Shown: positions 1-64,000 of the stretch, one piece after another | How positions within the stretch are numbered: the first letter of the stretch is position 1 | Layout: every line of letters begins with the position of its first letter | Assembly (NCBI RefSeq): GCF_902652985.1 | Contig: NC_047019.1 | Location: forward strand, 20,584,001-20,648,000 | Direction: 5' to 3' | Length of the DNA: 64,000 nucleotides | From: Pecten maximus | Lineage: Eukaryota | The notes under the pieces: model-generated | Database searches by the model: none | Told to the model about the DNA's origin: nothing | Seen by the model: only the letters and a program-made list of their open reading frames with translations | Program-made: the position numbers and the translations under genes

Positions 1-239
1 AAGACATTGCTTAGTCACAAGATTATAAATAGTGAATTAATGAATTCTTTGAAAATGAATTAAAAGTTTCCTAATTTTATATTTTTAAATTACACACGAT
101 TCTTATTTTTTCTTACATAGTTAAGGATTCCAGCAGAGTGAGACGGAAATCACATAGATATCTGAAAAAAATTCATGTAACAAAAAAATTTGCTATCTTT
201 ACAGATTTGATGAAATTTCTTTATATATCAATAACTTAC

Positions 240-314
240 ACCGGAGTTTCTTCTGTAACATCCTGAGTTTCATGGCCGTCCTGTAGGCAGCAAATCTTAT
301 GTTGTTAAGGTCCG
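240..314 (-). CDS. DMD: Dystrophin coding exon equivalent to human exon 64 (start of the EF-hand region), 75 nt, phase 1 to 1
   Basis: (A)[24 protein letters not shown] versus human [25 protein letters not shown]. Acceptor gtatttacag, donor GT|gtaagt. Confidence 0.97.
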
Positions 315-785
315 CTGTAAATACACGTAAAAACAGGTTAGAGGGTGGTTAAGTACAAATTGACATTTTAGCAAAAGATATCCACACCAAGATATGAGGT
401 TAAGGAAGATTTCAAAGAAATAACATTAAAAACTGAATTAATGTGTCTCAGCTAAAGGACACTTATTTCTTATAAAACTTAAACCACAGCAAGGAAGTAT
501 GAATGAAATAAAATTATATTGATACATGGAGTATGGGAGGGAATGCTGAAGACTCCCAAGTACAATTTCCTGTACATGTAGCAAGTTTAGATCTGCTTCC
601 ATCAGTATTTTGGTATTAAGAAGAAGAGCATTAATCAATCACCTACAATCACTTGGTGGACAATGAAATTCTTTATCAGGGATTATTGGGGATAGCTAAC
701 ATTTTAGGAACAATACTTTTGTTGGGTAAGAGGTGGGACAAGAGAGATAACTCTTGCCAGCTCCTCCATTACAGTGTATACTTAC

Positions 786-847
786 CTAAGGCTTGCATAA
801 GGTCGGTCATCATTGGATGGTCCCAGTGGGTAGTTTCTGTCGTATGA
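786..847 (-). CDS. DMD: Dystrophin coding exon equivalent to human exon 63 (second half of the WW domain), 62 nt, phase 2 to 1
   Basis: HTTETTHWDHPMMTDLMQAL versus human [20 protein letters not shown]. Acceptor gctgtttttcag, donor AG|gtaagt. Confidence 0.97.
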
Positions 848-1185
848 CTGAAAAACAGCAAGATAATAAAATCACTTATAATGGCATGATGGCAGGTAAA
901 ATACAAAGTATTCAACTTATAATCTCACAGAACTTTTGATTCATTATCTTGAAAGTATCTCAATTTCTAATTTTTATTAAATACAACTTCCCTTAATTTT
1001 TAAGTTTCTTGATTTTAAAATCTTTCTGATACATGTACATCAAAGGATTTAATATCATCACCAACCTTATATTTATATGGACATATCCTCGAATGAAGAG
1101 ATACTTGATAACATAAATGGGTAAATAGTTATTACGTAAGTTAACAGACATCAAATGATACTTAGAGTTAGGATTTGTGACTTAC

Positions 1186-1246
1186 TTGATATAATAAGGC
1201 ACTTTATTTCCGGACACAGCTCGTTCCCAAGGCTGTTCTACGGACA
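1186..1246 (-). CDS. DMD: Dystrophin coding exon equivalent to human exon 62 (first half of the WW domain), 61 nt, phase 1 to 2
   Basis: (V)SVEQPWERAVSGNKVPYYI(N) versus human SVQGPWERAISPNKVPYYIN. Acceptor tatactttcag, donor AA|gtaagt. Confidence 0.97.
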
Positions 1247-4200
1247 CTGAAAGTATAAAATGAACACCTGTATAATCATCTATACACATTATTAAACAAT
1301 AACATACTGGAAACATTTGACACAAAATGAAAGTGTAGGTAGTAACTATAGCCATGGCATAATCATCCTAGTGACCTTACAGTGACCTTACAGTACCTTA
1401 AGGTGCAGCCTACAATGAAGGAAATGCTGACTCAAGACCAACTGACCACTATTCCGCCATGTATAAGGACTACTGACCACATTGCTGCAGCACAGATAAG
1501 ATTCCATTGACCAAATTAAACATTATGTACATATCTTGTCTTTAGCAACATGGACAAATTCACAAATTTTCCTGTGATACTTCATTAGTATTTAAAATTG
1601 AAGTGCACAAATATCATTTCATGGAAATCTTTGTTGAAAAAAAAACAATCTGTTGATAAGAAAAATGAAAGTGTAAATAGTTTTATTAACAGTTAAGCTT
1701 GAAATGGTCATGATTAAGACAAAATCAAGTGAACTTAGCCAGCCACTCTTCAGGTTATTTTAGGAAAGTTCAGACTTAGTAGTAATTGAAGTACATTATC
1801 GCCCTTCTGTGCTTAAGTGACAAGGAGTTATTTCCCCTTGATTATTTACCAAATGTAAACAATACAAACTGTGTTTGACTAAGGAGATACCAAAGTGGAT
1901 AAGAGAGATTAATATAATCATTAGTTTTTTTTGTTTTGTTTTGTTTTTGTCGTATTTTTTTGGTCTTGTTTCTAGTGTGTATTTTTGGTATCCTTCTCTC
2001 AGAAAAGAAAATGAAGATTATGGTGCTGAAGTAAGGCAGAGACTGGGGTGAGCCAGTGTGGTGTAGTATTTGGAATCGTCCCAACAGTTGTGTAATCCTG
2101 GAGAAGGGTCGCTGATCTGTACCACATCCTCCAGGGAAACAATAATAACAGTCTTACTATATACCCTGTATGAATGCATGCAGATTTATGTAATGAAAAT
2201 TTTATCCATGAACAAATGTTCAGATCTTCTATTGATTTTGGAATCAGCATCAACAAAGCTAAAGGCAAATATGCTTTTCATGTTTCAAGGAATTTCAAGT
2301 AGTTTTTCTCTCTGTACAAACTATGGATTATTTATGCTGGTTTAGGAAAATGTCTAGCATCTGTCGACAGTTACTGACATGTAACATGGGGATCAAAGTC
2401 TGGGGCAAAAATGGAAGGCCATTAGTCACCTCATCTAGGGCATCTTATCTTTTTTTCACCCTTTTTTTTAAAGTGTAATACAGAAAAAAAGGTTTGTAGT
2501 TCCAGCATGCTTGACACATTTTACTTCTAACAGGAAGATGACAATTTGTTTTAACGGGAGATTTGTACTTTATTTATTTGGAAGTGGGGTATACATGCCA
2601 AGTATGGCACTTTGTCTTTGTGTGTTACATATATAATGGCAAAACATATTAAAGTTGATGAACACTATGGCATGAAGCCACCAATAGGGCTTTGACTATA
2701 TAAGCCATCCTGTCACTGGTTTCTGTGTGTGTGCTACTGACTGTCATCATTGTCCTAAAAACGTGGGAGTAAAATATGGAAACATGTAGCTAGGAGGGTG
2801 GAGGTGACTGGAGATAGGGGGACATTCATAGCTGATTAGAGATGTGAGAACTGATACAGACAAAGGAGCTGGGAGGGTAGGGGGTGGGGAGAATTCTAAG
2901 GATTCCCTGGGGGTGGGGATCAGAGGAGACAAAGCTAGAGGAATCTGTTAGCATCAAGGAGGGACTATGGTATTCATCTTCATACACAATAGGATTCAGA
3001 AAGTTACACAAAGGGTACAACAGGGAAACTTTTCCATAAAGTTACACAAAGTGAGGGGTTGTCTGGGAAGGCATGTAATAACCAAAGTCTTAATGATGGT
3101 CAAAGAAAAGGAAGGAATGCACGTCTGGTTTAAATAAAGCTAACAATGAATTTTTCAAATAGAACAAACACCATTAGAGGGAGGGTATGGAAAGGCATGA
3201 AGGGTTATATAATTATCATATAACAATGAAATTCATAGATAAAGTTTGGATGCACCGAAATGTCTGAGGAGGAACCAGGATTGTCTGAGGTATAGATTGA
3301 CCCGACAATGCCAACAGTACATATCTACCCTAGCTATGTAAACAATTACTGTCAATTACACCGACCTATCTGTGATAACAGCTCCAGCTGACAGCGAAAT
3401 ATATCTGGCAAAACAAAACATCTGTCCCACAATTATCTTAACACCAAAAAAACCTTCTTTCTCTGTAATGGAAATACCTCCCTCACCACTATAAAACATG
3501 CCTGCACTGCTAACATATGTAGTTTATCTATCTGTAAGAACGTGATCTTCAATCGTTTGTAAGCCACTTAAACTCTTCTTCCCAGATAGATTTTTTTTCT
3601 GTAAAATCTGGTACCAGTTTTTGAGAAAGTTAAGGTATTAATGATTGATGCCATCTTTTTTAGAAAGAAGCAAATTATGTTTATTTTATTTCTAGCTTAA
3701 TTGCATATCCAGAAATTCAATTTTCAATATAAACAGAGTTAAATGGGAGACCCCACAGAAGTGAAATGGTTGCGAACATTTATTTTTCTTCAAACATTAT
3801 TTAATATTCATTATTTATTTAATATTTTAATGTTCATGACATCTGATGTTATTAACTGATATGCATGAAACAAACATTTTTACCACATCACAAAATTTAG
3901 ACTTCAAAAGTCCTAGTGGGCACATTTATGATACCTTATAAGGAATTGGAAAAAGACTATATGGCAACCTTGACCTTTGTAACTACTTATCAACTGTGAT
4001 AATACATATTTCTATATATATAAATAGAACTTTTATATTAATATGCAATACACAAATACCCAATTATATGATAAAAACAATAGATAAGCTATCATTAATG
4101 GTACGTTTACATGCTAGCTAGCCCTCCATTGTCAATGTCCTACATGTGTACTATTGACCCTTCCAGGATGAGCATCAGGTTAGTTCCTCAGGTTACCATG

Positions 4201-4754
4201 GCGACTGACCTTGAGGCAGTTTAGAGACAACTGCTCCAAGTACCATATGCATTGTCTGACCATGTACAAGTCATATGACAGATGTACAGAATTGTTTTTT
4301 TAATTGATAGGCGGCTTTGTGAGTGGATACTGTCCAGTTCATGCCTACAATGGCGACCATGCTGGGACTATTTATCTACTGCATCACAACAGGACACGCC
4401 TGTAGGCTTCCCCGGGCCAACGACCTTACAGTGACCTTCAGAACTAAAATGTAATTATTTCCATCCATACAACATCAGATTGATTATCTTTTCTCCATGA
4501 GGTTTGGTTAATTACCCTGTGGTCAATCTATTAGTGACCTTGGTACACACAGATGATGGAGGTTTTGCATTGATAAACATACATCTAAACCATAACTTGG
4601 GAATTAAGTCATTAACAAACACATTATCACATACACTGGATTAATATTCTGTCACAAAAAGTGAGTCCTTCTTTTTCAGTTAACTTGGCTGGTACATCTC
4701 CTTAACAGACCACAAGCATACTTTTTAACTGTGTGACATAGGTAATGAAATTGT

Positions 4755-5371
4755 GTACCGCAGGGTGACCAGATGACTTAATGAAGTCTGTACCACAGGG
4801 TGACCACTGACTAATGACGTCTGTACCACAGGGTGACCACTGACTAATGAAGGTCTGTACCACAGGGTGACCACTGACTAATGAAGTCTGTACCACAGGA
4901 TGAACACTGACTAATGAAGGTCTGTACCACAGGGTGACCACTGACTAATGAAGTCTGTACCACAGGATGAACACTGACTAATGAAGTCTGTACCACAGGG
5001 TGACCACTGACTAATGAAGTCTATACCACAGGGTGACCACTGACAAATGAAGTCTATACCACAGGGTGACCACTGACTAATGAAGGTCTGTACCACAGGG
5101 TGACCACTGACTAATGAAGGTCTTTACCACAGGGTGACCACTGACTAATGAAATCTGTACCACAGGGTGACCACTGACTAATGAAGTCTGTACCACAGGG
5201 TCACCACTGACTAATGAAGGTCTGTACCACAGGGTGACCAGATGACTAATGAAGGTCTGTACCACAGGGTGACCACTGACTAATGAAGTCTGTACCACAG
5301 GGTGACCACTGACTAATGAAGTCTGTACCACAGGGTGACCACTGACTAATGAAGTCTGTACCACAGGGTGA
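4755..5371. repeat. Minisatellite with a unit of about 33-34 bp (ctaatgaag(g)tctgtaccacagggtgaccactga), roughly 18 copies
   Basis: Direct tandem units are visible and explain the repetitive ORFs at 4702-5428. Confidence 0.95.
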
Positions 5372-5407
5372 CTGGTGACTGAAAATCATCTCTTCGAAGA
5401 TAGAAGA

Positions 5408-5603
5408 CAATGGTCCCCCTATATACATATTTTAACTTAACATAATAAATTGTCTATGTATATAATGTAACCTGTACAAAGTTTGTGTGATCATTGACCT
5501 CACTGACGTTGCTCAGATGACAAAACTCTCAACAAAGACCACCCCCATTATAAGACCATCTGATGCCTGTCCCATAGATGGTCTCATAACAGGGGGACCA
5601 CTG
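5408..5603. mobile_element. Putative MITE of about 196 bp with terminal inverted repeats CA(A/G)TGGTCCCCCT ... AGGGGGACCACTG
   Basis: 13-bp inverted termini with one mismatch. The right end is followed by TA, as in Tc1/mariner/pogo-type elements. Internal aagacca repeats. Confidence 0.55.
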
Positions 5604-5787
5604 TAATATAAGTTACCAGAACTTTCTAAAATTTCAAAATCTGTTTTAAAAATAGCTTAACAACAATTCACTTACCCATTTTGGAAACAATGTCATTGAG
5701 CCATCAATAACTTGTCAAATTTTCTAAGCGATATAAATTTGACAACTGTAAGTACACTATATAAGGTAGATCTACCCGTGTCCTTAC

Positions 5788-5827
5788 CTTGTGCTGATAA
5801 TGCGGATCTGAGCACCCAGACAGTCAT
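5788..5827 (-). CDS. DMD: Candidate alternative first coding exon of a Dp71-like isoform (13 aa, phase 1, joining the WW exon)
   Basis: acaATG ACT GTC TGG GTG CTC AGA TCC GCA TTA TCA GCA CAA G|gtaagg gives MTVWVLRSALSAQ. Strong donor, correct phase and an in-frame TAA upstream. It is short, so chance cannot be excluded. Confidence 0.35.
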
Positions 5828-8274
5828 TGTCTTCACAGGTAATTTATTACCTTCAAGACCTTACAGGTGAGAACATCCAAAGATGAATGTACCAATTTCA
5901 GGTATGTCTGCACATATGTGCAGGAGTGAATAAGTGAGTTTACGACAAGTCTACCACAGGTAACATCCACCACTTCAGAGCACCACTTGACCACACCACT
6001 TTAGAGATAGAGCACTCTAGTGCCTTAACCTGGTCATGTGACCTTAAGAGTGCCAGGTAAAACAATAATCATCTGTCCTCTAACTTTAAATTAACTACAC
6101 CTGCCTATAAATTATACCTCTGGCTTTGAAGTGCAAACCTGGATCTCAAAATATTACAGGCAGGTAGTTCTACCTGCACAGGTAATGATTAAATTCTAGA
6201 CATTTTGTAAAATTGCAACAACTAGGTCAATAGGTTATCTTTAATAAATTCTAAAATAAAATGCACCTGTGTTCAATAAAGTTTCAGTGGGACAGGAAAT
6301 GCCTTCAGCCAGTGGGTAACACACTAGACAGTGCACTTTTACCTAGCTGTCAAACATTAAAGGCCAATTATTACGCCCAAGGCCTTCAATCTTCAGGCCA
6401 TTATACATACAAGTTCGGGAGTTTTATGGGAGTTCTCAGAGAAAAAAGTACACTTTAAAATTGAGAGAAATGAAACAATAACAGCCAGCGTAGAACTAGA
6501 CATCCCTGGTGCTTAGATAAAGACAAGGACTCCCGTACGATAAAACAATAACAACCTTGACCTTGATTTCTCTAAACATAAGTAAAATGACATATACATC
6601 GGGCACTGCTATGTCTGAAGTTTCCAACGCTGTACAGAATGAAATATATTCAGTATAACACAGGTGTCCTTGTAAAATCTAATTTGTTCAACATTTTAAA
6701 TCTATGTGACAGGAAAACAATCTTTTGGCAAGTCCAAGATGCTATTTATTATGAAGATTGAGAAACAGAATTACAAAAAAATTTTGAAATATTATCCTTA
6801 TATACAGCAATGAATGAAGAAAGGCAATATATATTTTACTATGAAGACAATAGCAGAATATAATGTATTCATGACTCACACTAGTATTACCTGTGTATTG
6901 TTAATAGTGAATAATTTTATAGATTGGCAATATAGCATCACATATAGCTAAAGTTATATAGGAAAAGATTAAGTAGACTATTCCAGCGAATAAGTCATAT
7001 TGAATGCATAATTTCAAACCATAAAAAATAATTATATACACATTTCAATTAAGATGCACTGATCTTGAAGAGTTGGCAGGAAGGCTGAATAATTGAATTT
7101 GAATATAGAATAATTTCTTACCTTACACAATGATAATAACTAGATATTTGCATATATCCAAACATCATTTGAGCAACACACAGACATATCACTGTACTCA
7201 TGAAACATAACAACCTCTAACTGTCTAGGTAAAAAAGTATGTATACACGTTACTTTTAACCACAAGTTTTAAACCAAAGTTTAAACAAAGTCTCGACCAC
7301 TAAATTTACACCTATAACCCAATGAAGCAATATGTCTATAATAAGGACAGCTAAGGTCTACAGAACACAGACAAACTATTCTGGAGATTTTATTTCCTGT
7401 CGACCTGTTTGACCCAAAAGCCATAGCAAGTGTGAAATCAACCACTGCCTGTGTCGTAAGGCTATAACACAGTCACTTAAAACTACCTTTCATGCCAGGG
7501 AACTTACAAAAAACTGTCTGGAACCAACAATGATCTTAGTCAGTGTAATTTCAGCCCATGCCCACTGTATTCATCAAAACTTAATATACTGGAACAATCT
7601 CTTTCAATTTAAAACATGGAAAGGCCATATAGATTGTTACACAGTTGTCGTCTGCTCAGCGGTGAAATGAACTGCTATAAAATTGAATGTCACAGTGCTT
7701 GGTAGTTTACAGTGACATACAGTATAAAACAAAGACAGGAACAAAAGTTATCTACATGTAGACCTTATGATATACAAATGTATAGCAGGTCAGAGTTTCT
7801 CTACTCCAGAACCTGTTGATACTGAAAAACACCTAGAGACCAAATCCATTCAGAACTGACCTACAAGTTTCTGGAATACAAATCTAAAATTGATATGTAC
7901 CATAAAAGGAAGTTTAACTTTTTAAATGTCAGAGGTACATAATAATGTTGCCATTTTCCAATATACCTTGTTCTGGAGTTAACTTATAATAGCTATATTA
8001 AACTTTTAAAACAATTATCTCTATTTTCAGCAGTGAACATATTCCTAAGCCTAAAATACAGGATGAAATCTGATATAGGCAATCTATTTCTACTTGGCAG
8101 CTGCACAGAAATCTTTTGCATTATTTATAACAAAGAGTCTACAATGGTATTGATTGTAAAAAAAATTCCAAATAAACTTTATTCCTAAAGTTTGAGATCT
8201 GAAAGGTAAACTGAGTTAATATTTACTGTTGTGTATTGGGTGATCTTTCATTTTTAATGTTCCTGCAATGGCTT

Positions 8275-8685
8275 GTGGTTCTGTTCACTGTAAAGCATTT
8301 ATTGTTTGTGGTTCTGTTTGCTGTAAACATTTATTGTTTGTGGTTCTGTTTACTGTAAGCATTTATTGTTTGTGTTTCTGTTTACTGTAACCATTCATTG
8401 TTCGTGGTTCTGTTTGCTGTAACCATTTATTGTTTGTGGTTTTGTTCCTGTAATCATTTATTTATTTGCGGTTTCATTCTCGTAACTATTTATTGCTTGT
8501 GGTTCCATTTCCTGTAATCATTTATTGTTTGTGGTTTCGTTCCTGTAACTATTTATTGTTTGTGGTTTCATTTCCTGTAACTATTTATTGTTTGTGGTTC
8601 CATTTCCTGTAACTATTTATTGTTTGTGGTTTCATTTCCTGTAACTATTTATGGTTTGTGGTTCCATTTCCTGTAACCATTTACT
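8275..8685. repeat. Degenerate minisatellite with a unit of about 31-32 bp (catttattgtttgtggtt...ctgtaa)
   Basis: About 13 diverged tandem copies immediately 3' (in gene orientation) of the exon-60/61 donor. Confidence 0.9.
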
Positions 8686-8783
8686 GCTCCATTTGAAAGT
8701 TTTGGTGATTCCATCCTCCTTAATTCCTGGTAATCCATCCCCTTCCCCTATCCCACTTTTGTGAATGTTCTAGGAGTACATAC

Positions 8784-9009
8784 CTGAAAGGAAGTGTTGT
8801 GAATCAGGGCCGAAGTCCCGAAGAGCTTCTTGCAGGTCTCTAAGGCGATCCTCCACCGCTATCTGTAGTTCCTGCCATCGAGTGTTGTAGTCTTCCAGTC
8901 GGTGGACGTTGACATGATTGAGTATTACTTTGAGGTTTTGGAGTTCATTGGCGCGGTCGTTAACACTGTCCACCTGACCCTGGATAGGTGCGTACGTCTT
9001 CTGATATGA
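8784..9009 (-). CDS. DMD: Dystrophin coding exon equivalent to human exons 60+61 as one exon (last spectrin repeat and hinge 4), 226 nt, phase 0 to 1
   Basis: SYQKTYAPIQGQVDSVNDRANELQNLKVILNHVNVHRLEDYNTRWQELQIAVEDRLRDLQEALRDFGPDSQHFLS. The diagnostic motifs match human LEDLNTRW and RDFGPASQHFLS. Donor AG|gtatgt. Confidence 0.97.
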
Positions 9010-9249
9010 CTGTTTGTCAATAAAATTAAAACATTTGAGATGATACCAACAACGTCATGTTTACTTTTATATGTAGTAGTTAAAATAGCACAAAAATCTC
9101 ACATATTTTTTCTTTTGCTTTACAGAATAAATCAAGATCATTTTTTTTTTTAACAAATTACTGTTTTTGAAAAGCATATAAAATTTTGTTATAAAAAGGC
9201 CCTAAAAGAGAGCTACAATATATACATTTGAGTATATGCTGTTGCTTAC

Positions 9250-9384
9250 CTTTATATTTTCTATTTCTGTAGGTAGATTTTCTATAATCATGTCTGCTAT
9301 TGGTGGCCATTTTGTTTTCTCCTGTTCAGCTTCCCTGAGTCTACTGTTAAGGTTTTCTAAGCCATCTTGAAGTACTACCATTTT
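9250..9384 (-). CDS. DMD: Dystrophin coding exon equivalent to the 3' part of human exon 59, 135 nt, phase 0 to 0
   Basis: KMVVLQDGLENLNSRLREAEQEKTKWPPIADMIIENLPTEIENIK resembles human [30 protein letters not shown]. Acceptor ttcattttcag, donor AG|gtaagc. Confidence 0.94.
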
Positions 9385-9622
9385 CTGAAAATGAATAATA
9401 CAGAAAATTTTAAACAAAATCTCAAGGTATCAATTTCTGTACATCTATAATGATATGAAATTTTAGTTTTTACTTTTCACTTGATTTGACCAAAATTTCT
9501 CCTGTCTTTTCTGTTTTCTCATTAATCAAGCAGCTGATATACTAAGTATGACAGATAAATACAATTACCTTCATATCAAATCTAATCAGTCTAAAAGCTC
9601 CAATTAGAGTTATTTCCCCTAC

Positions 9623-9774
9623 CTCCGTGACTTCCTCTATCCTAGCCTGCCACTCATTACACCCTTGGTTAATTTCCACCCACTTCCTGTTGAGCAGTCT
9701 CACTTGACGACGGATTTTCTTTATTAAATGGCGAGCCTCTTTTTCAGGTGATGTTTCAGTAGGCGGCACTTCCT
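9623..9774 (-). CDS. DMD: Dystrophin coding exon equivalent to the 5' part of human exon 59, 152 nt, phase 1 to 0
   Basis: EVPPTETSPEKEARHLIKKIRRQVRLLNRKWVEINQGCNEWQARIEEVTE. Acceptor cttcctgttttcag, donor AG|gtaggg. Spectrin-repeat tryptophans are conserved. Confidence 0.93.
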
Positions 9775-10233
9775 CTGAAAACAGGAAGTCAATTATGAGT
9801 TATCGTCATGCCCGCCATTAGCAACATCTGTGCTGTGTTTAAAAGATGAGTGTTTTCTATTATCCGAGATTAATTGATAACAGGTGGGATATACCATATG
9901 TTAACAAGCAAATCTCTTGACCTATATATAATGGAGATATAATGTCCATTACAAATATTGTCAGATACACTTATTACCAATACTGTCATAGATTTTAACA
10001 TTAATCAGTGCTACTGATTATAATATACATATAATATCATACTTCTTTTTATTATTTCTCGAGAAATTTTATAAAACTAAATTCTTTCTCCATTTCTGAA
10101 CTTTTTCAGGAAATCTGATCTAACACAGTGTGGAAAAAAGACATTATTTATTATTTCAATTACAAATTCAGAAGAAAGAACCCATGATTTTTTTTTTATT
10201 CCTCTACCCCCAATCAAACCCAGGACACCTTAC

Positions 10234-10363
10234 CATGTTCACTACTTTCACCACTATCGGTACTGAGTCGTTTGTCTTCCCCTTCCTCTCTCAGGTAATG
10301 ACGCCCTGCCTCCAAACTCTGCTCTATGATTGGTCGCTTTGTATCCAACTGCCGGCGTAATCT
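10234..10363 (-). CDS. DMD: Dystrophin coding exon equivalent to human exon 58, 130 nt, phase 0 to 1
   Basis: RLRRQLDTKRPIIEQSLEAGRHYLREEGEDKRLSTDSGESSEH resembles human AFKRELKTKEPVIMSTLETVRIFL. Acceptor cattatcag, donor TG|gtaagg. Phases join both neighbouring exons. Confidence 0.93.
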
Positions 10364-10589
10364 CTGATAATGATGATAATGAAAAGGTAATTACCAGGCA
10401 GATCATTAAATTACCTAAAACTAAGTTCCAGAGAAAACATGTTCCCTTCATTAAGGGACACATTTAGGTTGTCCCTGGTGTAAATATAGACAAGATTTAC
10501 TTTGGAAAACAAAGACAGGATTCACAACGACAATGTGATACACGAGGCACTTTGGGAAAATGTTACAGGAGGTTTCCTTGGGAACATAC

Positions 10590-10746
10590 CCTGTTTTCTT
10601 CGCTTTGATTTTGAAGAGTTAAAAGGTCCCCTCCGATTGGTCGTTGTTTGTGAAGCTCTTGTTGTTTGGTCAAAAGCCAGCCAATCAGATCCTGCAGTGT
10701 GTTTACTAGGTGGAGCCATTGTTCTGCGTTACTTTCGAGTCTACCC
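10590..10746 (-). CDS. DMD: Dystrophin coding exon equivalent to human exon 57, 157 nt, phase 2 to 0
   Basis: GRLESNAEQWLHLVNTLQDLIGWLLTKQQELHKQRPIGGDLLTLQNQSEENR carries the PIGGD motif of human exon 57 and has the same length. Acceptor aattccag, donor GG|gtatgt. Confidence 0.96.
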
Positions 10747-11216
10747 CTGGAATTAATAACAGAAAGAATTAAATACATCAAATCAGATAATTTCATATTT
10801 TCCCTGTTGTTACACAAATACTACAACTATGTGCTATAAGCATATATCTACTTTACAAAAGAATATTTTTTTCCAAAACCTTGTGTGAAATGAACATCAA
10901 AGGTTTACACAGTAAACACCATATCAAACAATAAACATGGCTGACAATAGCTAAACTCCTAGGTAAAATGGGTATGTTTCTCCAAAGAAGAATGTTGATT
11001 CACTCACATAATGAAATGCATATTCTGAGATTGTTTTCTCATACCCACTAAAGCAGATCAAAACAGCTGGACTATAGAACCAGGCATCAATAACATTTGC
11101 CCCAGATTGCCGTACTTAATCTGACTGTAAGGCCGAGGATGTCAATATCACGACATCACACCTGATTACCCGTGTTTATTTCTGTGATTGAGAAACCTAG
11201 TTTATGTTTGACTGAC

Positions 11217-11383
11217 CAGTGCACACGTTTTTTCTTGCGTCTCCGGCCGGAGTCTGTATGACCATTGGACACTATTGATCGAACGGCCCATTCCTTACGG
11301 CAACCGACGAGAGCAATGAAGTGGACTGTGCCTGGTCGTGGGATAAACCCATTGGTCCTCCCAACCAGGGCTACGTATCGCAT
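11217..11383 (-). CDS. DMD: Candidate alternative first coding exon (55 aa, phase 2, joining the exon-57 equivalent)
   Basis: ATG with an in-frame TAG three codons upstream. MRYVALVGRTNGFIPRPGTVHFIALVGCRKEWAVRSIVSNGHTDSGRRRKKKRVH(W) ends at donor CTG|gtcagt in phase 2, matching the phase-2 start of the exon at 10746. CpG-rich patch. Confidence 0.6.
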
Positions 11384-11857
11384 TCTGATCTACAGCACTC
11401 GCACAATTCAATTTGTTTATTGTACCCACTTTGGAAAAAGACTTTACTCAGAAAATACTTATATCCAGGAACAGACTATAGTCACAAATCCTGTAATATC
11501 CAGAAATGAATTGTATCCATATAACCAGTTATATTTGGGACTGTATCCACAAAACCACAATTTCATCCATGCACAGGATGTCTCAATTTATCCAATGGAC
11601 TATATTCTGTATCAAAATCCAGGGTTGTTACCTAGTTTAAAGATACAAGATCACTTCGATTAACACTTAATGCACAACAGAAATTCTCCGAAAAGGAAAA
11701 CATAGATTTGACATCCTTGTTGTACATCTAGAACAGGTGAGGGATGTAATTCACAGGCAGCTTGTTCGACTGATCCGACACTCAGTAACCCTTGTAGAAC
11801 ACAATTTGTGACACCTCAATGACGACATTTGGACGTTTATGCATGACACTGCAAAAC

Positions 11858-11865
11858 TGACGTCA
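11858..11865. promoter_or_regulatory. Full palindromic CRE/ATF site TGACGTCA about 475 bp upstream of the candidate first exon at 11383
   Basis: Exact consensus match within a CpG-containing stretch (about 11760-11910). Function is inferred only. Confidence 0.3.
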
Positions 11866-13579
11866 TTTCAATAACACCTTGACTAGAACATGACCATCAA
11901 ACGACTGCTAAGGTACAAGCTGTGAATGTACATACATTTATGATTCATGCCCCATTGCTAATTTACAATATGTAAATTAGGCTGAGATTAGAACATTCCT
12001 GGTCGTTCTGACGACAATACAATCTAAAGTTGTTCAATTAATTATATACACACATTAGGCGAGTTAACTTAGGGAAGACTTGATGTGGGAGAAATTTCAC
12101 CCCGATTAATACATGATCCCTGATACCACACAAGGTCACACCACAACTATCTGGCCTAACCTCCACTCTGACCCCTCTCCATACACACAGTAATTAGTCC
12201 CTATCTTAACAGTATGGGTGTACCCTAATAAGCCTTAAATTAAGCCTACATTTGGAACCCAATTGACTTCAATAGAACATGAGCTGCACAATGTAATTAA
12301 CACTATATATGGCCAAAAAATTGAAATTGAGAATACAAGCCTCTAAAGACTTTTCTATAACCCTCCCTTGTATTCACCTGTCAAGATTACATTAAATGAA
12401 TTCAATAAGAGATCTTTAACATATTTTTTATCAATGTTGTTGCCGCAGGTGCATTCAAGTTATAGATATTTGTAGGACTGCTGAAATTAATCATTAACCA
12501 AATCATACCAGTTTATTAAAGATCTCCTTCTGAGCTGTCAACGCTGTGATGAATTAGTCAATGTTACGCTTTCTCCCGACAAGGGCACCTTTCTAAACGA
12601 TTACACTTCGATATGTTTCCTGTTCTGTATATCAACGACTTAATCAAGTATAAGCACAGTATCTATTTAAATAACACAAAAATATAGTACCATAGATATT
12701 CTAGTAAGACATATACATGAAATTACTGCATTTATCCTTATTACAGAATTATAAGAAATAAGAACCTAAACAAAGTATTTTTTGTTGTAAACATTACCTA
12801 AAATTTCAATTTTTTTCAATGGTTTACACCCTGTGAATAGTCAGACTCATTCTAAATCAGGGATTCCCTGTAGTAGCTGGTGTCTACATCACTAAGCAAC
12901 ATAAGGGAGATTAATCTAATAAACCTTTTAACACATACCTTTATACCATTGTGTTTGTTAGCCTTTGTCACCAGATTTATTGTAATAAAACATTTAAGAA
13001 TCACAAATTCAGAATTACTTTCTAGAATCTTAAACAAAAGTAAAAAAAATATTAGCAATTTTAAGTGGATTCTCATTCTGACAAACAGACCTAGTTAATC
13101 ATCCTGCAGGATACAGAATTTTGACATGTAGAGTACAAATTATGAATCGTTATTTTGAAGTTGGAGCACGTAATGCTTTTGAATTAATTATACAGCCAAC
13201 CTCCCCTAGTGAAAGATAACTACATTCAAATTTTGTTAAATTAGTTTATTGATTAGAAGTGACTCTACTTAAATGAGTTTGGTTTAGATACCTGACTAGG
13301 CTATACATTATAAATATCATTTGTAGATCCATTGGCAAGTCAAATATGGTAGATGGAATTATGACAAATCGATCCAAAATATTCACCATCATGCATTTAT
13401 TTTTTAAAAATATAAGAAATACATGCAATACTATCAAATTTTATGCATAGTGTATGCATTTAAAATCAAGATTATGTATTAATGCAGATAGTGAATTATA
13501 TATGCTTGAATAATATTTGACAAAAAATACATGTTTATTGTTATGTGACTTATAAAATGTATTTGCCAAAATATAGGAG

Positions 13580-14210
13580 CAGTGAGTTATGACCTTGACC
13601 TATAATTAGAAATCTGACTTTGACTTGAAAATTGATCTAATTTATAGTTTGAGAAGGGTAAGTCTTTCTGTAGTGTAAGTTTTTCTGTTCCTGTTTTGTA
13701 CCAAGATTAAATGATGATAAAAGGGAATATATTAAGGAACATGGTTTTATATTATAACAAGTAAAACAATTGACTTTCAAACTCGTCGGCGACAGCCGTA
13801 GCAAAATGCAAAATATTGAAGCAAGAAGATATTTCCAAAACAGAGATTATGAACGATGCATATAATCAATTTTGTAGAAAGCAGAGAGTGTCACCAGATT
13901 ACTTTGTAATCAATTCAGAATTTAGACAAATGAAATGATTTTTAAATAAACTTGGATTTTCAAAAAATGTTACCTTGACCTTGACTGAACAAGCCAGAAA
14001 TTTAAAACTTATCCCAGATATTATGGTCCTGTGTAATTGTGTGAATTTTGACCAAAATCCCTCAAGGAATGAAGCTGCTGGATTGCTGACAAAAAATAGT
14101 AATGATGACCTTGACCCAACAACCTTGAAAGTCAACCTTGTCCAAGATATTACGGTCCTCTTTAATTGTATGAAGTTTGATTAAAATCCACCAAGGAATG
14201 GAGCCACTAG
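13580..14210. mobile_element. Degenerate interspersed element with gaccttga(cc) motifs and an internal duplicated segment
   Basis: Repeated tgaccttgacc motifs and two copies of cc(a)agatatta(t/c)ggtcct...taattgt...aaaatcc...aaggaatg (about 14010-14075 and 14140-14205). Confidence 0.45.
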
Positions 14211-14426
14211 GTGTTACAGTTTCACCAGTAGGGAACTAACCGATGAAGTTTAAAATGTTCAAATATTAAGAGAAGAAAAGAAAGAATGTCCAAAACATGT
14301 CTGTAGAATGTCTGTATAATATGTTATTTGCCTCGACAGTAAAACTAGAACCTTTGAAATATAAATATAAATATTTTGATAGCTGTTGAAATAAAACATT
14401 GCGTAAAGTAAAGCACATATATTCAC

Positions 14427-14596
14427 CTTATTTCCATGGACTTTGTCATAAGGTTGATCCATCGCTGGTTCATCTCCTCCAGACGTCGATGGAGTTTTTG
14501 TGCGTCGGTCGCCACCATGTTGCGAGCCAGTTGATTCCCAGCAGTGTTTAGAGAGTCGTATGTACTCTTATTAGCATCAACTTCTGCCTGAAGGTC
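14427..14596 (-). CDS. DMD: Dystrophin coding exon equivalent to human DMD exon 56 (spectrin repeat), 170 nt, phase 0 to 2
   Basis: Translates to DLQAEVDANKSTYDSLNTAGNQLARNMVATDAQKLHRRLEEMNQRWINLMTKSMEI(R), which resembles human DLQGEIEAH...LQRRLDNMNFKWSELRKKSLNIR. Acceptor tttctgtcattacag, donor AG|gtgaat. Confidence 0.95.
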
Positions 14597-15375
14597 CTGT
14601 AATGACAGAAAGATGTGGGGTCATCATTTTTAGTTCAGTGTGATGCGGTTTTATTTTTTATCTAAAATGTTTTGTTTTTTTTTCGTTTTTCAACTCTCTT
14701 AACCTGCACACACCCTAACTTTTATAGTGCACATATCAAAGAAAAAATGGAGAAAAAAATTAAACAGCTACCAAAGAAGTATTCTGATTACTATATTCAC
14801 ATGTTTTACCTCAACATGACAGAATTACAGCTTGACATATACTACAGTACATACGAAGTGAAACCAGGGGCGATAACTCCCAGTAACAAAGCACAAGAGA
14901 TGCCACTGGGCAAGTTTTAATTCAATTTACTCCTTCAAGTAAATTATACAGAAGCTCTGGTCAAATAGAGTGTGAAGTAATGCATCACAGTTAATGGTCG
15001 ATAGATTGGGAAATAAAATCCTGACCAGTCCACACCTCAAATTGTCAACGCAGCCATAAACCGTCTTACTTTGATGACAGCGTGTGACACTGCCGTCAGC
15101 TACTTCCCATGATGGATCCCTCAGTGGCCACTGTTGGAGCTGGGATACACAGCCTCCGGACCACATGGACAGATAATGGATGGCACCGATGGCTGGTGAT
15201 TGCTTTTTCCTAATAAATGGTCACTACACATACAGTGCATAATGGATCGTTCATGGAGACAAAAATTACTGCCACAGAAATTAAACATGGACCCCTGGAT
15301 TTTGAGTGCTGGAAATACAGATGAATCTTTACAACCTTCTAGTAATGACGCAAACACCAGAAAGTATATGTTATG

Positions 15376-15953
15376 CTGGAATGATTGGTCAATTATTGAA
15401 CAACAATCACAGCCCTGGAATGATTGGTCAATTATTGAACAACAATCACAGCCCTGGAATGACTGGTCAATCGTTGAACAACAATCACAGCCCTGGAATG
15501 ATTGGTCAATTATTGAACAACAATCACAGCCCTGGAATGATTGGTCAATCATTGAACAACAATCACAGCCCTGGAATGATTGGTCAATTATTGAACAACA
15601 ATCACAGCCCTGGAATGACTGGTCAATCATTGAACAACAATCACAGCCCTGGAATGATTGGTCAATTATTGAACAACAATCACAGCCCTGGAATGACTGG
15701 TCAATCATTGAACAACAATCACAGCCCTGGAATGATTGGTCAATCATTGAACAACAATCACAGCCCTGGAATGATTGGTCAATCATTGAACAACAATCAC
15801 AGCCCTGGAATGATTGGTCAATCATAGGTGCTTAGCATGTTTATAAGTCCAAGACCAATTATAGACTAATATATATATTAGTCTATAATCAGTCTTGGAC
15901 TTATAAACGTGTTAAGCACCTATGGGTCAATCATTGAACAACCATCACAGCCC
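15376..15953. repeat. 39-bp minisatellite (ctggaatgattggtcaatcattgaacaacaatcacagcc), about 12 copies, with the last unit interrupted by a palindromic insertion
   Basis: Tandem units are visible and explain the PWNDWSIIEQQSQ ORFs. Confidence 0.95.
15823..15924. mobile_element. 102-bp fold-back (palindromic) MITE, CATAGG...CCTATG, flanked by a ggtcaat target-site duplication
   Basis: The arms match at 47 of 51 positions. Removing the element and one ggtcaat copy restores an intact minisatellite unit. Confidence 0.8.
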
Positions 15954-16370
15954 TTAGTTGGCTACAGATTTCAAAATGTTATCAACATTCACAAAAAATG
16001 TTGCCAAGAAAGATGGAATTCTTATCACAAGGAATCCTTATCAGTCTCTGCAGACTTTCCAAAAATACTGTGGAGTCAATCTATCAGCATTAACTATCCC
16101 TGAAGCAAGGTTGAAACAGTTCAAACCAATAACCTACATCTTCAGGCCTCATTAAATCATTAAATTAAAGCTATACATTTCAGTCGGTAATAGATACAAA
16201 TTTAGGATCTTAAACTATTTTAATCCATCAATTAACAATAATAATAATATAAATTTATTCAAATTTAAGAAATTACTTAATATATTTTGTTTTACTTTAA
16301 GTTAAAGTGTCATTATATATGTATACCAATAAGCTTTTAGATAAGACTGAATTGTTACTGCTCTATGCTC

Positions 16371-16575
16371 CCTTAGATTGACAAGAAAACCCTGTCTGTT
16401 CCTACCCTCCCTTAGATTGACAAGACAACCCTGTCTGTTCCTCCCTTCCCATAGATTGACAAGACAACCCTGTCTGTTCCTCCCCTCCCATAGATTGACA
16501 AGACAACCCTGTCTGTTCCTCCCCTCCCATAGATTGACAAGACAACCCTGTCTGTTCATACCTTCCTCTAGATTG
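16371..16575. repeat. 39-bp minisatellite (tagattgacaagacaaccctgtctgttcctcccctccca), about 5 copies
   Basis: Direct tandem units. Confidence 0.93.
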
Positions 16576-19142
16576 TATTGTCAAATTCAATGAAAGGGTC
16601 TTGATTGCAGAAAGTTATCTTCATGCAATACTCCATACAGGAACCGACAAGGTGAATAATACGGTATATACTAAAATTTCCATTCACATAGGGGTATAAA
16701 TATAAATTAGTCCTATTTACATTGTATGATGGGATGTCTAAAGAAACAATACCAACCAATTACAAGCTATATCCAGGAAGCTTTTGGACATTGATACAAT
16801 CAACCAGGGCCAATGATGGCCAAGGATATCGGCTGAGAATTCTTAACATAAATCCAACTGGCATCCCCTTCTAGAGTATTATGGACCATTCCATTCATTA
16901 CTGTGGGAAAGTTTAGTATGGCTTATAGAGGGAGAAAGATACAGACAAGTGTTAGGGACACTTGAATGTTGAAGAGATCATATCATTGGAGGAAGATGGA
17001 GATTTCTTGATCTTATTACCACTAATTCACAGACATAATTACATCAAAGTTTCAAAGCTAAGAAACTTTTTTTTTGTCATAGCAAATAAAGTTGTTTCTA
17101 TTTCTGGTTGCTGATGTTTTTATTCAGAGATGAAGCATGAATAAGCCCTCGTCCATGACTGCCTGCCCATTCTCCAAGTCCCTATAATACCATGACAAAG
17201 GCCACTGAAGCAGAGACAGAATCCTTCATCTGTTACAAGTGATATTGTAGCATTGAGGTTCTAATCTGATCCCATAGCATAACAGCAAACAAGAACGACA
17301 AATGACCTGAGACATCCTAGCTAAGGAACACAGTGACACGTTCCATTGTAGTAACATCCGATCCCTCGCCTATTACCACGGATAGGGACAAATATCAATA
17401 CTGTTGCGTGCACTGCAGGTTAAAACAATTTAACATGATCATATCTGTTTTATCTCATCAAACGCTATACTGTTAAGCAAGGAGCCAGCTAGATCAGCTA
17501 GCGCCACTGGTGATGTCAAGTATCACAAGGGCGCACGTACAAGTTGTTCTCGACTTTTTAGAAAGAAGACGTCAATTCCACTTTAGATATTTTGTGTCAT
17601 GTTCTCAAGTGATCCTTGACTTTTGAAAGTAGAATCTTTTGTCAAATTTATTATGGATTTAATCATTTGTAACAGGTTATCTTCCCCCTCCCCATTCCCC
17701 TCTTATTTTGAATGATTATTTTCTCATGATTCGGAATATAATCTTAACAGAAATTTTTTTCAAATGAAAAAGTGACAAATCATTCAGTAGAACAACAAGC
17801 TGTCAGTGAATTAATAAATGATTTGAAATTACACACTAAATGTCTTTATTTCCTGTTTAATCTGTAATGATGAGTATTCCAGGAATTTTAGATTTTTTGT
17901 TGATTAAAGATACTTAATTATATTCTGCTCCTTTAAAATTTTCCTTTTCCTTTTAAAACCAGTCAAATGATAATCAAGGACAAATTATCATCTGATATGA
18001 TACAAGTTTCCTATCTCCTAGATTCAAAAGAATTGAAGTGACTTCCCAGATAACTTCCTGCCTTGAAGACCATACACGTCCATTACCAGGGAGTAGGTAA
18101 CAAGCCCTCAAAGCAATCGTATTCAGAATCTGTAGGTGTTAAGGTGTCATTGACTGTGTAATGATTTTATCTTAGATTTGAATTAGAAAGGCAATGTTAA
18201 TTGAACTCTTCTGTCATCACCTCATATTGAAAAGTTTGATAAACTCTGATAATAGAATTCATAGGCTGACACAAGATACGAGGGTGAATGTACTTCTACC
18301 TGTAAACATAATATCATCTAAAAAGTGACCTGTTTTCTGTTTTCAGACAGCAACCAAATCGTAAGTGATAGCTCACACTGTGGCTAAAGGAAATTAGAAT
18401 TAAACATCAAACTGACTTCTTCTGACTTCATGGGCATAATTTCATCTTGATGGACATCTGCTATGACAGGAATAATCAAACCTCAATCGGTCAATGACTT
18501 GGGGGTTTCTGTAACTTAAATAGGAATAAAGGACCAAAGCTGACCTTGAAGGCCTACGAAGACACTGAACAGTATTTGTTATGACAGAGAATGATCATGT
18601 CATGTTAAAAGTTGTTCCCCCTGATTATGGAAATCATTTCTCTTTTGAATGATATCTGTTATTAGCCCACAGACTGGTTAAAATACTCTCAGTTAACACA
18701 TTCATCATGGATGAGGGATGAAGATGAAATAAATCTGACCTCTGTTTTTGTTATTTATTTCAGCTTCAAAACAGCATGGGTCAGGACAGATTGGCAACAG
18801 TCTGATTGATATTCATGATGATGTCACTCTAACCATTTACTGTAATTCTGAGACCCACAATGATGGGGACCACCAGCATGGCACTGGATTGGCTGTGAAT
18901 GGCACCAATGACCACCAAAACCTTTATCTAATAATAACCACACTCGTCTAAATGGCAAAAATTCCCAAATTATACTTAGAATTACATTGACTAAGTTAGA
19001 TACCTGGATACCAAACATTCCGTAATAAATCCAAGATGGCCAACATATCAACTTTAACTGAAAATTCTGGATAGGTTTGTCATGGGACAACGCAATATTT
19101 GTAACCATTTTAACTCAGTCGCAATCTTTCTGTGTCACAGGC

Positions 19143-19430
19143 TTCTTATCAGACATGGGCTTATTGTCATAAATGGGCTTATTATCAGACATGGCCTTAT
19201 TGCCATAAATGGGCTTATTATCAGACATGGGCTTATTGTCATACATGGGCTTTTTATAAGACATGATAGTGTTGTCAGACACTGGCGTATTGCCTGACAA
19301 AGACTTAATGTCAGACATGGGCTTATTGCTCAACGAAGACTTAATGTCAGACATGGGCTTATTGCTCAACGAAGACTTAATGTCAGACATGGGCTTATTG
19401 CTCGACATGGACTTAATGTCAGATGGGCTT
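19143..19430. repeat. Compound minisatellite sharing the core tcagacatgggcttattg, with 36-bp and 39-bp unit variants
   Basis: Two adjacent arrays share the same core. Confidence 0.85.
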
Positions 19431-19808
19431 GTAGGACATTTACCATATATCGTATAAACATTGGTTGATTATGCCTAATTTTCTAAATCTTTCACCAATG
19501 CACTGGGATTATAATGTTTAGCTTTTGAACACTGGATTTAAAGGGAAAACTTTTTGTTTCTAAGTACCACACGTGGTGGGCTGTACAAGCCCAATATCAG
19601 TATTATGATATATCTGTGATGCTCACAGAAACTGGAAGAGACCAACAATAACAAATGATGGCCTATTCAAATTCTCCAGTTCTAGGTGGAAATCAGTTTT
19701 CATCACTTTCATTCCCACATGTTTTTCTCTTTGTCAATGCAAAAATAAATTCAAAGTAAGACAATACAATGAATTTTGTCAGTGTTTATAATGAGAAATA
19801 TTGTTTGT

Positions 19809-20035
19809 TTGGGATTTTGTGTTTGTGTTACTAGAATACAAAACTACTGCTTGATTAAATCTATCATTTTGGAAATCGAGTATCAATAATCCGTCTGCTT
19901 TGACCGGCAAACACTACTTTTTTGTTTTTGTCTGGGATTTCGTGTTTTGTGTTTCAGAATACAAAACTACTGATTGATCAATGTATCATTTAGGAAATCG
20001 GGTATCAATAATCCGTCTGCTTTGACCGCCAAACA
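19809..20035. repeat. Diverged tandem duplication of a segment of about 105-125 bp
   Basis: tgggattt...gaatacaaaactactg...tatcaataatccgtctgctttgaccg occurs twice. Confidence 0.85.
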
Positions 20036-21735
20036 TGACTTAGCTCAACATCAATAAATACAACTCCGACTCTTGTCACTGATTACGATGAGCGTTTTAT
20101 TGTCACCATAATGAAGCTTACATTTTGTGTCACCAAGCTAGGAGCAAACATCAATACGAAAAGCAACCCAGCATCCTAATGGGCCATCACCAGGCGGCTG
20201 TGGATCATCCTACAGATGACAAGTAAACAGTCGGGATCAATGGTCAGGGGGTTTTTATTGAGGAAGTTGATTTGAGAAATGATTGAATGTCTGATGAACT
20301 GTCGAATGAATTATGAGATCCAGCGACCAAACTGTTTCTATGTAACTGAAGTCTGTCAGAGGGTGACAAACAAATGGCTCAGATATTACATCATTCCGCT
20401 GATAACTGATCAAATTTTGGACATCTTTGAAGATAATTGACATGACACACGAACCCCAGACACTGTCACTTTCAATGTGAGAGATTTCTGTGACAAGAGG
20501 ATACCTCATAAATGTCTTTTTAACATGAAATCAATTTTATTTTGATAAGTCTTTTACTTTTTACACAGAGTTGTCTGGCATTTTTTACAAAAAATAATAA
20601 CATTGATAAAAAATTAGATTAACAATGAACATGTGTAATATATTGAGTAAACTTGGTTTTCATCAGATTCTGAAGAGTTACATTCCCTTTTTATCAGACA
20701 CCAATGGAAATAAAAAATGAATATGTACAATGTATTAAGTGAACATGATTTTTCATAAGTCATATTTTGATTAAAAAGAGTTGTCTACCCTTCTTTATGA
20801 AGGAATCTGATATCCGATGTATCACATAGATTACTGTTGATATGGTAGACATTGCATGCACCATAGCTTAATACCAACTTACATGCAACATAAAGTATGT
20901 CTTCAAACATCAAACAATCGTTAATGAGGCCAAACAAAGCTGATGGATTTGACATCAAACATTACCAAGTACTGAATACCAGTTCAACATGACCTGAAGA
21001 TTTGTATTGCAAGAGTTTATCTTTGTAATAAAACTTTAATACCACAAAGAGTTATCTCCCCTGTATTTCTATACTCTCCCTTTTTGAAGACTGATAAATC
21101 TTGCAAATCTCCACTTCGTTTATCTGAGGTAGTCATAAAGAGCCTGAACCTCAACATGTACCTCCAGGATAAAGATAAGGCAGGTGACTGGAAGAATTTT
21201 TAAAACCATTAAACATAGAGTAAAGGCCAATGTAATATAGGATTTCTGGCTGGTCTTCCATTTCAAACTGGCACTTATCTAAACTGATGATGGTTCATTT
21301 GTCTCAACATGTTGAATTCAACTTTTTGTAGAATTTCATGGTACCAAGGGTTACTATCTCTAGCATACTGTATCTATCAACGTGAAGAAAATTTGATTTA
21401 GAAACGGAAACTTTATCATTTTTGTACTCGATCCTACAGCTATTGATACTGACTTAAGAACTTTTGCTAAATTTAGAAAGCAGATATAAGTAATTTAATC
21501 AATTACTACAATTTTCTGCCAGGTTTCATAATGGAGAGCTTTTCACAACCAAAGGATGCAATCCAACCACTTGCTGTGATTCAAAGACCACTGCATAGGA
21601 TATGTTACAGGGAAAGCCGCTATCACTCAGCAGGATGTTGCACAATGTAACTTTTCAGAATGGTTGTCATATTCTTTAAAAAGTGAAATTATTTTTTAAA
21701 TATTTGATAATTTTATCATTTAGAATCATTATTAA

Positions 21736-21818
21736 CCCTTTCACCCCTACTGACCATATTGGACATCCAATGATGAATGAATGGCAGAGTCCACTAAAGC
21801 TTCTTAGGGTTGAAAGGG
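21736..21818. mobile_element. 83-bp piggyBac-type MITE with TTAA target-site duplication
   Basis: TTAA|CCCTTTCACCCCT ... AGGGTTGAAAGGG|TTAA. The 13-bp inverted termini have one mismatch, with CCC...GGG ends and TTAA on both flanks. Confidence 0.8.
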
Positions 21819-24096
21819 TTAATAGTAAAATCAGCTGTGTATTACTGCTGAATTTTAATGTCAATAACGATTCTGCACTAATTGCCATAATTCTTATAAT
21901 CAATGTCTGTTTTACAATAATTCAGGCATTGTAAGCTATTTAGTTTTGCCAATGATAAGGTATCTGTTCATCAGATTGTGGAATACAGAATCAATTGATT
22001 GACATATATTAATCCTGCAATAAGCCCACAAGGCCAACTCATAACCTCGGACTCAAAGTCAGGGGTGGACTGTTTATTATGTGACTGTGGAATTACATTT
22101 ACTGGTAATTTTATCGAACAGCAATAGATCTAGGTCCCAGCTTATTACCAGGCATGGGCTTGTTGCCAGATAAATATGGTATCTTATGGAAATCAGTACA
22201 GGAAAGTCTAAAGGGAAGAAACGTTGAAGAAGGTGGCAACATATATCGTGATAATCAGAAATAAGGATATATCCACGCAGATTATATATATCTTTCTCTC
22301 ATGCATGCCTCATATCCTACGAACATACAAATCATCACTAAATGTGATGAAAATAATCCTCGATAAAAACGATGAAAAACAGGACTTCATTCATTTGGCA
22401 AGAGCTACCTGCATTCCCTAAATAAATAAACCTGATGTTCTGGCCCAGTGCTCTCTGAGGATAGTATATATAGATTGATATACATTCCCGGTCTGTCCAG
22501 ACATAATGGGTGGACTTGAGCCTTACCCTGACACACAACACCTTTCCCGCACTTCATCCATTTAGGCTCCAGTAAAGAAATTTTTTTTTCTTTTTTGATT
22601 TAATTTGAAAACTTACAGAATATCATATCAAATTTAACTTTTCTTTTCATGTTGGAACTCCTGTATTTTAAAGCTAAGAAAAAAAATGAAGATTTTTTTT
22701 TCTTTTTTTCTTTGATTTGGATTTGAGCCACAAATTAATTGTCCAATGTTGTATGCTGGGACTAAAGACCAGACAAACTTGATATACATAATATACATGT
22801 ATAATATGATTCTCTTTGAGGTCAACAGAATCATTTCTTTATATCCATGTTTTAATAAACTCTATCATCATATAAACTGGCACAATCATTCTTTTTCTCC
22901 TCTGCAACAGTTTATGCCAAACAAAAACATGATAACATGTTTCAGATTTTGAAGTTGGACTAACCCACACAAAGCTAGATAACCGACAATTAATATGGAA
23001 ATAACATAGATAATCAATTGTTACAACAGAAGTATTTTCAATAAAACACGACTAATAACAAATAAAAACAAATCACACAAAAAATAAATACAGGTTGTAA
23101 TGTCCAACATTTGTGACTTCAAGGTTGTTAAGGATGGTTTCAGAATTTCCATAATGGTTCCAAAAATGAAATCCAATCAGCTAAAACCCTGAGAATTTTA
23201 TGAGGATTGTGTATTAGTCAATTACTCTGTAAGTGGGAAGAGGGAAAGCTTCCAAAGAAAAATAAAATGGAGATAAGGAATGATTGGTGAGGTGTTATCA
23301 AAGGGAAAAGGGAAAAAACAAGTATGATTTGATTTCTAGCTGTCAGTAAGGTGAGCATTGTTTTCAATGGCCTTTCACAAATGAGAAACACTTTGTACAA
23401 TTGAATTTCTTTAACAGCGAGTGTTGTCTCTGTGACTGCCTACTGTAGTATAGACATCTGTTTTATCTTGTATGCATTTGTACCAACATTTTCCCCCCAT
23501 TTCAATTGAATTTGTCAGGCCCCATGAGAATTTTTACATGGTAACAAAAATACAAAAAAAATCAACAGAAGATATTGGAACTGCAATCTACAATGAAGAC
23601 ACGAGTTTTGTATATGCAATACATATCTATTTTTTTTTTCAGCAGAAAAAAGAAAGCTACACTAAACAGGAAACCCTGTCGACCCGTATATCTTGTAATG
23701 TATACCATGAGGAACTGAAGCCTCGTATCACCCCAGCATTATTCAGGTATCGTCCTTGTATCACCCCAACATCCTCAGGCCCTGTTCATCAGTATTCTTC
23801 AATTTAAGGAAATCTCTTAATTTAAAATGTTCCACAGCCAAGCATTTAATAGAGTATAATGAAGGTTCCTTAACTAAGATGTTTCCCTTAAATTCTGTAA
23901 TGCTTTCTTATTGAACATTTTTATTAAGGGATTTCTGATTAAACATTTTGGAAGTACAACCCTCACAGCCAGGTCTAAATATAAAATATAAACATTGTGA
24001 CAATGACTTCAGAACTACAGAAAATACAAATACCACAGCTATATCACATCCTTAGTAAGATTTCAGTTTAGGAGTGGACACCTAATCCTATACACA

Positions 24097-24630
24097 TGTC
24101 CATTAACATCCTTGACCTGGACAGTGACACCTACTCCTGTCCATTAACATCCTAGACCTGGACAGTGACATCTACTGTCCATTAACATCCTAGACCTGGA
24201 CAGTGACACCTACTCCTGTCCATTAACATCCTAGACCTGGACAGTGACATCTACTCCTGTCCATTAACATCCTAGACCCGGACAGTGACACCTACTCCTG
24301 TCCATTAACATCCTAGACCTGGACAGTGACATCTACTCCTGTCCATTAACATCCTAGACCTGGTCAAACTGACACCTACTCCTGTCCATTAACATCCTAG
24401 ACCCTGGACACTGACACCTACTCCTGTCCATTAACATCCTAGACCCTGGACAGTGACACCTACTCCTGTCCATTAACATCCTAGACCCGGACAGTGACAC
24501 CTACTTCTGTCCATTAACATCCTAGACCTGGACAGTGACAGTATAGACCTGGACAGTGACATCCTAGACCTGGACAGTGACACCTACTCCTGTCCATTAA
24601 CATCCTAGACCTGGACAGTGACACCTACTT
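24097..24630. repeat. 41-bp minisatellite (tgtccattaacatcctagacctggacagtgacacctactcc), about 13 copies
   Basis: Direct tandem units. Confidence 0.95.
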
Positions 24631-27600
24631 CCTATACAATTAATACTTTTATGACACTAATGTCACAACCTTGTAAAGATGTATGATTTTTCTATGAGGG
24701 AAACATCTTTGTATTCTTTTGTAATAGAACCTGTAGCTAAACATCAAACATTCATATAGTTATAATTTTTATCAGTAACTTTTATTTTTACGTCTTGCAA
24801 TCTAACACAAACTTTATCTCAGTTACATCAACAGAATAAATAGTAATTTTGAGTACATGCTATCTGGACACCAACTTTATAACCTCCTGGTAGACATAGA
24901 TAACCCCCGGAGAAGTATATCTCAGTTGTATCTACAACCTGGGATATTTATATCCATGTTTCCTGTGAACTCAGATTTTATGGTCGACTTTTTTTGTACA
25001 TGTTTAACAATGAGTACATGACCATGGCCGGTATCTCAATGCTATCTCCAGACAGTAGACAGACAAGTGCCCGGGGATCTCACCATGTTTATGGCTGATG
25101 CTATTTTACAGTATAGATAGTCCCAGAAGCCCTATGAGGGAAAAATCCATGGCTAACAACTAGGGAGATCTAGATACGGAAACCATGTTTATCACTGGGT
25201 CAAATATGGGCCATCACCTCAGAAGATGACCCCTACCTTCATCCCCTACTCTATCTGTTCCCTCCTGCCACCTCCCATAGCCAATCTGACATCCATTATC
25301 CCTAACGAGGCATTTTTGTTATAGCACATAATCATTTTGATATTTTCCAACAGCACAAATGACAGCTCTTAATAACAAAAAAATGCCTGTTCTCTGAAAA
25401 TTTTCATAAATCTATCACAATAATGTTATCTATGAAGGATGGCCCATTAGTAACCTACTCAATAACCAGTTACAGACCTGCTGACCTTTCCCAGAGGTCA
25501 ATGTGGGAGATCTCTCATAAAATAATATAATGAACATTCAATAGTGAAATTTTTAGTAAAATTTTATAAGACTTTATTTCTTATTATTATTTTGTTTTCG
25601 ATCAAGTGCTGCTCGTATTATTGAACATTTAATAGTATGTTTATATATATAAATACCTAATACTGTACTTACCAAACACATCTTTAAGACCAAAACTTTC
25701 CAGACAAATGATGCTACTGTGACAATGTTTAAAACCACAGATTATGTTTTGTTTACAAACAAAAGTATATCAGATTAAATTGCCATGAAAATGTTTTAGT
25801 CAAGTATACACAAACAGACAAGTGTTATTTTAATGGTTCCTGGTATGTTAGCAGTAATGGGGTATAACTCTGGCAGTTGTCACCATAGGCCAATAACACC
25901 CAGTAGGTCATGTGACATTAATACAATAATTAATAAGTACACAACAATTATTTCTTCAAATTTGATAGGAAAATATTGATTTCATCATTAACACTAAAAC
26001 AGATTAAAATTAGAGCATTTGAACCATAATTAAAAATGCTTTAGATTGGTAAGACGAACAAAAAGTATGGGTCACCACATGGCCAAACAGCCTAATTCCT
26101 GACAGATATCTAGAAACATCTTTTTCTAAATTTTCAAATATTCCCTAAAAGTACAAAAGCATCAAATTTATTTTTCTACAGTATACTTAATAAGTAACTA
26201 TATATAAAGTAAAAAAAAAAACTAATTGAATATATATTCTATATATTCTCTCACAAGTTCCTGACCCAGTCCTGTTTAATTGTTTCTTCAATATATGGCC
26301 TACGATTAATATTAATGCAATATTCAGTCGATATTGTAAAGCAATAAGAGAATGCAGGGATACAGCAAGTCACAACCTTAACTGGCCTATCTCTTTCCTG
26401 TTCCTGTCCAATACTTAGACAGTGTAGAAAGGATCTAAATACTCCAAATGGTCAATTAAGTGGGAAACACAATTGTAGCCAAGTGACCAGTCTCCCTATC
26501 GATACATCAAGTGGTAATATATAACGATTAACCACCAACTGACCCGAGCCTCTCTCTGATAATTAACTTAAAAATAATGGGTTTCCCTTAATACTATTAT
26601 TGGTATAAAGTCCAGAGATTTTATCCATGTTTAAATTTACGTCTGTAAACAGAGTTAGGGTCGAAGGCCAGGAAACATGAGGTTACTGACCAATATAACA
26701 CGCAAAAATTGACTTCATATAAACGGACAAACATCAAAAGTGACCATACCGCTGACAATATAATCATCAATTATTTTCAACTGTCAACTATTTCATCATT
26801 TTTTTGTCATTTACATTCTATAACAAAACATTTTCCTGCCTTTTTTACGAGGAAATCACTGTAAGTTTGTAATAAATGAAAGAACAATATTGATTTTGAA
26901 ATGATTGATTGTCACTTGTTTTTCCAGCTTCATCACCATAATGTGTTTTTTGATTGATATGTAATTGATTTCCATTAAAGAAAGATAACCCATTACAGTA
27001 TCGAGTTACACAGTACGAGCCTTGATTTTCCAATATACTACATCAATTCTTCAGTTACATACATCATTGGATGTCTGCAGGGAACAATGTTTCAATGATT
27101 TACAAATATGACTTTTGAAGCAGAAATATGATTTACAGATCACAAGCAGCAGGAAAACAGATTTATCATCCAGGTATAAAGGGGGACAGAGTTACAGGTA
27201 TGATTCGTATGGGTAAATACGATGCTTTATAATTTATACCGACCAAACCTTGATATAATCTTACAAAGGTTGTCTTACTAATTATGTTAAAATTCTTTCT
27301 ATGTAAATTAAATTATTTGTATGTAAAACTTTCTATATAGATCATAACCTTTTTTATGTACAATGCAGCAACCTGCGAATCATTTTAACTCAAAAAGTTG
27401 TGATGTACATAAGTTGAACTGGTTTGGATCCTATACCTTAATTTGCCTTCAAACCTGTAAAACAATTAATGCACATTCAGTCCTTTTAAACAGGTAAATT
27501 TAGCAGCAGAAATTAAGTTCAGAATACTAATAGATGCTTTAGATTTTTTTATCTAAATTTAGATTTCAATCAAGATAACTTTTCTATCATACTGGAACCA

Positions 27601-27844
27601 AGTGTTGGTAGTAATTTGCAACAATCAAATCAAGAAAAGACCATCTTAACCTCCAGGCTACCTCCAGAAACAAATGCTCACAGCACCACTCAATGGTGCA
27701 TCCTTCTATAGCTGGTACATATTTTCAGGTAAGGAATTCCATAATTTTATCTCAGTAAACGCTAAAATCAGTTTTAGTTGGGGAAAAAATTGGGGAATCA
27801 GTTCCTTGCCTGAGTGCCCTGTGAACTTATAGTCATTTGTATGT

Positions 27845-27985
27845 CAAGGTCATTATAGTCACTTCTCACAAGGTCATTATAGTCAATGTTACAAGGTGAT
27901 TATAGTCACTTCTTACAAGGTGATTATAGTCACTGCTACAAGGTGATTATAGTCACTGCTACAAGGTCATTATAGTCACTGCTAA
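27845..27985. repeat. 23-bp minisatellite (acaaggt(c/g)attatagtcactgct), about 6 copies
   Basis: Direct tandem units. Confidence 0.9.
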
Positions 27986-30804
27986 GTCAGTAAACCTCTT
28001 ATCTATCCCAGACTTTGTGATGATGGCCTTACATTTACCACAAGATGGACTAACATTTTATCAACAGAGGTAAAGAAAGTAAAGATCATGATATAGGGAC
28101 ACTTAATTTGGCTGAAACTAACACAAATGAAATCAAGCACTTATATGACAAAGATTAACAAAACCTGTCTACTGAATCAAAAACAATAGAATTAAAGCAC
28201 TTGAATGATTTTGATGACTGGACACTTTGCCTGATGCACCAATGCCAGAAAGGGACATTGTCTATAACATTAGCTGCCCAGTCACCTCAGACAATCTCTC
28301 CTCGAACTGTCCATTACTGACAAGGAGTGTGATCCTCTGACACAACTTGGCACCAATACCACCTGTTTGTACAAGGTATACATCTACATCTCATAAAACA
28401 TGCATGGCCAACAGTCCCCAACCATTACAGAGAGACCAGACACTACAGCCATCTCTGTCATCGACTGTATTAGAGTGTATCACAGTGCTGGCATAACCTA
28501 CGACTGCTGGTCATTCTTCTACAGTGGTCATTCCTTCGAGGCAAATGAAGCAGACTGATGGTCAATTCTCAGCGCTAATAACTTACTTCTACCATCATTA
28601 GATTAATGACTTGCCATAAAAATCGTTCTGATGTACATATACTTTGGAATAATGAGAGAATGCCTTGTAACTTAAGGCAATACATTTCTGGCTTACTTCT
28701 ATCTAAAGCATTGATCACTGAAAATCCAAGGCAAAACTAATATAATTAAGTATTGTTTTATACTGTACTGGGTATGTTGAAACAGACAAATTAATTATTG
28801 CAATTGTTGTAAATAGCTGAATCCAAATGAGTTGTACACCATAAAGTGAAATTTTATAATTCTAATTTTGTGGGGGCCATAAAAATCCATCAGGTACTCG
28901 TTATCTGAATTATTCTTAAGTTTGTTAATACATTGCTTTATTACAATACAATACTACAAATCAGAAATTGACAGCATGGGAATAGACAGATTCAGATTTG
29001 AGGTGTTTAATTTGGTATATTAACAAAGTTCTACCATATAGATATCCATTATCAGGCAGTAGAATACATCTTCAGGACAAGAGAATGTACCAAAACACCT
29101 TACATTAATGTTGTACAGACAAGTGGATTTCTCTTTTTATTTGTAAAGTCTTCTGTATGACAATGACCTCCATGAAACCCATACATAAAGCTTAATTAAT
29201 AGTAGAGGAAGTTTACTTCTGTGGAGAAGATATATGGCTGATACTGTGGATGCTTCTTGTCTGAGATATTAAAGAAGAAAACCTATATGTTGGGGTGGGT
29301 ACTTTTGGGGAATGTCTTAAGGGTGATTTCTTTATCAACATGATGGACACAATGGTAAATGTTTTTGACACAATAAATGGACCAGAGCTAAGCACTAGAT
29401 CTCTCTGAGCCAAGAAACAGTCCTGCTGATTGGTCTGTAGACAAAGCATTGACCCCACTGATTGGTTTGGCTGTAACCTAAAGGTAGCACACCATCATTT
29501 CTCAGACATCAAAGCATGAAGGTAGCATTTTAATGATTGGCCCAACAGGAAAACGAATAGCCTGCCAGACAGCATGATTAGAGATTCCTAACCAAAGAAC
29601 CAATCTATTTCTAATGGCGTTTTGACAAACATAAACCAAAAGTGTATTTTTTAGAGGTTAGTGACCATAGATATGCATGACCTGTTCAAAACAATAAATA
29701 CTGACATCAAAAGAAAATTGTTCCATATCACAAGATGGCATGGCTTTGTGTGGTTGTGGCCACAATGTGACGTGGGATTCCTGTCCTGGGAATGACACAG
29801 AGTCCCAGGTCAGTCTGTGTACCATACTAATCACCTAGAGCGTGTGTACACACTCATCATGAATCACAAAGCATTACTGTTCAGGTAAAAACAATAAACA
29901 TCTAGCATGTCTGTTTTGTTGAACTACTGATCATTTACTCGTTTATAGCAATAATGAGATTACAGAATGAATATTTCTTGATACATGCAAAGTTGGGGTA
30001 ATTTTGATCACACATATTAGTAGAAAGAGCTATTTATACTATACTCTATGCAAACTTATGCCAGGGTTTTGTCAGTGTTGTCAGTTAAGATGAGGAGGTT
30101 TGGTATTAACACTTGTGGGTGGATCTAGGCAGCCATTAATCCTGATGATCATTACTATGGTACGGAGGATGGACAGTGTTTTCTGTCTGGTCCTGGCCTT
30201 ACTTATCACATCACTCCCAACTTGGCCTGCTGACGAGAATTAGTGACTTTATACGGAGTTGTAGACATGTTGGATGGTTTACGTAGGTATTTAGGTCTGA
30301 TCCTCTTGTTGAATGGACAATTAACATTCCAGGTCCTACAGCCATCAGAGGACATGTCAGAAATAGGGTATACGTTAAATACAGAACATTACAGTGTGAA
30401 TGGTTGTTACTGAAGCACCAAAAATGGTTGTGAGTGAAATATGGGGAGGTGGGCTAATGGCAGAAGGGAGCAGAAGGGAATGGTAGATTTAGGGAACAAA
30501 ATGAAGGGTGGATTTTGGTACAGAAAACACCTAAAATACATCTAGAAGGGTGGCAATCCTTGAAGGAAGGAGGGCATAAATTAAGGGGATTAGCTTTAAA
30601 GATGGAGAGTGGAGGTAGTGGAGGGCATGGAGAGGAGTACAGAGAATAAAGGAACTAAGCTAGAGAGGGGAAAGTGAAACTGGAATGGATAGATAGAAAG
30701 GATGAGAAAACAGAAAAAGATGGGAAAACAGGGATGTAGTAAGATCTGGATTAATGCTACAAAGGACAGGAACGAAGATAAAATGAAGAAAGTAAATCTG
30801 AGGT

Positions 30805-31230
30805 AAAGAGAGAGAGACAGGAAGAGGGAGAAGAATGAAAATAGGAAGCGGGAAAGGAATGAAAATAGGAAGAGGGAGAGGAATGAAAATAGAAAGAGAG
30901 ATAGAGGAATGAAAAGAAGACAGAGGAATGAAAATAGGAAGAGAGAGAGGAATGAAAATAGGAAGAGAGAGAGGAATGAAAATAGAAAGAGAGAGAGAGG
31001 AATGAAAAGACAGGAATGAAAATAGGAAGAGAGAGGAATGAAAAGACAGAGGAATGAAAATAGGAAGAGGGAGAAGAATGAAAATAGGAAGAGAGAGAGA
31101 GAGGAATGAAAATAGGAAGAGAGAGGAATGAAAATAGGAAGAGAGAGGAAAGAAAATAGGAAGAGATAGAGGAATGCTAAGAGGATGAGGGAGGGGAATG
31201 AAAAAAGGAAGAGATGGGAAAGGCAGAGGA
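30805..31230. repeat. Polypurine low-complexity repeat (gaggaatgaaaataggaagaga)n
   Basis: Almost purely A/G on the + strand. Explains the L/P/S/F-rich 212-aa ORF. Confidence 0.9.
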
Positions 31231-34200
31231 AGATAAATGTACAGTAAAACAGAGAAAGGGGGACAGAGGGAGAGGAGTAAAACAGATTGACGGTACATTA
31301 CAGCCTAACTGGGTGTACAACATAAGTTACCCTTACCATCTGTTTTATACACCATGCCAACTGATGATCCGCACAGAACAACAAATATTTTGAGGCAAAA
31401 AAGTGTTAAAAAATAATCAGTGAGATGAAAGAAGCTGCAGACATGCTGGTGTGATACTTTGAAGAACATTCAATTCTGAAAGAATTCATTGACTTCCAAC
31501 AAAATCAAATTCTCTAAATAAGAACTTGTGCACAGGAGCCATTATGCTTTTGTTGTAATAAATCAGATAGTTCCATTCGAGAGACAAGGTTTGCATGCTG
31601 GACACACATCATTGGTTAATTAGCTGCATGTGAGAGTGGGGAAAAAGTGCATATTATCGCTTTAATTAATCAAAATGATTTTTTGTAGGATGCAAAATCA
31701 TGCTTGATCGGGGTGTGATAGGGATATTGGATGTGTGAGAGTATTACCAACCTGGCGTGGTGACTGGGTGCTAACATCCCCTACATTAACCTTTAATGTG
31801 TTACATCATTGTATCTACCGTAGTCCATCATAAGATTTCGTGTAAAACACTAATTATCGTGCTCGACGCAGAAGCTCAACATTTGTCATTTAAATTTTTA
31901 TCATTCAGTAAGGAACATTCAAATTACAGACAGACCATGGCTGCAATATAAACAAGAGACCCAGTGGGCATGCGCGCTAAAAAGTATGATGTTTTAAACA
32001 AGTGGTATTAAGGGCCTGCATTTCCATCATTATTTTATGTTAATACTCAATTTAACACAATATAGCTCAAAATCATAATTATAAACAAGTGCTCTAACTG
32101 CTTATAAAATCAAGTAGTTGTCAAATGCTTCACCAAGGTTTTTACCAAAAACACAAGAAATCACCAGATCTCAATATAAGTTGAGGGTATTGTAGAGATC
32201 CTTCTAAGACTTGTCAGTAATGCTAAGGGCTTACAGTAGTATTGATTATTATTGATATTATAATTTCAACATTGGATTCAAAAGAACATCAATTTGTGAT
32301 GTTCATATTCTGAACTCTGCCACAATTCAAATGAATTAAAACATGAAGGTTATGGCAAACCTCAAGGACTTGTGTCTTCCAGCAGCTAGTGTCCACAACC
32401 TGCAATCTCAAAGGATTCCCCAAAAGACACATATGGTCACCAGTACCAGCTGGTGTTTGCTGGAAACTTTCAGAAAAAAAGGAGAAACCTTTCATGAAAA
32501 AATTACAGCAAAAGTAAGTGTTGATTCTTGAATATTCCATGCCGTTCCAGCCAACATCAGCTGGTATTAAATTTAATTGAAAAATAACAAAAATAAAATT
32601 AAATGCCCGAACAACTTCTTTACAGATGCAACTTGTACGCCATCATAAGAACACAAAGAAATGGAACCATGTGGCAATGAAAACACTTACCATACTGAAA
32701 TATTCATTAACAAAAAAAAACCTGCTATAGTAAATTAGATTATTCATGTAGCATTCGATTATCCCCAGGTTGTCACGGTACTGAAACCGTCTCTCTGGCT
32801 CTTGCATTGCCTTCCAACATTACTCCACTGCAATCCCCTTTTCTCTCATTATCTCACAGCACAAATCTATTTTGGTGATAAAAGTTCGAGTCACCAGATT
32901 TGCATAAAGTAATCAACCTTCCCACTAACAATCAAGATTATGCAGGGAAACATTTTCCCGAACATGGATGTTGCATAAAAATAAATGTTGCTCAAAATTG
33001 TGTTTGTGCGACATATCTATTTAAATGTGTTCAGACCATGTTGGTTGTGCATAGGACACTACAGCCAAACCTCGTGGGAGAAACACCATAAAATATCCAA
33101 TAACGCCTCAGACCCAATCTAAGTCCATTACAAGCTCTGAAACTACCATCATTCTGCCCTTCTATTCCCATTTGGAAGAGTTTAAAAGATACAGATCCAA
33201 TTTTATACAATAATGTCATACGTATATAATTATAAGCATGTTCCATTAGGATCCTTTACAAAAGATCTGTTATATGTTGTTTAGGTATTCCCTCTGAACA
33301 ATAAAAGTATGGTAACTAGACCAAGCCAAACACTGTTATATTTCTGTACCTGAGGTGTTGAAGGGGTCAGAGTAGGGATACTTGAGAATAGTTTATTCGG
33401 GGTTGGGAACCAGCCAAAACCCCATGACAGGATGACAGAGCAATGTGATCCCGCTCCTCACAGTGGAGTCTGATATAAACCGGCAATGGCATGGTAACGC
33501 AATACATTATTGGCAGCTAGATTCCTCAAGTGTCAAAAATAAAGAGAAAAAAATTGTTTAGTTTAGAGTATATATTACCCTTCAAAATAATTGCTTAAAA
33601 ATAACCACCATAAATATGGCCGTTTTTCTACAAGGAAGGTTACCCGACATTAGCAGCAATGAAATGTATTCCAAACCGCAATTCAATAAACATAAAAATT
33701 CCACCAAATACCTGTCTTTTTTTTTCTAATTGTCAATCGGTAGCATTCTAAATGAGAATTTTTAAGAGTGCATAACTGTTTTGAAACAAAGCTTTCTGAA
33801 AATGAAACTAAATGTGAGCTGTCCAGGCCCTCCATCTTCATACAGTACATGTCAGTGTGCTTCGCTGGTTTTCTGTCTTACATACCAACATTAACATCAT
33901 CTTGTCAAACTTCAATGAAACGGCAGACATTTGTAGGAGTATAGTCCATCAAACATTAGACCTTTAAGGTTTGTATGCTATAAAGCTGACAGAATCTCCC
34001 AAAACGTCTTCTCAAGGTTTTCTCTTCAGTATCAATGTGATGTTCATAATGTCCATTACAGGCAGTGTCAAATTTGAAAAAAAAAAAAAATCTGAAAATT
34101 CAATCTGAAAATTGGCACAGAAACAGAATCAATAAAGAAGTGGATGTAAAGGCTGTATATATATATTACCAGTGAGGAGGCGGACATTCAGCCTCCGTAC

Positions 34201-34726
34201 CACCTGTCTGTGCGTGTCCTATAATACGTTATTAAAACACCTGTGAGGTTATATTAACCGTTGCTATTTAGAATCATACATTCTTATATACTGTGGTCAG
34301 GTCTGAAACTTAGAAGCTTCCTGCTGTATGTGAACATCAGACTAAGATTAAGACATATGTCTGAAGTATTTACCTATTTTGTTTATCTCTTAAGATTAAA
34401 TACCTATTTCAATAATCTACCCATGGATAGACACCCTCAACTTATCACAGACAGATTTTGAAGCACCAGGAGCATTTCTTATTCCGAAAAACTTCATAAC
34501 TTTCACTTCAATTTAATTTTCATTTTTCATCCCTCTAGATATCTAGCATGAGTGTAAATTCATTGCAGGGGAAAAACTATGAAATACAATCTTGCATATG
34601 TTATTTATGAATTTGTAACAACAGAGAAGATGAAAATTTGGCAAGGTAACAACCTTAAAATACAGAAACTGAAAGATTGCAATTCTGAAAGACTTCTTTT
34701 ACAGTAAAATTTGATAGATGTAAACC

Positions 34727-34919
34727 GAACCTGTCGGGATGAACCACTTGTGTAGAAGGACCATCTCTTCTGGAAAACAACACGTTTGTCTAGAAGGACC
34801 ACATCATGACAACTTTACACATGAATGCTTGATAATAATTAAAGCCTACCTGTCATGAGAGACCACCTGTTCTAATGGTTTATTGATAGCCAGAGAAGGT
34901 GGTCCTTCTAGACAGGTTC
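34727..34919. mobile_element. Degenerate MITE-like element with gaacctgtc ... gacaggttc inverted ends
   Basis: 9-bp inverted termini, plus internal tagaaggacca motifs inverted relative to tggtccttcta, and gaccacctgt. Confidence 0.45.
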
Positions 34920-37900
34920 TAAAACTACTCACCCTTTCAAAACTGCTAAGTGATATCCTGAGAGTTGAGGTCAGTTCTATTAAAGAAGGACTGAATTCTA
35001 ACGAGACTTTGGATCTGGCCAGAGTTTAGTCGGACTGGACACTGGTCAAATTTTGTATAATTCATCAGATTGACCAGAGAGTCACGGTCTGTGTCCTTAT
35101 TTTTTTGCACTAATAGAAATTACAGCAGAAAATCACAGGTAATGTATTTAAGTCAGCAAGATTTTCCAGGTAAGTCGAGGTAAGGCGATTTCCAGAGCAG
35201 CAGCGACTCTTTTATGATGACATATGAATAATGTTACACATTAAAGGGAAAAATCCTGATAAAAGTAGTGAATAAACAAGCAGTGTAATTCAGGTGAGGT
35301 AGAGAAATCCCCTGAGAATTGATGTGTAAACTGGTAGTGTCAGTTTATCATTTAAATGTTTCCAACTTAACTGTCAGATTCAATATTGAAACTTGTCACA
35401 ATTCCAGGTAAGAGTGCATCATGTAAATACAGGTAGATCCACTTATGCACGCTTCTGATGACTTTCAGAAAAACACATGCTGAAGTTTTAAAACTTCTAA
35501 AAAGACTTTCTGGTGATTCCTGTAACCATCCAACATTGAATCTCTGGTTCGTTTGGATATGGAAAGGATTCAATTCCCATCAAGAGAGGATGCTGAATAA
35601 TCCTAAACTGAAAGTTTTAGAGATTTCTGGCCCACAAATGCCTTTGATGATAACCATCTGTGGAAGGAGAAAGTGAGTCCAGTAGAAGCTGAAGTCTATA
35701 CTACAGAATCCTAGGTCTGACAGCCTTCACAGTTCCTTTAGCTGTATGAATAAACTAAAAAAAACAGCCATCAATATTGACGTGTATGGTGTAGGATTTA
35801 TAGGTATTGATTAGAGAGACAAACTGGGTAGACCTACACACATTACTATGCACATATATACTAGGTAGGTCAGCTTTTCACAAAAGATTTTTACACCCCT
35901 AGCACTAGTTCCCTTTACTCTCACAACAAGCTGCCCTATCGTCCCCTCAATTCACTAAAGTGATGGTAGTGAGTGACAGACACGGAATAGTCCATTAGCC
36001 TAGATATAGGGAGGGCAGGTCGGTGATTTTCTGCCCTGGTATGCCACACACATCTCATCCCCCTGACAAGCTAGCAATACATCTAATGGGCCGACACCAA
36101 CCAGTGATTATTAATCAATTAATGCTGGTCGACATTGCGATAGGGTTTGATGATTGAGTCAATTAATATGGAAATCTTTTGAGGGAGAAGATGACTGCTA
36201 ATCATCCCTCACAAATACACATATAAATTTTTGCCTAACATATCAAAATAACCTGAAGCTATATATAACTGCATTTTCATTGGCTAATGAGAGTTTTGGG
36301 TTTTTCCAGGTGACAGGTAAACACCGCTATGTTGGTGACATCATACTACAGGTGTGTATATAAACTGGCCCTGTGTTACCAATATTTTTCATCTTTAAAA
36401 GGTTTCTGAATTTTTGTAGTTTCATAAGTTTATAAGTAATTTATTTATGGTAATGCATTTAAATGAAGAAAAGAAAACTTAATTAAGAAATCATTCCTTA
36501 CTTAACAATGACTTCCTACAAGAAATCATTGTCGAATTCTAAACTTCAAGAATAATTTCCTACACAAAATATCTATTAATTCCCTAACTTAGTAGTTTTC
36601 ATTAAGTCATTCATCAATTTCAGGAATTATTTGCTACCTTAGTGAACATTCAAGGATGTCTGTTGTATTCGAAACCATACTTCTTCAGAAAAAGTCTGTA
36701 TAAATTGGAATGAAATGGAGGCGTAAAGTTGGATCAAGCTGATGTTTGTACACAATAAATTAATGGATTTACTTCACCCTACAAAATAACTCCAACACCA
36801 GGTAAATTTGGCAAAAATCTATACAGAAAATGAAAAAAGACATTTGCTCTATCGTGGCGACGACAAGATGGAGTGGTTATATAGTCTCGAGCTGACAAAC
36901 AGTTATGATCGTCATCTCCCTGATCAAGGAACAGGCAATCCACTCGGTCAGACTTGTCACAAAACATTATACAGAAATTTGTACAATAATTGTATGTCTG
37001 ACATAAGCATAATCTACTGTTATATATACGACTGGACAAAAGTTAGTGACACACTGAGAGATCTATAGACATTGTAAGACATCAAATACATGGCAACACG
37101 ACTCCCGTCTTCAGTTTTGTCAGTTTATAGCTTGATTTACGGTTTTGGAAATGCTTTTGATTAATTTCTTTTTAAAATTTTATGATTCTCATGCAATTGC
37201 AGTGAAGAGAAAACATCAATTATCTTTCTCATCACAGTGCCAAGGTTTTCAATACAACACATTTTAAGATAGCAGATGTGAAATTTTCCTTGAGCTACCT
37301 CAGCCCAGACAATAGCCATTAAGAAGTGACATCAAGAGACTGGACAATGTGGACTAGAAATGGTCAACATCTCCTAATATCGATGCCAGACAGTTAAGGT
37401 CTGCTGGTCCTTCTTTAAGATTGGTAAACAGAGACGTGGACAAAATCATCAGTTACTGGTAATAATACCACAAACCTCGCACGGTAACACACAATATACT
37501 ACTATACCATATCATACTGTTGTTTCAATAGATTTTCCTTGTTTGTGAGCCAATGTGAATGCAATATGGAATGATATTCATTTCAAATCATTTGGTTAAA
37601 ACTATAATTTTTTTAATGAAATCATTTAGATCTGTAATCTTTATTTTCCATGTTGGTAGGCAGACATTATACAGCCAACTATAATCTGATATTGTAGTTG
37701 TTGACAGAATGAAAAACATTCGTTTCAGATATTCATCTTTCAATGCCACCTTAAATCTAAGTTCATGCAGTAATATGAAAGTGAATCAGTTCTTTGCTTC
37801 TAATCATTACTTCAAGAGATCCGTTTTATTGGGAAAAAAACCCCAATATGGCCTGTGGTTAGAGCATTGATTTCCAGTTAACCCCGACTGACAGAGATTC

Positions 37901-39996
37901 CCCCCACTGATGCTGGACCGTTTGTGACAGAGATTAGTGGTAGAAAGTTAGCATCTTAATACCAGGCATAAATGTCAACCACTAATTACAAGGACAGATG
38001 CTTTGGCACGTGTTCCTAGACCTACAAAAGTCCTGTTTATTTCTCCTGCTATCAGGTAAAACAATTGTGATTCATTACAACTAATATGTCAAATAGAACA
38101 ATAAACAAGATTCCTAAATATTCTGGATGTTTTCTTCATTTGCATTATCATGAAAATTCCCACTTCCTTTGAAAAACTGCCATTATACCCAACTAGGGCC
38201 CATGTCTTCCTTAATTACAATATCTAACCGCTAAAACTTCAATGTATATATATTCCAACTTTTCTGTATCAAAAGTAATGGCACTATTCCAATTATACAT
38301 CATTAAGAATGTATGCTACTCACATTTCATACATGATTTTGTGTTAGATTTACCTCCCTTTGCTGTCTGTATGGTAATACTTCTAAATGTAGCATGTCAA
38401 TTTGCCAGATTGAAATCTTGGAAATATATATACAATGTATGCCAAAATATTCTTAAAACACAGTGTCGGTAAAAAAAAACCAAAAAAAAACAAACAACCA
38501 TCATCAGGATTGTATAATGCATGAATGATCCCATCTTATTGTAACTTAGACATCCAGACTAGAAATATACCCAGAAAAGTATCATTCAGTCTATAGACTA
38601 CAATAAAATCAAAATATATTCCTACACAAAACAATGGTAGAAAATTTAAACATCACACATTACCATTCAGTAATCTTTAAAACACATACATTACACAGGT
38701 TGCGACAGACCTGTATCGTAGTACTACAAATTGACGAAAAAAATCAACAAAATCCATTTACAAATTTAAAACGGAGAAGTTTCACAAACAATATTAAGAC
38801 AGTTTTATTGATTCGGAAATGTTCAAGTCATAAACGTGTCCCTGATGCCAAGATACAGTGAAATAATTTCTTCCATACCACTTCTTCCGAAACACACTGA
38901 TTACATGTGGTGTAGGCTGCTGACATTATATAAAGTAGAGATTGGAATAGTTTGTAATTCTGGGATACTGTTAAATAGTTTTCGTTATTTATCTCTACTA
39001 AAAAATTCCACGTCTCAGAGGAGATGTTTACCCTTGAACACTGATGGACGCATTTCTACTTGCCATTGAGTTTAGATGTCTTCTTACAGCAGCACAAATA
39101 TTCCCTAAGGTTGATCTCAATCACCTGCTTAGAGATGCTGTTAATATTTTTCATTTTCCTAAATCATGAAAACACATTCTTTCTTTCAAAAAAATTGTAA
39201 ACCTTTTATAAAATTACACAAGATATTTGAACCAGAACATTCAGGGCACACTAAGCAATTGTGAAATGGTTTTAAAAAGTCCTCATTATATGAATGAATT
39301 GTCTAACACATCTCCAGGAAGAAGAATTGTGTAATATACAATATGAACAATATATAACAATGAACTCTTAAAAAACAAAATGAAATACACACAGAAATGC
39401 TGTTGATACAATTTTTACCTATATATCTAACATCTTGATGGCCTACAATGGCACCAACCAATAAATAGCACTGGCGGCCATAAAGGACCTGATTTCTACA
39501 GTGATGTTTCTTTAGCAGAGTCCAGCAATGTCCTTAATTAGGAGATTGGATATTCCTTTGGGGAATCTCTCAATGACCGTTTGGATACCCTATTAGGAGA
39601 GTGGACAATACTGGCCGTCCAACATTGCTGGCCTGGGGACAATGAGAGAAATTCACTTTGTATAATGAGTGGGGTTGGCTACGACAATTAATTCCTAAGT
39701 AATGTGTGCCACATGAATGAAAACTTCAGCTGAATGTGCCCAAATATCCAGATTTAAAACTTAAACTGGACAAATTGTGTAAATTTAGAAACAGACCAGG
39801 CCATAAAAATGTCATTTGTTTGTAAAAGTAATTATTTTCTGGAGGAAATAGGATAAAATCAGGTTTAGATTTGTATCAGAGTAATGTTAGCAGATAAGTT
39901 AAGGTACTCTGCCCACTTAATGGTTAAATAACACATTACTTACTCAATCATAACACAATGGGTTCTTATTGTGATACAACTGTCACAGCCCACATA

Positions 39997-40800
39997 TATA
40001 TCATACCAGACATGCTGTATATCACACCAGACATGCTGTATATCATACCAGACATACTGTATATCACACCAGACATACTGTATATCACACCAGACATACT
40101 GTATATCACACCAGACATACTGTATATCACACCAGACATACTGTATATCACACTAGACATGCTGTATATCACACCAGACATGCTATATATCACACCAGAC
40201 ATACTGTATATCACACCAGACATGCTGTATATCACACCAGACATGCTGTATATCACACCAGACATACTGTATATTACACAAGACATGCTGTATATCACAC
40301 CAGACATGCTGTATATCATACCAGACATGCTATATATCACACCAGACATGCTGTATATCACACCAGACATGCTGTATATCATACCAGACATGCTATATAT
40401 TACACCAGACATGCTGTATATCATACCAGACATGCTGTACATTACACCAGACATGCTGTATATCACACAAGACATGCTATATATTACACCAGACATGCTG
40501 TATATCATACCAGACATGCTATATATTACACTAGACATGCTGTATATCACACCAGACATGCTGTATATCATACCAGACATGCTATATATCACACCAGACA
40601 TGCTGTATATCACACCAGACATGCTGTATATCATACCAGACATGCTATATATCACACCAGACATGCTGTATATCATACCAGACATGCTGTATATCACACC
40701 AGACATGCTCTATATCACATCAGACATGCTATATATCACACTAATACCAGACATGCTATATATCACACCAATACCAGACATGCTGTATATCACACCAGCC
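39997..40800. repeat. 21-bp minisatellite (ccagacatgctgtatatcaca), about 38 copies
   Basis: Direct tandem units. Explains the 313-aa PDMLYIT ORF. Confidence 0.97.
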
Positions 40801-41084
40801 ATATTGTATGACAGTACCTGCAGTACTCTTTTTTGTGGTTTGGAGTTTAACTCAGATCATGTTTTGCCTTGGTACAACATTTTTCTGGATATCCCATGAA
40901 GCATATCATATTTTGTTTGAGTATATATACCTAATACATGTTGGTTTTGACCTTCATGGTTCAATAACAATTATTAGAACTATGAATGTTTAACAAATTA
41001 AAGCCAACACATTATACAGTAGAGACTGCTATTGTTTGTTCTCAGATGACTGATAATCCAGCCAAGAATATGTACAAATGTGTT

Positions 41085-41310
41085 TGTTTACTTTATCACC
41101 CCTGAACAGCTAGAGTTATTTGGTCGATACAGAGTCTCCTTGTAGTAGCTGGTGGCTACCACACTAACAATATACTGAAAGTGTGTTGCCATAGCTATAT
41201 AATCTTGCCCAAGGACACAACCATGACAGTAAATGATAGTCAGTGATATCTCAGAGTTGCTGTGAACCAGAAACAGTAGGGAATGAAGCATATGTACTGT
41301 AGATCTTCAT
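41085..41310 (-). mobile_element. Degenerate SINE copy from the same family as 53785-54072
   Basis: Shares gtctccttgtagtag(c/t)tggtg(g/a)ctacc and gcccaaggacacaaccatgacag with the copy at 53.8-54.0 kb. Confidence 0.65.
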
Positions 41311-41452
41311 CTGTGATAGCAATGTCTGATACTTTTATCAACTAAAATATCATTGCTTCTGTATCAATTTCTTTTGATTTAGAAAATAAAATCATTATTT
41401 GATTTGACATGGTTACCATGTATTTCTTGTAAATATCAGAAAAGAAAATTAA

Positions 41453-41887
41453 AACAAGAGTTCTCAGAAGACAAATTAGCTCGCCGAGTGTGTTAAGATT
41501 CAGAATAAGATGTTTGAAAGTAGGTCAAAGGTTAAGGTCAACAGGTCTACTAATGTATTAGCAATGGAAAGGTCACAAGGAACGCATATCAGAGATGAAT
41601 CCCTATATTGTACAGTTAACATACTGTGACTTAGAAAGCTGTTGTTTTGTTTTTAAGTAGGCCAAAAGTCACAGTCAAAGTCAGCAGGTCTACAAATTTA
41701 GTACCGATGGATAAGTCTTGTCACAAGGAATACATGTCAAATACTCTAAAGTTGTATCCTCATTAGTATTGACACAATACTGTTTTAATAAAAGCTGTAG
41801 TCTAGTGGTGCCACCACCAACACCAACGCCAAAGCGGGGGGCATATAGCAATTAACTCTCCTGGACTTTGTGCTGACAAACTAAAAA
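41453..41887. mobile_element. Non-autonomous interspersed element (aacaagag ... ggtcaaaggttaaggtca ... ctaaaaa)
   Basis: Internally duplicated taggtcaaag...caggtctac...cacaaggaa segments. The terminal motifs resemble those I recall from abundant bivalve non-autonomous repeats; family not assigned. Confidence 0.45.
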
Positions 41888-44800
41888 TTAAATTTTGATT
41901 AAATATCAGAGGTTTCATCATCTTGGAAGACCAAATTGATAATATGGAAGTAATGGTGGGTTGGTCACCTGATCTAAATCAGTTGATGCCTCCAAATGTT
42001 TTACTGGTGCCCTATAGCTATATCAAGGGAATTATACAATTGTTACTGAGGATATAGATCTGTAATAGAGATACGACACTGGCTGCCCTGTGTGACAATT
42101 TCAGGGCCAGACAATGGAGATTTGTCAACAAGTTAACATAAGTCAATCTATTTCAAACTTTACTGATGTGTCCATGCTGTAGTACAGACAGAACAATTAT
42201 TATCTGTAGAGGAGGAGGATCAAGAATCTGTGTCACTGACAGACTTGGATGATAAAGCTTCTCCCTAACACAGACTGTTACGTGAGAGGTATCACTATCA
42301 TCGTCAAGGTCTGCTTGACATATGTCTGGCCAAAGTTTGCGACACCTCAGAAAGGAACACATGGGGACTACATTCATCATACGCCACACATACTCATCAC
42401 GTCTTGGTGAAGATGTTAAAAGATACCCCGGTCTCCTCATTGTTGCTACTAGCTACAATCATTTTGCATCATTACATGAAAACATATGGCTGTTTCTCAG
42501 CCATAATACACGGAATTCCAGTTCATAAACTCATTTCTTCAGTAATCTAGTCTTGCTAACGGCTAAAATGATATCTTCTGATTATATAAACATCTATTTC
42601 AAAACATAATGCTGACATCTATATGTCAATACCATCAGATCATAGAATTTTGGTATTTAATAATATTTGGTTTATTTACTGAAATTCTTTTGCTTATGAG
42701 TAATGAGTAATGAATGTATTATGTAGAAAAATATTATGTTCATCAAGTTAGATCTCAATTGCCCTTAATCAAGATATTATATATCCGAGGAGACAGCTCA
42801 GTGGAATCTGTTCTTTTAAGAATGTATTTAATTGAGACTTGTGTGGAATAAATCCATCCTTTAAAGGAATAAATTCCATTGTATTCAAATTTGAATTTTC
42901 AAATTTATTTATTATTGTAAGCTGTTACGGCCTTTGATATAATCAATATACATTACAAATGTATATACCAAAGTTAAATTAAGACAAGGTCACATGATTA
43001 CATATTCTAAGATATTTAATTATCAAATCCTTGAAGCTTTAACTAATTCAGTTACTCGTTAGGACTCTGTATAGCATAGGCATCCATGGCTGGACAATTC
43101 TGGTTCACTAGACCGATGTTTTGTCTCCAAAATCAGAGTGATTGAACCAAATGATATTACTAGTCATGCAATAACAGTGAAAGTCTAAGACAAACCATAC
43201 CAATATATCGACATATCAAAGCTGATCACAAATTGCACTTCAGCAGAGAAAAGAAGAAAATTAGATATATATTGTAAAAACATCTACATATTTATAACAA
43301 TTAATAACTGTCTTATAATTGTATGACATTGTAAAAATAATCTCTAAATCATAGTAATTTTATGTTTTCTTATTACCAACTGTTACTGAATGCCATATTG
43401 TCAGCCCATCTATCTCAACAAAAGCTCCATTTCCTTGTAAATGTTTCTGATTGTTCCTGACACATTCTCCCTAGATTCAGCATGTTTGTACCTAATAGCC
43501 CAGGAATACTATAATGGTAAAGTGTAATTTCTGTTTCCTGTTACAACACTGGTCTAGACTGGCAAATTGGTGACAATATTGAAGATACCGAATAGATTAA
43601 CATATGACAATGTCAAATAGCTAACTCAGCATGTTCTATATATGTACTGTGAAGGTGAGTACTGGCTGTAGGGGCTGGGGTAGAGTACAGCTAGAAAAGG
43701 CCACAGAACCATACATCTCATGGCTTGTGTAATGGGAATCAGTCACAACAATAATTCAAAAAAAAATCATGTTTGAGATATTTTGGAAAATTCTGATGTT
43801 TTTACTAAGATGCTCTCTACTGATACCTGAAAAGTAAAAGGTTCTGACAAATTCTTAAAATCAATAATACCTTATTGGACCAATAGAATTATTGGAATTG
43901 GTCAGTTAGAAAACAATAAAACTAATCTAATCGACACAGGTGTCATTTTAAAATAGATTTTAGAAGTTATTTGAAATTTTCACAAAGTTAAAAATTTAAT
44001 GTTAGATTGGCTTGTTAGAGTTATCTCCCTTTGCCCTGCTGTTTGATTTCTACTACAGTGACTTGACACACAGACACAAAAGCTTACTATTTAATGTACA
44101 TACTTTCATTCAATTAAACTGTACACAGAAAAATAAAAATCAATCCAATCTCTTTGATCAATTAATGAAAACTCATGAAAGACAATACATTTGCCGACTG
44201 GGTTAAAATCATCAAATCAGAATTTCTCATTACAAAATAAAATTGAAAGAGTTTATTTTCCTGGAATGTAATTTAACTATACAACAGTTTAATATGTCAT
44301 CCTTGTTGTGATGGGTAGATATATTCAGGCAACCTGGGTTTAATGTCAGGGAAGGCATATGTACTGTTAGAATGCCTGAGTCAGCTTAAAATAGTAACTA
44401 TCAGTAAAACCACTCAATTAAAAGAAGACGGAAAATGTCTATATTACCCTTAGCTACAGTTTCACCTAAAATGATCTAACAACTATTTAGATAATGTTAC
44501 TTGAAGTGAAAACAGATCTGACTTCAGGGAAAAAATAATTGAAAAATAAAATGAAAGTTAATCTTTTATTTCAGCAGGAGGTATATGGGTAGTAAATAGA
44601 GCCCTTCAGTGGTAAAGTTGGTGCCAGCAATCGTCTGTCTGTCGACTAACATTTTATTGAAACCTCTCCTAATGAGTACAATTCTACTGGTACCAATAGC
44701 CTCAGTCAAGATTTGTAGAGATGAGACGTGACAACTCGGCCTCCACATCGTTTAGTATCACATCACTTCCGTTATCAGTGCTACTGTTAGGGTGTCAAAT

Positions 44801-45049
44801 AAACAAATAAAAAAACATTGAACACCTTGTTCAATGGTGGTACTCATTGATTCTGCTGTCATTGACCCACAAACAAGGCAGGATAAAAAAACCTGGTGAT
44901 TCCCCCCTCTGATCCTCCCCCCAGGAGGACTATCAACTATCTTACCATGTTAGGGATGGTGTCACAATTAAATCATCAATGGCAATCAGACAAAAAACTA
45001 TTTATCAATCAACACTAGGTTGTGTGCTATGACAAGTTTTGTCAGTCTT

Positions 45050-46481
45050 CCATCAAGTGTGAATGAGTAGGGTTCTGTCAGTGGGCCATCAAGTGTGAAT
45101 GGGTATGGTTCTGTTAGTGGGCCATCAAGTGTGAATGGGTAGGGTTCTGTTAGTGGCCCATCAAGTGTGAATGGGTAGGGTTCTGTTAGTGGGCCATCAA
45201 ATGTGAATGGGTAGGGTTCTGTTAGTGGTTCATCAAGTGTGACTGGGTAGGGTTCTGTTAGTGGGCCATCAAGTGTGAATGGGTATGGTTCTGTTAGTGG
45301 GCCATCAAGTGTGAATGGGGAGGGTTCTGTTAGTGGCCCATCAAGTGTGAATGGGTAGGGTTCTGTTAGTGGGCCATCAAATGTGAATGGGTAGGGTTCT
45401 GTTAGTGGGTCATCAAGTGTGAATGGGTAGGGTTCTGTTAGTGGTTCATCAAGTGTGAATGGGTAGGGTTCTGTTAGTGGGCCATCAAGTGTGGATGGGT
45501 AGGGTTCTGTTAGTGGGCCATCAAGTGTGGATGGGTAGGGTTCTGTTAGTGGGCCATCAAGTGTGAATGGGTAGGGTTCTGTTAGTGGCCCATCAAGTGT
45601 GGATGGGTAGGGTTCTGTTAGTGGGCCATCAAGTGTGGATGGGTAGGGTTCTGTTAGTGGGTCATTAAGTGTGGATGGGTAGGGTTCTGTTAGTGGGCCA
45701 TCAAGTGTGAATGGGTAGGGTTCTGTTAGTGGGCCATCAAGTGTGAATGGGTAGGGTTCTGTTAGTGGGCCATCAAGTGTGGATGGGTAGGGTGCTGTTA
45801 GTGGGCCATCAAGTGTGAATGGGTAGGGTTCTGTTAGTGGGCCATCAAGTATGGATGGGTAGGGTTCTGTTAGTGGCCCATCAAGTGTGAATGGGTAGGG
45901 TTCTGTTAGTGGCGCATCAAGTGTGGATGGGTAGGGTTCTGTTAGTGGGCCATCAAGTGTGAATGGGTAGGGTTCTGTTAGTGGGCCATCAAGTGCGAAT
46001 GGGTAGGGCTCTGTTAGTGGCCCATCAAGTGTGAATGGGTAGGGTTCTGTTAGTGGGTCATCAAGTGTGAATGGGTAGGGTTCTGTTAGTGGGCCATCAA
46101 GTGTGAATGGGTAGGGTTCTGTTAGTGGGTCATCAAGTGTGGATGGGTAGGGTTCTGTTAGTGGCCCATCAAGTGTGAATGGGTAGGGTTCTGTTAGTGG
46201 GCCATCAAGTGTGAATGGGTAGGGTTCTGTTAGTGGCCCATCAAGTGTGAATGGGTAGGGTTCTGTTAGTGGCGCATCAAGTGTGGATGGGTAGGGTTCT
46301 GTTAGTGGGCCATCAAGTGTGAATGGGTAGGGTTCTGTTAGTGGGCCATCAAGTGTGAATGGGTAGGGTTCTGTTAGTGGGCCATCAAGTGTGAATGGGT
46401 AGGGTTCTGTTAGTGGGTCATCAAGTGTGGATGGGTAGGGTTCTGTTAGTGGCCCATCAAGTGTGAATGGGTAGGGTTCTG
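45050..46481. repeat. 36-bp G-rich minisatellite (catcaagtgtgaatgggtagggttctgttagtgggc), about 40 copies
   Basis: Direct tandem units. Confidence 0.97.
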
Positions 46482-46749
46482 GGTTATATTGATTTCCAGT
46501 GGTCTATCTCTAGACAGACAAATGTGTAGTCTAGTATCTACACAAATGTCAAACCTCTGTAATAGACAACATACAAGACAGATTATTGCTTATATAAATG
46601 TAGATTATGAGTTGTAATATAAGGAAATAACAGGCAGAACACTGACAGACCATCAAGGACATGGCTGTATGCCTGAGATTAATGTGTACACTACACTCTG
46701 ACCTATAGATGTAACAATATCATAAAGTAAGAGTATGACCTATAGTTTT

Positions 46750-47815
46750 GGTATAGTGTGAGACTTAATTGTGATAAAGTAGGACATCACCTAGTTTGAA
46801 CAGTACTAGAGCTATTTTTGGAATAGTGTGAGACATAATTGTGATAAAGTAGGACATGATCTAGTTTGAACAGTACTCGAGCTATTTTTGGAATAGTGTG
46901 AGACTTAATTGTGATAAAGTAGGACATGACCTAGTTTGAACAGTATATTAGCTATTTTTGCAAGAGTTTGTGACTTAATCATGAAAAAGTAAGACATTAT
47001 CTTTTTTGCAATAGTGTGTGATCATGATCTAATTGTGATAAAGTAAGGACATATGACCTAGTTTGAACAGTGTGTAACCTTATTGTGATTAAGTAGGAAA
47101 TCACCTAGTTTGAACAGTGTGTGAACTAATTGTGACAAAGTAAGTAAGGACATCACCTAGTTTGAACAGTATGTGTTAGCTTTCTGTGATAAAGTAGGAT
47201 ATGACCTAGTTTGAACAGTGTGTGACCTAATTGTGATAAAGTAAGGACATGACCTAGTTTGAACAGTATGTTAGCTTTCTGTGACAAAAGTAGGACATGA
47301 CCTAGTTTGAACAGTGTGTGACCTAATTGTGATTAAGTAAGGACATGACCTAGTTTGAACAGTGTGTGTTAGCTTTCTGTGATAAAGTAGGATATGACCT
47401 AGTTTGAACAGTGTATGACCTAATTGTGATAAAGTAAGGACAAGACCTAGTTTGAACAGTGTGTGCCCTAATTGTGATAAAGTAAGGACATGACCTAGTT
47501 TGAACAGTGTGTGACCTAATTGTGATAAAGTAAGGACATGACCTAGTTTGAACAGTGTGTGTTAGCTAGCTTACTGTGATAAAGTATATACGTAGGATAT
47601 GACCTAGTTTGAACAGTGTGTGAACTAATTGTGATAAAGTGAGGACATGACCTAGTTTGACCAGTGTGTGACCTAATTGTGATAAAGTGAGGACATGACC
47701 TAGTTTGAACAGTGTGTGACCTAATTGTGATAAAGTAAGGACATGACCTTGTTTGAACAGTGTGTGTTAGCTTACTGTGATAAAGTATGACATTATCTAG
47801 TTTGAACAGTGTGTG
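46750..47815. repeat. Minisatellite with 47-62 bp variant units (gacctagtttgaacagtgtgtgacctaattgtgataaagtaaggacat)
   Basis: Tandem units with alternating variants. Confidence 0.92.
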
Positions 47816-50356
47816 TCCTACATGGTTGTGATAGAATTAATCAATCTTTTATAATAATAGATATGATAATAAAGTTAATGACATCCACTGATAAAACCTT
47901 AGGAAAGCTGACCTAATTGTTTGGGTAAGATTTTTAATTTCCTCAACAGGCCGCTCACCTACGGCCTCCCCTTCCGGCCTCCCCTTCCGACCTCCCCTTC
48001 CGGCCACTCATTGGCCTGTACACACAAGTTTATGGTGATGAGAGGTTCTGTTAAATATTCACTTTGTTACCTGTCACTCCTGCCACTTAGATGTCATTAA
48101 ACTAATACCCAAAATGTTTATTTAGAGCTAAAAAAGATGAACATAAATCATAAATTTGTTTTGCCTCGTAATTAGGTATTTGAACTGTCAGGTCCATATT
48201 TAGACACACTGCAGTCCTCTTTCCCAACAGAGCAACACCACATCTGTCTTCTCCCACAACATCTGATGGTTTTAAAATCCTCATTTACCATTGGTTCATT
48301 TCAATATTCAACTGATCCAAAATTACGTCACATGACTTTCCGAAGTCCATTTACATTTTATACCTCTATCATACATAAACAACATGAAATATTTCATCTT
48401 AAAACAAAATACGCCTTCCTAAGACTAGTACCATTCCACCATTTCACCGAGACGGGGAAGCTGCGAGACATGAGTTTCCAGATTTATCTCTATCATAACA
48501 AGTGTTCCTGAGTAAGAATAATGATCACTGTGTTTTAATTACCTGTGTTATGGTAATGTAATTATGTCTCATGGCTACCTGACTCACTCCCACATTCTGG
48601 CTCAAGGTCACCCTTCACAAGGTCAAGAGTAGAGGTAATCCATTCTGGATTCAAGCAGATTTTGCATCATTTTTTTTAAATTTCTCCAAAGCTGATAATT
48701 AATGAGAGATCATTAAATTGGTTTCATTTCTCTTTTTTTTTTTCCTGTCACAGAAACATAGAATTCATAAAGAAATGGAAAAGAAAGATTGTAGATTAAG
48801 TGAATTCAGTACATTAATAAAATATATATTTCTTCCTTCAAACATGACTAATCTGTGTGACCTTGATAACTATATTTTATATGCAGTCCATTAAACAGAA
48901 AGTCAAAAAATGTGCTGTTTTATTTTTTTCATGTTTTTCATTTTTTTTTTTTGCAGACCTGGAAAAATTGATATATACACTTATTTAAATATATCTTCTT
49001 TTTTATAACTTTATATTGTTGACAGCAGGAACCTATATTTAGAGTAGACATATTATTTATCACAGTAAAAAACATCAGGATAGGATCAAATTGAAATTGA
49101 TAAGAAAGTTTTCTGGAAATGTTTTTTATGCATGTCTTCATGTATGCTATCAGACCAAAGCTGTCTGTGACTGGGGTTAGTGGGTACGGCCATTAACATA
49201 TCGCCTCCCTCTGTCCGACTACGTCAGTAATGTCTCCACAACATGGAAGCCTGGTCACTACCAGCAAATTTGAAAGCTTTTTCTAAATTGTGAAAAAAAA
49301 TCCAAATCCACAGCACCAACTGATGAACAGCAAAACGCTATTTCCCAACAGGTTTGGACAATCTGATATTCCATTAAAGAACATATCATCCTAATTTCCT
49401 GTCAGCCATTAACTACACGCTATATGACCATCATCTATTTCGACCTTCACCAGCTGGTCAAGGGAAGTTGCCATCCATATTCAAGGTCATTCTCTCCCGA
49501 AATAAAACAGTAACAATTTGATTCTTAATAATTTGATTTTTACACGTTATTATGGACACACCATCTTCTGCAATATCATAATATCAATTTAATTTCAAAG
49601 GAGTTTATGATTTCACATCAATTTTTTTTCATATTACAAAATTCATTATAAAACAATTTTAATATTGTCTGGTTTTAATTGCAATTGTCATGTTAAGTGC
49701 TTGGGTACCTACAGTCACAAGTCTCTCAGCAGTAAATTGATTCCCTCAGCAGTAACAGAACATGTACAACCACACCAGACTGAGATTATTTTGCAGATCT
49801 TACTTTGTTTTTTTTTCTACACTTTTTCCAATTCATTTGCTGTGATGTGAGGCGTGACATCCCAGTGGAGTTCTGACTGTAGCCGGAGAGGTTGATGAAA
49901 ATGAAACAAAGCCATTTTGACGAGGGTATGGTGGATATCACTGCCCTGTATGTGTACACAGTCTAGCAATTACCACAATCAACCTGTACGGACGATTACC
50001 AGTTATACAAGAGTTGTCATCAAAGCAACAGTACATGATTATATTGAAAAGTCATGTTTTACCATAATCGTGACCCACAATGTAATCCATTACACCCGGC
50101 AAATCACATAACTGATCTTTAACTGGGCAACCAACAAAACTCCTCATCAGAACAACTTCAATTGTCACAGTACAGCAACTCACCTCCACTAGACCATCAC
50201 AGCCTGTCAGTGGGCTTGTTGACAGGAAGTGGATGACTGGAGATCTATAAACTTGTGTTTGACCCTGATTTATCTGTCACCAAGTTTGACCTATTTGTAC
50301 CAGTGTTTCCTCAGATCAATAAACAATTTGGTACTAAGGCATGGATCAGCTTCTCT

Positions 50357-53300
50357 ATTGCCATCATTATATCGGTGTCCCTATCTACTGTTGTACATTG
50401 GTTAGTCATTGCCATCATTATATCGGTGTCCCTGTTGTACATTGGTTAGTCATTGCCATCATTATATCCGTGTCGCTGTTGTACATTGGTTAGTCATTGC
50501 CATCATAATATCAGTGTCCCTATCTACTGTTGTACATTGGTTAGTCATTGCCATCATAATATCAGTGTCCCTATCTACTGTTGTACATTGGTTAGTCATT
50601 GCCATCATTATATCGGTGTCCCTATCTACTGTTGTACATTGGTTAGTCATTGCCATCATTATATCGGTGTCCCTATCTACTGTTGTACATTGGTTAGTCA
50701 TTGCCATCATTATATCGGTGTCCCTGTTGTACATCGGTTAGTCATTGTCATCATTATATCGGTGTCCCTGTTGTACGTTGGTTAGTCATTGCCATCATTA
50801 TATCGGTGTCCCTATCTACTGTTGTACATTGGTTAGTCATTGCCATCATTATATCGGTGTCCCTATCTACTGTTGTACATTGGTTAGTCATTGCCATCAT
50901 TATATCTGTGTCCCTATCTACTGTTGTACATTGGTTAGTCATTGCCATCATTATATCGGTGTCTCTATCTACTGTTGTACATTGGTTAGTCATTGCCATC
51001 ATTATATCTGTGTCCCTATCTACTGTTGTACATTGGTTAGTCATTGCCATCATTATATCGGTGTCCCTATATCTACTGTTGTACATTGGTTAGTCATTGC
51101 CATCATTATATCGGTGTCCCTGTTGTACATTGGTTAGTCATTGCCATAATTATATCGGTGTCCCTATCTACTGTTGTACATTGGTTAGTCATTGCCATCA
51201 TTATATCGGTGTCCCTATCTACTGTTGTACATTGGTTAGTCATTGCCATCTTTATATCAGTGTCCCTATCTACTGCTGTACATTGGTTAGTCATTGCCAT
51301 CATTATATCGGTGTCCCTGTTGTACATTGGTTAGTCATTGCCATCATTATATCAGTGTCCCTATCTACTGTTGTACATTGGTTAGTCATTGCCATCATTA
51401 TATCTGTGTCCCTATCTACTGTTGTACATTGGTTAGTCATTGCCATCATTATATCAGTGTCCCTATCTACTGTTGTACATTGGTTAGTCATTGCCATCAT
51501 TATATCTGTGTCCCTATCTACTGTTGTACATTGGTTAGTCATTGCCATCATTATATCGGTGTCCCTATCTACTGTTGTACATTGGTTAGTCATTGCCATC
51601 ATTATATCGGTGTCCCTATCTACTGTTGTACATTGGTTAGTCATTGCCATCATTATATCGGTGTCCCTATCTACTGTTGTACATTGGTTAGTCATTGCCA
51701 TCATTATATCGGTGTCCCTATCTACTGTTGTACATTGGTTAGTCATTGCCATCATTATATCTGTGTCCCTATCTACTGTTGTACATTGGTTAGTCATTGC
51801 CATCATTATATCTGTGTCCCTATCTACTGTTGTACATTGGTTAGTCATTGCCATCATTATATCGGTGTCCCTATCTACTGTTGTACATTGGTTAGTCATT
51901 GCCATCATTATATCTGTGTCCCTATCTACTGTTGTACATTGGTTAGTCATTGCCATCATTATATCGGTGTCCCTGTTGTACATTGGTTAGTCATTGCCAT
52001 CATTATATCTGTGTCCCTGCTGTACATTGGTTAGTCATTGCCATCATTATATCTGTGTCCCTATCTACTGTTGTACATTGGTTAGTCATTGCCATCATTA
52101 TATCGGTGTCCCTATCTACTGTTGTACATTGGTTAGTCATTGCCATCATTATATCGGTGTCCCTGTTGTACATTGGTTAGTCATTGCCATCATTATATCG
52201 GTGTCCCTATCTACTGTTGTACATTGGTTAGTCATTGCCATCATTATATCGGTGTCCCTATCTACTGTTGTACATTGGTTAGTCATTGCCATCATTATAT
52301 CGGTGTCCCTATCTACTGTTGTACATTGGTTAGTCATTGCCATCATTATATCGGTGTCCCTATCTACTGTTGTACATTGGTTAGTCATTGCCATCATTAT
52401 ATCGGTGTCCCTATCTACTGTTGTACATTGGTTAGTCATTGCCATCATTATATCGGTGTCCCTATCTACTGTTGTACATTGGTTAGTCATTGCCATCATT
52501 ATATCGGTGTCCCTATCTACTGTTGTACATTGGTTAGTCATTGCCATCATTATATCGGTGTCCCTATCTACTGTTGTACATTGGTTAGTCATTGCCATCA
52601 TTATATCGGTGTCCTCTACTGTTGTACATTGGTTAGTCATTGCCATCATTATATCGGTGTCCCTGTTGTACATTGGTTAGTCATTGCCATCATTATATCG
52701 GTGTCCCTATCTACTGTTGTACATTGGTTAGTCATTGCCATCATTATATCGGTGTCCCTATCTACTGTTGTACATTGGTTAGTCATTGCCATCATTATAT
52801 CGGTGTCCCTATCTACTGTTGTACATTGGTTAGTCATTGCCATCATTATATCGGTGTCCCTGTTGTACATTGGTTAGTCATTGCCATCATTATATCGGTG
52901 TCCCTGTTGTACATTGGTTAGTCATTGCCATCATTATATCGGTGTCCCTATCTACTGTTGTACATTGGTTAGTCATTGCCATCATTATATCGGTGTCCCT
53001 ATCTACTGTTGTACATTGGTTAGTCATTGCCATCATTATATCGGTGTCCCTATCTACTGTTGTACATTGGTTAGTCATTGCCATCATTATATCGGTGTCC
53101 CTATCTACTGTTGTACATTGGTTAGTCATTGCCATCATTATATCTGTGTCCCTATCTACTGTTGTACATTGGTTAGTCATTGCCATCATTATATCGGTGT
53201 CCCTGTTGTACATTGGTTAGTCATTGCCATCATTATATCGGTGTCCCTGTTGTACATTGGTTAGTCATTGCCATCATTATATCGGTGTCCCTATCTACTG

Positions 53301-53738
53301 TTGTACATTGGTTAGTCATTGCCATCATTATATCGGTGTCCCTATCTACTGCTGTACATTGGTTAGTCATTGCCATCATTATATCGGTGTCCCTATCTAC
53401 TGTTGTACATTGGTTAGTCATTGCCATCATTATATCTGTGTCCCTATCTACTGTTGTACATTGGTTAGTCATTGCCATCATTATATCTGTGTCCCTATCT
53501 ACTGTTGTACATTGGTTAGTCATTGCCATCATTATATCTGTGTCCCTGTTGTACATTGGTTAGTCATTGCCATCATTATATTGGTGTCCCTATCTACTGT
53601 TGTACATTGGTTAGTCATTGCCATCATTATATCTGTGTCCCTATCTACTGTTGTACATTGGTTAGTCATTGCCATCATTATATCAGTGTCCCTATCTACT
53701 GTTGTACATTGGTTAGTCATTGCCATCATTATATCGGT
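50357..53738. repeat. 3.4-kb minisatellite of 51-bp units interspersed with 44-bp units lacking 7 bp
   Basis: Unit attgccatcattatatcggtgtccct[atctact]gttgtacattggttagtc. Explains all ORFs from 50255 to 53750. Confidence 0.98.
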
Positions 53739-53784
53739 CTAAATTTATGATGGTAAAGACCAAAGGTCTGAGTAAAGTCTGTTT

Positions 53785-54072
53785 TCTTTGTTGGATTTAT
53801 TGCCCCATAAACAGCCGGGTCAATTTGATGCGGTGTCTCCTTGTAGTAGTTGGTGACTACCTCACTGAACAACATACATTAGACTTGTCACGCATCATCT
53901 AGAACAATTAGGGTAAAATAACATGCCCAAGGACACAACCATGACAGCACAGAATGGCCCAATGTTTCTCAGCTTTCTGAGCAACAAGGGTCGGCAGCAT
54001 TGAACTGAACACCTCAGATCTTCACCTGAGGTTACATAGCTGGTGCTCTAACCAACTTAGTAATCGTGGCCC
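53785..54072 (-). mobile_element. tRNA-derived SINE
   Basis: On the minus strand the head reads gggccacgattactaagttggttagagcaccagc (A-box-like) and cagttcaatgc (B-box-like), followed by a gtgtccttgggca core motif. A second diverged copy lies at 41.1-41.3 kb. Confidence 0.7.
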
Positions 54073-54504
54073 TAAGTACATGGACAGAAAATGATGTGAA
54101 AATGCATAATGTTTTAGCATGGAGACCAAGAAAGTAGTTACAGACAAGTTAAAAATTTGGACAGGCAAGACTACATCAATTAGTAATTTGTTAAGTCAGT
54201 TATTGGGCATGAGCACCAAGACAGAAAGAGTGTACATCAGGTTTAATCCTTGAAACCTCCATCATTCTCTACATAGAAAACCAAAAGGTATCAATGAAAC
54301 CATCCCTGACTGTGGTAATAAAGTATTTCTCTGACATCCCCTCAACAGAAAATTACAAAATATCAAAGAAAACACCCCTGACTCTGGTAATGAAATATTC
54401 ATATGAAAAAAAGTTTTATAAAGATTGGTTTGTGGAGGTAAAGAGCACTGTGTGAGACAATCATCTGTCCAACATCCAACGGTACTAAATATTTACACTA
54501 CGGG

Positions 54505-54585
54505 AGGGGGATACTGACGACGGACAACGGATGCTGCACCATGGCATAAGCTCACTGGACCTTCAGGCCAGGTGAGCTTATAAAA
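54505..54585. mobile_element. End fragment of a non-autonomous repeat with a terminal hairpin
   Basis: gacgacggacaacgg followed by the stem-loop taagctcac-tgg...cca-ggtgagctta and an A-rich end. Helentron/HINE-like by inference. Confidence 0.45.
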
Positions 54586-55099
54586 TTGGCCATTTGTTAT
54601 GATTATATAAACTACAGGCTTTTAAATATGGATTTCCAAGCCTGAAACACAAATTGATACATAAGAAAACATTTGGTCCTAGGTGGGGTTTCTAGGCCGG
54701 AGACCATCTGGAAGGAGAAATGGTTTTTTTTTTTCTGGGGAATGATTTGGGCAGAGACACTTACTACAACAAATTTGGTAGTTGATAAATAGGATTTAAG
54801 GTCGTCTGTACAGACCAGGACAAATGTAACGTAGGTGACAACTATAAAGGTTTATAAAAGATTCAAACATTTCTGTGAGTACAGAGCTATAAGTGGAAGC
54901 TATTTGTATAAACCACTCTGTGATGCTTACACAGAAACCAACAGTGCACTGATTGGACAATTGACAAACTGAATTAGTCCTTTATCAATACTGTAATGTT
55001 CCGCCTTTAGTTAACTGTATATTATTGATTGGGACAAGTGTTAGTGGGGATGATAAGTGGACCGCCAATTCTTCACACCTTTTCTAACTATGACCAACC

Positions 55100-56000
55100 A
55101 ACATAATCAACCTTCTCCCTTATTTCATGACCAACAGCCATTATTTACCTTCTTCCCTCACAATCAAACATTTTTCTTCCACAAATGATCTTTTCCCCCT
55201 GTGACCGACCTTCTCCCCTCATGGTCAATCATTTCCTTTCTCCCCTCAAAGCCATTCATTTCTTTCTCACTCACAGCCATTCATTTCCTTCTGCAATTGT
55301 TTTTCCCCTCCATTGCTGACCTTTTATCACTTCATGACCAACCATTTCTTTCCACAACCAAAGTTTTTTTTTCTCAATGACCAACCTCCCTCTCACAACC
55401 AAATCATTTCCTTCCACATCTGACCTTTACCCTCCATGAACAACCTTTCCCCTCATAACCAGCTATTTCCTTCTACAACTGACCTTTACCCTCCATGAAC
55501 AACCTTTCCCTTCATAACCCGCTATTTCCTTCCACAACTGACCTTTCCCCTCCATGAACAACCTTTCCCCTCATAACCAGCATTTCCTTTCTACAACTGA
55601 CCATTACCATCCAACCTTTCCCCTCATAACCCGCTATTTCCTTCTACAACTGACCTTTCCCCTCCATGAACAACCTTTCCCTTCATAACCCGCTATTTCC
55701 TTCCACAACTGACCTTTACCCTCCATGAACAACCTTTCCCTTCATAACCCGCTATTTCCTTCCACAACTGACCTTTACCCTCCATGAACAACCTTTCCCT
55801 TCATAACCCGCTATATCCTTCCACATCTGACCTTTTCCCCTCACGACCAACCATTAACTTCCACGACTGACCTTTACGCTCCATGAACAACTTTTCCCCC
55901 TCACAGCCGACCATTTCCTTTTTCCCTTTCAACAAACCATTTCCTTCCACGACAGATCTTCTCCCCTCACAGCAAACAATTTCCTTTCTCCCCTCATGTC
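55100..56000. repeat. Pyrimidine-rich minisatellite with a core unit of about 59 bp (55420-55870) and degenerate flanks
   Basis: ctgacctttaccctccatgaacaacctttcccttcataacccgctatttccttccacaa is repeated. Confidence 0.88.
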
Positions 56001-59000
56001 CTCTTTGCACACAACTTTAACATAACTTCACCAAAAACTCATTAGAGTTAAATCACATAATTGACACTGCAATTTTTTGCACATCAACAGCAAGCCAAAT
56101 TTTCAATCACAGTTTCCTCATTTCCATAAACCTGAAGTGGGAAAGAAAACAAAACCTTTGAAGCAAATAGGAAAATGATTTTAGGAAAATGAAGATATAC
56201 CTTAGTTGCGTGATAATTTTGGAAACATGAGTGATGCACTGATGGCATATCACAGGTCTCTACGACCCAGAAGTTATGATAGTGTACGCAGGCTTTGTCC
56301 ATACACTTGTTGTTTGGCACCAAGTAGTGCAGTGTAATGACAAATTTACGTCAATTTAAAAAGTAATCAATTATCAGAAGATTTCACAAAATATTAGCAT
56401 TGTACCATAACAACCGTGGAGAAATAGTTACAGCTGTATCCAAGCTTAATACAATGATGGAAATCCGGCACAATGTCACAGATTGTAGAGATCTGGAAAT
56501 TTGACATTTCCATTGGTAAGACCCGATCATGGTGTATTAACTGATCAGAAGAAATATCATTCTTCTGTCTTACAAGTCAGGAAATAATCAACTGATCTAA
56601 AGAAATATTATTCTTCTGATTTGTAAGACAGCAGATAATTACTCATGAAGATGTTTCTAAGCAGAATATTGAAACCTTGAAAGTTCTGAAGGGAAGGAAA
56701 ATAAATGAAAATAAACAAACGTGATAAATAATGCAGAGTGAGTCTGTAAAAGGACCCCCTACAGCAGTACAGTCATTTTCTAGGAAAATTGGCAAGGTAT
56801 TTTGAAACAACTTCGTAAAATCCTTTGGGAGCATACTTGTATAGCCTCAGTGTAAATTTAATCAGTCAGAATACTGTATGTACTACAGACTCATAGGCTA
56901 GTAGCATTTATTGGGACAGTCTGTCCTAAAATACCTGTTACGTTTACTGTCCCTCAATATTAAGGCAGGTCGTACCATCAAGTTTAGCTAGGTTTTTACC
57001 AGTATCATATCTGGCCCTCATTGACTCAAATTGTTATTATACAAAAATCCAGTCATTATCATATCACTCATTTAGTGCCTGTACCTATATAAAACACATT
57101 ACACGGCAAACATTTTTCAAGAAAAAAATAAAAACATTTACCAAAGTACTGTACCAATGTTATCATTGAGGAATTAATGCACACCATCAAATTGAAGCTG
57201 AAAGATGAATTCTGTGACAGGGGGAGTAACTCTAAACATGTTTTTGATTAATACTTCAAGCAGATATAAGCTCAAAAAAACTTTTGTGTGTGAGTATAAC
57301 TGGTGTATATACTCTTAAGTGATATCCATGCTGGGGAAGGCTGAAGGGGTTTCAAATATCGGAGATGTTTGGTTTAAACAAAGATTATGTCTCTAATTTC
57401 AGAAAGGTTAATCAAAATGTCCTCGGATTCTATCCTAGTAGTGGAGCTGGTCTTTTTTTTTTATTAGACAACTCTAGTAAATCTTTTTCCTTCATATATA
57501 TATATCTATTTGGTATAGTAAATTAGAAAGCAACTAATACACGTGAAAAAAAGAAATCTAACAGAATTAGAATTCTTCCTTTTTGGGAGAGACATATGAT
57601 AGAGATAAAATAGAATACTCGATCGGAGATCTACTTCAGAACTTCTGCAAACAATTCATCTAAACATAGGCATGAACCATCCATAATCCTACACATTGTT
57701 TATTGAGTTGATGGATTAGGGTAAAAAGATAAATTGACTATATTAAGAAAACATTTCATCACGCTAGTTTGTCTGCGCAACAATATTTAACACTGAGCAT
57801 AAAAATGGGCAGGAAAACAATGTAATTGAACTGATAGGAAGAGATGATAGACAGAAATGAAGTAAGTATGAATACCCTTACAAAGCTCAGTAAATGGTAT
57901 GAATTATCTCCCCTGTTGCTAGCCTCCTCAGCCAAGTACCACCACCCCTTAAGTCAACATTGCTCCAGCAATCTCCCAACACTCTTTAACAATTATTGAC
58001 AGAAAAACAGTTCCTATTTGACTTTTGTGTTTGCTACTTCTAATATAGAACAGCCTTTACTGCTATAAACATGACAAGGGTATATTTTATGTTGTCTAAC
58101 TAAACATTAATTCACCAGTATGTCCCAGTACCATTATCCAATTTCTTTCTCAGTCAGTATGTTCTCATTCATATAAATAACTAGATGCCATAGTAACCCT
58201 AATTTTTTTGGCCAATTTTCATTGAGACTTCAAACATGCTATTTTAAATGTCGGTGGAAAAATTAATCCCATTAATCAAACTGTGATTTTTCATTGCAAA
58301 AGAAACAGATGTTCCAACAGGTTGACAAATGGATCTGGGACTGACGGGAAGTATCAGAATTTTTCCCTCGGGCAGAGTATGTTAAAACCAGATAGCTATA
58401 ATATAAATTACACCTAAATAATTGCTGAATTGCCAAGGCCAAATAAACTCAATCATTGCATCAAGTAATAATGTATTAAGAAAGAAAATCATTTAAATTG
58501 ATAGAGGTCAAAAGCTTGAAACTGCTTCAAGAAGACTTAAAAAGAGAGACAATTAAAGGTCAGAATATACTTCAACAGGGAATATCTACCAGGGTGGAAC
58601 AAATAAAATATAAAATATTTCACATTTGAATGGATATAGAATTAAGGTAGACAATAGATTTTAAATCATAAAAGACAATTACATGTATTGCGAGTGTATA
58701 TCCATGAGTACAGATCAAGATTTTACAATGAACAACTTAAAAATATCCAGGTACTATGTCAAGGTCACAGCACTGACCTTTAGTCATACACTAATCCTTC
58801 TAATTGTCATAGAAAAGGGCAAACCTATATATTATAGCGAGTCAGTTTGTACAGCTCTTAAGTATTTTTTTCTGTACAGTCAATAATCACAATTCTAAAC
58901 TGTACCGACAAAATTAAGTATGCCTGAACAATTCTAGACCTTTGATCACAGCATTTTCATTCATATATTCAGTCTTAGTTTGATTTTTTTTTTAAATATT

Positions 59001-59178
59001 CATAGGCAACCCCCCCCCCCCCCCCCCCCACCCCTAAACCACCAAAAAACCCAACAAAACAAAACAAAAAAGAGAGATCATAATGATTAATTACTTGAGT
59101 CAATTGATGTCCATATAAAGCTCCTATTAGCAAATTTAAGGATAAAGATATCATATATCAATAGTTAGATAGGTTTAC

Positions 59179-59307
59179 CTGAAAGTACACGTGTCGTTTG
59201 GTGCGGTCTGCACCCCTACTGTTACACCTGTTAGGAGAGTTCCTTCGCACAAGCCTGGGGGTGAGCAGAGCACACATGTCCAGATTGGAGAGTGCCGATG
59301 GTTCCAT
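59179..59307 (-). CDS. DMD: Candidate alternative first coding exon of a short Dp116-like dystrophin isoform (43 aa, phase 0, joining the exon-56 equivalent)
   Basis: Start context tccATGG with an in-frame TGA upstream. Open frame MEPSALSNLDMCALLTPRLVRRNSPNRCNSRGADRTKRHVYFQ ends exactly at donor CAG|gtaaac in phase 0. Lies in a locally GC/CpG-rich patch of an AT-rich intron. Confidence 0.65.
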
Positions 59308-59800
59308 GGATGTATATATCCCCACTTTGTGTCACCGTAGTAACGACCTATAAACAACCTATATCGCACTGCCACTGTCACCTTGGTAACGGCCTACTTC
59401 ACACTTAAAGGACATTTTTACTCCTGATACATCTTCATCTGTGACACCGATAAAAACTGCACGTATATAAAATACACCAGTCCTCTGATACCGACAACAT
59501 ACTGACGTATAAACACATTTGTGTGCACAGAGGAGATTTCATTACATGCCGATTATCTGAGAGATCTGAGGGATGACTATCCAAGAGACCGGCTACGCAG
59601 GAGAGTACACAAACTTGTCACTAACCCCGAGTGACTGGTGTCGGAATCCATACCTGCCGTTTTCCCCCCCAGTCAATTCAACGTCCTTAGCACTCACTCT
59701 CCCACTCATATGCTGAACAGCTATTCAATAAAACAGAAGACCAATATAAAAACCATGACAATCTAGTACTGCGGTTTGTGTCCCTGCTGCAGGCCTTAGT
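59308..59800 (-). promoter_or_regulatory. Putative 5' UTR or internal promoter region for the exon at 59307
   Basis: Non-repetitive, CpG-retaining and more GC-rich than the flanks. Contains an additional donor-like CAG|gtatgg at 59654 that could close a non-coding exon. Confidence 0.3.
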
Positions 59801-60285
59801 GCTAACACACAACTGTAGTAGTCTGTACCTCTCCTCAATTAACTCTCCACCACTCAAATGTCCACAGCTTTTCTTATTAATTCCCCAATGTACGTCTTCT
59901 CTTTAAATGAACAGCCATTCTCATGTTGGCGTTTCTCTTATTTATAAGCTGACCTGTGAAGACGGTCTAATAAACTTCACCATGGTTACCTGTCGTGCTC
60001 TGTCCATTAGTTTCGTCCATTATTCCTGATAAGGACATTTCCTGACTCTTGATTCATAGGAAGCTAAGCAGAATTCCTACATCCTTACAATAGTGTAAAT
60101 TACAGTTTTTACCTTCTCCACTTCTAATGACTCTCAAACTTTTAAAGTGGATGATTGGACCAAAATCGGATTGACTACAGGTATGTTACAAATTAAAATC
60201 CCTGCAGGCGCAAAACCTCGCCGGAAGACATCATCGCATCAGAAAAGAATAGTGAAGCCACTAATTAATTAGAATCGTACACTCA

Positions 60286-61541
60286 TTTACTGTAACTACA
60301 GACACACCAGTGTACGAAGACTCTGTAGACCAGTTACTATAGTGATTTTACTGTAACTAAAGACACACCAGTGTACGATGACTCTGTAGACCAGTTACTA
60401 GTGATTTTACTGTAACTAAAGACACACCAGTGTATGATGACTCTGTAGACCAGTTACTATAGTGATTTTACTGTAACTAAAGACACACCAGTGTACGATG
60501 ACTCTGTAGACCAGTTACTATAGTGATTTTACTGTAACTACAGACACACCAGTGTACGATGACTCTGTAGACCAGTTACTAGTGATTTTACTGTAACTAA
60601 AGACACACCAGTGTACGATGACTCTGTATACCAGTTACTAGTGATTTTACTGTAACTAAAGACACACCCTTGTACGATGACTCTGTAGACTAGTTACTAT
60701 AGTGATTTTACTGTAACAAGTTAAGACACACCAGTGTATGATGACTCTGTAGACAAGTTACTATAGTGATTTTACTGTAACTAAAGACACACCAGTGTAC
60801 GATGACTCTGTAGACCAGTTACTAGTGATTTTACTGTAACTACATGCAGACACACCAGTGTATGATGACTCTGTAGACCAGTTACTATAGTGATTTTACT
60901 GTAACTACAGACACACCAGTGTACGATGACTTTGTAGACAGGTTACTAGTGATTTTACTGTAACTAAAAACACACCAGTGTACGATGACTCTGTAGACCA
61001 GTTACTAGTGATTTTACTGTAACTACAGACACACCAGTGTACGATGACTCTGTGGACCAGTTACTAGTGATTTTACTGTAACTACAGACACACCAGTGTA
61101 CGATGACTCTGTATACCAGTTACTAGTGATTTTACTGTAACTACATGCAGACACACCAGTGTACGATGACTCTGTAGATCAGTTACTAGTGATTTTACTA
61201 TAACTACAGACACACCAGTGTACGATGACTCTGTAGACCAGTTACTAGTGATTTTACTGTAACTACAGACACACCAGTGTACGATGACTCTGTAGACCAG
61301 TTACTAGTGATTTTACTGTAACTACAGACACACCAGTGTACGATGACTCTGTAGACCAGTTACTAGTGATTTTACTGTAACTACAGACACACCAGTGTAC
61401 GATGACTCTGTATACCAGTTACTATAGTGATTTTACTGTAACTATACAGACACACCAGACTCTGTAGACTAGTTACTATAGTGATTTTACTGTAACTAAA
61501 GACACACCAGCGTACGATGACTCTGTAGACCAGTTACTAGT
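60286..61541. repeat. 59-61 bp minisatellite (ttttactgtaactacagacacaccagtgtacgatgactctgtagaccagttactagtga), about 21 copies
   Basis: Direct tandem units. Confidence 0.97.
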
Positions 61542-62721
61542 TATTACGCTGTTTATGCCTATGAATGAAAAAAAGCAATTACAGATTCACTCAATTGAGC
61601 ATTTTCAATTCAAATGATTGAGATAAGATCTCCACCGGAAGGTAAGATACTGCTGTAGTGAACTCGACAGGACTATAATTACATCCCATGTATACATCAG
61701 AGAATAGTGCCTGTCCAACTATACAGGGCAATCTGTACTTTAATAATGGAATCTGTATCTAAATTGATTTTAATTTTAATATTACTGAAACCATAGAAAT
61801 TAAAAACCAATTAAGGCTTTGTATCAGTTTTAACAGGTAAACCTGTATCAGAGTGTCAAAGAGACCAGACAATATCTGTTAAATTGGTTTCTTAATTGAG
61901 ATCAAATTAATGTATCACAAAGGAAAATTCAAACTAATGTAACTTAATTTTGAATTACAAAATTACGTAAGATACAAAACAGTTTACAGTGATTTGCCCT
62001 TGGAAAGTTAGAAGTCAAGATCTACACAGGAAAACACAACTTCCAGATAATGTACTTTTTACTGGTTTAGTTACTTTAATTGTATATCATCTCATAGAAA
62101 TATTCGTAAATCCAGGGATGTGTACTTATATACGCGAGGAATCAGTAATGACTATGACAGTGTATTTACTGGAGCTGACGTACTCCCACCCTACTGGTGC
62201 TGACGTACACCGGACATACGATGATCAATCACTATTACAACGGTCAATACTATCCATCCTGCCATCAAGGCACATCTATTCCTCAAATTGTTTGTTTCCC
62301 TTAACAACGGGACAATCAGCCAATCATGACCTCCACCCAATCTACACTCCCTAACAACTATTTCTGTCAGCTAGAGTCTGTGAGGGCCTTATAAGTTCAT
62401 ATATGTCTCAAACAGTTGGAAAAAAATCCTAATTTACTCTTTTTTACATTCACAACAAATAAATTGTACCATGGTATGAGTTTTCTTTCTTTTTTTTCTT
62501 TTTGTAAAAGAAGTTAGGAATTTGAACAAACACAAAATGTTGGAAATTTCTATTGAGATCTAGATACTACAGTATGTGCTGTGTGTTGAAGCTTACAGAC
62601 TATTGTGGAATATCACAGTGTTTGTAGGATCATATTTCAATCATAATATAATAACTTTACAAAACTGCAAGGAAAGCATATTACAGATGATTCTAAATAA
62701 GTCTCTGGGAACTTGTGTAAT

Positions 62722-64000
62722 ATATGGTATAAGGTAAGTGGTTCAGAGTGGAGTCTAATTTAGGGAAGGGTCACTACAAACTTGTGTTATCTATGTGGTA
62801 TACAGTATGTAGTTCAGAGTGGAGTCTACATTAGGGAAGTGTCTCTACAAACTGTAATCTATGTGGTATACAGTAAGTAGTTCAGAGTGGAGTCTAATTT
62901 AGGGAAGGGTCTCTACAAACTTGTGTTATCTATGTGGTATACAGTAAGTGGTTCAGAGTGGAGTCTAATTTAGGGAAGGGTCTCTACAAACAGTAATCTA
63001 TGTGGTATACAGTAAGTAGTTCAGAGTGGAGTCTAATTTAGGGAAGGGTCTCTACAAACAGTAATCTATGTGGTATACAGTAAGTGGTTCAGAGTGGAGT
63101 CTACATTAGGGAAGGGTCTCTACAAACAGTAATCTATGTGGTATACAGTAAGTAGTTCAGAGTGGAGTCTAATTTAGGGAAGGGTCTCTACAAACTTGTG
63201 TTATCTATGTGGTATACAGTAAGTAGTTCAGAGTGGAGTCTAATTTAGGGAAGGGTCTCTACAAACTTGTGTTATCTATGTGGTATACAGTAAGTAGTTC
63301 AGAGTGGAGTCTAATTTAGGGAAGGGTCTCTACAAACAGTAATCTATGTGGTATACAGTAAGTGGTTCAGAGTGGAGTCTAATTTAGGGAAGTGTCTCTA
63401 CAAACTTGTGTTATCTATGTGGTATACAGTAAGTGGTTCAGAGTGGAGTCTAATTTAGGGAAGGGTCTCTACAAACTTGTGTTATCTATGTGGTATACAG
63501 TAAGTAGTTCAGAGTGGAGTCTAATTTAGGGAAGGGTCTCTACAAACTGTTATCTATGTGGTATACAGTAAGTGGTTCAGAGTGGAGTCTAATTTAGGGA
63601 AGTGTCTCTACAAACTTGTGTTATCTATGTGGTATACAGTATGTAGTTCAGAGTGGAGTCTAATTTAGGGAAGGGTCTCTACAAACTTGTGTTATCTATG
63701 TGGTATACAGTAAGTAGTTCAGAGTGGAGTCTAATTTAGGGAAGGGTCTCTACAAACTTGTGTTATCTATGTGGTATACAGTAAGTAGTTCAGAGTGGAG
63801 TCTAATTTAGGGAAGTGTCTCTACAAACTGTAATCTATGTGGTATACAGTAAGTAGTTCAGAGTGGAGTCTAATTTAGGGAAGGGTCTCTACAAACTGTA
63901 ATCTATGTGGTATACAGTAAGTAGTTCAGAGTGGAGTCTAATTTAGGGAAGGGTCTCTACAAACTGTTATCTATGTGGTATACAGTAAGTGGTTCAGAGT
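62722..64000. repeat. 67-71 bp minisatellite (ggtatacagtaagtagttcagagtggagtctaatttagggaagggtctctacaaacttgtgttatctatgt) running off the window end
   Basis: Direct tandem units with long and short variants. Confidence 0.97.

What the first reader, a model, noticed from the sequence alone, without database searches (positions are those of the whole stretch)
11217..11383. Candidate first exon in the intron between exons 56 and 57 with a polybasic NLS-like tract
Seen: a CpG-rich 55-codon ORF (MRYVALVG...HFIALVG...GRRRKKKRVH) ends at CTG|gtcagt in phase 2, so the junction forms TG|G = Trp in frame with exon 57. It has an internal repeat (YVALVG / FIALVG) and RRRKKKR, which looks like a monopartite NLS or membrane-binding polybasic patch. 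The isoform would begin close to the start of the last two spectrin repeats. I know of no vertebrate DMD promoter in this intron. An alternative reading is a 168-nt phase 2/2 cassette exon (11384-11217) using atcag|AATG, but the pyrimidine tract is poor.
Basis: partly seen in the sequence, partly recalled or inferred. Interest (0 to 1): 0.7.

Follow-up and report, generated by a model that had tools for sequence, protein, structure and literature searches.

The report
Candidate hidden start exon, scallop dystrophin
Inside an intron of a scallop dystrophin gene lies an exon-like stretch that likely starts a short form of the protein, of about 110 kDa, with a strongly basic tag predicted to steer it to the nucleus or the membrane, but no transcript using it has been seen.

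Summary
A single-copy 55-codon ORF (11383-11219, minus strand) ends at CTG|GTCAGT, in phase with the exon-57 homologue. The gene is scallop dystrophin, not vertebrate DMD.

For a real exon:
- The donor scores like the gene's true donors (top 1.3% of intronic GTs).
- GC rises about 20 nt before the ATG, and the stretch holds the window's most CpG-dense 300 nt.
- RRRKKKR is the only K/R run of 6 or more with CGN codons in 528,000 codons.
- GC-rich ATG-to-donor frames favour the right phase (4 of 15 against 2 of 52; p 0.02, or 0.06 without the candidate).

Against:
- 8 of 8 RNA contig sets join exon 56 straight to 57; none shows 11217>10746.
- 277 of 277 homologues join directly, and the peptide has no homologue.

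The internal repeat is weak (p 0.035-0.07). The cassette reading is unlikely, as its acceptor scores below all 53 true ones.

Best reading (0.55): an alternative first coding exon for a 972-aa, two-repeat, Dp116/DRP2-like isoform, one intron downstream of the known promoter. Conservation in other scallops could not be tested. The scan earlier noted other internal dystrophin first exons in other genomes, but not this one.

The parts
11217..11383 (-). Coding part of the candidate alternative first exon: ATG, 55 codons plus TG, phase-2 end; A at -3 of the ATG
   Evidence: no RNA junction
11211..11216 (-). Candidate splice donor GTCAGT (CTG|GTCAGT), PWM score 7.99; 5 of the gene's 53 mapped introns begin GTCAGT
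11225..11245 (-). Polybasic run RRRKKKR (CGG AGA CGC AAG AAA AAA CGT), predicted monopartite NLS or membrane-binding patch
11360..11377 (-). First copy of weak internal repeat, YVALVG
   Evidence: p 0.035-0.067
11303..11320 (-). Second copy, FIALVG, followed by the only Cys (C28) and RK
11099..11404 (.). Highest-scoring GC-rich segment of intron 56; begins about 20 nt before the ATG and has a shoulder past the donor
11384..11490 (-). ATG-free leader. A good acceptor (score 8.64) at 11490 would make this a second exon behind a non-coding first exon; the acceptor at 11384 is poor (-3.54)
11399..11656 (-). Low-depth (2.1) unspliced contig of run X1 upstream of the ATG; may be 5' UTR, intronic pre-mRNA or DNA
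14427..14596 (-). Dystrophin exon homologous to human exon 56 (spectrin profile positions 45-95 of 105)
10590..10746 (-). Dystrophin exon homologous to human exon 57; the acceptor exon for the candidate

Best explanation
The stretch is likely an alternative first coding exon of scallop dystrophin that would splice to exon 57 and give a predicted 972-residue (111 kDa) isoform, whose basic N-terminal tag is predicted to act as a targeting signal, most likely for nuclear import. Shown: the ORF, the in-phase donor, the exon-like composition, single copy, and the exon map. Inferred: (1) a rarely used or tissue-restricted promoter lies upstream in intron 56, either directly 5' of the ATG or before a non-coding exon spliced to 11490; (2) the product lacks the actin-binding end and repeats up to 22, starts about five residues before repeat 23, and keeps two whole spectrin repeats plus WW, EF-hand, ZZ and the C-terminus, so it could bind dystroglycan as Dp116 and DRP2 do; (3) RRRKKKR fits the K-K/R-x-K/R monopartite NLS pattern (recalled) and would bind importin-alpha. 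If the exon is real, I put nuclear import at about 0.5, membrane binding (basic patch plus possible acylation of C28) at 0.35, and other roles at 0.15.
For: Donor score 7.99: 19 of 53 true donors score lower in leave-one-out, and 1.3% of 13,679 intronic GTs score as high. GC 0.54 against 0.35 in introns and 0.475 in exons; CpG density 7.2 per 100 nt exceeds all 51 true exons. The GC step begins 20 nt before the ATG. Seven K/R in a row arose in 0 of 5000 Markov ORFs. Of 15 runs of 6 or more K/R in 527,996 six-frame codons it is the only one with CGN codons; the rest are A/G-only runs. ATG-to-donor frames with GC >= 0.5: 4 of 15 sense in-phase, 2 of 24 sense off-phase (both at one locus), 0 of 28 antisense; Fisher p 0.02. 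The start falls at a repeat boundary. Internal first exons are a known habit of this gene family (PMC1790709, PMC2840664; passages read), and three other mollusc models carry a unique N-terminus on exon 56.
Against: Contigs of 8 of 8 laid runs (6 studies) join 14427 to 10746 directly; none shows 11217>10746 or covers the ORF. All 277 of 277 fetched proteins with an exon-57 match have exon 56 directly before it, including 11 scallop-family models; 3 later ones also do. No homologue of the peptide: 8 candidates, none at E <= 10; 3 hits, judged spurious, E >= 0.2 by BLASTP. Codon-usage score is only 0.15 per codon, with 10 of 51 true exons lower, and GC does not differ by codon position (0.58/0.51/0.53). 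Without the candidate the phase enrichment is p 0.06; the GC threshold and the basic-run test were chosen after seeing the sequence. The upstream region is not CpG-rich and has no TATA box within 600 nt. The intron is small (3.7 kb), whereas promoter-bearing dystrophin introns are reported to be large (PMC1790709, passage).
Confidence: 0.55

Rival explanations
1. The stretch is a non-coding GC/CpG-rich intronic element (enhancer-like or an old decayed insertion), and the ORF, donor and basic run are chance by-products.
For: No junction in 8 of 8 contig sets; no homologue; flat GC by codon position and a GC shoulder to 11099, past the donor; 31 ATG-to-donor frames of 30 or more codons occur in 144 kb of unmasked intron at a loose donor cut-off; 12 donors scoring >= 6 occur in this intron. 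A GC-rich patch at 15166 gives frames both in and out of phase.
Against: Single copy; no Rfam match; no unusual folding (z -1.57); the GC step starts at the ATG; the basic run is unique in 528,000 codons; in-phase enrichment.
Confidence: 0.35
2. It is a 168-nt in-frame cassette exon (11384-11217) inserted between exons 56 and 57 of full-length dystrophin.
For: Phase 2/2 and open; the GC rise begins close to 11384.
Against: Acceptor score -3.54, below all 53 true acceptors (lowest -1.18) and matched by 68% of intronic AGs. 8 of 8 runs skip it. 0 of 277 homologues have an insertion here. [quoted passage not shown]
Confidence: 0.04
3. It is a frame-shifting 'poison' exon, 11490-11217 (274 nt), spliced after exon 56 to send transcripts to nonsense-mediated decay.
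For: Good acceptor at 11490 (8.64) and good donor. Such transcripts are unstable, which would explain their absence from contigs.
Against: The X1 contig runs unspliced across 11490. One acceptor this good among the roughly two dozen scored AGs upstream is not rare. This reading does not explain the basic run or the GC step at the ATG.
Confidence: 0.06

Closest known systems
Vertebrate Dp116 and G-utrophin; DRP2 (Jin et al. 2007, PMC1790709; passages read)
   Same: Internal first exon giving a short unique N-terminus, two spectrin repeats and the WW-EF-ZZ C-terminus; similar size.
   Different: Their first exon lies in intron 55 and joins exon 56 (phase 0 in this scallop gene), keeping part of repeat 22. 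The candidate lies in intron 56, joins exon 57 in phase 2, and has a 55-residue basic leader (13 K/R, 2 D/E). Leader sequences were not compared directly.
Sea urchin SuDp98 and Drosophila Dp205 (as described in PMC1790709 and PMC2840664; the primary papers were not read)
   Same: Invertebrate internal-promoter isoforms; Dp205 has two spectrin repeats and a unique N-terminal domain.
   Different: Both are reported to arise in the intron orthologous to intron 55. SuDp98 uses an internal start codon, and Dp205 is much larger.
Mollusc gene models starting on exon 56: Ruditapes P0159, Dreissena P0206, Bulinus P0002
   Same: Short unique N-terminus in front of the last two repeats in molluscs.
   Different: They join exon 56, not exon 57; their leaders are 12-17 residues and resemble each other, not the candidate. 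They are gene models, not shown transcripts.
Dp71 nuclear import (PMC13137586; abstract and outline read)
   Same: A short dystrophin that enters the nucleus through importin alpha2/beta1.
   Different: Dp71 has no spectrin repeats. That its signal lies in the ZZ domain and not in a first-exon tag is recalled, not read here.

Membership tests
Internal-promoter short dystrophin isoforms (general kind) | Lies in an intron of a dystrophin gene on the sense strand | tested here: met
Internal-promoter short dystrophin isoforms (general kind) | ATG and donor in frame with the next shared exon | tested here: met
Internal-promoter short dystrophin isoforms (general kind) | Transcript that splices the exon to the shared exon | tested here: inconclusive
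   0 of 8 contig sets show it; contigs drop rare branches, tissues unknown, no raw reads offered
Internal-promoter short dystrophin isoforms (general kind) | Own transcription start site | not testable with these tools
   No CAGE or raw 5' reads; the motif scan is uninformative
Internal-promoter short dystrophin isoforms (general kind) | First exon conserved in related species | tested here: inconclusive
   No other scallop genome available; protein searches blank; the one orthologous intron fetched (L023) is from a distant animal and shows no match
Dp116/G-utrophin/SuDp98/Dp205 promoter group | First exon in intron 55, spliced to exon 56 | tested here: not met
   The candidate is in intron 56 and fits exon 57
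Dp116/G-utrophin/SuDp98/Dp205 promoter group | Two complete spectrin repeats plus WW, EF-hand and ZZ in the product | tested here: met
   Predicted from the exon map and Pfam on homologues; the product itself is unshown
Classical monopartite NLS | K-K/R-x-K/R basic core (pattern recalled) | tested here: met
   KKKR within RRRKKKR
Classical monopartite NLS | Importin-alpha binding and nuclear accumulation | not testable with these tools
   Needs a binding or localisation assay

The most novel reading that the evidence does not exclude
Scallop dystrophin has a set of unannotated internal first exons that swap targeting tags onto the same C-terminal scaffold: a hydrophobic membrane anchor near mid-gene, a Dp116-like leader in intron 55, and this one in intron 56. 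This exon would make a nuclear two-repeat dystrophin by adding a dedicated NLS exactly at a spectrin-repeat boundary, from a promoter position not described in any animal.
Probability: 0.25. Interest if true: 0.6.

Novelty: new variant of a known kind. Interest (0 to 1): 0.36.

Why it matters
The known two-repeat dystrophins trace to one ancient promoter in intron 55. A second promoter one intron further on, with a built-in basic tag, would show that this architecture arose again independently, and that first exons can set where short dystrophins go in the cell. It would bear on the open question of what short dystrophins do in the nucleus. It is directly testable by one RT-PCR or read count. 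Until a spliced read is seen it remains a good candidate in a non-model mollusc.

Tried and rejected
- Multi-copy repeat: rejected, single hit.
- Structured RNA: no Rfam match at E <= 1 in intron 56; folding z -1.57.
- Known domain: no Pfam match. A recalled likeness of YVALVGRTNG to GTPase P-loop entry strands lacks the GKS and found no support.
- phmmer hits P0003-P0005 are repeat-rich proteins, judged spurious.
- Internal repeat as coding evidence: weak, and 17 of 70 dystrophin windows score as high. Its synonymous third-position differences are expected once the residues match.
- X1 contig 11399-11656 as 5' UTR evidence: not counted, because similar low-depth intronic contigs lie elsewhere (X2 13711-14017, X8 10940-11092).
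- Lack of contig cover over the ORF is not counted by itself. I laid 8 of the 16 holder runs (24 listed).
- Metagenome scans: none confirmed; one distant locus, L023, uninformative.
- The protein Atlas gave no answer.
- Single-sequence AlphaFold model: pLDDT 60.6, pTM 0.28, not usable.
- The search for a scallop copy of the clam-type exon-56 leader found none with an in-frame ATG.
- Literature searches found no paper on a mollusc short dystrophin or an intron-56 promoter. I saw search listings only, apart from the three papers named; subscription papers (Wang 1998, Neuman 2001 and 2005) and the supplement of PMC1790709 were not read.

Full report
Observation. On the minus strand an ATG at 11383 opens 55 codons (MRYVALVG...GRRRKKKRVH) followed by TG|GTCAGT at 11217. 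The flanking exons are 14596-14427 and 10746-10590; intron 56 is 3,680 nt and phase 2, so the donor gives Trp in frame with GRLESNAEQW. The stretch is single copy in the 918-Mb genome G000 as DNA and as protein.

The gene. The window's exons are dystrophin. Exon 57 is 100% identical to named Pecten, Argopecten and Mizuhopecten proteins and 83% to Mytilus. The named Pecten maximus protein P0132 maps by translated matches to 53 resolved introns over 264 kb (3 junctions were unresolved and left out). The organism is therefore a scallop. Exon numbers are by homology to human DMD and rest on recall plus PMC1790709. Intron 55 is 63.7 kb.

Is it more than chance? Splice models came from the gene's own 53 introns. 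The donor scores 7.99: 19 of 53 true donors score lower, and 1.3% of 13,679 intronic GTs score as high. The cassette acceptor scores -3.54, below all 53 true acceptors. GC is 0.54 against 0.35 in introns and 0.475 in exons, and CpG density exceeds all 51 exons. The tiled 167-nt intronic windows (7 of 757 reach GC 0.50) were not in register with the candidate. 11101-11400 is the top CpG window of the 64 kb. The GC-rich segment runs 11404-11099, starting 20 nt before the ATG but trailing past the donor. RRRKKKR uses four different Arg codons and is the only one of 15 K/R runs of 6 or more in 527,996 codons with CGN codons; 0 of 5000 matched random ORFs had seven in a row. As a control, GC-rich ATG-to-donor frames of 30 or more codons were 4 of 15 in the correct phase and 2 of 52 in wrong phases or antisense: p 0.02, or 0.06 without the candidate. 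These tests were framed after seeing the sequence. The internal repeat is weak (p 0.035-0.067), codon usage is low-normal (10 of 51 exons lower), and GC is flat across codon positions.

RNA. Of 24 runs listed, 16 held part of the region; I laid 8, from 6 studies, all assembled contigs (2 on record as RNA, 6 guessed). All 8 join 14427 to 10746. None shows a joint at 11217. This confirms the ordinary splice and argues against common cassette inclusion. It is weak against a rare first exon, because contigs drop minor branches and the tissues are unknown. Where contigs reached the 5' end of exon 56 and a loose end was shown, it led to exon 55, so no intron-55 first exon was visible either. One low-depth contig covers 11399-11656, but similar intronic contigs occur elsewhere.

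Homologues. The peptide has no credible homologue. Among 314 fetched proteins, 277 match exon 57 and all 277 have exon 56 directly before it, 11 scallop-family models included. This set is biased: one search covered only 1911-5000 residues, clusters list at most 15 members, and the short-protein search scored 23 candidates with 1 hit. Three short models (Bulinus, Ruditapes, Dreissena) carry a related 12-17-residue leader on exon 56 in place of exon 55, which suggests a Dp116-type start in molluscs. The only other intron 56 obtained (L023, a distant animal) keeps the intron position but shows no match. Conservation in other scallops could not be tested.

Mechanism. Pfam places the end of repeat 22 about five residues into exon 57 (profile positions 35-104 of 105 on P0002 residues 7-78, where exon 57 starts at residue 75). 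A transcript starting here would encode 972 residues, 111 kDa: a basic leader (pI 11.9), two whole spectrin repeats, WW, EF-hands, ZZ and the C-terminus. By family knowledge this would bind dystroglycan but not actin. The first Met downstream of the junction is 148 residues in, so a two-repeat product from this intron needs its own ATG, which the candidate supplies with A at -3. The leader most likely carries a monopartite NLS; Dp71 shows that short dystrophins use importin alpha/beta (PMC13137586, abstract). Membrane binding by the basic patch and C28 is the main alternative; Jin et al. speculate on modified cysteines in the leaders of DRP2, Dp116 and G-utrophin (PMC1790709, passage). A good acceptor at 11490 with no ATG before 11383 allows a non-coding exon upstream. 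All steps beyond the DNA anatomy are inferred.

Comparison and novelty. It would work like Dp116, G-utrophin, DRP2, SuDp98 and Dp205 but is not a member of that promoter group, whose first exon lies in intron 55 (PMC1790709, PMC2840664; passages). Searches found no description of an intron-56 promoter or of mollusc short dystrophins; subscription papers and the supplement of PMC1790709 were not seen. The scan's earlier notes hold other internal dystrophin first exons in other genomes and nothing on this stretch. One unreviewed note describes a membrane-anchored half-length isoform in cephalopods. The hydrophobic in-phase candidate found here, before I saw that note, would give 1,869 residues, which fits in size. 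I could not compare sequences, so I treat it as a lead only.

Verdict. Observation confirmed. Real first coding exon 0.55, non-coding element with a chance frame 0.35, poison exon 0.06, cassette 0.04. New variant of a known kind; interest 0.36.

Noticed in passing
window 59307-59179, minus strand (intron 55): 43-codon ATG frame ending CAG|GTAAAC in phase 0, GC 0.54, codon score 0.32, GC- and CpG-rich upstream: a candidate Dp116-type first exon (1,016-residue product). No Pfam match and not in the protein collection.
   Followed up: partly
L019:3685-3575 (G000:C5:20731685-20731575, minus), outside the window: 37-codon hydrophobic ATG frame (P0319) ending AAC|GTAAGA in phase 0 within a 30-kb intron: a candidate transmembrane or signal-anchor first exon for a half-length dystrophin.
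   Followed up: partly
P0159 (Ruditapes), P0206 (Dreissena), P0002 (Bulinus), N-termini: A short related leader ending in an L-R-K/H-F-E-Q/N motif is joined to exon 56 in two clams and a snail; in Bulinus it aligns to the spectrin profile just before exon 56. Suggests a conserved Dp116-like first exon in molluscs.
   Followed up: partly
window about 34983-34933, minus strand: The frame before a strong donor (AGG|GTGAGT, phase 0) resembles the Bulinus leader, but has no in-frame ATG; may be chance or a decayed exon.
   Followed up: partly
window 15166-15026, minus strand: Single-copy GC-rich patch with an ATG frame reaching donors in more than one phase; codon score about 0, probably non-coding.
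   Followed up: partly
L014-L015 region (G000:C5 about 20698000-20699400, minus): ATG frame of at least 459 codons in a 23-kb intron whose start looks like a Tigger/pogo (CENP-B-type) transposase; label from recall, not searched.
   Followed up: no
window 14030-14240 and 12869-12908: Short pieces matched by many unrelated contigs with loose ends: a dispersed repeat (MITE-like) in intron 56.
   Followed up: no
L023:2945-3160 and 3119-4000: In this distant animal the exon-56 acceptor region is tandemly triplicated, and the exon-56 frame stays open for about 230 codons into the intron.
   Followed up: no
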